Source of the DNA: Anolis carolinensis
Taxonomy: Eukaryota
Assembly (NCBI RefSeq): GCF_035594765.1
Contig: NC_085842.1
Coordinates: forward strand, 64,766,782 to 64,830,781
Direction: 5' to 3'
DNA length: 64,000 nt
Under the pieces are notes generated by a model. It did no database searches, was not told the origin of the DNA, and saw only the letters and a list, made by a program, of their open reading frames with translations. Position 1 is the first letter of the stretch; every line of letters begins with the position of its first letter. Below, piece by piece: positions 1-64,000 of this stretch. Position numbers and translations under genes: made by a program.

Positions 1-491
1 CGCTTCTGCCTCAAAAGGACTGGGTTTGGTTCCCCCAAAAGGCCCTGAGGAGGATAGTGAGGCCGGAGTGGAGGGAGAAGTCCTGCTCTTTCCCCAAAGG
101 GGGAGGCGAGGGGGGGGCAGGTAGGTGGGCAGGCAGGATGCCTGGCTGGATGGCCAGGCAAGGAAGAAGCCCCTCCAGCACATGGCTGCCTCAAAGAGAG
201 ACAGGCAGAGACCACACTCACATTGAGGCTTTAACATGGGAAACAAGTAGAATTCTGGGAAATGTATTTTATGTTGGAACCTTTTGAATTCTCTGCCACA
301 GGGGTCCTTGCCTCCCAAACTACATTTCCCAGAATTCTGCTTGCCGCCTTGTGTCTCCTCCTCTTCCCTGAAATTTTGGTGGGGGAAAATTTGTGTAAAT
401 TCTCTAAAGGATTTTGAGATAAAAGGGGATTGTTGGTAGTTGAATTAACCCTGTGAGGTAGACAACTCCAAAGTTTACCTAGTAAGTTTCA

Positions 492-493
<2 letters not shown>

Positions 494-535
<42 letters not shown>
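494..535. repeat. (ATT)n microsatellite
   Basis: Read directly from the sequence. Confidence 0.95.
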
Positions 536-536
<1 letters not shown>

Positions 537-552
537 TGTTTATTATTTCAAA

Positions 553-641
553 GGCTGGATGGGCATCTGTTGGGAATGCTTTGTCTGTGCTTTTCCTGCC
601 TGGCAGAAAGGCGTTGAACTGGAACGCCCCTGGTGTCTTCC
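553..641 (+). mobile_element. CR1 LINE 3'-end fragment
   Basis: GGCTGGATGGGCATCTG..TTCCTGCCTGGCAG..GTTGAACTGGA resembles squamate CR1 3' UTR. Confidence 0.55.
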
Positions 642-1079
642 AGTGAAATAGTACTGTTAAGTTTATCTTGGTTAAAATCCCTAAAATCAGTAGATGTGCA
701 AATCTTTCTGAAACTTGGGGGAAATGATGCCCTGGTTATGTTATATCATTGAAAATAGAAATTCAAGGAGATAGCTCTTGTAGTTTTTTTTTAAAAAAAG
801 ATGTTGTTCATAAAAACTGTTAAAAATTCCTAAAAATCAGTGAATATGCGAAACGTTCTGAAACTTGGGGGGGGGGGCAACAGTGGTAAATATGTTCTAC
901 CATTGTAGCAAGTTTCATCCCATTAGTCCTAATGAGGAAGAAAGGAGCCCCGGAAGCTCCCCCTTGCACAATTACATAATGAAAAAGTGACAAAAATTTT
1001 GTTTTATCGTTATAGTTATGATACGAACCCCTTACGATATTTTAGGAACACTTTAGGAATGATTTGCTGCCCCCTATCT

Positions 1080-1514
1080 TGTCAGCGGGGATGATGGGTA
1101 GCAGAGTGAAATCCAAAAAATTCACCATCCCGGTTCACCTCCTTCTCTCCAGACTGTTTCCCCGTGTGGAAAACAGCACTGGACAAACTCACTCCAGCAG
1201 ACGAAGTCCAACTGTTGATTAAACTTTATTTACATGATCTATATACAAATAGAGTCAATTCAGTCCTTTCCTCCATGAGTGCTTGCCGAAAGCACCCATG
1301 CACACACACACAGCACATTGCTCATCGCTGTTCTCCGTTAGACACAGGAAACTTTACTCCCTCGCATTCCACAGGAACCAAGATAGTAGTCCCAGTCAAA
1401 ACACACTTGACCCCATTGGTCCTGTGATACATCAATCATAGCAGACTCTCATTAACTCCATAATTGCTGTATCCAGATTGATTTTAACATTTCACAATAC
1501 ACAATACCCTGACA
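1080..1514 (-). mobile_element. Solo LTR (~435 bp)
   Basis: TGTCAG...CTGACA termini; perfect 5-bp TSD TATCT (1075-1079, 1515-1519); minus-strand AATAAA near 1225. Confidence 0.8.
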
Positions 1515-3269
1515 TATCTCTCCCCCCCCCCAAATTTAGTAATTGTAATTTACTAAATTGGGGGCAGGGAGAGATAGGTGGCGGCAAATTTAGTAATTTA
1601 GTAATTTTTCATTGTTCTCACAGACCTTTTGAGACATGGCAGTAAAAAAATGGTGTCATTTGCATTAAGTCTGTAGTGAGGATGCAAGGTTGGTTAATCC
1701 ACAGAAGGTTCTTAAGTTCTGGTAACTTATTGGAAAGTTTTCTCAGCTATATTCTTTTGAGAATTGTTCTTCTCAGTACTTGCGTTTTGTTCCTGAACAA
1801 AATATGGACACCACCCATTTCAGATAATTCTATTTTGACAATTTAGGGTGAGCTTTTGTTGTTGTTGGTGAAACAACACAGTGAAAAATTAAGCTGCTTA
1901 TGTTTCCCAACCTTGTCAATTATTTTTAGCATTAAAAGTCAGCAGATGGAGCCAAAGACTTGTAGGAAAAATTACTGCTGTTGAATGTTTGTAATTTAAC
2001 AATATACTTTTCTTTTTGCTAAGTACCAGTGCAACAACTCTTTAAGAGTTGAAAACGAGTGTTATCTCAAAAACCCTTCCAAACAGCCTTAACCCTTACA
2101 ATTGTAGAATTAGTGCAATTGTACCACTGAGTCTGTGGAGGCCCTAGCAAATATGAAAACAATAAAAACGAAGCTAACATTCTTTTTCTCATTTTTTCTT
2201 TCCTCAATGAGTTTAAATTTTAATTCTATTTTTGATAAATCAGTGAGACATAATTTAAAGATTTAAAGTCCCCTGTAGTTTTATAAAACATTCTTCATAA
2301 AGTGTTAGCTAAAAGCTTCTTGGGAACTCTAACATTAGTCATTGTATAATCAGTTCACAATACAGCATTTGACCAATTTTTTTCTAGTTTTTTCTATGGG
2401 CTGTGAAATTGGGGCATTGTATTTCTTTAGAACTTGTACATTTAACTATTGTTAATATAGTTAGATATCAGCTAGTGATTTCTATGTCTCTAACTTTGAT
2501 ATATGAAAAGTGACTGAAACATTATTTATTAGTATGAGTGCCTTACCTCTATCCGTAGTGGATGTGTAAGTAGTAGCAGGTAAAATAATTAGAGAAGCTT
2601 CTTTGAATATTGGACTCTCACAGTTTTTAGGATGAAAAATTATTTGTGTTTTTTTTGGCATGCTTCTCTTTGAATACAAAATATTCAGTAACATAATCAT
2701 CTCTGTAAGGAAAGGCAATGGAATCGAGGAGTGGTTTGTTATACCTGGTGCTTTAAAATTGGGATTTTTAATCCACCTTCTTGAACAACTTGGGAATATA
2801 TAATAATAACTTTTAAATATGGGGATGAAACCTGCATTCTTTAAATGTGGTTCTGTCTACCACTGGACATGGCCATTTCCTCTAAAACAAATCTGATTCA
2901 GGTATATGAAGAGGCCATAGCATTCAAGCAGTCTTACATTGTGTCCTGTGTGTTTTTTGTCTTGGTTTTTCTTGGAAGAACCAGACAGGATGACAATTTC
3001 TTCTAATTCTTCCAATCCTGAAGCCCTCACTTCCTTCCATAAAGCTATTTTGGGGAAGCAGTACCTTGCAATGCTCCTTTTTTATAGCACAGTACTCTCA
3101 TACAACATGCCTTTTTAGAAGCACAACAGGGAATAGAAATTCAGCCTGTGTTATGGGGGGTTACACTCCCCCTGAAGACACAGATTCAGTTTTGGGCAGT
3201 CCTGCACTGAGTTTTGAACCTGGAGGCCCAGATTTTTTACAGTGGCCAGGAGTACTTTTACACATTTAA

Positions 3270-3930
3270 AGCTTGTGTGCCAACTGCACACATTCCTTAA
3301 AACATCAGATCTGGCCACAGTGGTCTTAGTTACATTCTGTTTGGACTACTGTAATGTGCTCTGTGTGGGACTGCCTTTGAACAATATTTAGTATATAGTA
3401 TTAACCAGGATAGGTTACAAGGGCCATACTATCCCTCTGTTTTAACAGCTCCACTGCCTTCCAGTTTGTTTTGAGACACAAATCATAGTGCTGGTCATGA
3501 CCTATAAAGCCCTGTATGGCTGAAGTCTTGACTATATCGGGTTGACCATGTCTCCCTATGTGATCCTGCCTGGGCCCTTCTCTCAGTATCACTACCACCA
3601 TCACAATCATGTTTGGTAAGGACAAAATAGAGGGCCCTTTTGTTGGTTGCCTCAGAATCTTGGAACTCCCTTTTCCCCAGGGAAGTCAGAATGGCCCCCT
3701 CCCTGTTGTCCTTCTGCTGCGAGGCAAAGACTTGCCTGTTCCAGCAGGCTTTTTGAAATGGAAAGGTTTTAAAGAATGGGCTCAGGATGCTGTATCATTT
3801 TAGATTGAATTGTTTTAAAGAGATTTTTTCTATTTAATTTTTACATTTTGATAATTTGATTCTGTTTTAGATTTACTGTTTTCTGAAGTTGTAAGTTGCC
3901 TTGAGTCCTAATTTTTTGGGGAAAGCAGCA
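3270..3930 (+). mobile_element. Degenerate L2 LINE 3' fragment
   Basis: Decayed L2-type C-terminal coding remnant (LDYCNVL..GLP, LHxLP) followed by an AT-rich tail. Confidence 0.65.
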
Positions 3931-3937
3931 TAATTTT

Positions 3938-4570
3938 ATGTAAGTCGTAAGAGGTACATTTTTAAAGTGTAATTCCAGCCAAAAGTATATATTTTTAAGT
4001 TGTGGATAACATAGGGAAGGGTTAACACCCCTGTGGTGTTCGTTTGCTGTCTGTGCCCCTATTCAGATGATTTTACCTCATTTTCTGTCCCTGTAATAAT
4101 TGGATTTTGAAAAAATGGGCTTGTTGTGGAAGGGTCAATAATATAAATAAATAAAACTTTATTTATATACCGCTCTATCTCCTCGAGAGGACTCAGGGCA
4201 GTTTCCAACATGTATGCAAAAACAGTCAATTGTCAAAACAACATACAACAACTTGAAACACAGCAAACATAATACACACATCATAACAAGGCAAAAGAAT
4301 TCAGTTAAATAGACATAGTTACAGTCAGAACATTTCATCGAGGGATCGGGAACCAGTAGTCAGGGCGAGGTTGACATGGTCAATTTTAAGGGGTAGATAA
4401 AACTTACACAGTTGGTGAGAAAGCTTCAGTGGAGACACCTTTTCCCCATGATAACACTTTCAGGAGTATATTTCCCTTCTGAGAGGCAGATCCCTCTCGC
4501 TTCATGTCCCCCCCCCCCCCCCCCCCGTTTATAATTATGAGTCATTTGTTTGTAACTTGGGGACTGTCTG
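3938..4570. mobile_element. Tc1/mariner (Tigger-like) non-autonomous fragment, interrupted by an L2 3' tail (~4135-4410, minus)
   Basis: Ends GTAACTTGGGGACTGTCTG|TA; internal TTTATTTATATACCGC..GACTCAGGGCAG L2-type tail. Confidence 0.55.
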
Positions 4571-4829
4571 TATACTGTATTTATTATAATGTAACCCTAA
4601 ATTTTAGAGGCCACTCTTAATGTTTTCATACAATTGTATAAATTGTGTATTGCTATATCATACTTTGTTTCTGTCATGTGAAACTAGATATTTGAGAAAA
4701 ATTGAATGGCCCCAAATAGCAATGGACAATAACTGGAAATGAATGTGAATTCTATGAACAAAAATATATCATTTTATAAAAAGCCCCCCCCCCTCCAAGA
4801 TCTCTTGGTTATGGGTACATCACTTAAAC

Positions 4830-5214
4830 CAGGGGTCTTCAAACGTTTTAAGAAGGGTGCTGGTTCATGGTCTCTAAGTCTGTTGGAGGGCTGGACTATA
4901 GTTTGAAAAAAAGTGAATGAATTTCTATGCACACTGCACATATTTTATTTGTGGTTCAAGAAATAATGAAAGAACAATATAATATTTAAATTAAGAACAG
5001 TTTAAACCAACATAAACTTACCAGTATTTCAGTGGAAAGTGTCGACCTACTTTTGGCTGGTGAGATAGTCAAATTAATTAGGATTGTTGTTGCTGAGTGC
5101 CTTCAAGTCATTTCAGACTTAGAGTGACCCTGAGTCTAAGTTTAGAGCAGGGGGCAGATAAATTACCTTGGAGGGCCACATCCGGCCCTTGGGCCTTAGT
5201 TTGTAGGATCCCTG
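4830..5214. mobile_element. hAT non-autonomous element
   Basis: CAGGGGTC...GATCCCTG termini; 8-bp TSD ACTTAAAC/ACTTAGAC. Confidence 0.8.
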
Positions 5215-5718
5215 ACTTAGACATTCAGGAGAATTCCATTATTACAACTAGGCCTACTATTGCCAATATGGGTTAGTTTGGGGTTATGTTGTACATGTCT
5301 ATATGGATGTGGTTGTTAATAAAGTTGAAAGATAGCAGTTTTATCCTTCCGATTTGCTACATAGTTTTTTAAAATGGTAATGTTTGAAATGTGGTATTGA
5401 TTATGCATTCTAGTACTAGTGAACTATTGTGTTTCACAGAAGGATAAATTGCTGAAACACATTGGCATGGAATGGCTAAGCTTCAGTTTTCCCAGCCGTG
5501 TAACACAGTTCCTCCCTACCAGGCACTTCTTGCATATTTTGAAATATTTTAAGGTTGATTGTAGCTTCTTTTAGCTTCCTTTGTTTAAATTCCTTTTATT
5601 ACTGGATATTTGCTTTGTGTTTATAGTTATATATGGTAGCTTTATATGTATGTGTGTGTGTGTTAGTGTTTTATTGGTGAATGAAAAACCTCTTTGAAAC
5701 TGTCCTCTGTTCCTGGTA

Positions 5719-6039
5719 CAGTAGAGTCTCACTTATCCAAGCCTCGCTTATCCAAGTTTCTGGATTATCCAAGCCATTTTTGTAGTCGATGTTTACAATA
5801 TATCGTGATATTTTGGTGCTAAATTCGTAAATACAGTAATTACAACATAACATTACTGTGTATTGAACTGCTTTTTCTGTCCAATTTGATGTAAAACATG
5901 ATGTTTGGTGCTTAATTTGTAAAATCATGACCTAATTTGATGTTTAATAGGCTTTTCCTTAATCCCTCCTTATTATCCAAATATTCGCTTATCCAAACTT
6001 CTGCCGGCCCATTTAGCTTGGATAAGTGAGACTCTACAG
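5719..6039. mobile_element. Tc1/mariner MITE (family A)
   Basis: TIR CAGTAGAGTCTCACTTATCCAAG; TA TSD; related copies at 17713, 38280, 48265. Confidence 0.92.
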
Positions 6040-6935
6040 TATCTAGTCTTTTTCTAGAGCCTAAAGGCATTACTCATTGCGTTACAAATGTAAGGGTGTC
6101 TAATGGTCTCTCATTTTCCTAGGACTGCCTCTGATCATCACGGGTTTTGTTGCTCTTCCTTGTACTCAGTGAGCTGTCATACTCTTTATTTTACATAGGT
6201 GAGCTAGCAGGAATGAATAAATCTGAGATATATGGTTCTTTAGAGAATGTATCATGTCTGAAGACACACTTGTCTCTTTCAAACGACCACTTGATGCTAG
6301 ATTGAATAGAGCAGAATGCATATGAACTGGAATGAGTCTTAACAAGGTTCAGGGGCTGCTGGTGTTCCCACAGTTTTCTTCTAGAGATGGGAAGAGAATT
6401 GTTCATTTTCCTTTTCGAAAGACTTTTTCTTTTTTAAAAACAAATCAGGCCATTGATTTGAGGTTTAGTTTCAAAGGCAAATGATGGCTCATTTGCTTCA
6501 AGGCATTGAATCCATTCTGGCTTTTAAGAAAATTACACCAAGGCATCCAAAGTTTACTGCCCCACAAAAAGAAACCACCAGTCAGTTACAGCCGTCTTCA
6601 CACTATAAGCTAAGATGTTGCCCTGTAACTAAAGTTATTGAAAGTTATAAACCATGATTTCTGTTTCTTATGTAACATGCAACACTGTGAAAACATAAAT
6701 AAATCTGTGGAAACATAACTAAAATGCTGAAGCCCTCCAGCCTATGTTAGAGAAGGGGCAGAGAATCTGCATGTGAGTCTCATAGAGGCTTATTCCAGCT
6801 CATTAAGTTTTAAGACATGTGTTTATTAGCATCATTTCTCAAATTACAGCCCCAAGAGTTTCCAGTACAATTATTTTGGAGATGGGCCCCAAAATTTTCT
6901 ATGTTCTTCTATGTTGTTTTCGAAGATTACTTAGA

Positions 6936-7020
6936 ACTATGGAATCATAGAGTCAGAAGAGACCAGAAGGGCCTCCAGTCCAATCTCCTACAGGAATATA
7001 CAATCAAAGCACTTCTGAAA
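6936..7020 (-). mobile_element. CR1 3' tail fragment
   Basis: GAATCATAGAG..CCAGTCCAA terminal motif. Confidence 0.6.
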
Positions 7021-7922
7021 ATCTCATAGAAACTACTAGATGATTTATGTACGTTACAAGGGAAGGCAATTACAATAGGCATTCTCAGGCATGATCATCT
7101 CTTATTTTCCTCTTTTTCCCTCCACAAGTGAACTTGTGGCCTAAGTCTGAGGCATTTTTGGGCTTTTGGGCCCAGGTAAAACTGTAATTCTGCCTCACTT
7201 TGTTAGCTGGTGTCTTAGAATGGAGTTTACATTTACCAAAGTTACAGAAATGTAAATAGAAGAATCTGTTTTTTCCAGATGATAGCTTAAAGGTTTAGAC
7301 ATGTAGGTGATATATTAAAAGATAATAGTTGGGAGCTAAGCATGTAGCATTTAAATGTGGCTGTAGTAACAGCGACAGAATGTAATAAGCAAACTGAACT
7401 GTTTATCTTAGTGAGCAGGATAATTTTAAACTTGGACAGCTTTTCTTCTGCTGTTTAATGAGTATCTATGCATATATATATATATGCATTCTTACATACA
7501 AATAAACCTCAATGCTGTTTCAAGGAAAGCTGTCATAACGGGCCTACTTCAATGAGTCAATAAAGACTTATGCAAACAAGTGGGGATTTTCTAAAACCAC
7601 ACAGTTTGACATTGTTAAGTGAACTTTTATGATCTCAGAGCTATATTGCACGTGGAAGTGAACTTCTCCCAGCAGAGGTGTGGAGGACTAGTTATGCAAA
7701 TTCATAGCAGCTGTCTAGTCATCTTACACATTCATACGCCACATCTGTTCTAAAGAGTTGGGGTCCCCTTGAGAGCAGGTTTGAGCAATACAGTGAATAT
7801 AGGGGGCAGGTCTTATGATATGAATGGAGTTCTGGTCAATCAATATTGGATAGAACCTTGCTAACTGGGTAAGAATTTCATCTTAAATAAGGGAGAAGTG
7901 CCTTATTATTATTATTTTTAAT

Positions 7923-8154
7923 TTTTATTGTATGACACAGCAAACAAGATAGATATCCTGGATTTTGTTTCACCAAATCACAAGTCAAACACTTCCCAAG
8001 TGTCTAGGACTGTGTGATGTATTTTCGGATGATGCGCGCAGATCCCAGTAGGGTGGCCTTTTGCAGTTGGCAGATCGTAATTTTGTCAATGCCTCTTGTT
8101 TCCAAATGCCGGCTGAGATCTTTTGGTACGGCACCCAATGTGCCGATCACCACC
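7923..8154 (-). mobile_element. R4/Dong-type (restriction-like endonuclease) retrotransposon 3' end, inserted in (TAA)n
   Basis: Minus strand reads VVIGTLGAVPKDLSRHLETRGIDKITICQLQKATLLGSARIIRKYITQS*; TTA repeats on both flanks. Confidence 0.8.
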
Positions 8155-8199
8155 TCAATAATTAATTATTATTATTATAATTATATTATTATTATTATT

Positions 8200-8249
8200 G
8201 AGGTTTGGGGTGGGGCACAACACAGTTAAAAACATAATTATAAAACATG

Positions 8250-8300
<51 letters not shown>

Positions 8301-8632
8301 AGTATTTCTGTGAAATAAAAATATTAAAATATACAGAACAAAGGTAAAATACAGTAAACACAGGGCATGAGTCTAAAATTCATAGTTAAAAACTGACTGG
8401 ATTGGCCTGCTGGAAAATATAGGTCTTCAATTGATTCTTAAATTCTGCCAGCTCATTTAGCTGTCAGATCTCTTCTGGAAGGTCTTGGGGCATCTGATGA
8501 AAAGGTCCTCTGGGGTGATGGTCACCAGTCAAATTCTGACTGGTTAGAGTAGAATACCCCTCAGAGAACCTAAGTGTCCAGAGTGGATTGTATGGGGGAA
8601 AGTGATTCTGTAGGTAACCTGGACCAAAACCA
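8200..8632 (-). mobile_element. Old L2 3' fragment containing (GT)n(AT)n
   Basis: Degenerate L2 C-terminus/3' UTR, similar to 28540-29030. Confidence 0.5.
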
Positions 8633-10809
8633 GGTATTTCATTTTAGCCCTATGTGATGCTCTTAGTAGGTTTAGATTTTTGTTTCCTTTCTAGGCCAAT
8701 GGAAACAACATTTCTCCTTGGTCAGGTTGTGCTATATAGTAGACAAGTATATGCTCCCCCAGGTTCCATTTGTATCTTCATTTGGCGTTTCCAAAATTAT
8801 CTCCCTTCTAACTGGCCAGATCTGGCACCAGTTTGCTTCAACCTGTGTCTCAAAACTGAGTTTTTGTATAACCCTCTCAGAGATGCAAAGATGTATGCCT
8901 TCAATGTACAATTGGGACAAAACAACATTTGTTCTCTCTTTCATAACTTGATGATTTTTTCAATTTTAGTAGCCTTGGGGAGAGTGCATCTGTCAAATTG
9001 CAAACAAATATACTTGTTTTGTGTCTCACCTTTAATATTTTTAACTTGTACTGGACCTTTAATTTCCAATAGCTTTTTTGTTGTTTCTAGGCAGAATTAG
9101 AATAGATTTGTAGACTCAGTAACATCTTATGAGAGGATTAGGTTTACCAAAATGCAGATAAATAGATTCAGTGGGGTTTGTGAGAAACTGGACTTTTCAT
9201 TTTGAGGTTACTCAGAAAAAAAGGATGCACGTAATCTTCATTTATGCAGATGGTGCTAAGTAACAGACTGCCAAGTTACAGAAGGATGGGTACAGTACTT
9301 CACTTAGAAAGGAAGTTCCAAAAACTGGAAGATGGTGAGACATTTATTCCTTCCCCAAAATACAGTGATTGGAGAGTCCCTTGTCAAACATGCCCATTGA
9401 CTAGGTCTGTCATTCATTTGACCTCACACATTTCTCTTCCGCTCTCTGTTAGTTTGCGTTTCGTTGCTACTGCTGCTGCTAAACTGACTGCCTTTCCAAA
9501 CCTGAAGTTGAAACAAATTCAGCTTTGTAAGCTTCCAGAAGAAATCTGTTTCCCCTTGGAAAGCACTAGAACTGGTCTGAAAGGGACTGCTACTCCTCAG
9601 ACTGTATCTAAGTGTCACAAATCCATAATATTATACATAATATTATACATACATACATATTATTGGGAAGATAACTTTTTTCTCAATCTATTGGAAGCCA
9701 TTACCAGTTTATTTTCTTGAGGCTCAATACCGGCTTATTTTCTAACTAAAACTTTCATCAGCGTTGATCTTAACCAGTAACTCAACATGCTTTGATTATG
9801 AGACAAAGGGAGAAATGCTATTTAATTGGTCATAGTAGCATTAAAAGTAATAAACCCATCAGAAGAAAAAAATCTTTTGGATTGTCAGGAATGGTTTATT
9901 CACGTTCATGGTATATTAATGCACAATGATAGCTTCATTCGAGTCCTATTATTTTGGCTTGGGTTCAAAACTGAATATTTTGAGAGAAATTTAATTAGCA
10001 ATATGATGAGAAACCCAAATGAAGCTTTTATTTTGAGGTAGAGGGGAAGATGTCTAGAGAGTCTGTCCACTCCCCCATCTTCAATCCTATGAAAGAGGCA
10101 TATAAATAGCCATATACTTCAGCTTTGATATAGATTAGTGCCTTGACTTTACGTCCCCCAGTGCTAGTGCAAGGGAGTTCTGAGTAGTTTGTTTCATCTC
10201 TTTTGAAGAAAAGGTTAAATTTATAAGCCAAGATCAGTCCTTCCCTATAACTCATACAACTCATCCTGTTAAATGTTTTAATATATGGCACCACTGTTTC
10301 ATTAAACAACATCCAGGAATAATTAGTTCAGCAACGATGCCTTGGAACAAAAGCTCTTGATTCAGTTTAACTTTATAAGTTTGCCTCTTTTGATCTGCAA
10401 GAACACATCTGGGGCCTTTAAGAACGTAGTAAGAAAAATATTAAATGTTTATTAAGACTTCTGGTGGGGGTTTTCAAATGACAGTAACCCTTTGGTACCA
10501 GAATGCTACTCAAAGGCTGAAAAGTGGTGAATTTGTTATATTTCATAAACTATCTCTACTGTTTCGTCACCGTTTTATGTTTGTTTATTTGTTTTTGTTA
10601 CGGAATAAATGTTTCATTTTAGCTTATCTGTCACTTCCGTTGGCCGTTTGGATGCCTTTTCTTAGCTTTTTTTTGTCTCCATCTGCCTTTCAATATCTTC
10701 CTTAAAGTGAATGTATTTTTTACAAAGTTGTTATGAATCCAACTATATATTTGTGTGTATTAATAATTGAGTTAATCATGGATTAGTTAGTTAGTTATTA
10801 GTTAGATAT

Positions 10810-11033
10810 TTTTTCCGCACCTTGGCCCAGATCTTTTGATCCAATTCATGATTTTAATATTATTCTGTGTATCGACTTTTTATGACTGTTTTTCTTATGC
10901 TGATGTTTTTATGGTTGCTGATTTGTCTATTGTTTTTGTTTTGATTTTGTACTGTTGCGTTGGGCAAAGTCCCATGTAAGCTGCCCCGAGTCCCTTCGGG
11001 GAGATGGGGCGGGGTATAAGAATAAAGTTGTTG

Positions 11034-11080
<47 letters not shown>
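10810..11080 (+). mobile_element. L2 LINE 3' end with (TTG)/(TTA)n tail
   Basis: TGTAAGCTGCCCCGAGTCCCTTCGGGGAGATGGGGCGGGGTATAAGAATAAA stem-loop terminus followed by the microsatellite tail. Confidence 0.75.
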
Positions 11081-11081
<1 letters not shown>

Positions 11082-11354
11082 GTTTATTTACACCATTAGT
11101 ACATTGTAAAGGCATTACAAAGATGCAGTATCGCTTCTTTTATTTGTTAAGGTATTGGAGAATGAAAATGTACTTTTTCTGTTTATTTTTGCATTCCAGA
11201 ATTTGTAAATGGAAAATTTACAGCCTATTTGGGATTCTGAAATCTCTGGCTGTGCCATTAATGCATATGTACTTTCTTTGGAAAGTAAATATTTTGATTT
11301 GTGTTGTCGAAGGCTTTCTTGGCCGGGATCACAGGGTTGTTGTATGTCTTTCGA

Positions 11355-12248
11355 TGTGATGTCTCATGGGCCATGTAGTCCCGTTCCTAGTACTATTGTG
11401 GCAGATGAAGAGGAAAACTTGGGTTTCCCACCGTTTCAGCCAGAATTGGAGCCCTTGCACCTGCAAGATGTTTGCCCACAAGAAGTCAGCCAAACAAGCC
11501 TTGAGCAGAAATCTCCCCCATTTTCTCGCCGGGATTATTATAATCGAGATAGAGGCGCTAGGGAGGCGAATCGCAGAAGCGCCAGGATTGCTGCCAGACA
11601 ATTAGCTGATTAAGCCTGTTTCCCTTGGGAAATCTTAAGGAGTCATGCATCTGGACACAGTATGGGTTTCGTTTCTTGTTCCCCAGGGAAAGTGTTCCTT
11701 GGCGGGAAAACAAGATCCTATATAGGTGTTTACCCGCAAAGAAATCCTTGCGGAGTCAATTCGTCACCTTGTGGAGTGAGATCGTGTGTGGACTACGCTA
11801 CTCCAGTCCCTTGCCTCCTGGACCAAGTTCCAAGCCTTGTTTCACGGACCTTGTTCTTGCACCAAGCTTTCCTTGTTTCCACGGACCTCGCCACGGACCT
11901 TGTTCTTGTTTCTTGCCTCTTGTTGTCACGTATCAAGCTTTGTTTGCCAAGAATCTAGTTTGCTTCCAGCCTTGTTGTCAAGTTCCATTGGACTAAAGGA
12001 CCCTGTCATTTCTCCACACTTTGCTTGGCAAAGTGTGTGTTTCGGTTATTGGATTATAACTTTGGACTCTAATATCACATATTGGACATTGTTTTCCTGG
12101 ACTATATTTAACCTTTCCTAAAAGGTCTACTTCTGAACTATATTCTTCACTTGTTTTTATTGACTTTATATATTCCTTTAATAAAGATATTAGATAGATT
12201 CTGGTCTCTGCGCATGGTTATTAGTGCTCTGCAGCCTGGGTCCTGACA
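11355..12248 (+). mobile_element. Solo LTR (894 bp) of an LTR retrotransposon (Gypsy/BEL-type)
   Basis: TGTGA...TGACA termini; 5-bp TSD TTCGA; TATA-like CCTATATAGG ~11717; AATAAA 12180; internal short tandem repeats 11820-11940; homologous to 22895-26123. Confidence 0.92.
11359..11613 (+). CDS. LTR-embedded ORF (84 aa; acidic N-half, Arg-rich RRSARIAAR C-terminus), possibly the pol/IN tail or an accessory protein
   Basis: Frame, indel phase and stop position are conserved with the diverged LTR at 22899-23158, with many synonymous differences. Confidence 0.6.
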   Translation: MSHGPCSPVPSTIVADEEENLGFPPFQPELEPLHLQDVCPQEVSQTSLEQKSPPFSRRDYYNRDRGAREANRRSARIAARQLAD

Positions 12249-15217
12249 TTCGAGCTGTGTGGCCATGCTCCAGAAGTATTCTCTCCTAACGTTTTGCCCA
12301 CATCTATGGCAGGCATCCTCAGAGATTGTGAGGTATGGATAAACTAAGTAAGGAAAGGAAAGAATATATATCTGTGTAGAGTCCAGGGTGTGGCAAGAGT
12401 CCTTTGTCACTGGGAAGCCAGCATTAATGTTCCAGTTAATCACCCTAATTAGCATTGGAAAGATTTTGTCTCTTGCCTGGGGGCATCCTTTGTTCAGTCA
12501 TTAGCTGCCCTCTACCCTCAGAGTGTTGGTTCCCATCTACTGTTTTGATTTTAGAGTTTTTAAATACTGGTAGCCAGATTTTGTTCATTTTCATGGTTTC
12601 TTCCTTTCTGTTGAAGTTGTCCACATGCTTGTGGATTTCAATGGCTTCTCTGTGTAGTCTGACATGATAGTTGTTGGAATGGTCCAGCATTTCTGTGTTC
12701 TCAAATAATGTGTCCAGGCTGGTTAATCAAGTGCTCTGCTATGGCTGATTTCTCTGGTTGAATTAGTCTGCATTTCCTTTCATGTTCTTTGACTCTTGTT
12801 TGGGCGCTGCGTTTGGTGGTCCACTAATGCTGGCTTCCCAGTGACAAAGGACTCTTGCCACACCCTGGACTCTACACAGATATATATTCTTTCCTTTCCT
12901 TACTTAGTTTATCCATCCTCACAACCTGTGAGGATGCCTGCCATAGATGTGGGCGAAACGTCAGGAGAGAATACTTCTGGAACATGGCCACACAGCCCGA
13001 AAGACATACAACAACCCAATATTTTGATTTATTCTTTGGGGGGAAAATGTGTGTGCTAATTTTAAAAGTACATAATCTAAGAATTATTCTTTTTTGGCCC
13101 AAATATTTATAAATGCACAAACCTTTGGATTGTCTTTCTTGTTCATTATATATCATATATAATATATAAAATCATATTTCTTTAATATTTTTAACATTTT
13201 GCAGTATCTCTGTATACTGTATATGCCTCAGTTTGGCCCAATTTTTATACTTTGCGTTGGTTGTAGGGTTTTTGTTTTACTTCAAACAACTGCCACAAAA
13301 AATAATACATATGTACCATGACTAATGGAGACAAAGTTATTTTAGCATTGTCTGTGTTTGTTTCTTTTTTCCATAACCCTTTTAAATTGGGCATGTTAAC
13401 ACATTTTAATAGCAAGATGATATTATAGTTTCAGAAAAGCTTATTCCCCCCCCCCCCCCATACAAAAGAAGTTAACACAAGAAAGCTACTCCACTCCCCC
13501 GTCTTCTCTGGTAAAACACTTGGTAATACTACTTTCCATTTCTTACATTATTTTAAATACATTTCCCCTGGCCTCTGTGTGTGGTTGTGGTGATGATGGT
13601 AGTTGTGTGCGTTATTGTTTTGTTTTTTAACTACAGGGTTATGAACTAATTGTGACCTCTACTCTTCATTCTTAATTGCTTCTGACCTACTCTGTTAAGT
13701 AAAAAAGAAATAACCTAACAGAAGGGTAATCGGATCGCTGCTGCCACACCAAGGAAACAGGCGAGCTTTGGGATGCTCTTTAATCTCTCTATCCACACAG
13801 CTCTCATTTTAATTTGCAAAATTGAACCCAGATCGAGAGCAGTAAAGCCTGAATACGGTAAATATTCATGCCTCAGTGATCTAGAGTAGCTCCATTACAT
13901 TTCAGAGATTGGGAGAATTACCTTTTGGATTATGTATATTCATGGGCTGATTTTTATTTGAGATATAATATTGCTCACATTGGGCTACATGTCACACATT
14001 CTACCAAAACCAGTCGCCTGACAAAGCTCCAAATGTTGCTTACACATAAAAAGTTTTACTTCTCTAGCATATAGTTTCCCTGCTTTTATGCTTTTTCAAA
14101 GATGAGTAATAAACAAAAATATCCTGTTAAACGAGGGGGAGGGAGATCCCTCCCTGTGGACGTTCTTCTATAAACCCTTCAGCCCTCTGTTAGCTACGAT
14201 GCAGTGTTTTGTGGCACACTTTGAAGTCTTTGGATGAAAGTGCTGCTATTGTTCTAAAACAAAGTCTACAGTTAAAACAGAAAAAAAATTCTTTGATTTC
14301 ATTGGAAGAATGAATTTCCCAGAATTTAACTTTTATTACCTGGCCTTCCCCTTGTGTATTGGTTGTGGGAATTGAGCAGAAGAAGAAAAAATGTAGCTTG
14401 AAAGCAGTTTTGATAACTTGAGGTTTAATTGGTATTAAAACTTAAGTTTATTTAGAATACATATGTTAAGGAAGAACAGGCTGAAATCCCCTTATTCTGC
14501 ATCTATCTGGGGAAAAAATGTTATGGTGAACCAAAGTGTATACAATGATTTAGGTATGGCTGTACTTGGCTCATCAGATACTTCAGGTTGTTCAGTCAGA
14601 AAATTCTAAGAAAAAAAAAATATTTAAATTGTATTTATATTGTTACCCATCAGAAAGCTTTTTGCTTTAACTAAACATTAAATTAATATTTTTGCCATTT
14701 ACAATGGTTTACCTCCCTGGTAGCGTTTGTGGACCTATCTTAATCGTCTAGTGGTATTATTTGGTATGCTTATGGGGCTTCAGGTTTCCACAGTGGGTCT
14801 GCTCTTTGGGGCACAATAAATTAAAATTATTACTTAATTTTGTTTACCTTTTTGAAAGGGATTCAGTCCTTACCAATTTTATTAAAGTCCTGCTTCCCTT
14901 GTGTTTTTGTTTGGTTTTATTGTTTTATCAATTAAAGATGTATCGATTAGTGTAGATTGTTACAGTGTTTCATCAGATTTTGTTATGGGAAGCATGTGAG
15001 TGTTTTCTAATTATTTCTTGAAGACATCTCAAGTCCTTTCATTGGTATATGGGAGAAATTCTATTTTGCTAGACCAAATGTAGGAAATATCAAGTTGATA
15101 ACTTATGATCTAGATCTAGAACAAGGGTTCTCAAACTTTTTCAGCCAACCCTCTTATGCTGTGCAGGAAAAACACAATCTAAGCACCCCCAACAGATGAT
15201 CATCCAAGTCTTTGAAA

Positions 15218-15218
15218 T

Positions 15219-15258
<40 letters not shown>
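15218..15258. repeat. (AAC)n microsatellite
   Basis: Read directly from the sequence. Confidence 0.95.
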
Positions 15259-16536
15259 GAAAGCCCCGAGGGAGGGAGGTGGGGAAAAGGATGGCAAGGA
15301 AAAGAGTTTGGGCAGCAAGGGAGGTTCATCTATGTTTGTTTATACTAAGCTGATACATCTGATCTTTAGTATACTCAGTAAGGTACAAGAGAATAAAAGA
15401 ATGTCCAGTCAATTAGGAGTTCATAACTTACCTTATTCTGGATACATGTTAATATAATCACTAATATGGAATGGAAAGAAATGAAGAATCCACAGCAGAC
15501 CCACAATAGCTGCAATATATGAATACCTCAGTAAAGTTAATAAAGGTACACAATCTAAACATACTCCATGGGAATTCCTGCTTCTGTAAATGTAGCTAAT
15601 GAATGAATCCTGTAGTAAGTACATCCTGACACTTTGGGTGTTTTTTGACCATAAATGTGTCTCAGGTATTGCTGTCAGCATGCTGCTATCAAATCACCCT
15701 AGAGAACTAAAACATAAATATGTGAGAGCCCCATGGACTACCAGTTCCAGCCCACCACTCAGTGTAGGATCTCCAGTTAGAGCGGCATGCTAGTTGATTA
15801 GCTTATTTTTGAAGATATCCAGAGAATGTGATCTCATACATACTTATTTTTTTCTATTCTTTATTTAATAATATCCCATCATTTTCTTTATTTAGATTCA
15901 TTCAGAATTTGGGAGTTTGATTAGAGAGCTGTTTAAAACAAACTTTTGACCAAAAGATACTTCCTAGGAGGACATTTCCTTCTGAGCAAAAGGCTTAGCA
16001 ATTCAACCTCTTTTGCTACTGGAGTATTTAGTGCTGCAAAGTGCAACACCAAAGCAACACCTAAGGATATACAAAAAGTTTTCCACTTTGCCAGTCCATT
16101 CTCCAGAAGTTGTGTAGTTTCATCTAAGATAAGCATCACCTTGACTACCCATTGCATGACAGTATTGAAGAGATATATTTATTAAATTTATATCTGATCT
16201 TCCAAACACCTGCACATTTTCCAGGTGCTCACTTACCTAGGTATCAAATAGGCAATGGAAATGGTGGTTGCAAGCGTAACAGATATTAGGAGAAACCTTT
16301 CATTCCAAGAGCTGAGAGTTTTGTACTGTATTGTACAGTATGTGTTCTCATTAATACAGTATGAAAATAGTGGTGTAATCACCAGTTTACAATATTCTCT
16401 ATTCATCAGAGTCAGAGGTTTAGTTTGGCGTACATTGTTGAATTACAAAACAAAACAGAAACAGAAACACTCCGACCCCCTTGTTATATATCGTAAGAGG
16501 ACTTGTTGCAATTAGTTTTCATAATTTATAGTAGCA

Positions 16537-18275
16537 CTAGCTGTGCCCGGCCATGCGTTGCTTTGGCCAAGTATGATGGTATGGGAAATAAAGTATTGAG
16601 GAGTTGGTGGTAGTTAAGGTAAAGGGTAAAGGTTTTCCCCTGACATTAAGTACAGTCGTGTCTGACTCTGGGGGTTGGTGCTTATTTCCATTTCTAAGCC
16701 GAAGAGTTGGCGTTGTCTGTCAACCCCTCCAAGGTCATGTCGCATGACTGCATGGAGCGCCGTTACCTTCCCGCCAGGGCAGTACCTATTCATCTACTCT
16801 CATTTGCATGTTTTTGAACTTTAGGGTTGGTAGAAGCTGGGGCTAACGGTGGGGGCTCTCTCCACTCCCCCAATTGAAACCTACGACCTTTCGGTGCAGA
16901 AGTTTAGTAGCCCAGCACTTTAACACGTTGCGCCATCAGGGGATATTGTTTCCTAAAGGTTGTGAATATACAATATTTCTAATGTTTTTTTTTTGTCTGT
17001 TGGAGGCAAGTATGAATGCTGCAATTAGGCAAAATGATTAGCATGTAATGGTCTTGCAGCTTTAAAGCCTGGCTGATTCCTCCCCGAGTGATTTTTTTTG
17101 TTGGGAGGTGTTAGCTGGCCCTGATTGTTTCCTGTCTGGAATTCCCTTGTTTTTAGAGTGGTGTTCTTTGCGATATTTTATGTACTTCTACTGTTTGTGG
17201 CCCTTAGAAAACAGAGGATTTGCCAGACTTTGGTGATGGGAATACTTTGTTGGGAGGTGTTAGCTGGCCCTGATTGTTTCCTGTGTGGAATTCCCCTGTT
17301 TTCAGAGTGTTGTTCTTTATTTAATCTTCTGATTTTAGAGATTGTATTGTTCTGTTTTATTATACCACAGTAATTTTTATATATTCTGATTTTAGTGTTT
17401 TTGAATAGTTGGAGCCAGATTGTATTCATTTTCACGGTTCACAGCGAAACAATAATAATAATAATAATAATAATAATAGTAGTAGTAGTAATGATAGTAA
17501 TAATAATGACTTTGGTAATATACAGTGCTTCACTCCCTTCTCAGCTTCCTTTCTGGAAGATTCCTTTCTTGGGTGGTGTTAGCTGGCCCTGATTGTTTCC
17601 TTTGTGGAATTTCCAATTTCCCTGTTTTCAGAGTGTTGCTCTTTATTTACTGTCCTGGTTTTAGAGATTATATTGTTTTGTATTATTGTCCCACAGTAAT
17701 TATTTCATAGTACAGTAGAATCTCACTTATCCAACATTCGCTTCTCCAATGTTTTGGATTATCCAGCGCAGTCTGCCTTTTAGTTGTCAATGTTTTTGTA
17801 GTCAGTGTTTTAAATTCATTGTGATATTTTGATGGTAAATTTGTAAATACAGTAATTACTACATAGCATTACTGCACATGGAACTACTTTTTCTGTCAAA
17901 TTTGTTGTATGGCTTATATAGCTGTGTGGAAGGGCCTTGAGTCTACACTGCCATATAATCCAGTTGAAATCTGATAATCTGTATTTTATAGGCAGTGTGG
18001 AAGAGGCCTAAGTGAGGCCTAACTCTGCTTGTCCCCTGGGCTGAGTGGGTTGCTAGGAGGCCAAGTGGGCGGAGCTTAGCCTTCTAACTGGCAGCAATTG
18101 GATAAAAACAATTATTACTCTGCCTCTAATTAGGACTTTATTTTTCTTTTCTTTTTGTTGTCTTGTCCTTGAGGCGTGGATGAGGGGTTGTGCTGTCAAT
18201 TTTTGAGGTTGTGGGATGTTTAGTTTTGTTGTTTTGTCTGGTGCCATGATTTCATCACTCTTTTATATATATAGA
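16537..18275 (-). mobile_element. Non-autonomous composite Helitron
   Basis: Minus strand reads A|TCTATATATATAAAAG...CTAG|T; GGCCA..TGGCC hairpin at 16549-16568 near the 3' end; no TSD; contains pieces of other TEs. Confidence 0.88.
16613..16942 (-). mobile_element. Sauria SINE inside the Helitron
   Basis: AAGGTAAAGG tail; GTTACCTTCCCGCC..GTACCTATT..ATCTACTC..CATTTGCATG core; tRNA-like head. Confidence 0.85.
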
Positions 18276-20220
18276 TAGTTTCTTTTCAAGAGTAATCATA
18301 TGTGATATGAAATATATAGGTACATGCAAATCCAGAATTAGGGACGTTCCTCACATCTAGCATCTTTCTCAACATTGTTTAAAATTAATTTTGTCCTTCT
18401 TTGTCATGATGTCGTCTGATCAAAGTCTTCAGTGTGAACAAATTCCCCTTTTCCCTTGAACCTCTTGAAGCTGCATTCTAGCCTCCTGCTTAAGTAATGG
18501 AGCAGAGCAAAGGGGATGGTGTCTATAAACCTAGACATCTGGAATGTCTTGTGCTTTTTTACCATGTCTCTGCTGAAGTTTTTTTTTAATTGTGATTGTG
18601 TTTTTCCCTGAGTTGTACGGTCATTTTTAGGGTGTAACATCTCACCAAGATGTATGGCACACTTGGTACATCCCTCAGAGCTAATGGTCTGTGTTGTCGC
18701 CAGAGCTGAGGAGATAATACCATGCCAGTAATCCTCTTGTCACACTTACAATCTTTTATTTATGACTGTGAGAACAAGAATTTATTTTAAAACAGAAGAT
18801 TGCATTTTGGATGAATTTTTTCAAATGAGTTTGGTACTTTAAATACCTCTGGGATAGATATTTTTTCAAAATGACTCTCAGCAAAGTTTTATAAGACAAT
18901 ATTCATGTTATATTCCAGTGAGAGCAAATAAGCTCTCACTGGCATATTTTTTTGTTAGTAGATATTAATATTCTGTGTGACCTATTTGGGTTGTGCAAAT
19001 TCTGTAGCAAAGGTATTGTGTACATGTAAAAAACTAAATGTGCTTGATTCCCTTTTTCTTTCTCAAGTCCCAACTGCTGCATGGAGTAGTTAAAGTTCTC
19101 TTTCTTAGGAAATGACCAAAATTCGGCTATATATTTCAGTTTCCCCTATTTGCCAATACAGTGTTCTGTCTCATGAATATAATTTATCTCTCACTGAAGT
19201 ATATGCCAGTAGACTTGCTTTATTGGAGGGCGACTACACATTATGTTTATGCCTTAATTCAAGTAGTTGAACATATTTTAAATGGCTTGATTACCAAATG
19301 CCTTAACTATATGTTGCAATCTGCTTTTTATTTATTTTTTATCCCCCCCCCCCCAACTCCATTTTATAACAATCTGCTAGTTAGGTGAATTTGCTGTGAT
19401 TCCACTTATCAGAAAGGCTAGGTTGCCTTTATCTCTTGTATCAGTCAGATGCAGTGACAGCACTGGAGGTAGGAGGATGCTTGGTCTCTTATCTGAAAAG
19501 GCTGAGAGCTATGGCATATGGAGTACCGATAACTTAATGAAAGTTGGATAAATAAAGAAAAAGAAGCTTCATTGTATCTGGAGAAAAAGCCATTAGTGCA
19601 GTTTTTGTATGCTGTTTTCTATTAGTTAAACTGCTTTGAAAATCTTAGTGGGCTTTTCCTTTGGTCTTCAAATAACAGGTTCTTTTCTTATATTGAACAC
19701 ATTTGTTTATCTTAAGGGCCTGAACAGTTTGGGTGCTTTTAATTTATCTCTCCTTTTTGCATTTTTTATCTGCATATGAACACATGGACTTCCATAGTCC
19801 TTCTTATCCACAAAGCTTCTACATCATTTAAAGAAATATTAATGTGATCATCCAGATAAAAATATTGAACATTATTTTGTGATTTATTTTCCTAGCATTC
19901 TAAGATGCCACCCACACCCTATCCTCTGTTAAATATTCATCTGTTCTGAGCAGAAATGATAGTGTCGTATTTGTTTCTTGGGGAAAATGTGGGTGCTACT
20001 TGATAAGTTATTATGAACCTCAAGTTGCCATATGATTAGTCTTAGACAGACACACTGTTTTCTTCTTGAGGAACTGCACAAAACATGTGCCATCAAAATA
20101 TATCTATGGATGGCATGAAAATGGAAATCCTGACTGCGGCAAATATGTAAATCAGAGAGAAAAAGATGGAGGACTATATCCCTCTTTAAATATTGAACTT
20201 CACACATTAGTTTCAACATA

Positions 20221-20750
20221 CCGTATATACTCAAGTATTAGCCGAGTTTTTCAGCCCTTTTTTAGGACTGAAAAAGCCCCCCTTGTCTTATACCCGGGTG
20301 AGGGTCCTGGTTGGCATATATTCAAGTCGGCTAATGCTCAAGTATATATGGTACATTTATTATTTTTCTCTAGTATTATTGGTATTATTACATTTATTAT
20401 TTTACTCTATTTATTATTATTACATTTATTTTTACATTTATTATTTCTGTATTTATTAGTATTATTACATTTATTATTTTATTAAAAAGATACGTAAGCC
20501 CATTTACATTGAAGAAGATGAGACTAATGATTTAACCGGAGTTGGACAGTTTTATCTTAAATCACAGTTTTATGTAAATATTCAAAAATATTTAACCTGC
20601 TGATGCCTCAATTAATGTAATTTTATTGGTATCTATTTTTATTTCTGAAATTTACCACTCCCGGCTTAAGTCAATGTTTTCCCAGTTTTTTGTGGTAAAA
20701 TTAGGTGCCTCGGCTTATATTCGAGTCGGCTTATACTCGAGTATATACGG
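20221..20750. mobile_element. Tc1/mariner (pogo/Tc2-like) MITE (family B)
   Basis: TIR CCGTATATACTC(G/A)AGTAT(A/T)AGCCGA; TA TSD. Confidence 0.9.
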
Positions 20751-22898
20751 TAAGTCTTATTCCAGCGTTGCAAATAAGATTAACTTATATACAGCAGCAG
20801 TAGGGGGTAGGCTAAGCCCATTGCCCTCCCATTATTGTTCCCTTTATTTGGGGGAGTGGTCACCTGAAGATAACAGTATCCTACAGAACAATTTTTAAAA
20901 TGCTGATGTGAAAATAAAAGCACAAAGATATTTAAGATGATTACATTATTTTTGATAGTTGATTTGATGCAGTGGTTAATCTAGTGTATGGACTGGATTC
21001 GACATTCTTTGGTAGCCTTAGGCTCACTTTTGGGTTTTAATCTTTCAGTCCAACTCCCTCATATAATTTTGAAAGGATAAACTGTAGAGTGGTGAAATTT
21101 ATTCATTCCAACTTAAGTTGACCATAAATTTATTTGAGAATTTTGAATAGAGACGCAACAAAATTTAGAAAAAATGTACGCATACCTGTTCAAAGTGTGT
21201 TGCTAGCCTTTTGTTTTGTTTTTGTTTTGTTTTTTAATAAAATTTTATTAATTTTCTTAAAATACATCACTACCTCAGTACATTACATATTCTTCTATTC
21301 CATACATAATTCATTGCATCAACAATATATGTACATGTATCTTGTATGTTGTTTTATTCACCTCTATGCCCACCCCCCTCCGAGCCATTTCAATTTGCAT
21401 TCTCTTTCCAAAATACCATTTCTTCTTGTGGAGGTAATTTCCTATCTACTTCTTTTAAACCATTCTCAATAAATTTTCCCCAAACCTCATCAAAGTCATT
21501 TTTCTTCCATACCCCTTTCTTAATTCTTAACCTACAAGTCAACTTATCGTTTATTGCTAATTTCCATAGTTCTTTGTACCATTCTTCTATTTGTATATTT
21601 ATTTTACCTTTCCAGTTCCTTGCTATCAACAACCTTGCTGCTGTTAGCATGTTATTTATTGCATCCTTCTCTGTTTATTTCAATTTCTTAACATTATATA
21701 ATGACAACAATGCAATACTTGCGCTTTTTCCTATCTTCATATCCATTATAGTTTCTATTTCTCTAAATACTTTCCCCCAAAATATGTTTACATATTTACA
21801 TTGCCACCACATATGTATGTATGTGCCCACTTCCTGGCAACCTCTCCAACAATTTTTGTGGCGTTCTTATTGATGTTTGCTATCTTTACTGGTGTTAAAT
21901 ACCATTTCCAAACCAATTTATAATAATTTTCTTTAACACGTATCGATAAATTCGTGAAATGTCTTTGATCCCATAACTGTATCCAATCCACTTCCCCTAT
22001 CTTAGTCCCTAGATCTTCTTCCCATATCTCTCTTAATATTGCATCCTTTATTTCCCCCCCCCCTTAATTTAAATTATTATCTTGTATATTTTGCTAGTTA
22101 TTCCTTTCATTTTGTGGCCTTCTCCCATTGCTCTTTCCTTTTGTGTCATTTGTTCAAATTGTGTAAGTTGCCTCCTTCCCCATTACTTTTTTTCCAATTC
22201 TTGAACCATTGCTCTAACTGTAAGCAATGGAACCACGAGAGTTTAGTATCTCTAAATTCTTTCAGTATAGTTTCTTTCTTCATATCCACCTTTATCCAAT
22301 CTCCAATTTTGTCTATATTCTTTTCTCTTAGTTTTTCATCCAAAATATTCTTTAGGTTTTTTGGGAATTTCCTATCCATTATTATTGGTGTTAATGTTGA
22401 ACTTTCTGACAATAATATTTTCTTATATCTATTCCAAATTTCTAGCACATTTCTCAACATTGGGTTTTTTACTTCCTTAATTTCTTTCCTTTTTAAATCT
22501 TTGAAAAATATATTCCAAATTTTTTCCTCTGCTTCTTCCGAATCTTCCTCCAACCATTCCAAATCCTCCTTATTTATCATCCCTTCTATAACTAATTTCA
22601 TCCTATTTGCTTCATAATATTTTTTAATATTGGGGAGTGCTAGACCTCCTGCCTTCTGTGATTTATACCACAGTTGTTTATTTAACCTATTTTTCTTATT
22701 ACCATTGCAATATTTATTAATCATTTGTTGCCATTTACTTAATTCCTCTTCTGAAATTTGTAGTGGTACCATTCTAAATATAAAATTTATCCTTGGAAGA
22801 ATTTTCATTTTGACTAACGCTATCCTTCCGAACCATGATAACTTAATATTTTCATATTCTAGTAATTTCTTTTGAATTGCTTTCCTTAAAGTTGTGTG

Positions 22899-23158
22899 AT
22901 GCCTCATGGGCCTTGTAGTCCCGCTCTAGTGTCACTGTGGCTGACGAAGATGAAAACATGGGGTTTTCTCCGGATCAACAACAGCCGGAATCCTTCCAGA
23001 TGCCTGATGTTGATGTTCTTGCCCAAGAGCCCATTAAAACAGACCTTGAGCAGCTCTCACCTCCCTTCGCTAGGAGACAGTCCTTTGCTGCAGACAGGGG
23101 AGTGAAAGAGCGGGTTCGCAGGAGTTTGAGAATTGCAGCCAAACAAGACACTGATTAG
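22899..23158 (+). pseudogene. Second copy of the LTR-embedded ORF, with a 1-nt frameshift near 22925
   Basis: MPHGPCSPA / VADEDENMGF...SPPFARR..DRG..RRSLRIAAKQDTD* aligns to 11359-11613. Confidence 0.6.
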
Positions 23159-23297
23159 CCATGTTTCCCCTGGGAAAATCCAGGGAGTCTCACATCTGGA
23201 AAGTTGGGTTTCGTTTCCTGTTCTCTAGGGAAAGAGAACGCTGGACACCTGTTTGGCGGGAAAACGAGACCCAGTCAAAGGTGCCTGGCACGGTTGA

Positions 23298-25674
23298 TTC
23301 CTCCCGAACAGAAGAATAAGCGACAATATCAGAATTATCCTAAATTTAATCGAATATTACGACAAAACAAAAGAGAAAGAAGTACTTTTTCTATCGCTAG
23401 ACATAGAAAGGGCGTTTGATAACGTCAATTGGTTCTTCCTTAAAGCACTTTTAAAGAGCTTGGATATAGGAGAAACAATATATAGTACGCAGGAAGCAAA
23501 AATATTAATAAACGGAATTGAATCAAAGAAGATTAGTATACAAAAAGGAACCAGGCAAGGATGCCCTATTTCACCCCTTCTATTCATTATAGTCCTGGAA
23601 ATACTTCTCAACATTATAAGGGATGACGAAAACCTAAAGGGCGCAGAAATACGAGGATATAAATATAAATGCAGGGCGTTCGCTGACGACATGATATGCA
23701 TCATCGAGGACCCAATAAATAAGACAAGGAACTGGATAAAAAGAATTGAAGAATACGGGGAAATGACCGGTCTAAAAATAAACCTGGAGAAAACACAAGC
23801 CATGTCAAAAAACATCTCAGTAGATAGGAAAAGAAGACTAGAGGAAACAACAGGAGTAAAAATAACATCAAAGATCAAATACCTAGGCATTCATATTTCA
23901 ACCAACAATAACAATCTAATTAAAAACAACTTTGAGAACAAATGGAAAGAAATTAAGAAAGAGCTAAACAGTTGGAACAACCTGAGACTCTCACTACTAG
24001 GGAGAATTGCAGCAATCAAAACATATGTTCTCCCAAAGATGCTCTTTCTATTTCAAAGCTTGCCAATAATCCAAAATCAGAAAGTGTTCTCCGAATGGCA
24101 AAAGTATATTTCAAAGTTTTATGGCAAAAGAAAAAACCAAGGATCAAAATGAAAAACCTTTCAGATGACAGAGAGAGAGGAGGAATGAATCTCCCGGACC
24201 TTCGGCTGTATTACGAAGCATGTGCCCTAACATGGGTCAAAGAATGTCTATCCCTAAAGGATAAGAAAACATTAAATCTGGAAGGCTTTAACCTAAATTC
24301 GGGCTGGCATCTATACCTATGGGACACACCAGACAAAAATGAAAAGAAAATCTTTAGAAATAACGCTATAAGAGACCCATTAAATAAGATTTGGGAGAAA
24401 TACAAGAAAAGAATGTTCCCAAAAACACCAATGTGGCTATCGCCTTTAGAACTAATCCAGAAGAACCACCAAAGAAGTTCAAATGGCCCAATCTACAAAG
24501 ACATTTTGATAAGAAACGATAGGGAATACATCCTAAAACCACGGGAAGAAATACTCAAATCATTTAAGCATTTAACATGGCTAAATTTTAGACAACTAAA
24601 GGCACAATATAATAAGGATAAAAAAGAAGGCTTTATGGCGAAAAACTCAGAATGGGAAAAAATACTAGAGTCAGAAAACAAGTTAATTACAAAAATCTAC
24701 AAAAAATTACTGGAATGGAGCACCGAACCAGAACTTGTCAAGAGTTGTATGACCCAATGGGCCAGAGATATTGGGAGACCCATAAATTTCGAGGAATGGG
24801 AAAAGATTTGGAAGAAAAATATCAAACTTACCTACGCCACTGACCTAAAAGAAAACCAATATAAAATGGTATATAGATGGTATATTACTCCGAAAAAACT
24901 AGGTCTCATAAATAAAGATATAAACACAAAGTGTTGGAAGTGCCAAGACCACGAGGGAAATTTTTACCATATGTGGTGGTCTTGCACTAAAACAAAGAGG
25001 TACTGGATTGGAATACATAAAGAATGCGAGAAAATAATGAAAATGAAACTTAAAATGAGTCCAGAACTATATCTCCTTGGTCTAACAAACAGGAAGTTAA
25101 ATAAAAACGAGGAAAAGATACTAAACTATCTGGTTATAGGAGCAAGAATTGTTTTTGCCAAAATATGGAGATCATCCCAGATACCAACCACAGATCAATG
25201 GACAACGAAGATACAGGAGATAAAGAACATGGATAGGCTAACATTTTTGATGAGAAACCACCAAGGCAAACCAATAAAAGAAACAGACTGGTCTAATCTG
25301 GAAGATTACCTAAAAACAAGAAAAGATACAAGCATAGGTAGCGAAAATAAGAGCTAGAAAACTCGAAGAAGATCAAAACTAAAAATATAATAGCTAAGAA
25401 GGAGAAAACCCCCAGATTAGAAACTGCAATCATCCCTCCCCCCCCAAAAAACCCTGAAATTACTCCCCCCCTCAAAAATCAAGAATTGTGGGAAGAAACT
25501 TTATGACATCTCTACCAACAAAGAAACTTATCTCACAAACCCTCCTCATGCCTCTGTCCCCTCCTGCACTTTTTTTTGTTTCTGTCTTTGTTTCTTCCCC
25601 CCCTTTTTTCTCCTTTTTTCTTTTTTTTATTATTTATGTATTAAAAATCTTCAATAAAAATGATTAAAAAAAAA
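23298..25674 (+). mobile_element. 5'-truncated L1 (RT to CCHC, 3' UTR, poly-A) inside the LTR
   Basis: FLPNR start; QGCPISP, FADD, CWKC..HMWWSC; frameshifts (e.g. ~24120); AATAAA and A-tail at 25653-25674. Confidence 0.93.
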
Positions 25675-26975
25675 CAACAGAGCAGCTTCAGGAGTGAAAT
25701 CGTGTTCCAGCCTTGTGTGGACTTCGCAAAGTCCGCAAATCCAGTTTCCTTGCCTTGCTTATTCAAGTATTCAAGAATTGCCTTGCCTTGTTCATAGTCA
25801 CGGACCTTGTTCCTAGAATCAAGTTTTGTTTCCAGCCTTGTTGTGGATTTTACCTTGGACCTTTGAAAGACCCTGGACAATTCCCCACACTATTGCTTGG
25901 CAATAGTGTGTGTTTCGGTTTATTGGATTTTATTTTTGGACTCTAATATCATTTATTGGACAAACTATTTCTGGACTATATTTGACATCATTTGAAAGGT
26001 CTGCTTCTGGACTATACTTTCTGCTTGTTTTTATCATTCTTATATATTTCCTTAATAAAGATATTAGATAGTTTATTGGCCTCCGTGTATGGTTCTTGGT
26101 GCTCCGCTGCCTTGAGCGTGACAAGTTGTAACGTTTACCTCTTCCATTTCATGTAGATCCTTGGTTATAGTTACTCCTAAGTATTTTATTTTGTTCTTAA
26201 TCTTTATTTTCATTTTAGCTTGTTTCATAAAGTCGTCTTCTTCCTTTTTTGTATAGTTAAGTAACATCATTTCTGATTTATTCCAATTGATTTGTAAACC
26301 TGTTATTTTACCAAATATCTCTAAATGTAATTTTATTCTGTCCATATTGGCACACATATTCTTAATTGTCAATAGCGTATCGTCTGCGAATAAATTAATT
26401 TTTTGTTTTGTTGTTGTTCCAACCCCTTCTAATTTCTCATCTTTTCTTATTACATTTGCAAGTAATTCTATTGCTATGGCAAACAGTATTGGCGACAAAG
26501 GGCAGCCTTGTCTTGTTCCCCTCGTTACCTTTATTTCTCTTGTCACTCCATCGTTTATGGTTACTATCGCTGTATTGTTTGAATAAAATTGTTCTATCAA
26601 TCCTTTCATTTTATTCCCTATTCCGAATTTATTCATAATTGTTTTTAATGTTCTCCATTCCACACAATCAAATGCCTTGAATATGTCCAGAGCTAATATC
26701 CCTACTTTTGTTTTTTCATATTGAGATACCTAAACTTTATTTATTACTCTCCCTATTAAATTTGGCATTTCCCTCCCTTTCACGAAACCACACTGATCAG
26801 TCTTTGTATATTTATACATACAATTATTCATTCTTTTCGCCATTATAGCTGATAATATTTTTGAATCTTGATTTATTAGAACAGGCCTTTGTTTGGTATA
26901 ATTCTTTATAGAATTCTTCAAAAACCTCTATTTTTTCTTTCACTTTTTCTTTTGAACCTCAAATTTTATGTCTGA

Positions 26976-27253
26976 TTTTTTTTTCATGTCAGGAGCAACC
27001 TGAGAAACTGCAAGTCGTTTCTGGAGTGAGAAAATTGGCCGTCTGCAAGGACGTTGCCCAGGGGACACCCGGATGTTTTGATGTTTTTTACCATCCTTGT
27101 GGGAGGCTTCTCTCATGTCCCTGCATGGAGCTGGAGCTGATAGAGGGAGCTCATCCATGCTCTCCCCAGGTGGAATTCGAACCTGGCAGCTTTCAGATCA
27201 GCAACCCAACCTTCAAGTCACAAGGCTTTAATCCACTACGCCACGGGGGCTCC
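26976..27253 (-). mobile_element. tRNA-derived SINE (Anolis SINE2 type)
   Basis: 9-bp TSD TATGTCTGA; poly-T tail; B-box GGTTCGAATT on the minus strand; homologous to 47853-48118. Confidence 0.88.
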
Positions 27254-27782
27254 TATGTCTGAAACGACATGTTTATACTTCATGGTTCAGGTTCTTATGA
27301 TGGTGTACATCTGCTTAAAAAGAAATCTGAATTTTAGATGCTTGTCCTCAAGCCATTGTGAATTTAGATCCCAAACTCACTTTAACCAAAGAACACAGAA
27401 CAGTTTACTAGTGAGTTACCATAGAGACAGTAATTGTTGCTTTTGAAATAATTCAGAAAAGTTTAACAAGGTTACACAGTTTTAAAAGAGTACAAACAAG
27501 AAATGAAAATTGCAAAGTATCATATAGCCATGCTACTAGATGGCAAGTCATGTTTAGTTCTTTCCATTTATGGCATCTTAAATTTGGAGTTTGAACATAT
27601 GGTTTTGTTTATTTGAGAAGTTGCCAATGCAGCCCTCCAGGTTTTGCCTAATTGAAACTTATATCAGTCTTAGCCTATACCCAGCTGTATGGAAAGCTGG
27701 GAGTCTCCGTTCAGTAACATTTGAATGGCCACAGTTTTCCCATCATTTATATTCTTGCTTTCTCCTATCAAATTCAGAGAAA

Positions 27783-27876
27783 CATAGAATTATAGAATTA
27801 TAGAATCATAGAATCGGAGAGTTGAAAGAGACCTCACAGGCCATCCAGTCCAATCCCCTGCAAGAAGCAGGAAAAT
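27783..27876 (-). mobile_element. CR1 3' end with 8-bp terminal repeats
   Basis: (CATAGAAT)n followed by GAGACC..GGCCATCCAGTCCAA. Confidence 0.8.
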
Positions 27877-28544
27877 AGTATACATAAAGGACTGTCTGAA
27901 CAAGTTGTTATAAGATGTTAAGGTTATTTAAGTATTGTTACTGTTATGTGTATTTATGTCTTATATCTTCTATTTCAAAATTTAGGAGAGGTCAACACAA
28001 CTCTGTGACATATGTAAAAATTGTCTTGATAGCATCAGAGGAACCACCATCATAGCAGATGTTCCATATACCTTGCCTAAAATTACTTTTAGAAGACCAT
28101 ATTTCAGCAACCATCCATAACTGAACAGTGCCAGGATGATAATGTGGAATTCAGGGCATCATCCTGTCACAAAACAGTTTTGAATGGTTTCAACATATAA
28201 AATCACAGAGTTGGAAGAGACGACAAGGGCCATCCCGTCAAATTTCCTCATTTTGTGTTCTTTTCCAGAGTAATAATGCAAATTAGGACTAAGCCAAGGT
28301 AGGAGAAATCTGTACTGTGTATGGTTTTATATTGCAAGTGAAGAAATCACATTTTTGAATGCTCTCTTCTAAAAAAGAAACGGTTGAGTTGAAAACTGAC
28401 ATGAGGTGTAGAGTAGTAGGAAGGAAGGGAGAAGTCAAAAACATTTCTTCTTTATGTACTTGTCAGCTTTCAAGATTGATCTTTCATGTAGGACAGCACT
28501 AAAATAAATATTTTTTCACCTGGAGGAGGTACTTTAATAAACTT

Positions 28545-29030
28545 TTAAAAATATTTATACCCTTCCACCATCTCTCATAGGGACTTGTTGTGGCTTACAA
28601 ATAGCACACAATGGTGCCACACAACATATAAAATACAATATATCAACATTAAAACCAATAACACATTTAAAACCAGACATATAAAATTAGCAAGAGCCAT
28701 AGAGTCAAAATATGGCTAAGTATGGGTTAAAAATCCATGCTGTCATAGGCTGGCTGCTATCTTAAACAGTATCAAAGGCCTGTTGAAAGAGCCAAGTTTT
28801 TAGCTTTTTCCAAAAGTGCTGTAGTGTGAGGGCTTGCCTGGGAGGGCATTCCAGAGCCAGCGGGGCCATCACCTCTCTCTTGTCCCCACCAAACGCGTTT
28901 GAGACGGAGGTGGGGCTGTGAAGAGGGCCTCCCCGGCAGATTTTAGAGCCCATGCAGATTCATGGGGGGGATGCAATAGGCTGGACCTGAACTGTGTAGA
29001 GCTTTATAGGTAATAGCCTGCACTTTGAAT
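28545..29030 (-). mobile_element. L2 LINE 3' fragment
   Basis: Minus-strand KKLKTWLFQQAF C-terminus and L2-type tail. Confidence 0.75.
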
Positions 29031-29576
29031 TGTACTCTTCTAGTGTAGTATTCCGCTTGTATACAGCTTTAGAACTAAAAAAAAATACGATTCTTTTGAT
29101 TTTTTTCTTGTTTATAAACTTGAACCTTCAGTTCAGTTTTGTAGACATTGTGTCTGTTTATAGAATTTTCAGACAGTTTTTATAAGTGTGGTTTTTATCT
29201 GTTTATAATATTTATATTTTATGTGAAGTTCACAGCTTATATATGAAATAGTACTGTGACAGTATTCTAAACTTGAAATTAGTACCTGCATGAAAAACTG
29301 TATTTTAAGTGATGAAAGTTGAGTGCATTATCTGTCCAGGACGGTCAACAATTTGCAGTCTTTTCAGGGAAGGAAGAAGAATTTTACTATGCTGTTTTTG
29401 AAGAATATCTTGGCTCCATCATCTCTGTGCATATTGAACACACAGAATTTATGTAAAATATTAATTCACTTCTCAGACCAATCTGGTCTGATTAGTTGAG
29501 TGAGACAGAAACCATAGAAAAACAAGTCTAATGAATGAACTGGAACATGATCTTCTTACTGTTGTATCCCTTTTCA

Positions 29577-29579
29577 ATA

Positions 29580-29636
<57 letters not shown>
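29577..29636. repeat. (AAT)n microsatellite
   Basis: About 20 units, read directly. Confidence 0.95.
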
Positions 29637-31113
29637 TTAATTTCTTACTCACATTTCTTTGTGGCCCGAGGTGAGTTAAAATGTAGCTAGAAACATGATC
29701 ACTCTATTGATGAATTTTATTCAGCACTAGAAAAAAGAGGAATGTGATTTTTTTTGTGGCAATTTCTTCTTCTCTTTGGCTATTTTCTCCAAATGGACAG
29801 AATAAGAAGTGCATCCATAGCAGATTTGGTGGCTTGGGGACCACAAGAAGCATTAGAAATTCCAAAATTATATGCCTTTTAATTCCACCAGTGTAAGCCT
29901 TCTGGCAGTAGAAGGATCACAATTCTTAATGGATACATATAAGAATATAATTCCACAAAAGAATAAAACAAAAAGAGAAAACATATTAAACTGAAATCGA
30001 GTATTCTAATCAAGCTGAATGAACTGTGATCTTTTTCAAAGTCTTATTTTCTCCTTTCATTTCTTATCCTTAAAAGTTTTTGAAGTATAATAACTGATGT
30101 AACTCTAAGCTGTTAGCATCAAACTAATAAGTCCAAAGCCTTTGTACTGCTTAACGGAGCAAGATAGAAAAGGGTAAATGAACTATATTGATAGGAAGTG
30201 AGCATAGTCCTGGGCATGCCAGACCAGTTTTGTGCTTATTATTTGCAAGCTGAAGTAGATTTTACTTCATCACAAATCTATGAAAAGGAAATGTGATGTT
30301 ACAATGATCAAAAGTTCATAGAACAATAAGATAAAAAGTATTTGCTTATTTTCTGTCTTGGAATGTAATCTGTATGTGATACCACAACATGTATTTGCAT
30401 GAATTTGTTGCACAGATACGTATATCATCAAACATACATGGATATATCATTAAGGTATCATTAAACACAATACTGGAGAATACTTACTGTATAGTCTTAA
30501 AACCTTAAATAATACAAGAGAGGCAGTTCTTATCTATCAGGAAAAAGCCAATGTCCTAGCCTGATGTAAACCAAACTAAACCAAGTTATTTTATTGCTTT
30601 TGCCCATTGACCATTGCAATATAACAGAATAGTCTAATGCCAGTAGACTTCAGCAAATGTATATGGGACATAAGATAAAAGTGAAAAGTTTGAAGGCAAC
30701 ATTAAAAAAAAAAAACCTTTTAAGGTTGCTACCACTTGAATTTGTTTTACTTCTCAAAAATAAATCACTTAACCTTTATGCGGCCAAACTTATCTGATGA
30801 CTCCTTTCAGATACTAAAAATGATAACAGATTCAAAATAATAGTTCTTGTTATTATTTTATGATTCAAAAGGTAGATAAAGATGAAATAGAAAGTCTTCG
30901 GTGAAAGCATTCATGTAGATAGTTTTTTAAAGTAATTGCTTGATTAGTATGGCTCCCTACAAAGGAGCAGTGTATAAATACCTAGAAATAATTCTTATCT
31001 CATTGAGTTTTTTTTGTTTTAGATAATGAGATAACAATTTTAATTTAAAAATGCTTTAATATCTGACTACATAAACCATAGGAATTTCACTTTTTCTGTT
31101 TTCCTCCCAATAG

Positions 31114-31755
31114 GTAACAAAGAAAGTCAAGTCCATGCAGATGTTTCATACTCCAGTCACCTATGCCATGCAGGGTGACAGAGTAGGAATTTGTGTAACC
31201 CAGTTTGATCCAAAGCTGTTGGAACGTGGCTTGATCTGTACTCCTGAATCTCTCCAGACAATTCATGCTGCTATAATCTCTTTAAAGAAAATTCCATATT
31301 TCCGAGGCACCCTTCAGACGAAGGCTAAGTTTCATATAACACTGGGCTATGAAACTGTTATGGGAAAAGTGATGTTCTTTAGCCCTGCTCCTGATGACTT
31401 CAATAACGAACCTATGGAGAACAGTTTGGATTTTGGCAAGGAATATCTTTATCAAGAAGAATATCTTTGGAGAGACCCAAAGTCTTCAGAAGAAAACAAG
31501 GAGAATGACCAAACTGGAGAAAGACAGATCCCTAAACAACAGTGGGCTTTACTTGAGTTTGAAAAACCAGTCACTTGTCCTAAATTGTGCCTTGTGATTG
31601 GCTCAAAGCTGGATACTGATATTCATGCAAACACCTGTAGGTTAGCATTTCATGGTGTACTCCTACAAGGAATAGAAGACAAAAATTATGCAGAGACATT
31701 TCTTCCAAAGCTCAAAGTTTACAAGCTGAAACATAAAGAAGGACAAGTGGAACGG
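31114..31755 (+). CDS. EEFSEC: EEFSEC internal coding exon (equivalent to human exon 5; domains 2-3), 642 nt, phase 0/0
   Basis: Polypyrimidine tract and TAG acceptor at 31111-31113; CGG|GTAAGT donor. Translation VTKKVKSMQMFHTPV..GDRVGICVTQFDPKLLERG..CRLAFHG..KLKHKEGQVER matches vertebrate eEFSec as I recall it. Confidence 0.97.
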
Positions 31756-34700
31756 GTAAGTTTGTATAATCCAAACCGAGTGTACCCTAAAGCAATTAGA
31801 ACATTTGTCAAAAATATCTTCAGGTGAAAGAAAACATAATAGCAAGGTGATTTTAAACAGAAAATAGCTGTTTTTTTGGCCAGTCTTGTAGTAACAGGGG
31901 AAATTGGACTATGTTGACAGAGTCAAAAGATCAAGACCCTGACTCCTTACTCTATGAAAAAGGGGTTCTTCCATTTGAGAGGGGGGAACTGTGGTCCAAT
32001 GCTAGTTTCCTACTGAAGTAAAGGGGTGCAATCCCTCTCTTTGTTTTGAGGAAACTACTTCTCTAAAACAGCATGGGGCATAGGGGAATTCAAGAAGGTT
32101 GCCATTTGGCTTTCTTGTCATCGGATGCAGAACTACGATTAGCATAAGTCTGGATCCAGTCCAAAGTCTTGGTTTGAAGACTGGGGGCATTTCAAACAGG
32201 GCTGGAAATCATTTTGGAAAATCCTGGTGTTTTGGATAACTCGGGACAGCAGAGAAGATACCACTTGTTCTGTTTCTATCTTCCTTACTCTGGAGCATTT
32301 CCTTAATGTATTTTTTTTTTGTATTTAGAGGTGTCATGCAGACATAGAGGTACAGCTTTCCTGGCTCAAAGTTGTAATGATGTTACATTGTTTTATTACC
32401 CTTTTTTGCTTGTATTTGATTTGAGACTTGCTTATCTTGGAATGACTTTTGGAGAAAGTTGCAGTGAAATGTTTGGTTTCAATGCAGGAAAGTATGAACA
32501 AATGAGTGATGAAATCACTGAGTGCTTTAAGAAAAGACCACAGTCTTATTTAATAGAAATACTGATTCAAATGGTCCCACCCTATTGCCGATGGATGTCT
32601 GGAGATTAGAATAACTGAATTTACAGTGTCTATTCTTGGCATTACTAGAGGAAAAGTGCATTCTCTTTGTCAAGAAAGGAAGTGGGTGTCTCCCCTCCCC
32701 TCCTCACTGCAATAGGGAAGCACTAAATAATAATGGAAATGTATGTTTTACATTAATGGGGAAATAAAATCTGCCTTAAAAATACTCCAAGGGCCAAACT
32801 GGATTTGTAACTTCTGAGCCAACTGAGAATGAAGGAGGGGCTGGGGCTGTAGCTTGCCAGTTTCATGGAAGTCTCTTCCTAAAAATCACAATATTTATAG
32901 TGCTCAGAGATTAGTTTTGGTTTACCATGTTCCTCATTCTTCAAGCTAGAATTAATATCATTCTGTCCACTGATTTAGAAGCTAGTTTTATCTTGCAAAA
33001 ATTATATTATTTTAATTACGTGAGTAATACTCTATTAGCACTGGTCACTCAGTGTCCCTGGTTCTGCTCTACCTTGTAAACAAGTAAAGAGAATCCACTA
33101 CAGATCATTCTGGCACTCAGCAAATAATTGCTCATCTGTTTTCATCAGTCAGAATAATGGCTTTAGTAGGTTGGATTAGATGGTCGTAAAGATTTATAAC
33201 CAAGTCTTTACTTCTAGTGCCACCAGTCACGTCCTCCAGCTGTCATGCTTCAACGGACCACCTACTTCTCACAAAGCTGTAGATGTTATCAAATGTTTCT
33301 AGTTTGTCTCTATCTAGAGAATTCAGGGTAGTTGGAATACTCAAAAAGAACGCTTTCTATCTTCTGAAAGCAGACCAGCATAGCTCTTACAATCACAGGG
33401 AAGAGACACTGTTTCTCTCATTAGATATGGTGTAACACAGTGACTAAGAGTGGGTCATTTCACTTGCAGTTTCCATCACTCCAGGTATGTGCACGTACAT
33501 ACACACATATACACCTCCTGGTAGCCCAGTGCTGTGGAACTGCACAGTGGAAGAGAAAACTGTACCATTTTTGTGTGCATATCCCTCTATGTCTTGGTGT
33601 ATGAAGAGGTCACTGTGATCTGTGTTTTCCTCAACCACAAACTACGTGGCCTCAAGAAAGCCATTCTCTTTCATTCTCCCTACCCCTGGAGCATTTGTAC
33701 AGTGGGAATAATAGTAATGCAGTTTATCTACCCTTTGTTTAATCAATTTATGCACTCTTTATGACTTCATAGTTACTGAAAGATTGTCTGTGAAAAACTC
33801 TTACCTGATAGAAAGATTCATTATTTTACCTAACATTTCAGTTCGTTTAAAAATATGAAATCTCTAGTGCTGTCCAAAAGTTGAAAAGTATTAGTGGGCA
33901 TGTAATCATATGAGTAAACTCCATTGCATCTAGTTTGTCATAAGTATTTATGTGGCCATCTGCAATGAGTTCAAAAAGTGAAAGGTGAAGCATAGATTCA
34001 TATGCTGACATTTTGCATACCTTTGTTTTGCAAATGTTTGCGCAAGCAAGGTTAGATCCTGAAATATTACTGCTTTACTCACGGTGTGGGATACTTGTCA
34101 ATGAGTAACCCTGATGGAATAGAAAGAGAAGGGGAAATAAAGCCCTTCACTGTATTTGCAAAGCATAGCCTGCCCTGCCTGTTGTTGTTTTGGACTTGTT
34201 TGGTGAAAATAAAACACATATTTCAGGGAGAATTGTTATTTGCTGAAACTATATACAGAAGTCCTTTGGCATGGGCAGAAATACTAGAAGGTCATTGACT
34301 AAACAAGGCTTCAATGTATTGTAAAGAGTGCATAAATTGTGCATAAAGTCATAAAGAGTGCATAAATTGATGAAACAAGGCTTCATTTGAATGTATTTAT
34401 GTAAGGTAGAGTACTGCATTTGTTTGCAGCAATAATTGCATACACTGCTAGGTTTCTGGATTTTCTTGTTGAAAAACCTACCTAGTGACCAATGTTTGAA
34501 GATCATAATGTGTGAAATGTGCTGACACATCTTATTTTGTGTTTATACAATGAAATAGAAATTACAGCTTTATGCAAGTCTTCCTTAATACCTCCTTTTT
34601 GATATATCACTGTGACTTTAAAAAGTCTGTGGGCATCACAAAAATCTTTGTAGGGCTTCTTATAGCCAGTCTACTTCCTTGCCAATGCCCAAGGGATACA

Positions 34701-35182
34701 GAATTGGCAAATTAGATCTTCCCTAGTTTCCCCATTTAAATCCTGTTGTATAAATCTGATGTTGCATGATGTCAGCGTTTGGCAGCAAACTGAACTGCCT
34801 AGCAAAACCTGTTTTTACCACCATTAATGTTTCAGCTGCTTTGAAGTCTGAACATGGGTTTGCTTGGCTGTGCTTGGCTGCTGATGGCATGCTAAATGTG
34901 ATAATAACACAGCAATGAGGGCACTCAGTGAATAAAAATGCACAATGCTTTTCCAGGTTAAATCCACAATAAAATAGAAGCATAAGGGATGTATTTATTT
35001 TTTGGCTGCTGTTCTGTTTGCGATTGAGCAATTTTGTGAAGCTTAGGAATGTGGAGATAATAGCATTCTCATTTGAAATACCATTTGCTTTTCAAAGTGC
35101 AGAAGATGGAGGGACAAAAATAAGAACTTTGGGTTGTTGTATGTCTTTCGGGCTGTGTGGCCATGTTCCAGAAGCATTCTCT

Positions 35183-35223
35183 CCTGACGTTTCGCCCACA
35201 TCTATGGCAGGCATCCTCAGAGG
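35183..35223 (-). ncRNA. Hammerhead ribozyme motif (antisense copy)
   Basis: Exact reverse complement of 35867-35907. Confidence 0.72.
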
Positions 35224-35866
35224 TTGTGAGGTATGGAGAAAACTAAGCAAAGAGGTTAATATATATCTGTGGAAAGTCTAGGGTGAGAGAGGTCAGTGTG
35301 AATGTGTAGTTAATCACTTAAATTAGCATTGAAAAGCTTATCTGCTGTCTTCTTCCTGCCTCTGGGGCATCCTTTGTTTAGAGTCGTTAACTGCCCTTGG
35401 TTGATTCATGTCTGGAAACCCTCTGTTTTCAGAGTATTGCTTTTTATTTACTGTTCTGATTTTTGAGTTTTGTAATACTGGTAGCCAGATTTTGTTCATT
35501 TTCATGGTTTCTTCCTTTCTGTTGAAGTTGTCCACATGCTTGTGGATTTCAATGGCTTCTCTGTGTAGGAGAAAGGAAGAAACCATGAAAATGAACAAAA
35601 TCTGGCTACCAGTATTACAAAACTCAAAAATCAGAACAGTAAATAAAAAGCAATACTCTGAAAACAGAGGGTTTCCAGACATGAATCAACCAAGGGCAGT
35701 TAACGACTCTAAACAAAGGATGCCCCAGAGGCAGGAAGAAGACAGCAGATAAGCTTTTCAATGCTAATTTAAGTGATTAACTACACATTCACACTGACCT
35801 CTCTCACCCTAGACTTTCCACAGATATATATTAACCTCTTTGCTTAGTTTTCTCCATACCTCACAA

Positions 35867-35907
35867 CCTCTGAGGATGCCTGCCATAGATGTGGGCGAAA
35901 CGTCAGG
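35867..35907 (+). ncRNA. Minimal type I hammerhead ribozyme motif in the Penelope pLTR
   Basis: cct-CTGAGGA-[stem II TGCCTGC..GTGGGC]-GAAACGTC-agg. Penelope-like elements are known to carry such motifs. Confidence 0.75.
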
Positions 35908-36850
35908 AGAGAATGCTTCTGGAACATGGCCACACAGCCCGAAAGACATACAACAACCCTGTGATCCCGGCCATGAAAGCCTTCGACAACACAATAAGAA
36001 CTTTAATGGCACAAGGTGAAAGATATGGTAATGCATAGAATATGAGTCATTGTACAACATTTGTTAATTGGTTACACAATTTTCCTGTGAAGGCAATTCC
36101 AAGGAAATAATTAATATTTTATTTTGAATGTAACAATAACATTACTTTGCTTTGGACAAGCATTAATTTGACAGTGCTTGCTAACAGAAATTGTAACTCA
36201 CCATTGCTCTTGTTGCTATTAGATAGATACACTAACATGTTTTGGCTTGTACAAGTGTTTGGACAACTGTCATTTATTTCTTTGGACTTGCATAAGAGTA
36301 ATTTACAAAGAACCTGGTTGCAATGAGAATATGATGATTTGCATGAGATCAAAAATCAGTTTGCATTCTGTTGTTTGTTAGAGACTACAGTCAAGAATAT
36401 ATATATCATTACATACTACCTTGTATTTTGATGAAGAAAAGAGAATGAGTTTGTGTTGAATTATTCATGGGCAAGAATGAAAATTTGGTTTTCCTAGCAA
36501 TTCAAACTACTTTGTGAAATGTCATATCTAAAATTATCCAAATTTTGCGAATTTCAATTGAATGCACATATTTTTGTGCTCAGACTGAAGGGCAATTACA
36601 TTCTAGTCCAGAAAGTGCCCTCCAAATCAAGTTAAACAGATTTCCCCCTATGTCTCCTCTATTTTAGCACTCTGTTTAGAAGTGTGCTGGTACTATTGCT
36701 TCTTGTCAGAAATCAGCAAACCTCAGCGCCATTTAACACTAGATTTTCTCTCTAATACTTTCTACTAGTTGCTACTGTAATTATTTGTTGTAAGCCTCAG
36801 CACTATACAGTGGTATATACCTTATCCATCATGCCGTTTAACTTCTAAAT

Positions 36851-36985
36851 CATTGTTTCTCAAACTGCGCTCCTCCAGGTGTTTTGGACTTCCGCTCCCA
36901 CAAATTCTAGCCAGCTTGCTAGCTGTTAGGAATTGTGGGAGCTGAAGTTCAAAACATCTGGAGGAGCACACTTTGAGAAACTATG
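36851..36985. mobile_element. Palindromic hAT MITE (135 bp)
   Basis: Fold-back sequence; 8-bp TSD TTCTAAAT/TTCTGAAT. Confidence 0.8.
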
Positions 36986-37619
36986 TTCTGAATGAAGATG
37001 CTGGTGTGGGGGGGAGAAGTCATGAGGAATTTTGGAGTAGGATGCCATCAATATGCTGATTCCACTCAGTTCTCCTTGTCAATGGAATCAACTGGAGCTG
37101 CACGAGGTGCTGGACTAGTGCCTGGATGTTTTGATGGGCTGACTGAGTGCCAGTAAACTGAAGCTGCATCCTGAATTGAGGTTATGTGGATTGATTGTTC
37201 TCAGATCTTGGAATTGTGTAAACAGCTTGTCCTGGATAGAGTTGCATTCCTTTACTTGTGCATATGCCACTTTGTCTTTCCCCTTTGAGTACTTCTACTA
37301 GCGGGGAGAGAAAGGATGAGGACATGCCAGATCAGGAGCTGATAGAAGGAGGTCTAAGGGTTGCTGCTACTTCTGCTGCAGAGAGGAGAACCCTTGGGTT
37401 GGAGGATCTCTCTGGCCCCTTTGGCATATGGCCTGGGATGGGCAAGACAACAGCCACTCACTGGAATGTTCCAGTGGAGCACAAACAGCATGGAAGTGGG
37501 AGGGAGCCCTTGGTTTGGCTGGAGTCCAGATACTGCCTCAAGCCAATCCCATGCCCTTCCCCATAAAATTTGTATGGCTAGAATTTTACACACACAAACT
37601 GACATTAAAAAATAAACTC

Positions 37620-37765
37620 ATTTGAAATGTGGTGTTGAATAAGAGTTCTGTGATCAGTTTGGACTACCAAAAAGTAAACTAAATGGATCCAAAAGGAAAT
37701 GAAACCTGAACTAACTAAATTGAGGCTACTATACTTTGGACATATCATGAGATAAGATGTTTCTC
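37620..37765 (+). mobile_element. Old RTE fragment
   Basis: Degenerate FEMWC..YFGHIMR coding remnant. Confidence 0.55.
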
Positions 37766-38279
37766 TAAAATTGTTTTATTTTTATTTTATCAGACTAGAT
37801 CTAATGGTCTTCAGAAAGGTTGATTTAGGCTGAATATTAGTAAATGTAACAAATGCTTGGCAAAATTGAAGACAATGAGAAAAGAGATAATTCATTTCAG
37901 GAAGTGTCTTACATATAACGTAATGTAGTGTCTCTGTATCCCACCTGATGACCTCATAAATTTCATAGGTAGTTTGCCATTGCCTTTCTTTTAAAAAGTG
38001 TAGCACCCAAAACTGAAGACAGTAATTCAGATGAAGTCTCATTAATGCCATATAAAATTGAACTATTACCTGCCATTATTTGGGGATGCTGTTTCGGATA
38101 AGTGCAACCTGAAACTTCATTAGACCGTTTAACTTTATTTCATTGATTTATTTATTTTGGAGCTACATCCCACTAATAATTCCTATTCAGCTTTGTAGTT
38201 CATTAGAGTCTTGCAATTTTTTCATGTGTATTAGTGCCCAGTTGCATATCCTCTCCTATGTAAATATATATTATATATA

Positions 38280-38582
38280 CAGTAGAGTCTCACTTATCCA
38301 ACATAAACGGGCCGGCAGAATGTTGGATAAGCGAATATGTTGGATAATAAGGAGGCATGAAGGAAAAGCCTATTAAACATCAAATTAGGTTATGATTTTA
38401 CAAATGAAGCCCCCAAACATCATGTTAGAGAACAAATTTGGCAGAAAAAGTAGTTCAATACGCAGTAATGCTATGTAGTAATTACCAAAATATCATGATA
38501 TATTGAAAACATTGACTACAAAAATGCGTTGGATAATCCAGAATGTTGGATAAGCGAGTGTTGGATAAGTGAGACTCTACTG
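38280..38582. mobile_element. Tc1/mariner MITE (family A)
   Basis: Perfect TIR CAGTAGAGTCTCACTTATCCAACA; TA flanks. Confidence 0.92.
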
Positions 38583-39237
38583 TAATTACTACATATCATT
38601 ACTGCGCATGGAATTACTTTTTCTGTCAAATTTGTTGTATAATATGATGTTTTGGTGCTTAATTTGTATAACGATTACCTAATTTGATGTTTAATCGGCT
38701 TTTCCTGAATCCCTTCTTATTATCCAACATATTCACTTATCCTGCCGGCCTGTTTATGTTGGATAAATGAGACTCTACTGTATATTGATAATCTTATATT
38801 ATCTGCTGAGAACTGGATTATATGAGGCCCCTTCTTCACAGATGTATAGAATGCACACTCAAGTGGATTATATGGTAGAGTGGAGTCAAGATAATCCAGT
38901 GCCATATAATCCAGTGCAAATTAGATAATCTGTGGAAGAAGCCTAAGTGAGGCCTAAATCTGCCTGTCCCCTAACTGAACCCTGGCTGTCCCTTGGCTGA
39001 GTTTGTTGCTAGGAGACCAAGTGGGCAGAGATTAGCCCTCTAAACTGGCAGCAATTGGATAAAAACAATTATTGCTCTCCCTCTAATTAGGACTTTATTT
39101 TTCTTTTCTTTTTGTTGTATCAACCTAGTGGCATGGATGATGGGTTGTGTTGTCAAATTTCGAGGTTGGGGGGCGTGTAGTTTTGTTGTTTTGTGGGTCG
39201 CCGTGATGCCATCACTCATTTATATATATATAGAAGA
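38583..39237 (-). mobile_element. Helitron 5' portion (same family as 16537-18275), 3' end missing
   Basis: Homologous to ~17853-18275; minus-strand start A|TCTTCTATATATA; contains half of a family A MITE (TIR ends 38780). Confidence 0.8.
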
Positions 39238-40856
39238 TAGATAGGCCTTTATTGACCCATGTAGTCATGCCAAATTGACTTTATGGTGGAAATCCAGATT
39301 TGAAAATTGGTATAAAAACATTTTGATGAAAGGTACGAGACTTAGTATTAATTATAGGTTTTGCCTTTTTTCAATTTTGTCGAAGTTTAAACTACCTCTA
39401 TTAGCTAAAGGGCAGTATTGACAACTGAAATATTCGTTACAATCCAGATTTGGTTCTGCATCCCAAGGTTCCCTTAATATTCAGAGACATTAATTAACCC
39501 CAGCCAAGTATCCACACCAACAATTTATACCTGACTAGAACATGTGTGATTTGCAGTAAGATTAGCTTGTTGTTGTTGTTGTTTATTTGTTCAGTCGCTT
39601 CCAACTCTTCATGCCCTCATGGACCAGTCCACTCCAGAGTTCCCTGTCAGCTGTCGCCACCCCCAGCTCCTTCAAGGTCAAGCCAATCACTTCAATGATA
39701 CCATCCATTCATCCTGCCCTTGGTCGACCCCTCTTACTTTTTCCTTCCATTTTCCCCAGCATCATTCTCTTCTCCAAGCTTTCCTGTCTTCTCATGAGCA
39801 TTATTTTCTGAAGTATGGATTGGTTGGATCTTCTTGCGGTCCAAAGCATTCTCAGAATTTTCCTCCAACACCACAGTTCAAAAACGTCTATCTTCCGGGG
39901 ACTTCCGGTGCGCAGGCATGGCGGCGAGATAGGCACTTTAGATCTCTCCGGAGGGTGCCAGCTGAAACCGGGCGACTGGGTAGAGCAATAGCTCCCTCCA
40001 CCTCATGGATTAAGGTGAGGTGGACAGCGGAAACCGGGGGTCAGCCGACGGACCCAGAAGGGGCCCATTCCTCAAGAGTGGGCTCCAAAAGGGACCCGGC
40101 AAAAGACCCATTGGTTAAGGCGGGTCGCGGTGGAAAGCGCGCGGGGGAGAAATCCCCAGCAGGAATCGCCGACCGGGCGCATTGTTTTAATGGAAAAATG
40201 TTGAAACGACAAATGAAACTTAAGATCTAACTAAGGGGCATCGTAACGGAGGTTAGCTCTCTGGAGAATAAGAAGAGAGTAGGAAGAAGACTTGCCTTCC
40301 TGGAGGGGGGAAAAGCTGTGGAGAAGTAAAGCACATAGCGTATGTGCTTACCTGCTTTCCTGCTTAGTGCTATGGCAGAAACTAATCAATATTAAGGATC
40401 GGAAGGGAAAGGAAAAGAAAAAGACTTAAAGGCCAAGGCTAAGGCTAAGGCTAAGGACTAAGAAGGCTAAAAATAAACAACAAATCAAAGCTAGGAAGAT
40501 GGCGGAGTACTGACCTTGGGGGAAGATAAGATAAGAGGCCTCCTTCTTGTAAACAAAGCGAGGTGCAGTGGAAAGCCCCGTTGGAAGAAACCGGAAACAA
40601 CGCAGAAGGGAAACCACGCGAGAGAAAGGAGAGGGAAAGGACGTGACGTGAAGAAGGGCAGAAGAAGCTCAGACGAGGGGGAGACAGAAAGGGCGGAAGC
40701 AAAAGGAAAGAACAGAAGAAACCCACAAAGAAGAGGCAGGAAACGCCAGCAGGATTGAGAGGAGGAAAAAAAAAGAGAAGGGGAGAAGCGGAGAAGGTGA
40801 ATCTCCGAAAGCACGAAAAGAATATTTGAAGAAAAAAAAAATACTCAGAGAACAAG

Positions 40857-41957
40857 ATGGCAACATTTAAATTTAAATCAGACAGAGAAATAAAAGACTC
40901 AAGAGGTGCAATTAGAAGACCATCCCTGAATGAGGAAATGAACCTGAAGGATATGATGAAAGACATGATGAGAGAGATTCAGAAAATTCAGGAGAAGCAA
41001 GACGTATACCAGAAAATTCAACAGGAACAAATGTCGGATTTTAAAAAGGAGATTAAAGAAGAATTGGGGATAATGAAGAGCGAGATTACAACATTACAAC
41101 AGGAAATAAAGGATCTGAAAAATGAAAAGAAAGAACTAAAGATAACTCAAGAAAAGACCCAATATAAACTAAAAGAACTAGAGGAAAAAAATGAAAAAAT
41201 AAACGCAAAACAAGAAGCCATGGAGGCAAGAGAATTGGAACATCAATTAAGAATGAGAAATATACCGGAAGAGCCAGGAGAAAACATAAGAGAGAAAGTA
41301 ATAGAGATACTAATGAAACTCCTGGACTGCTCCGAACAGGAGATACAAGTACAAATGGACAGAACGTACAGGATTAACACAAATTTCTCAAGAAGAAACA
41401 AAACCCCGAGAGACGTGATAGTACACCTTACAAAGAAAATTGCAAGAGATGAAATATTGAGAATAAATAACAAAAAACAGATATTCTACAAAGAGACAAA
41501 AATAGCGATATTGAAGGAAGTACCAAATACAATAATAAATAGAAGGAAAAAATATACCTTCCTGACAGAGGAATTGAAGCAACAGAGGGCGAGATACAGG
41601 TGGGAAAGAGAAGAAGGATTAATGACAACGTATAAAGGTCAAAGGTATTGGATCACAACAGAAGAAAGAGCCCGAGAATTTTACAACACAATAAGAAAGG
41701 AGAAGGATGAAGAGTCTGAAAGGAAACAAAAAGAGAAGAAAAAACCAAAGAGACAACGTATAGAGTCACCCGAAAAAGATGATTTGGACATAAAAGAATG
41801 CAGACTGAACCTAAGGGAAAACATGGAATCTACGAATCTAGGAAAAGTGGAAGAAAGACAGGTGGAAGAGGAACAAGAGGATAGAATGAGAGAAGAAGAG
41901 GAGGAAGAGGAAGAGACAGAAGCAGTGGGTGATAAGGACGAAGATAAATATGAGTGA
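40857..41957 (+). CDS. L1 ORF1p (coiled coil, RRM, CTD), 366 aa, intact
   Basis: Heptad-rich N-terminus; LRMRNIPEE and DRTYRI..PRDVIV RRM-like motifs; upstream of ORF2. Confidence 0.9.
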   Translation: MATFKFKSDREIKDSRGAIRRPSLNEEMNLKDMMKDMMREIQKIQEKQDVYQKIQQEQMSDFKKEIKEELGIMKSEITTLQQEIKDLKNEKKELKITQEKTQYKLKELEEKNEKINAKQEAMEARELEHQLRMRNIPEEPGENIREKVIEILMKLLDCSEQEIQVQMDRTYRINTNFSRRNKTPRDVIVHLTKKIARDEILRINNKKQIFYKETKIAILKEVPNTIINRRKKYTFLTEELKQQRARYRWEREEGLMTTYKGQRYWITTEERAREFYNTIRKEKDEESERKQKEKKKPKRQRIESPEKDDLDIKECRLNLRENMESTNLGKVEERQVEEEQEDRMREEEEEEEETEAVGDKDEDKYE

Positions 41958-44900
41958 ACTTAAAATTTATTCAAACAATATTAACGGACTAAATTCGGCA
42001 ACAAAAAGGAATAAAGTATTTAATGAGCTAAAGAAAAAAAGATACCAGATTATTGCTCTCCAAGAAACCCACATAAACCAAAAACACGTTAAATATCTGG
42101 AGGAAAAAAAACTGGGACAATGCTTTTATGCCTCGGCATTAGAAAAAAAAGGAGGTAGTGATGTATGTAGAAAGGAGAATACCAGCTAAATTAGCTTTTA
42201 AGGATGAGGAGGGTAGATTCATAGGAGTAAAAATAACGATGCAGGGAATAGATATATTAATATGTAACATATATGCACCTAATGGAGCAAAGTCAGCATT
42301 CACAGAAAAACTAAAAGGCAGTATTAATGATCAAGAATATGAACATTTAGTATTAATAGGAGACTTCAACGGTGTAGTAGAGGGGGAAATAGATAGAAGT
42401 AAAGTAGCGAAGAAAGGGAAAAGTAAAAATAATATAGGAAATTTACCAAAAACAATGATGAACATGATGAAGGAATTAAACATTCAGGATAGCTGGAGAA
42501 TAAAAAATGAAGGAGTAAGGGATTTTATTTTTTTCTCGACCAGACACCAAAGCTGGTCGAGAATCGATATGGCGTGGGTGTCAAAGTCCTTAATGCCAAA
42601 AATAAGAAAAACAGTGATATTGCCAAGGTTAGATTCAGACCATTGCCCATTAGAATTAGAGATATTCTACAATAAAAAAGAATGGAAGTGGAGGTTAGAT
42701 GAAAATCTATTGAAGAAAGAGGAAGATATTGAAAGAATAAGGAAAGTAATACAAGAATATTTCGAGATAAATGACACAACAGAGATAGACCTATTTACAT
42801 TGTGGGAAGCAAGCAAAGTAGTAGTAAGAGGGAGATTTATTCAACAAAAAGCAATTAAAAAGAAGGAAAGATTTAAAAAAATGAACAAGATAATTGAAGA
42901 AATAAAAAAGGAAGAAATTAGGTTAAAATCAAACCCAAGAAACAAGGATACCCAGAGGAACATAGAAATCTTACAAAAACAAAGGGAATATTTGATAATG
43001 GAGGAAAGGGCTAATAAACTGAAATTTATAAAGCAAGATTTCTTTCAAAACGCAAATAAACCGGGAAGATGGATGTCTAATAGAATTAAGGAAAGAAAGG
43101 AAAGTAAATATGTAACAAAAATAAAAGAAGGGGACAAAATATATACAAAGGAGGAAGACATAAAAACCCAATTCCAAAAGTTTTACGAAACACTCTACCA
43201 AAAAGAACAAATAGACGAGGAGAAAATAATGAAATACATAGAAGAGAGAAAAGTGACAAAAATCTCAGAAAAACAAAGAGAGGAACTAAATAGTGAAATT
43301 ACAGAGCAGGAGATAAAGAAGGCCATACAAAATTTGAAACCTAATAAGGCCCCAGGCCCAGATGGGCTAACAGCAGTATATTATAAAACCTTCGGCCAAG
43401 AGCTAATACCATACTTGAAAAAAATTATGAATAGGATTAGAGAAATTGCAAAAATGCCGGAAACATGGAAACAAGCAAACATATGTACAATACATAAAGA
43501 AAATTCGGACCCAGAAAAAATTAAAAATTACAGGCCAATTTCACTATTAAATTTGGATTACAAAATTTTTAGCAATATAATAGCGGAAAGATGTAAAAAC
43601 TTTTTAAAAAACTGGATAAAAGAAGAACAAACGGGGTTTTTGCCCAATAGACACCAAAGAGAAAATGTAAGAACCATTATTGACTTGATTGAATATTATG
43701 AAATAAAAAATCAAAAAAAAGTTCTTTTACTGGCCCTCGACGCTGAGAAAGCTTTCGACAATGTAAATTGGTCCTTTTTCAAATTATTAATAAGGGAAAT
43801 GGATATAGGTTATTATTTCCAAAATACAGTTGATGCAATATACACCTCACAAAAGGCAAAAATTCTAATTAACGACCGAGAAACGAAAGATATAAATATA
43901 GAGAAAGGAACTAGGCAAGGCTGCCCCTTATCACCATTAATATTCATTTTGACACTGGAGATACTATTAAACAGAATAAGGGAGGAAGAAGAACTGAAAG
44001 GAGCAAAAATACAGAATTATGAATACAAAATCAGAGCCTTCGCGGATGATATTATATGTGTAATAGAAGACCCTGACACAAAATTAGGAAAATGGCTAGA
44101 GATAATAAGAGAATTCGGAGCAGTAGCAGGATTTAAAATAAATTTGGAAAAAACGAAAGCAATTACCAAAAATATAACAAAGAAGGAACAAGAAACTTTA
44201 ATGAAAAAATGGAATATCCAAATCGCCCCCAAAATAAAATATCTAGGAATAATTATAACCCAGAAAAACTCTCAGCTACTTGAAAATAACTACCTAACAA
44301 AGTGGAAAGAGATGAAGAAGGAAATGGAGATTTGGGGGAAGTTAAAACTGTCACTGTTAGGTAGAATAGCATGTGTAAAAATGAGTATTTTACCAAAAAT
44401 GATATTCCTATTTCAGAATCTGCCGATAATTAGAAATCAAAAGACCCTTAAAGAGTGGAACAGGGACATAATGAAATTTATATGGCAAAAAAAGAAACCG
44501 AGAATAAAGCTGAAATATATGATCCAGGAAAAGAACAGGGGTGGATTAGCGACACCAGACTTAAAACTTTATTTCGAAGCATCGGCTCTAATGTGGGTAC
44601 GAGATTGGACAAAATTAGAAAATAATAAATTGCTAAATTTGGAAGGAATAAATTTAAGATTTGGATGGCACGCATACCTATGGTATGGGAAATCCAAAAT
44701 TGAGAAAGAATTTAATAATCACTTTATACGCTCAGCAATTCTTAAAATTTGGGAAAAATACAAAAAGAAATTATATGACAAAACGCCTTTATGGGTCTCT
44801 CCCCTAGAAGCATCGCAGAGAAGACTACTGGGATGGCACAACTGGCCAAATTATAAAGAATTATTAGTAAAACAGAATGGAGAATGGGAAATAAGACCCC

Positions 44901-45697
44901 AACAGGAATTGAGAGAAATAAATAAAAAGATTTCCTGGTATCAGATATGGCAGGTAAAAGAACATTTTAAGACAGACAAACAAGTAGGATTTGAGGAGCA
45001 AAATACATTTTGGGGAAAAATAACACAAACAGACAGAAAAATAATAACAAAAATCTATAAAAAATTAGTAGAATGGGAAACAGAAAAAGAGGAGGAAAAA
45101 TCACATATGACCAGATGGAATGAAAATATAGGCAGGAAGATTAGGAAAGAAGAATGGGAAGGAATCTGGAGGGAGAAACTGAAATATAGCTATGCAACAG
45201 ATCTAAAGGAGAATTGGATTAAGATGGCTTATAGATGGCACATGACACCACAAAAATTAGGAAAATGTTATAAAAACTTTAAAAAAAATTGTTGGAAGTG
45301 TGAGAAGATTGAGGGTACATACTACCATATGTGGTGGGGATGTGAAAAAGCCAAGATATATTGGAAGAAAATTAGGGGAGACATAGAAAAGATATTAGAG
45401 ATAAAACTGCCAATGAAACCGGAAATATGGTTACTAGGAATAACGGAACAAAAACTAGAAAAAAATAAAGATAAATTATTATTTCTGCTAACGACGGCAG
45501 CAAGGATATGCTATGCGAGGATTTGGAAGAATCCTGAAATCCCTAAAGAAGAAGAATGGTTGAAAAAAATACAAGATATAAAAAATAAGGATAGGCTTAC
45601 TTTCCTTCTATCAAAAAGTAAGGGAAATCCGATAAAAGAAACAAATTGGGACAATGTAACAAAATACCTAGAAGGAAAGATAAAACAATCAAAATAA
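41950..45697 (+). CDS. L1 ORF2p (APE endonuclease, RT, CCHC) with one frameshift at ~42143-42155
   Basis: NINGL, LQETH | IYAPN, GDFN, SRID, SDH; KAPGPDG, QGCPLSP, FADD; CWKC..HMWWGC. ATG at 41950 overlaps the ORF1 stop. Confidence 0.93.
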
Positions 45698-46622
45698 ATA
45701 TAAAAATAAATAAAACAGCAAGACCATAGAATAAAAATGGAAAGACAAGAGACATATATAAAAGAAAAGAAATAAATAAATAAATAGATAAATAAATAAA
45801 CAAAAACAAAGATAATATAAGAAGCAAAGGAAGTCAGGATAAAATGAAAACTAAGAAGGGAAATATTAAAAAACAGAAGATGAAAAAGGAAACCCCCCAT
45901 CATGAATGGAAGAAAGACGGGAAGGAAGGACTCCAGAGAAACGAAATGAAACAAGGAAAAGATTGAAGAATGAAAAGGAAGGGAATCTCCAGGAAGATGC
46001 CCAGAAGTCCAATTTATTTTATATATATTCTCTATTCTCTTTTTTCTTTCTTTTTTCTTTCTTTTTTCTTTTTTTCTTTTTCTTCTTTCTTCTTTTTCCT
46101 TTTCTATCTCACTATTAATCATGCTTATTATCTTATATCTATATTTTAATATGTAAATGGAAAGTTTAATAAAGATTATTTTTTTTTAAAAAAAAAACGT
46201 CTATCTTCCTTCGCTCAGCTTTCCTTATGGTCCAGCTCTCACCTCCATAGGTTACTATGGAGAATACCATTACTTTAACTATGCGGACCTTCATTGCCAG
46301 TGTGATGTCTCTACTCTTTAATATTTTATTGAGATTGGTCATTGCTCTCCCCCCAAGACGTCTTCTAATTTCCTGGCTGCAGTCTGTGTCTGCAGTAATC
46401 TTCACGCCTAGAAATACAAAGTCTGTCACTACCTCCACATTTTCTCTCTCTATTTGCCAGTTATCAATCAGTCTGGCTGTCATAATCTTGGTTTTCTTGA
46501 TGTTTAACTGCAACCCAGCTTTTGCACTTTCTTCTTTCACCTTGGTTATAAGGCTCATCAGCTCCTCCTTGCTTTCAGCCATCAAAGTGGTATCATCTGT
46601 ATATCTAAGGTTGTTAATGTTT

Positions 46623-47569
46623 GGGGTTGTTGTATGTTTTCCGGGCTGTATGGCCATGTTCTAGAAGTATTCTCTCCTGACGTTTCACCCACATCTATGG
46701 CAGGCATCCTCAGAGGTTGTGAGGTATGGAGAAACTAAGCAAGGCAGGTTTATATATATCTGTGGAAAGTCCAGGGTGAGGGAAGAACTCTTTGTCAGTT
46801 GGAGGCCAGTGTGAATGTTGTAGTTAATCGCCTTAATTAGCATTGAATAGCTTCATCTCCTGGCTTCTTCCTGCCTGGGCGTATCTTTTGTTCAAAGTCA
46901 TTAGCTGGCCCTGGTTCCCATGTCTGGAACTCCTCTGTTTTCAGAGTGTTGCTTCTTATTTACTGTTCTGAGTTTTTTTTAATACTGGTAGCCAGATTTT
47001 GTTCATTTTCATGGTTTCCTCCTTTCTGTTGAAGTTGTCCACATGCTTGTGAATTTCAATTGCTTCTCTGTGTAGTCTGGCATGATAGTTGTTGGAGTGG
47101 TCAAGCATTTCTGTGTTCTCAAATAATATACTGTGTCCAGGTTGGTTCATCAAGTGCTCTGCTATGGCTGATTTCTCTGGTTGAGTTAGTCTGCAGTGCC
47201 TTTCATTTGACTCGTGTTTGGGCAATGCTGCATTTGGTGGTCCCTATGTAGACTTGTCCACAGCTGCATGGTATCCGGTAAACTCCTGCAGAGGTGAGAG
47301 GATCCCTCTTGTCCTTCGCTGACCATAGGTGATTAACTACAACATTCACACTGGCCTCCAACTGAAAAAGAGTTCTTCTGTCACCCTGGACTTCCCACAG
47401 ATATATATAAATCTTCCTTGCTTAGTTTCTCCATACCTCACAACTTCTGAGGATGCCTGCCATAGATGTGGGCGAAACGTCAGGAGAGAATACTTCTAGA
47501 ACATGGCCATACAGCCCGGAAAACATACAACAACTCTGTGATCCCGGCCATGAAAGCCTTCAACTACAT
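46623..47569. mobile_element. Penelope/Poseidon insertion with inverted arms (minus 46623-~47322, plus ~47330-47569)
   Basis: 13-bp TSD GTTGTTAATGTTT; minus strand encodes the GIY-YIG motif GVYRIPCSCGQVYIGT at ~47240-47286 and KSAIAEH. Confidence 0.93.
47444..47484 (+). ncRNA. Hammerhead ribozyme motif (antisense twin at 46676-46716)
   Basis: CTGAGGA..GAAACGTC core is intact. Confidence 0.7.
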
Positions 47570-47852
47570 GTTGTTAATGTTTTTTCCAGCAATTTTAACT
47601 CCAGCCTTAGATAGAATGGCTTAGATAATTGGAATATTCAATTCTGATTAATAATTGGTTTTAATTTCTGTAACTTGTATGGCTATAGTTCTCTGACTAT
47701 GTCTAATACAGCAGAAACTGTTCTTTCAGCTAGATTGATTGTCACATCTGTTCAAGAAAAGACTTTTAAAATCAACAAATTGTATGAGATGTAAAACTGC
47801 CAATATTTGTTTAATGCATACATTTCGAGTTGCTACATTTTAGGAGGAAGGT

Positions 47853-48118
47853 GGAGCCCCCAGTGGCGTAATGGGTTAAACCCTTGTGCTAGCAGGACTG
47901 ATGACTGAAAGGTCAGTGGTTCACATCTGGGGAGCTGGGGGAGCTCCTGTCTGTCAGCTTCAACTTCCTATGTAAGGACATGAGAGAAGCCTCCCACAGG
48001 ATGGTAAAACATCAAAACATCTGGGTGTCCCCTGGGCAGTGTTCTTGCAGATGGCCAGTTCTCTCACACCAGAAGCGATTTGCAGTTTCTCAAGTCGCTA
48101 CTGACACGGGGAAAAAAA
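47853..48118 (+). mobile_element. tRNA-derived SINE (Anolis SINE2 type)
   Basis: GGAGCCCCCAGTGGCGTAATGGG A-box head; A-tail; homologous to 26976-27253. Confidence 0.85.
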
Positions 48119-48264
48119 GAGGAAAGAATTGCATAAGTAAATTTTTTTTGGAAAATTCCTTGATATTTAGAGATATGCTTGTTCTTATTAATTATTTTTG
48201 GAAATGAAGAAATGACCAATGGGAGTGAATTTTGCATTCCCCTTTGATTCCTAAAATATTGATA

Positions 48265-48587
48265 CAGTAGAGTTTCACTTATCCAAGACTTGCTTATTCA
48301 AGCCTCTGGATTATCCAAGCCATTTTTGTAGTCAATGTTTTCAATATATTGTGATATTTTGGTACTAAATTTGTAAATACAGTAATTACAACATAACATT
48401 ACTGTGTATTGAACTACTTTTTCTATCCAATTTTTTGTATAACATGATGTTTTGGTGCTTAATTTGTAAAATCATAACCTAATTTGATGTTTAATAGGCT
48501 TTTCCTTAATCCCTCCTTATTATCCAAGATATTTGCTTATCCAAGGTTCTGCCAGCCTGTTTAGCTTGGATAAGTGAGACTCTATTA
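48265..48587. mobile_element. Tc1/mariner MITE (family A)
   Basis: TIRs and TA flanks; similar to 5719-6039. Confidence 0.9.
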
Positions 48588-48719
48588 TACTTCCTTACTG
48601 GAAAGATAACTTTTCTTTGCATATTGAATGGATATGAGAGCTAACATTACTTGCAACATTTAAAATAATGATGTACATAAACAATATTTACAAATGGACT
48701 TATTTCGACATTTGCTCAG

Positions 48720-49535
48720 TGTGATGTCTTGGCCTAGCTTTTTTCTCCTCTGCTTCATTTCCTTGTTTAGTTCTCCCTTTGGTGTGGACTTTTCCATTTG
48801 TACTTAGTTATAGGGGTGGAGCTTAAAACCCTCCTAGAGGCCTGGCTCAGTTGGTTTAGCCTTTTTGTTTCAGAGCTTGCCTGAAAGGCTTTTCTCTTCT
48901 TTTTTGTTCTGTGTCAGAGTTTTAGAGGAGAAGGCCAGAAATTGTCTGGGTTCCTTGGCCTTGGCAATCCAGACAGGCATCCTTAGCACATATTTTACCA
49001 ATATAGAGCGCCTTACCATATCCTCATCATAGTCTAGAATTTACCATAGCAAAGTCCAGTATTTTACCACCAAAATAGTACTTTACCAACATAGCTTAGT
49101 GTACTTCACCATAGTTCTGTACTTTACCATCTTAGTTCTGTAGCCAAGTATTTACCAACAATATAGTCCAGTATTCTACCTTCAATAGCCGAATATTCTA
49201 CCAAGTTATATTCTTCATTTATATCATTCTTGTTCCCAAAAGCATTCCACCGGGTTTCATATTCTTCAACCCCTGTATCTACCCATACTAAGGGTTCAAG
49301 ATGATTTTGTTTGTTTTGCACACTTTGCATCTTTCTTTCTATTTTATGTTTCGGTTTGATTGATGCCCCAGCAAGTCCCCTGGTTTCACTTCCAGCACCC
49401 ACATCTTTGTTTTTAGTGTTTACCTTGGTACTTCCTTTTGGGCTACCATTTTCTTTTCCAAAAGGATTTAGTTAAAGCCCTCTTTATAAGGAGTATCTTG
49501 CTGCAGTTGGACAGTTTCCCCCCAATATTTTCACA
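48720..49535 (+). mobile_element. Probable old solo LTR with degenerate ~25-30 bp internal tandem repeats (48990-49210)
   Basis: TGTGA...TCACA termini and TTTACCA-type repeats; no clean TSD. Confidence 0.4.
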
Positions 49536-49973
49536 CATTAACAGGTCCACTTAGTATACAGCTGCTTTAATGTTTAGTAGGAAATCCCCACAATTGCTTT
49601 CCTTTTCTTCTTGCAGGTAGTGACAAAGTCACTTCTGTACTTGAAGGTGAGCCTTTCGATCATAGTATGTAGCAGCTCTCATTTGCTGGAATTATCAAAG
49701 CCATTTAAGTTGGAACGGTTCTGATGGTGATTTCTTGGTTCCAGAAGTTTGGAATGCTTTCAGATCCTGTTGCTCTTGAAGTAACTGTTTTCCACTCTAT
49801 ACCTTTATCACATTTATGTCTTCCCTTGACAGTTTATTACCGCTTTTGACCTTGCTATAGCACCTCCTCCATTCTTGTTTTAGCAATCTTCATTTTTCTC
49901 TAAGGAGACAAAGTCTAGAAATCTACTTCTGTGGTCCTTTTATCTTTGGAAAGAGTGGCCAGCTTTCATTTGA

Positions 49974-50152
49974 TTGTTGTTGTTATATACATTTAAATCA
50001 ACTACAAATTATGGTGCCCTACTAAGGACTTTCTTCACAAGATTTATTCAGGGGAGGTTTGCCAATGCCCCCTCTGAGAGAGTGTGACTTGGCCAAGGTC
50101 ATCTAGTAGGTTTCCATGGCTGAGTAGGGATTTGAATTCTGGTCTCCTGGAG
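49974..50152 (-). mobile_element. Old SINE fragment
   Basis: (TTG)n tail; GTGACTTGGCCAAGGTCA..GGATTTGAA CORE-like motif. Confidence 0.5.
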
Positions 50153-53100
50153 ACCAAGCGTGCATTTGCACTGTAGAATTAATGCAGTTTGACACCGCTT
50201 GAACTGTCATGGATCAATGCTATGGACACTACAACTCTACAATATAGATTCACTCTCAGACAAATTAACAAAGCCACTATGCCATGCTGGTTTTACGAGG
50301 ACACAAGTCTGAACCATTGTGCTTCTCTTCATGGCCATAAGGAAAAAACTAGAAACTTATTCTTGCATTTTACATTAACAATAGTTGAACAATATGTCTC
50401 ATTGTTAATCTTAACTATTGTTTATTGACATGGGAAGTGTAATAAACCATAGTTTGAACTTTTCTTGTTTTAATAAAGTTCAAATCTCTTTAATATACAC
50501 CTGAACTGTACAATTTGGACATGGAGGTTTTAAATAAATTCTTGAGTTGTCCCCTTTCCCCTCCTTGACTCCTCTAATTTTTCGTTCCCTTAATTTCTTG
50601 CTCTGTGCTCTTTCTTCCTTTGGCCTTGATAGATAGAAGGAAAGTGCATGAGTGACTTTTACCTTCCAAATATGAGCAGTGAGGTATTTCAGAGACTGAG
50701 AAAGTGACTGCAATTTGCATTATTCTAAAATTAGAATTGACTTTTAGAATCTCTTAGGAGGAAGAGGTTCTGTTTAAGATTTTTTTTTTCATGTGGAATT
50801 AAAACCATGAGTTTGTGCTGGATGTCATCACGCAAAACGTAGCTACAGCATTGCAAACATAATACTGCAATGCAAATAATATTTAAATCAAAGGATTTTA
50901 AAACTGTGTACTCTGTATTAAAATTTGTGTGTGTAAGGGAGAGCAAGAGTGACTGAGTCTTCACCTATGTTAATACAGTACTATTTGTTTTTCCCCTGCA
51001 AACACAAAAGCCAAGGGGGAGGGAATATTTCATAAAAAAATCAATGCTATTGTGTCCTCTGGTCTAAGCCATAAAACAAGAGCAACAGAAACAGTCCCTT
51101 TGAACTTGAAATCCCTTTCTAAGCTGCTGATCTAACCTAAGCAAGAGAGGGAGAATTTACTAGTCAGAAACATTTGTTCCTTTTTCCCCTTTCCAATTTT
51201 TCCATTTTTTTTGAGGGGAAAAGCTCCCTAAGTGAGTTTGATGCTGCACCTCTTCCCATAAATTTTAAAAAAAATATTATTGTAATGTAGGTCAGTGAAC
51301 TGAAGCGCCACCGTACACCATGGAGGATTAAAGTTAGAAAGGCAACCTTCTTCCACTCCCACTAGGTCATGTGACAATATAAACAAGAAATGCAATGAGC
51401 CTTCAGCTTTTTCTTGACCTAATCCTTTGTTTATGCAGCACTTAAACTGACTTTTGGGGTCGTCTCTGTCTGGCATTAAAGCCCTTAAGCTTTTTGAAGT
51501 TTCCCTGAAGTTAATAAAATTAGTCTGCCCTCATGAGGAGGCCCCTGTCTGCTGCCTAAAAAGAAGAGTATGAATCGGTTGTTGTCTTTTGCAACATTTG
51601 GTTTTTCAACTTCATATTTTATAACTAGAAGAAACGGGAGGAGAGCCTGACACAGAGAGAGAGAACCAAAGCCCACAAGACTGCTCAGTTAATGGGCAAA
51701 GTGATTGCTGTAGGAGATGTTCAGAACATTCAAAGGGAATTAAGGAAGAATCCAGTGATTGGAGTTAAATTGCTGGTACAATAATACGAGTTGGGTTTCA
51801 GTGGGAGCAGATAATAAGCTTTTGTAAAACGTATCGAAAGCAGGAGAGGACTATGTTAAAATAAAGACAATTTTGAACACAATAATTGTTCACACTAGGA
51901 AAAATGTGACATTTCTCAAGTGTGTCTCTTTTTCAAGATAAAGGTCATGCCCCCATAGTCTCTAATAACTAGCTAGTGAACATGGACCTAAGGTATGGAG
52001 GCAGACAGAGAGGATGTCCTTTCCTCTCAAATTCAAAAATAATCTATATAATTAGGCCAGGTAATATTTTATACTTCGTGTAAACTGTAAAACAAAACTA
52101 AGAATAGACACTGTTTATCATCTCATGGGCAAAAGGAGATGTGGTCACTGTTCATGCATGTATTTAAACCAGACATAAAACAAGCTTATTACTATTGATA
52201 CTCTGGTTTTATAATTGCAGAACTTCAGCTTCTTGATAGTTACTTGTTTTCTCTGTGTTTTGCCAGTTTTTTTTTTGAAAACTACTGGAAGCTACCTGCT
52301 GTTTCCATTGTTGCTGATGAACACTGAATTGTATTAATATTTTTAATTATTGTCGGTTGTTTGGGGGTGATTGCTTGAAAAGCGGGATATAAATGGAGGG
52401 ACAACAATGTCATAATCAAATATTCTTCCATATCCTACTCCCTACCCCCATTTTGTAACCATCTTATGATTTCACGGAAAGCGGTGCATGTCCTAGGGAG
52501 CAAATGAATTGGCTCCTAAACTATATTTTAAAAGATATTTGAGGACAACCACCACTAGTGACAACTGTTGACTTGGCCTTTGAAGCAAGTCTTGTAGTAA
52601 TTCTGTTCTGTGAACCCCATGAAATTTGTACAAACTATTTTGAAGAAATTCGTTATTTTACCAGCCATCCAGATTAGCCAGAATTCTGTGCAAGTTCTAA
52701 ACTTGCAGCCTAAATTTTAAATGCCATTCATAAAAGGATTCACCTGTTTTGTTCAGTGTTTCTTATGCTGGGTTATCATTGTGAAATAGAGCTGCATTGC
52801 TGATTTTAATGAAGAATTTAATAATAGCTTTCCCCTCAATAAGGCAACGTTTTCTTATTTCTTTGCATGTCAAGACTCTTGTTATGACACAGAGGCACCG
52901 TGACTTCAGGGGTTAGTAGCATATGAAGATATTCACACCTTGGGGATTAGGCTCACTTGATTGCTCTTTGCCTTGCCAGTGCCCCAGGGAGGGTCCTTTA
53001 TCTTTCCCTGTGCAAGGAGCTTGCTGCCTCTTGTACCTGATTGCTTAATTATGAATCCAAATTTGGAATGATGACTCCCACTGGTTTTATAATTCTTTTA

Positions 53101-54146
53101 AATTAAAATTCAATACAGGTGGTTAAAGACATGAGGTTGAACAAATCAACATGATGACAAACTCCTTTCAGAGCTGAATTTTAAAAAGCGGTGTTGGAAA
53201 CAGTTTGCCTTATCCAGGCAGGTACAAGGATCTGTGTAAATGAAGGCATCGTAAAGGTGAAAGTTGTCGCTATACTTGCAGTGCCAAGTGTCTGAGAACT
53301 TTGTAGCCCAGGAATGTAATGGTTAGCTCAAACCAGAGTATTAGCATCTCCTTGCTCTTGAATCTTGATTCTTATTATGTCCTTAATATTATTTTGTCAC
53401 ATAACATAACGGTAGAAGACAGAATTGGCAGCATTTCTTTACTGTGCAATTTATAAAAGTGCTCCAGCTCCTTTGTGTGTCTAGATTTCTCACTTTTTAT
53501 CCCTATGACACTAAAATCCATGTCCTATTTTTTAGCACTCCAGATCTCCCTTATGTCTTCTTTCCCAACCATCAATGCATGGTGAAGATTCCTAGACTTT
53601 CTTAAAAACATTTTGGTAAAATCTTTCACTATTCCTTTTCCCACCAATCATTGTTTTCATACTATCTTGTTTTTCATTCAGCTGCTGTCTGTTTAATCGT
53701 TCTCCCTTTAAACCAGTGTCTCATGATCAGCTTGCCAATTTTTCCTGTCTTTCTGTATAACCCATGGTCTCTTCTGACTTTGAATACTTCTGGCTTCTTC
53801 AAAACACCTCCTACTCTCACCTATTGTGTTTTGCTTCATTTGCTCCTCCTGCCTTTTTCTTTAAACTGTCCCAATAATTTACTCAGTTTTCTTTTTCTCT
53901 GATTCTATATCTTCTTATTAGTTACATTATGAAGAATCTAAAGTCTTTTACTCATGATTTTCTTGTTCTTATCCCTCGGACTGTGCAGTAAACCTATCTT
54001 TTGAGCCATTGCTGTATCTTAAGCATTCCTTGTAATTAGACTAAGCCAGAAATGAGGGTAGAGGCCCTGTCACTGTTGGTACCATATAATAATTTTTTTT
54101 TAAAAAAAAATCAAGAACTCTGAGATATTTCTGCTTTTATTTCTAG

Positions 54147-54303
54147 CTCTGTGATGATTACAGTGTTATTGGCCGTTCACTGTTTAAAAAAGAAACCAAC
54201 ATCCAGATTTTTGTGGGGCTGAAAGTCAAGTTATCTACAGGAGAAGAAGGCTTAATAGAAGGTGGATTTGGACAGAGTGGAAAGTTTAAAATTCGCATTC
54301 CAG
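54147..54303 (+). CDS. EEFSEC: EEFSEC next coding exon (equivalent to human exon 6; start of domain 4), 157 nt
   Basis: TTTCTAG acceptor; CAG|GTAACT donor. Encodes LCDDYSVIGRSLFKKETNIQIFVGLKVKLSTGEEGLIEGGFGQSGKFKIRIP(G), in frame with the previous exon. Confidence 0.96.
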
Positions 54304-55305
54304 GTAACTATTTATTTCTGTTGTTTACATTCATTCAGACTATTTCTAATAACCTTAAAGATTCTGATGAACCAATCATAATATGCTTTAAGAGTCATCT
54401 GTGGGACACAAACAAGTAGGTATTGTAAAGTTGACTCATGTGAAGGGTTATGTTTAAGACTGAAACCAAAGGGTGTCACTTCACTGAGTATTTACAATCC
54501 CTGAGAAATGTATATTTTAAAATAAGTTTTCAAGAAGGGAGTACAGTGAACAGGGCAGCAGGGGTTTGCAGAATAACCATACTCTCCTCACCTGATGAAC
54601 AGGTGGGGTGGCTGAGCTGAACAAGACACTATCCTCTCTGAATTATTCACATAGTGCAATCTGATGAGTACAGCATTTTCATGCTTAGATCTTAGTCTGG
54701 TTGATAGCCCCAACTGAAGATTTACTGAATTAGTAGGAACTTTCTTGATTCAGTGAGCCTGCTGTACTCAGAACTAACAGCTAGATTTAGCCCGTACTAT
54801 CTCACAAGTGAAAAGGACAACGATTTAATGGCTGAAAATGCTTGAAAAGGGAAGAACTGTCCTTGATCATTTTTTAAAAAATCATTTCTGTTTTTAGGCT
54901 TGTAATGTTCATGAACAGTGATGTAGTACAGCCCTAAGACGACGTTTATTTATTGAATGCATATTGTATAGTAATTCACATAACACAAAAATAGGAGGCA
55001 GTCTTTGTCTCTCTTCTTACATTCTAAGGACTTTTTCCCATTCATAACAGCCTACCACAGATTATAAAGACAATGCAAATAAGTGTAAGATATCGCTTCT
55101 CTGCTTTGTCACAGAAAGGTTACTTTCAGGTAGGTCACTATAACTAATCTAATGTTGGAGAACAGCCCTCTAGAACTGTTTTTCAAGGGGATTTACTAGG
55201 AGCAGAAAATACTAACCAGAGTTATATTATGTTGGGACAGCTTTATTGTTCTCTGCAGGAATTACTCTCTTTAATTTAGCCAGTAATGTTACCCTAAGTA
55301 TAAAC

Positions 55306-55714
55306 CAGTGATTCCCAAAGTGGGCGCTGATGGGGCTGAACCTCTATACCCCACCCCCGTGTTCTAACAAGCACCTCAGGGGAAGTATACAGAGACTCAG
55401 CCCTGTCTCGCGCTCTTGAAAAGAGGCCCCACCTCTGCCCCTAGCCCCGCCCTTTAGTCCTAAAAGGCCTTTCAAGAGGGATATAGAGGCTCAGCCCTGT
55501 CTCGGGCTCTTGGGAAGAAGCCACGCCCACTCCTCTAGCTCCACCCCCTGTGTCCTAACAGGCACCTCAGGTGCTCAGCCATGTCTCCGGCACTTGGGAA
55601 GAGGTCCCGCCCCTCTCCTGGCCCCGCCTCATGTCCTAATAGGTGCCATCACCACCCCCCTGGATTGCTGCAGCGCCCACCAGGGAGCGGTAGCACCCAC
55701 TTTGGGAATCACTG
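55306..55714. mobile_element. hAT-like non-autonomous element with internal GC-rich repeats
   Basis: 19-bp TIR CAGTGATTCCCAAAGTGGG; flanks do not form a matching TSD. Confidence 0.75.
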
Positions 55715-58344
55715 CTTTATTAGATGGTTTGATTTTCAAGAGAATGTTTTAAAAAGTTAATTTTTACTGTTTTTCCTCAAATATTTACTAGGAGGAATTA
55801 ATATTCTGCTGAAAGTTACTTACCACCCAACCCTTGTTTGGGAGCACTGTCTCCTCCTTTACAATTAAACAAACAAAAAAAAGAGTCTGAATCTATGCTT
55901 TTTGCCTGGCTGTTTTAAACAGAAGCTGCAAATTAAATGAGGAGAATTATTTGTTTAGCCATGAAGGTTAGCTAGGCAGACAAAGAAGGGGATTTCCCAA
56001 ATTCTGAAATTAAGCTTCATTTTCTGTTGGAGCTAAATAAATTAACTCTTCTGAATCAGTTCACACATAATGTTCCTGGCTGAATAAAACATGGCTTGTA
56101 TAGCCGAGAATAAGAGTCAGTCTTGTATATTCCTCTTACCTCTCCATCTTCTTTAACCTTTGTTTCCCATTATATCCAAAATTTGGAATTTATTTTTAAT
56201 GATGCTTTTTTAACAGTTTATATATATGGAGAAAGCTACCTTATCACTTGTGATACCTGATGAGTATCTATTTCCTGTTTTCAGTCAAAATAAAAATTAT
56301 TGTGGAAGAGACATTAATATATAGAAATGGTTAGTAATGGGCATTGGCTTAAGTACTGTTTTCCCCCCCCAAGGAAAGCTATTCATTAATGTATATATTT
56401 AAATTATATTTACACTGCCTTTCTAGCAAAATCGTCCCCAAGCACAATCAGGACTATATTCTAAATTCCAAAGCAAAACCTGAAATCTTTGAAAATTTGA
56501 AGAGGTCAAATTAACATTTCATTATTATATAATATATGCATATAACTGTGTGTGTGTGTGTGTGTATTTATGCATTTTTCCTGAAATCTTACATTTTATT
56601 GATGTATTTAATTTTGGATTCTTTTACTTTATATATTATAATTTAAATTATGACTTTGACTAACTGCCTCTTGTTTCTTGTATGATCTTTATAGATGAAG
56701 CAATTTTAAAATAGGGTTTGTTGATGCCTTTCACACAATCTGGGTTTTTCTAGATAGGTAATAAGCAATGTTCTTTTTATTTATTTCTTTTTTGCAAGAG
56801 AAGAGTTTTGTTAGCTTATTTCATGGACCATGGTGTTCCAATTATTCTGAATCATTACAGTATAATATGCATTTGACATACTAATTTTGAAATGTAATCT
56901 ATCCTGTTATTTAACTCTCTAAACCAAAAATTCTGAGAACTTGTGAAAATTAAATCCTATTGTTATTTGTAAACCAAGACAGAATATTCATGAAAATACT
57001 GGCTCCTTTATATTATGTTTAAGGGGAATCCAGTAGATGGGTCTGTGAGACTTTCAGGGATTTTGTTTGTGGACAGTGCTTTGGATCTAAAGATCCTAGT
57101 GTACAAATAGAAAGTGTTTCTACTCATACAGGACAGGGCATTAATGTTCATTGATTACAACTCCCATTAGAGCTCTCCATGGCACATATCATGCATTATT
57201 GGTGCTTTGGAGCAATTGAGGAAGGACTACAGTGGGTAGGGGGTACTTGTAAATATTTCATAGCAACAAACATACTGAGCTGCAAAGCTTTACAACATAT
57301 AGCTCAGTTACTGAGCGAACAGAATGCTAAGGGATCTTGTGACTGAGTAGAAAGAAGTTAGTAGCAAAACTGTTCTTAAACGTAAGTCTACTTCTTCTGA
57401 CGAAAGGAGTGAACAGATATTTACGAGCAGACTGTATCTGTGCATAGCCATAGAAATGCAAAATTTGAGGATATGCTGATAAGGTGACAAGCTGAGTTTT
57501 ACTGAAAACAGAGTTGGGGATGCTCAGCTATATTATACAGGTTCATCTTGTTTAGTAAGCAATCCACCACAAATATAAAACTATTCTAATAAAGAAAATC
57601 AAATCACTAGCCAAACACAAAAGGGAAAGAAAAGACAAAACAAAACAGGACCAAACAGAACAAAAGTAAAATAGAAACATACAGATAAAACCTTACAGAA
57701 ACAGAAATACACATCTGGCTACGATATTATCATAGGCCTCTTGCCGTCAAGGTTGATTCAATTGAAAACAAATTGATTTAAATCATTCCTCTGAATTATT
57801 CCTTCTGAGTTTTCATTATTTAAAATCACAATGAAGAACTAGTGACTAGTGAATAATGTAATTCTATTTAATTATTTTTAGTAGAAGTAGTACCTTATTG
57901 TTTACTATAACCTGAGCATAGATTTTATTAAAAGGTAGGTACATATTAACCAATCGTTATGTATTGTTTTCAGTTTATTTTTAATTCATTAAAAATTGAA
58001 CCACTTATATTTCTACCCAGATTCCTCCTCCTTGTTCAAACTTATTCCATTCCAAATTCTCTGTTCATTGACATTCTATGTCTTTGCACTTAGAGAGAGG
58101 TAAGGAGCACAGCCACCAAGGTTGGTGGGTGGTTGTCCGGGTGGGGGGAGCCCGGTAGCAGACACCTCTCCCTGTGAGATAGAGTGAGGGGGAAGCCAGG
58201 TGATGTGGGGCAATGGGTTTCCCATACCCCACACCAGGCCCCACCAGATTTGCCACGATGTGTGGTGAATCCTGGTCTTAATGTTCTAAGAGTCAGTTCT
58301 AGCCATAGGTGGAGGTTCTAAGAGTCAGTTCTAGCCATAGGTGG

Positions 58345-58640
58345 AATGTTTTTTCCTACAATTTGAACCCATTGTTCTGTGTGCTAGTTCTAGAGCAGCA
58401 GAAAACAAGCTTGTCCCTCCCCTCAATGTGACATCCTTTCAGATATTAAAACATGGATATAATGTACCCTCTCGGCCTTCTTTTCTCCAAGCTAAACATA
58501 CCCAGCTCCCCAAGCAACTCCTCATAGGGCTTGGTTTCCAAACTTTTGATCATTTTGGTTGCCTCTCTTTGGACAGGTTATAGCTTGTCAATATCCTTCT
58601 TGAATTGCAGTGTCCATACCTGGACATAGTACTCCAAATG
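58345..58640 (-). mobile_element. CR1 ORF2 fragment
   Basis: Typical CR1 C-terminal remnant (FSLEKRR.RG, YLKGCH). Confidence 0.7.
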
Positions 58641-60882
58641 AGTGATGTTTTCTAACATTGGAGCCAAAGTTTGGGTCAAACATTTTGTCCATGCTCATTT
58701 TGTTTCATATGGGGTTCCTTTCTTTTTTTGTTAATTTATTTATTATCTTATTTTTAGCATACATTAAAGAACACAAATAACAACCAACTGGAATCCAGAG
58801 ATATATTGTTTCATATAAAGAAAACAAAGAAATTGCTGGTACTTATCCTGACAAAAGTTGGAAAAGGTGGATGTTTAAAAGATTCTTACATGGAGGTTTA
58901 ATATTGCCATCATTCATAAAAAGTATACTACGTATCTACATGTTGTTTCTGGATGTTATGTGTAAAAATACCCTAATAGTGAAGAAACATTTACATTGTT
59001 TATGGCAGATGTTGGCTTGTTTAATAAGTCCTTAACTGTAGAGAATAGTTTTCATGAAAAAAATCCCGTATTTCATTTAGAATTTATCAGACAACAGGTA
59101 TATTCTTAGACTGAATGAATCATTGCAACAATGCTTCTCAGGATATCTGATGAGGGGGCTGGCAGTTGTTTTCCCTGAATGTGTCAGAGATGGGCACAAT
59201 TTTGCTCCTTTGCTTATTTCTTTTTTTCCTATAAACATGTCAGGGACTTGCAGCTAACGGCTTGGGACCGGTATTGTCCAGGGAACACCACTTTGAGCAG
59301 TACTGGTCTAGAGAACAAGTAAAATGAGTTGTGATTGTCTCTACTTACACCAAGTATTTTTTAACCTCCAAATTGTTTGCTTTTACTGCATGTTCACTTC
59401 TGAACAAAACTAAAGGCGGAACCCATTCTCTTCCATGCTTGTATATCATTTTGATGACTTTGTGCAATGTTACACAATGGAATGAATAGTAAAATATAGC
59501 ATTGCCTGTTTCGGTTCACTAAATTGTTCACTGTAAGGATCATGCTAAGTTTTTAGAAGACAAAACAGAATATTTTAGTTAAAGATCCTTCACACCCACC
59601 TTCTAGCCTGGAGCTTTAGACTTTGCCACCCATTATGCAGGGATAGGGCCCTGAACAAGATAGTTTTGTAGAATCAAAATGGAATGGTCTTTAGAAAATA
59701 ATAGCATAATTAGGAAATTGCTAGGTGTCTCTCTTTCTGTTAAACAGTTACCAGCATTTCAGTGGAGAGAAGGGTAGTAGGCATGACGTTGTTTGAGTCA
59801 AATACAGTTCACATTCCTTTGTTAGGTCAGTGTTGCTTTTTTAATATGTCTGTATCCTGTTTGTGGTTCTTTTTTAAGAATATATTTTTTATTAAATTTA
59901 GCTCATTACATTCCCCCAACTTCTATTCCTCCCCTATAATATACACAGTTAGATTTCTTAAACTTTCTCCTAGAGTTACTTTCATAAAGGCTTACACATA
60001 TTAACTTTATAAAAATAATTAAATTTGATTTCTTGAAGATTCTTTAAATACTAGTGCATACAAAGTCTCCCACTCCTCATGAATACAATGAGATGTTTAC
60101 ATTGTTGAGGGATGGCTGGAAGCTGAGAAACCTGATAGGTTCTTTTAGATATACATGACATAATTTTTGAGTCCTACTGAAATTGTTGTAGAAAAGAAAA
60201 GAAAAAACCTGTGTAGCAGTGCATACTATGTGTGAATACACAGTGAGGAAATGTGTTCTAATCTGTGAACAATTTTACCATATTGGATAATAATCAGTTA
60301 AAGAACAGCTGATGTTTATTCTTCAAGGCTAAGTACTGGACTTGTCATCTTAAGGCTATAATCCTGTGAACACTTAATTAAATCCAATTGAACCTAATAG
60401 ACTTGTGAGTAGACATGCATATGACTGTACTGCAAAAGTATGTATTTATTTTATGTATTGATTTAGGAACCTTTGAGTGTTGAGCTTCACCCTCTTTACT
60501 GAACATCAGTGCCTTTTTTCTCCATTTCATCTTAGCTCCTTTTCATGCAGCACTCAATAGGCAGCATTTGAAATGCTGTCCTCTCCATTTAGTCACTTCT
60601 AAGCCTGTTTTCTTCTCAATATTTTTCTAGTTTCTTTCCATCATCTTTTCAAAAATGTTTTAAAAAAAGAGGAAAAAAAAGAAGATAAGTGCTTTACAAT
60701 TGGTGTTTTTAAATTCTTTCTATCCAACATCTCTCTTCAAGAAGTGCTCCTCTTGTGGCAAGGACTCTCTCCCATGGACAGACAAGCAAACAATCCCAGC
60801 TCCTTCTTTGCCTTGGATTACGAGTTGCTTCAATATCTTGAAGGCAATAAACGAGTTGCTTCAATATCTTGAAGGCAGCAGT

Positions 60883-61057
60883 TCTGATCTTGGAAACTAA
60901 GCAGGATCAGACCTGGAAACTACCAAGAAATGCCAGGTGATACAGGCTGTATTCAAAGGAAGGCAGTGGTAAATCACCTGTGAGTACTACTCACCTAAGG
61001 AAAGCCGATGAAATTCATGAGGTTAGCATTTGTTGGCAGGTAAATTGAAGGCATGTA
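60883..61057 (+). mobile_element. 5S rRNA-derived SINE (degenerate)
   Basis: TCTGATCTTGGAAACTAAGCAGGATCAGACCTGG resembles 5S TCTGATCTCGGAAGCTAAGCAGGGTCGGGCCTGG; followed by a non-5S tail. Confidence 0.7.
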
Positions 61058-61197
61058 CCATATATACTTGAGTATGAACTGACCCAAATATAAGCCAAGG
61101 CACCTAATTTTACCACAAAAAACTGGGAAAACGTATTGACTCAAGTATAAGCTGAGAGTGGGAAATGCAGCAGCTATTGGTAAATTTCAAAAATAAA
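61058..61197. mobile_element. MITE family B terminal fragment
   Basis: Reverse-complement match to ~20640-20750. Confidence 0.75.
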
Positions 61198-61252
61198 CAT
61201 GGTCTCTGCCTCTTTCTTTCCTTCTTTCCTGTCTGTTTGCTTTGCTTTCTCT

Positions 61253-61490
61253 ATCCGTCCTGAGCCCAGTTCTGTACAACATCTTTATTAATGACTTAGA
61301 TGAAGGGTTAGAAGGCTTGATCATCAAGTTTGCAGGCAACAACAAATTGGGAGGGATAGCTAATACTCCAGAATGTAGGAGAAGAATTCAAAATGATCTT
61401 GACAGATTAGAGAGATGGGCCAAAACCAACAAAATGAAGTTCAACAGGGACAAATGTAAGATGCTCCACTTAGGCAGAAAAAATGAAGTG
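61253..61490 (+). mobile_element. CR1 RT fragment
   Basis: SVLSPVLYNIFINDLDEG..KFA..IQNDLDRLERWA..MKFNRDKCK. Confidence 0.85.
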
Positions 61491-61498
61491 TATTATTA

Positions 61499-61596
61499 GA
61501 GACTGGGTTGCCACTTTTTGGGGCTTTTATTGTGGTGTTCCTGCATGAAAGCAGGAGGGGGTTAGACTACATGACCGTTGGGAGTCTCTTCTGACA

Positions 61597-61648
<52 letters not shown>

Positions 61649-62215
61649 GGCTGGGTTGCCACTTTTTGGGGCATTTTTGTGGTTTTCCTGCATGGGAGCA
61701 GGGGGCGGGTTGGACTTCATGGCCTTTGGGGGTCTCTTCTTACATTATAATCATCATCATCATCGGCTGGGTTGCCACTTGTTGGGGCTTTTATTGTAGT
61801 TTTCCTGCATGGGAGCTGGAAGGGGTTGGACTACATGGCTTTTGGGGGTGTCCTACATCATCATCATCATCATCATCAGAGGCTGGGTTGCCACTTTTTG
61901 GGGCATTTTTGTGGCTTTCCTGCATGGGAGCAGGGGGGCGGGTTGGACTTCATGGCCTTTTGGGGGTCTCTTCTTATATCATCATCATCATCATCATCAT
62001 CGGCTGGGTTGCCACTTGTTGGGGCTTTTATTGTAGTTTTCCTGCATGGGAGCTGGAAGGGGTTGGACTACATGGCTTTTGGGGGTGTCCTACATCATCA
62101 TCATCATCATCAGAGGCTGGGTTGCCACTTTTTGGGGCTTTTATGGTGCTTTTCCTGCATGGGAGCAGGAGGAGGTTGGACTACATGGCCGTTTTGGGTC
62201 TCTTCCTACTCTATT
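61499..62215 (+). repeat. Tandem array of six ~95-bp CR1-3'-end-like units separated by (TAT)n/(CAT)n
   Basis: Units start ~61500, 61649, 61765, 61881, 62002, 62115; dimeric period ~235 bp. Confidence 0.9.
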
Positions 62216-62239
62216 ATTACCTCGACGGAGCATGCCTTC

Positions 62240-62668
62240 TCTTGAAATCCACAAGCATGTAGACAATTTTTACAGAATGGAGAAAACCATGAAAATGAAC
62301 AAAATCTGGCTACCAGTATTAATAAAACCTCTGAAATCAGAACAGTAAATAAAAAGCAAGACTCAAAAATCAGGGTAATTCCAAACAAGAATCAATCAGT
62401 AAGTGAGGTTTATATATCTGTGGAATATCCAGGGTGGGGAAAAAACTCTTGCCTGCTTGAGGTACATGTGAATGTTGCAATTAGCCACCCTGATTAACAT
62501 TTTAATGGCCCACAGTTTCAAGGCCTGGCTGGTAGCTGCCTGGGGGAATCCTTTGTTGGGAGGTGTTAGCTAACATCTCCCAACAAAGGATTCCCCTAGG
62601 CAGGAAGCAGCCAGGCTTTGAAGCTGCAAGCCCATTCAATACTAATTAAGGTGGCCAATTTCAACATG
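62240..62668. mobile_element. Rearranged Penelope fragments
   Basis: EIHKHVDNF..KMNKIWLPVL remnant, followed by a local inverted repeat centred ~62570. Confidence 0.75.
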
Positions 62669-64000
62669 ATATTTGCAAAATGTGTCTAAGTGTTGCTGGG
62701 CTATATGCCATTGATGGAAATAAAAGACGCAGACAAGTGCCTTAGAGAAGTTGAGTTCCTGCCAAAAGATACTGAGTTTAGTGCTCATAGATTCCATTTT
62801 TTTTAATTTGGGCACAGAAAAAGTATAGATAGATGGATGGATTGATTTTTGTTATGTGCTGAAATGAAAATATTGAATTTTTTGAGCTCTAAACCCAGCA
62901 TCTTTATATATGTGTGTGTCTGTGTCTGTGTATGTTCTGAGTGAAAGATCCAGACATATAACCTGGTCTTTTTCTCTGACTGAGGTCAACAAAAAAGAAG
63001 AGAAAGTAACCATTGGAAAAGAAGTCCCAGGTCCTCACCAGCAAGTTTAAGAATTGTGTCTAAGTGAACTACAGAAGCTGATATCATAGTCAGTCCCTCT
63101 TCACTTCTTCTATCAGTTGCTGTTAATATGTACTAAAGTATAAGAGAATGCTGCCGTGCTTGGTTTCAATTTGGTGTTGTTGCATTACATTTCTCTTAAG
63201 TTGCTTTCTCTCTCTCTCTCCTTTTTCTTCTCTTTCTTTTTTCTTCTTCTTTTTTTTTGGTTTGGATACACCAGATAATTCCCAGACGTTCGGGCTGGTT
63301 TTCATTGTTCTGACTTGGACCTAATCAGGTAGCTGTTAGGAAAAGATTTGTTCTTCCTGTTGCTCTGTGGCACTTTTTGCCTGCAGGGTTTCACCCCTTA
63401 CTCTTCATGAGCTGAATAATGAGAGATTGCTATATGAATGTGTTGTTTAAAAGCAGCCATGTTTTTCATTCAGAATAAGCTGTGCATGTCCAACATATTC
63501 ATAACCATTCAGTGAATGCTTCTGATTTAGTTTGACTTTAAATATAAAACATCATGCTTTTAATAAGAAAGGACAAATGAGCCAAGCTGAAGTATCAGCT
63601 ATTTCCCTTCATTATTAATTTCAGTAGACATTTTCTAAAGGTGGATAGACAAAAGTTGTTTTTCGTGGTGCATTTTCATTGATTAATAATAAAAATAATA
63701 ATTTTATTTTTTTGCTTAGTTTTTTATTGAGTATTGGGAATACATTAAAAAAGAGAGAAGGAGATAAAAGAGAAAAAAAAACGAACGAGGTCAACAAACA
63801 AACCCACATTATGTTCCATTTAGCATACATAGTAGACCATCTGTACTTATTTTTCTTTACATTGAAAGTAGGAGAACATAAGTGGAGCAGGAAAGTAGGA
63901 AAATAAGATGAGGGTGAAGCCCTATATATATATATATATATAAAGGTACAACAACAAGGCAAAACAAACCTAAACAAGGCAAAACAAACCTAAACAGAGC

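Follow-up and report, generated by a model that had tools for sequence, protein, structure and literature searches.

The open reading frame at the start of a solo LTR in the Anolis carolinensis genome is almost certainly the C-terminal tail of a Pol polyprotein, which in its source element is encoded in the 3' LTR. The tail is under purifying selection as a protein, and it ends in a motif close to the core of HMGN proteins. Judging from the sequence, we think it probable that this final motif tethers integrase to the acidic patch of the nucleosome. For the wider reading, that squamate chromoviruses of an iguanian and a lacertid lineage would have built an HMGN mimic into U3 and so carry a bivalent nucleosome reader on integrase, the grounds for and against are about balanced. 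The LTRs belong to a young, abundant chromovirus of the Tf1/Sushi type (Ty3/Gypsy), and two copies, LTR A and LTR B, lie in the window, the 64,000-nucleotide stretch of DNA analysed here (Table 1). New here is the HMGN-like end shared by two lizard lineages; the architecture is mostly known already, and family annotations outside the searched literature may already note the long pol. In that literature, with Repbase and supplements outside its scope, no description was found of an HMGN-like motif in a retrotransposon or of the lizard tail, and among the papers listed for RRSAR and retrotransposons none is on such an element, by title.

An earlier note, made from the letters of the window, had described a conserved frame in two solo LTRs, and what it had counted was reproduced. 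Both LTRs are solo, each flanked by a 5-bp TSD. Between A and B, 38 of 71 aligned residues are identical, 20 of them with different codons, exactly as counted before; the sole indel in the aligned span is two codons, and the stops differ as stated. The 1-nt lesion seen in the second copy is a private one-base deletion near 22925, recognised against the sibling copy L034. The 87-codon frame is kept in 27 of the 29 other best-matching B copies, one being frameshifted and one without a stop. The note overlooked the HMGN-like end motif and the LINE inside LTR B. Around this LINE fragment no TSD was seen within LTR B, and ∼8 LTR bases, the self-priming sequence included, are missing at the insertion point. 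The tail ORF of LTR A is orphaned in the solo LTR and is joined to the chromodomain frame in full-length copies. A 134-aa ORF at 11209-11613 was rejected as a gene, being a chance join of flank and LTR frame.

Table 1. Positions of the LTR features in the window.
Feature	Position	Strand	Remarks
Left TSD of solo LTR A	11350..11354	+	5 bp, TTCGA; repeated at 12249-12253
Solo LTR A	11355..12248	+	894 bp, TG...CA; Tf1/Sushi-type chromovirus; same LTR bounds full-length L031/L032
LTR-encoded C-terminal Pol/integrase tail, LTR A	11356..11613	+	85 codons (11356-11610) and TAA
HMGN-like motif RRSARIAA, LTR A	11572..11595	+	Predicted acidic-patch arginine anchor
TTTCCCGCCAA	11699..11709	-	Putative site in U3, presumably E2F-like; occurs in both window LTRs
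TATA box, LTR A	11719..11724	+	
GCGGAGTCAA	11750..11759	+	Complement of the element's PBS; predicted transcript 5' end and self-primer; U3/R boundary
AATAAA polyadenylation signal, LTR A	12180..12185	+	
TSD of LTR B	22890-22894 and 26124-26128		AGTTG
Solo LTR B	22895..26123	+	Sister subfamily, LINE-interrupted; 865 bp in sibling L034
Tail ORF of LTR B	22896..23158	+	Broken by private one-base deletion; stop TAG
Motif variant RRSLRIAA, LTR B	23117..23140	+	
5'-truncated L1-like LINE within LTR B	about 23302..25673	+	2.37 kb; at predicted transcription start

The source element and its pol frame

A search of the anole genome with the LTR gave 2,211 candidates, and the 40 that were scored are 99-100% identical. 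Two LTR pairs lie 5.35-5.37 kb apart and represent full-length elements (L031, L032). In full-length copies, gag, which encodes a CCHC knuckle, and pol overlap in different frames; pol has the order PR-RT-RH-IN-SH3-chromodomain, and between pol and the LTR there is no further ORF and no env-sized frame. Pfam searches of L032 identified an Asp protease (weak, under the cut-off), RVT_1, RT_RNaseH, Integrase_H2C2, rve and SH3_Tf2-1, as well as a chromodomain at the integrase C-terminus (PF00385, E 1.9e-9, over the cut-off). By eye, the three cage aromatics of a type I chromodomain (F...W..F) are intact in the anole elements. The LTRs are direct and bounded by TG...CA, and the PPT is GGGGGATAG; the PPT-LTR junction pattern occurs 4,529 times in the genome, compared to 0 for a reversed control. 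The closest named proteins are UniRef entries from A. carolinensis, "Gypsy retrotransposon integrase-like protein 1", in which the tail is already included.

We sampled 42 elements: L031, L032 and 40 others taken from among the first junctions on contig 1, where some that lay close together were passed over. A 5' LTR was detectable in 39, of which 36 have a 5-bp TSD and 34 have pol open over at least 1,200 codons up to the tail stop. The tail region is identical in 31 of 38 comparable 5'/3' LTR pairs. The family is very young. The genome also harbours a second chromodomain family with long open frames (L102, L107-L109, L114, L115, L119-L129), whose pol ends ∼15-36 residues past the chromodomain and lacks the HMGN-like motif.

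At all 30 first junctions on contig 1, the chromodomain and the LTR ORF share one frame, and pol crosses the PPT, where GGGGGATAG followed by TGTGATG is read as G-D-S-V-M. The ATG of the ORF belongs to the LTR end TGTGATG. Among these tails, 28 end at the motif and stop, one has no stop and one has a deletion. Read-through in frame was also found in L031, L032, L018, L027, L038 and L057, the last two being members of subfamily B. The earlier note had considered either an accessory microprotein or a pol/integrase tail; with pol in frame with the GTG-ATG at the LTR start at every sampled junction the tail stands, and the microprotein loses ground because the TATA box lies downstream of the ORF. 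A programmed frameshift at the PPT, suggested by L062/L063, whose pol stops there, was rejected because L062/L063 has a shorter PPT region and other frameshifts, and the B siblings L038 and L057 are in frame.

The tail is 85, 87, 92 or 97 residues long. Its first 50 residues are acidic (net -8 to -11), and the surroundings of RRS[A/L/T]RI are basic (net +5 to +7). No Pfam family matched the tail at E <= 1. A tail profile run against 1.84 billion representatives, which include few reptile transposon proteins, gave 8 matches and no distant homolog; the 4 matches inspected are all anole-type tail fragments, and the other 4 are weak. AlphaFold2 modelling of chromodomain plus tail from 9 sequences gave a mean pLDDT of 54 and a pTM of 0.17, with the chromodomain itself not properly folded.

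Self-priming is a feature of the Tf1/Sushi group (PMC6317226, excerpt). The PBS of the anole element (GTTTGACTCCGC) has a 10-11-nt complement in the element's own LTR in 38 of 42 5' LTR/PBS pairs, a match that a shuffled LTR yields 0.2% of the time, counted per single LTR. In 33 of the 38 matching pairs the complement was reported ∼30 nt past the TATA box, and in 5 an equally long complement near LTR base 321 was reported first. In L063 (subfamily B), PBS and complement have changed together in a compensatory manner. In some subfamilies (L132, L145, L147, L148, L166) a second 10-nt PBS complement (GGAGTCAAAC) lies in U3 at about LTR base 321, ∼25 nt past the tail stop. The predicted start in LTR A is 31 nt past the start of the TATA box and 137 nt past the tail stop. 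The element is predicted to self-prime from the 5' end of its transcript, and the tail ORF is predicted to lie in U3, upstream of the TATA box and the self-priming start. With the ORF upstream of the promoter, a solo or 5' LTR would not transcribe it from its own promoter, and the genomic RNA is predicted to contain only the 3' LTR copy.

MMTV sag and HIV nef also lie in U3 and are separate proteins from spliced RNAs. The analogy with them drawn in the earlier note is limited to location and finds no further support: the anole ORF is continuous with pol and upstream of both the TATA box and the predicted start.

Selection on the tail and distribution of its motif

In ten subfamily representatives, Nei-Gojobori dN/dS of the tail is 0.31 in frame and 0.95 and 1.03 in the other forward frames; for LTR A against the B-subfamily copy L038 it is 0.26, compared to 0.97 and 1.07. 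The ML estimate of omega is 0.335 (log-likelihood -1666.30 vs -1699.67 at omega = 1; 2dlnL = 66.7). The purifying selection suspected from the two window copies is hence confirmed, at 0.26-0.34 in frame and about 1 in the other forward frames, and omega among the representatives is far from the value near 1 that had been named as speaking against it. The representatives derive from 38 junction loci, minus 7 with an upstream stop and 1 odd tail; the resulting 30 were collapsed to 9 at 95% identity, and one solo LTR was added. Reverse-strand frames of these representatives gave 1.09, 0.54 and 1.08, the intermediate value resulting from a frame that shares third positions with the coding frame.

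Constraint is uneven along the tail. dN/dS is 0.07 in the first nine codons, 0.34-0.51 in the middle, and 0.15 in the last 15 codons including the motif, where synonymous divergence is highest (pS 0.67). Within the distal tail, constraint is thus strongest at the motif; dN/dS is 0.05-0.07 in the integrase core, SH3 and chromodomain. In a frame-blind DNA alignment of 9 LTRs, gap events within the ORF are of 15, 30 and 36 nt, all multiples of 3, and 23 of the 52 gap events after the stop are of 1 nt. Singleton variants within subfamilies, for which neutrality was expected, are also biased towards synonymous changes (31 synonymous, 35 nonsynonymous, pN/pS 0.32). Few changes have arisen after insertion: 38 pairs of 5' and 3' LTRs show 7 differences over the tail (3 synonymous, 4 nonsynonymous), too few for a neutrality test, and many concurrent source elements would explain the singleton bias. 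Over its first 260-300 bp the LTR of this family does not diverge neutrally, a point of importance when copies are dated or annotated, and the LTRs are able to end spurious gene models. Gene models P0004, P0008 and P0009 (one a cation-transporting ATPase) end in the LTR tail, joined at VMTHGPCSP; they are probably mis-annotated and possibly reflect exonisation.

Filtering for length and for R at motif position 1 and I at position 6 kept 92 of 102 LTR starts and set aside 10 odd ones, so the invariance of these two residues is partly built in. The 92 tails carry RRSARIAA (58), RRSLRIAA (30), RRSARIIA (2), RRSTRIAA (1) and RWSARIAA (1), and 91 match RRSxR[LI] with arginines at positions 1, 2 and 5. 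Arginines 2 and 5 are encoded by both AGN and CGN codons, a mix which together with high pS and low dN/dS points to constraint at the level of protein and not of DNA. Upstream of the chromodomain the motif occurs 0 times in 113,778 residues of fetched proteins, a redundant set. The corresponding sequences given in excerpts of PMC13347269 and PMC12480509 are RRSARLSA for the HMGN core, RRSSRLTS for tardigrade Dsup and RRSARIAT for yeast Dot5. The anole motif RRSARIAA is identical to that of Dot5 at 7 of 8 positions. Nucleosome binding by Dot5 requires R6, R7 and R10 and the acidic patch (PMC13347269, excerpt).

In a quick tree of 27 Pol sequences, built without a named Tf1/Sushi reference element, the anole element groups with Pols of fungal, amphibian and fish chromoviruses, and its sister group is formed by elements of Podarcis muralis (SH-aLRT 99, ∼0.9 changes/site apart). 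Iguanians and lacertids separated well over 100 million years ago; horizontal transfer between the lizard lineages could also have occurred. Five Podarcis proteins (P0019, P0139, P0144, P0145, P0146) have acidic tails of 111-117 residues with RRSARLKA near the end, identical to the HMGN core at 7 of 8 positions. In an hhalign comparison of anole and Podarcis tails only 13 columns around the motif align, with a probability of 3.7%, so the whole tails are not demonstrably homologous. The motif arises in 3-7 of 10,000 tail shuffles. The Podarcis chromodomain cage reads Y...W..Y by eye, and the V-M pair is present at the junction in Podarcis too, the PPT/LTR boundary being read there from protein alone. 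A protein atlas search with the Podarcis C-terminus returned only chromodomain clusters, at 0.86 or lower.

Among 117 listed relatives, the 88 non-anole sequences with the chromodomain pattern were compared. RRSxR[LI] is present in 2 of them, one a probable chance match in a frog model, and among the sequences compared the long HMGN-like tail was found only in the two lizards. Given the rarity of the motif here and the second, tail-less anole family, chromoviruses as a whole can do without it. A basic RGRP patch, which we take to be AT-hook-like, lies past the chromodomain in 32 of the 88. In fourteen relatives (P0035, P0037, P0051, P0062, P0069 and 9 others; those with a name are fish), Pol finishes in a short tail of about 17-35 aa where measured, with a conserved [SL]P[ED][FY] end that follows a G-rich junction and, in most, the RGRP patch. 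The [SL]P[ED][FY] end is probably a second, shorter type of LTR-encoded Pol tail, and on the protein sequences alone, read-through of pol into the LTR seems to be common among chromoviruses of vertebrates.

Possible roles of the tail

The element resembles the Tf1/Sushi chromoviruses of fungi and vertebrates (Metaviridae) in gag, in a PR-RT-RH-IN-SH3-chromodomain pol, in the lack of an env-sized ORF, in its 5-bp TSD and in a self-priming PBS, predicted here from sequence. Its TGTGA...TGACA ends are close to the Sushi att motifs TGTYANR/CNTNACA (PMC3601003, excerpt). It differs in the long, acidic-then-basic LTR-encoded tail with its HMGN-like end. Endogenous retroviruses do not fit, as pol runs directly into the 3' LTR without env and the PBS matches the element's own LTR and not a tRNA. 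Plant CRM group A is known to have a pol that extends into the 3' LTR, the LTR there encoding the CR motif and beginning TGATG (PMC3059260, excerpt), and some beet Bingo chromoviruses with an upstream chromodomain show such an extension too (PMC3605345, excerpt). However, the CR motif replaces the chromodomain in CRM group A, whereas the anole element keeps a caged chromodomain upstream of the PPT and adds the tail after it. CRM group A elements are also centromeric and tRNA-Met primed, while the PBS of the anole element matches the own LTR. The first 100 anole junctions, taken by contig position alone, are spread over 0.5-31.5 Mb of contig 1.

Reverse transcription copies the 3' U3 into the 5' LTR, and LTR-LTR recombination leaves solo LTRs, as would be expected here from established biology; the window copies would then be silent relics, their codon signal reflecting replicating source elements. 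In the proposed mechanism, mature integrase would read chromatin twice. The chromodomain with its F-W-F cage would bind methyl-lysine, and three arginines of the tail, held on a flexible acidic linker, would contact H2A-H2B. Such a two-point contact could hold the intasome on chromatin or steer its choice of sites. The R-R-S-x-R-[IL]-x-x pattern, the three essential arginines and a probably disordered context are shared with HMGN, Dot5 and Dsup; in contrast to these, the anole motif is on the Pol of a mobile element, and it is a short putative binding motif without homology to an HMGN protein. Foamy virus Gag CBS, KSHV LANA and HCMV IE1 are acidic-patch tethers, and for foamy virus Gag arginine-anchor tethering shapes the choice of integration site (PMC9040877, excerpt); none of these tethers is part of an integrase, and their sequences differ from that of the anole tail. 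A complex prediction with the last 36 tail residues and anole H2A/H2B, in which the alignment was unused and whose method is unproven on peptides, gave a score of 0.01 and a mark of 0.34, which count neither for nor against the contact.

Several features of the motif leave room for other roles. It is short and arginine-rich, and could serve as an NLS or bind nucleic acid; position 4 is L in 30 of the 92 tails, subfamily B included, in contrast to A in HMGN and Dot5 and S in Dsup; and the middle of the tail is weakly constrained. That the same Pol tail ends in an NLS or a general DNA/RNA-binding patch, its HMGN likeness being incidental, would suit the positive charge around the motif and the RGRP patch that relatives carry instead, and basic NLS segments are known from the C-termini of retrotransposon integrases, e.g. 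Ty1. We regard this as doubtful. The exact R-R-S-x-R-[IL] spacing is the sole thing common to anole and Podarcis tails, lysine replaces none of the arginines, either in the 10 representatives or in the 92 tails, and the tail lacks K-K/R-x-K/R, the classical NLS consensus. It seems improbable that the element's protease releases the tail from integrase and that it then acts as a small tether, free or bound to the capsid, in the manner of MLV p12 or the CBS of foamy virus Gag. Its N-terminal MxHGPCSP, a possible recognition site, is strongly conserved among anole subfamilies (dN/dS 0.07), but Podarcis has not retained this stretch, which also overlaps the LTR terminus and is thereby subject to constraint on the DNA; the use of short acidic-patch tethers by retroviruses (PMC9040877, excerpt) is in its favour.

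An independent microprotein, initiated at the ATG at LTR bases 5-7 from a solo or 5' LTR or from spliced or read-through RNA, is highly improbable. The ATG is present in 10 of 10 representatives, Podarcis has the V-M pair, and the gene models P0004 and P0009 indicate that exon-like use is at least predicted automatically. Nevertheless, the ORF is upstream of the TATA box and the predicted start, all 30 sampled junctions have pol in frame, and the ATG is part of the LTR terminus; plant CRM LTRs also have TGATG (PMC3059260, excerpt). We give next to no credence to a tail without own function, in which selection would only keep the frame tolerable until the stop or act on DNA elements in U3. The middle region, with dN/dS up to 0.51, and a length varying from 85 to 97 residues would fit, but an early stop would be simpler and is fixed in no sampled subfamily, the gap events in the ORF preserve the frame, and synonymous first-position changes in arginine codons have left the motif intact. 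The omega of 0.335 largely refutes this reading.

Vertebrate chromoviruses are little studied. If the tail is an integrase-borne acidic-patch tether, it would be a vertebrate parallel to the CR motif, in a family with thousands of recent copies. Targeting is directly testable in this family, since the receptor of such a motif, the H2A-H2B acidic patch, is known, as are substitutions that abolish its function, and the young copies number in the thousands; the second, tail-less chromodomain family is a natural control.

Surroundings of the two copies

Both window LTRs are on the same strand. At 31135-31827 lies an exon of EEFSEC, the gene for the selenocysteine elongation factor (euk_SelB_III), and both LTRs are probably within EEFSEC introns or upstream. 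LTR B is inserted in ORF2 of an older minus-strand L1-like LINE, whose flanking pieces (22146-22907 and 26073-26636) match consecutive parts of the ORF2 at 42161-45697, giving a three-level nesting. The latter ORF2 of 1178 aa and a 366-aa ORF1 belong to an apparently full-length L1-like element at 40857-45697. LTR A is inserted in an inverted-repeat element, about 11300-11354 and 12249-13050, with a short minus-strand ORF at 12445-12690; this ORF had no Pfam match and presumably resembles a Penelope-like GIY-YIG end. Palindromic copies related to this host element are found at 35131-35959, with perfect arms of 390 nt, and at 46626-47534. At 61471-62225 there is a tandem array of units of about 115-148 nt, with ATT/ATC microsatellites between them.
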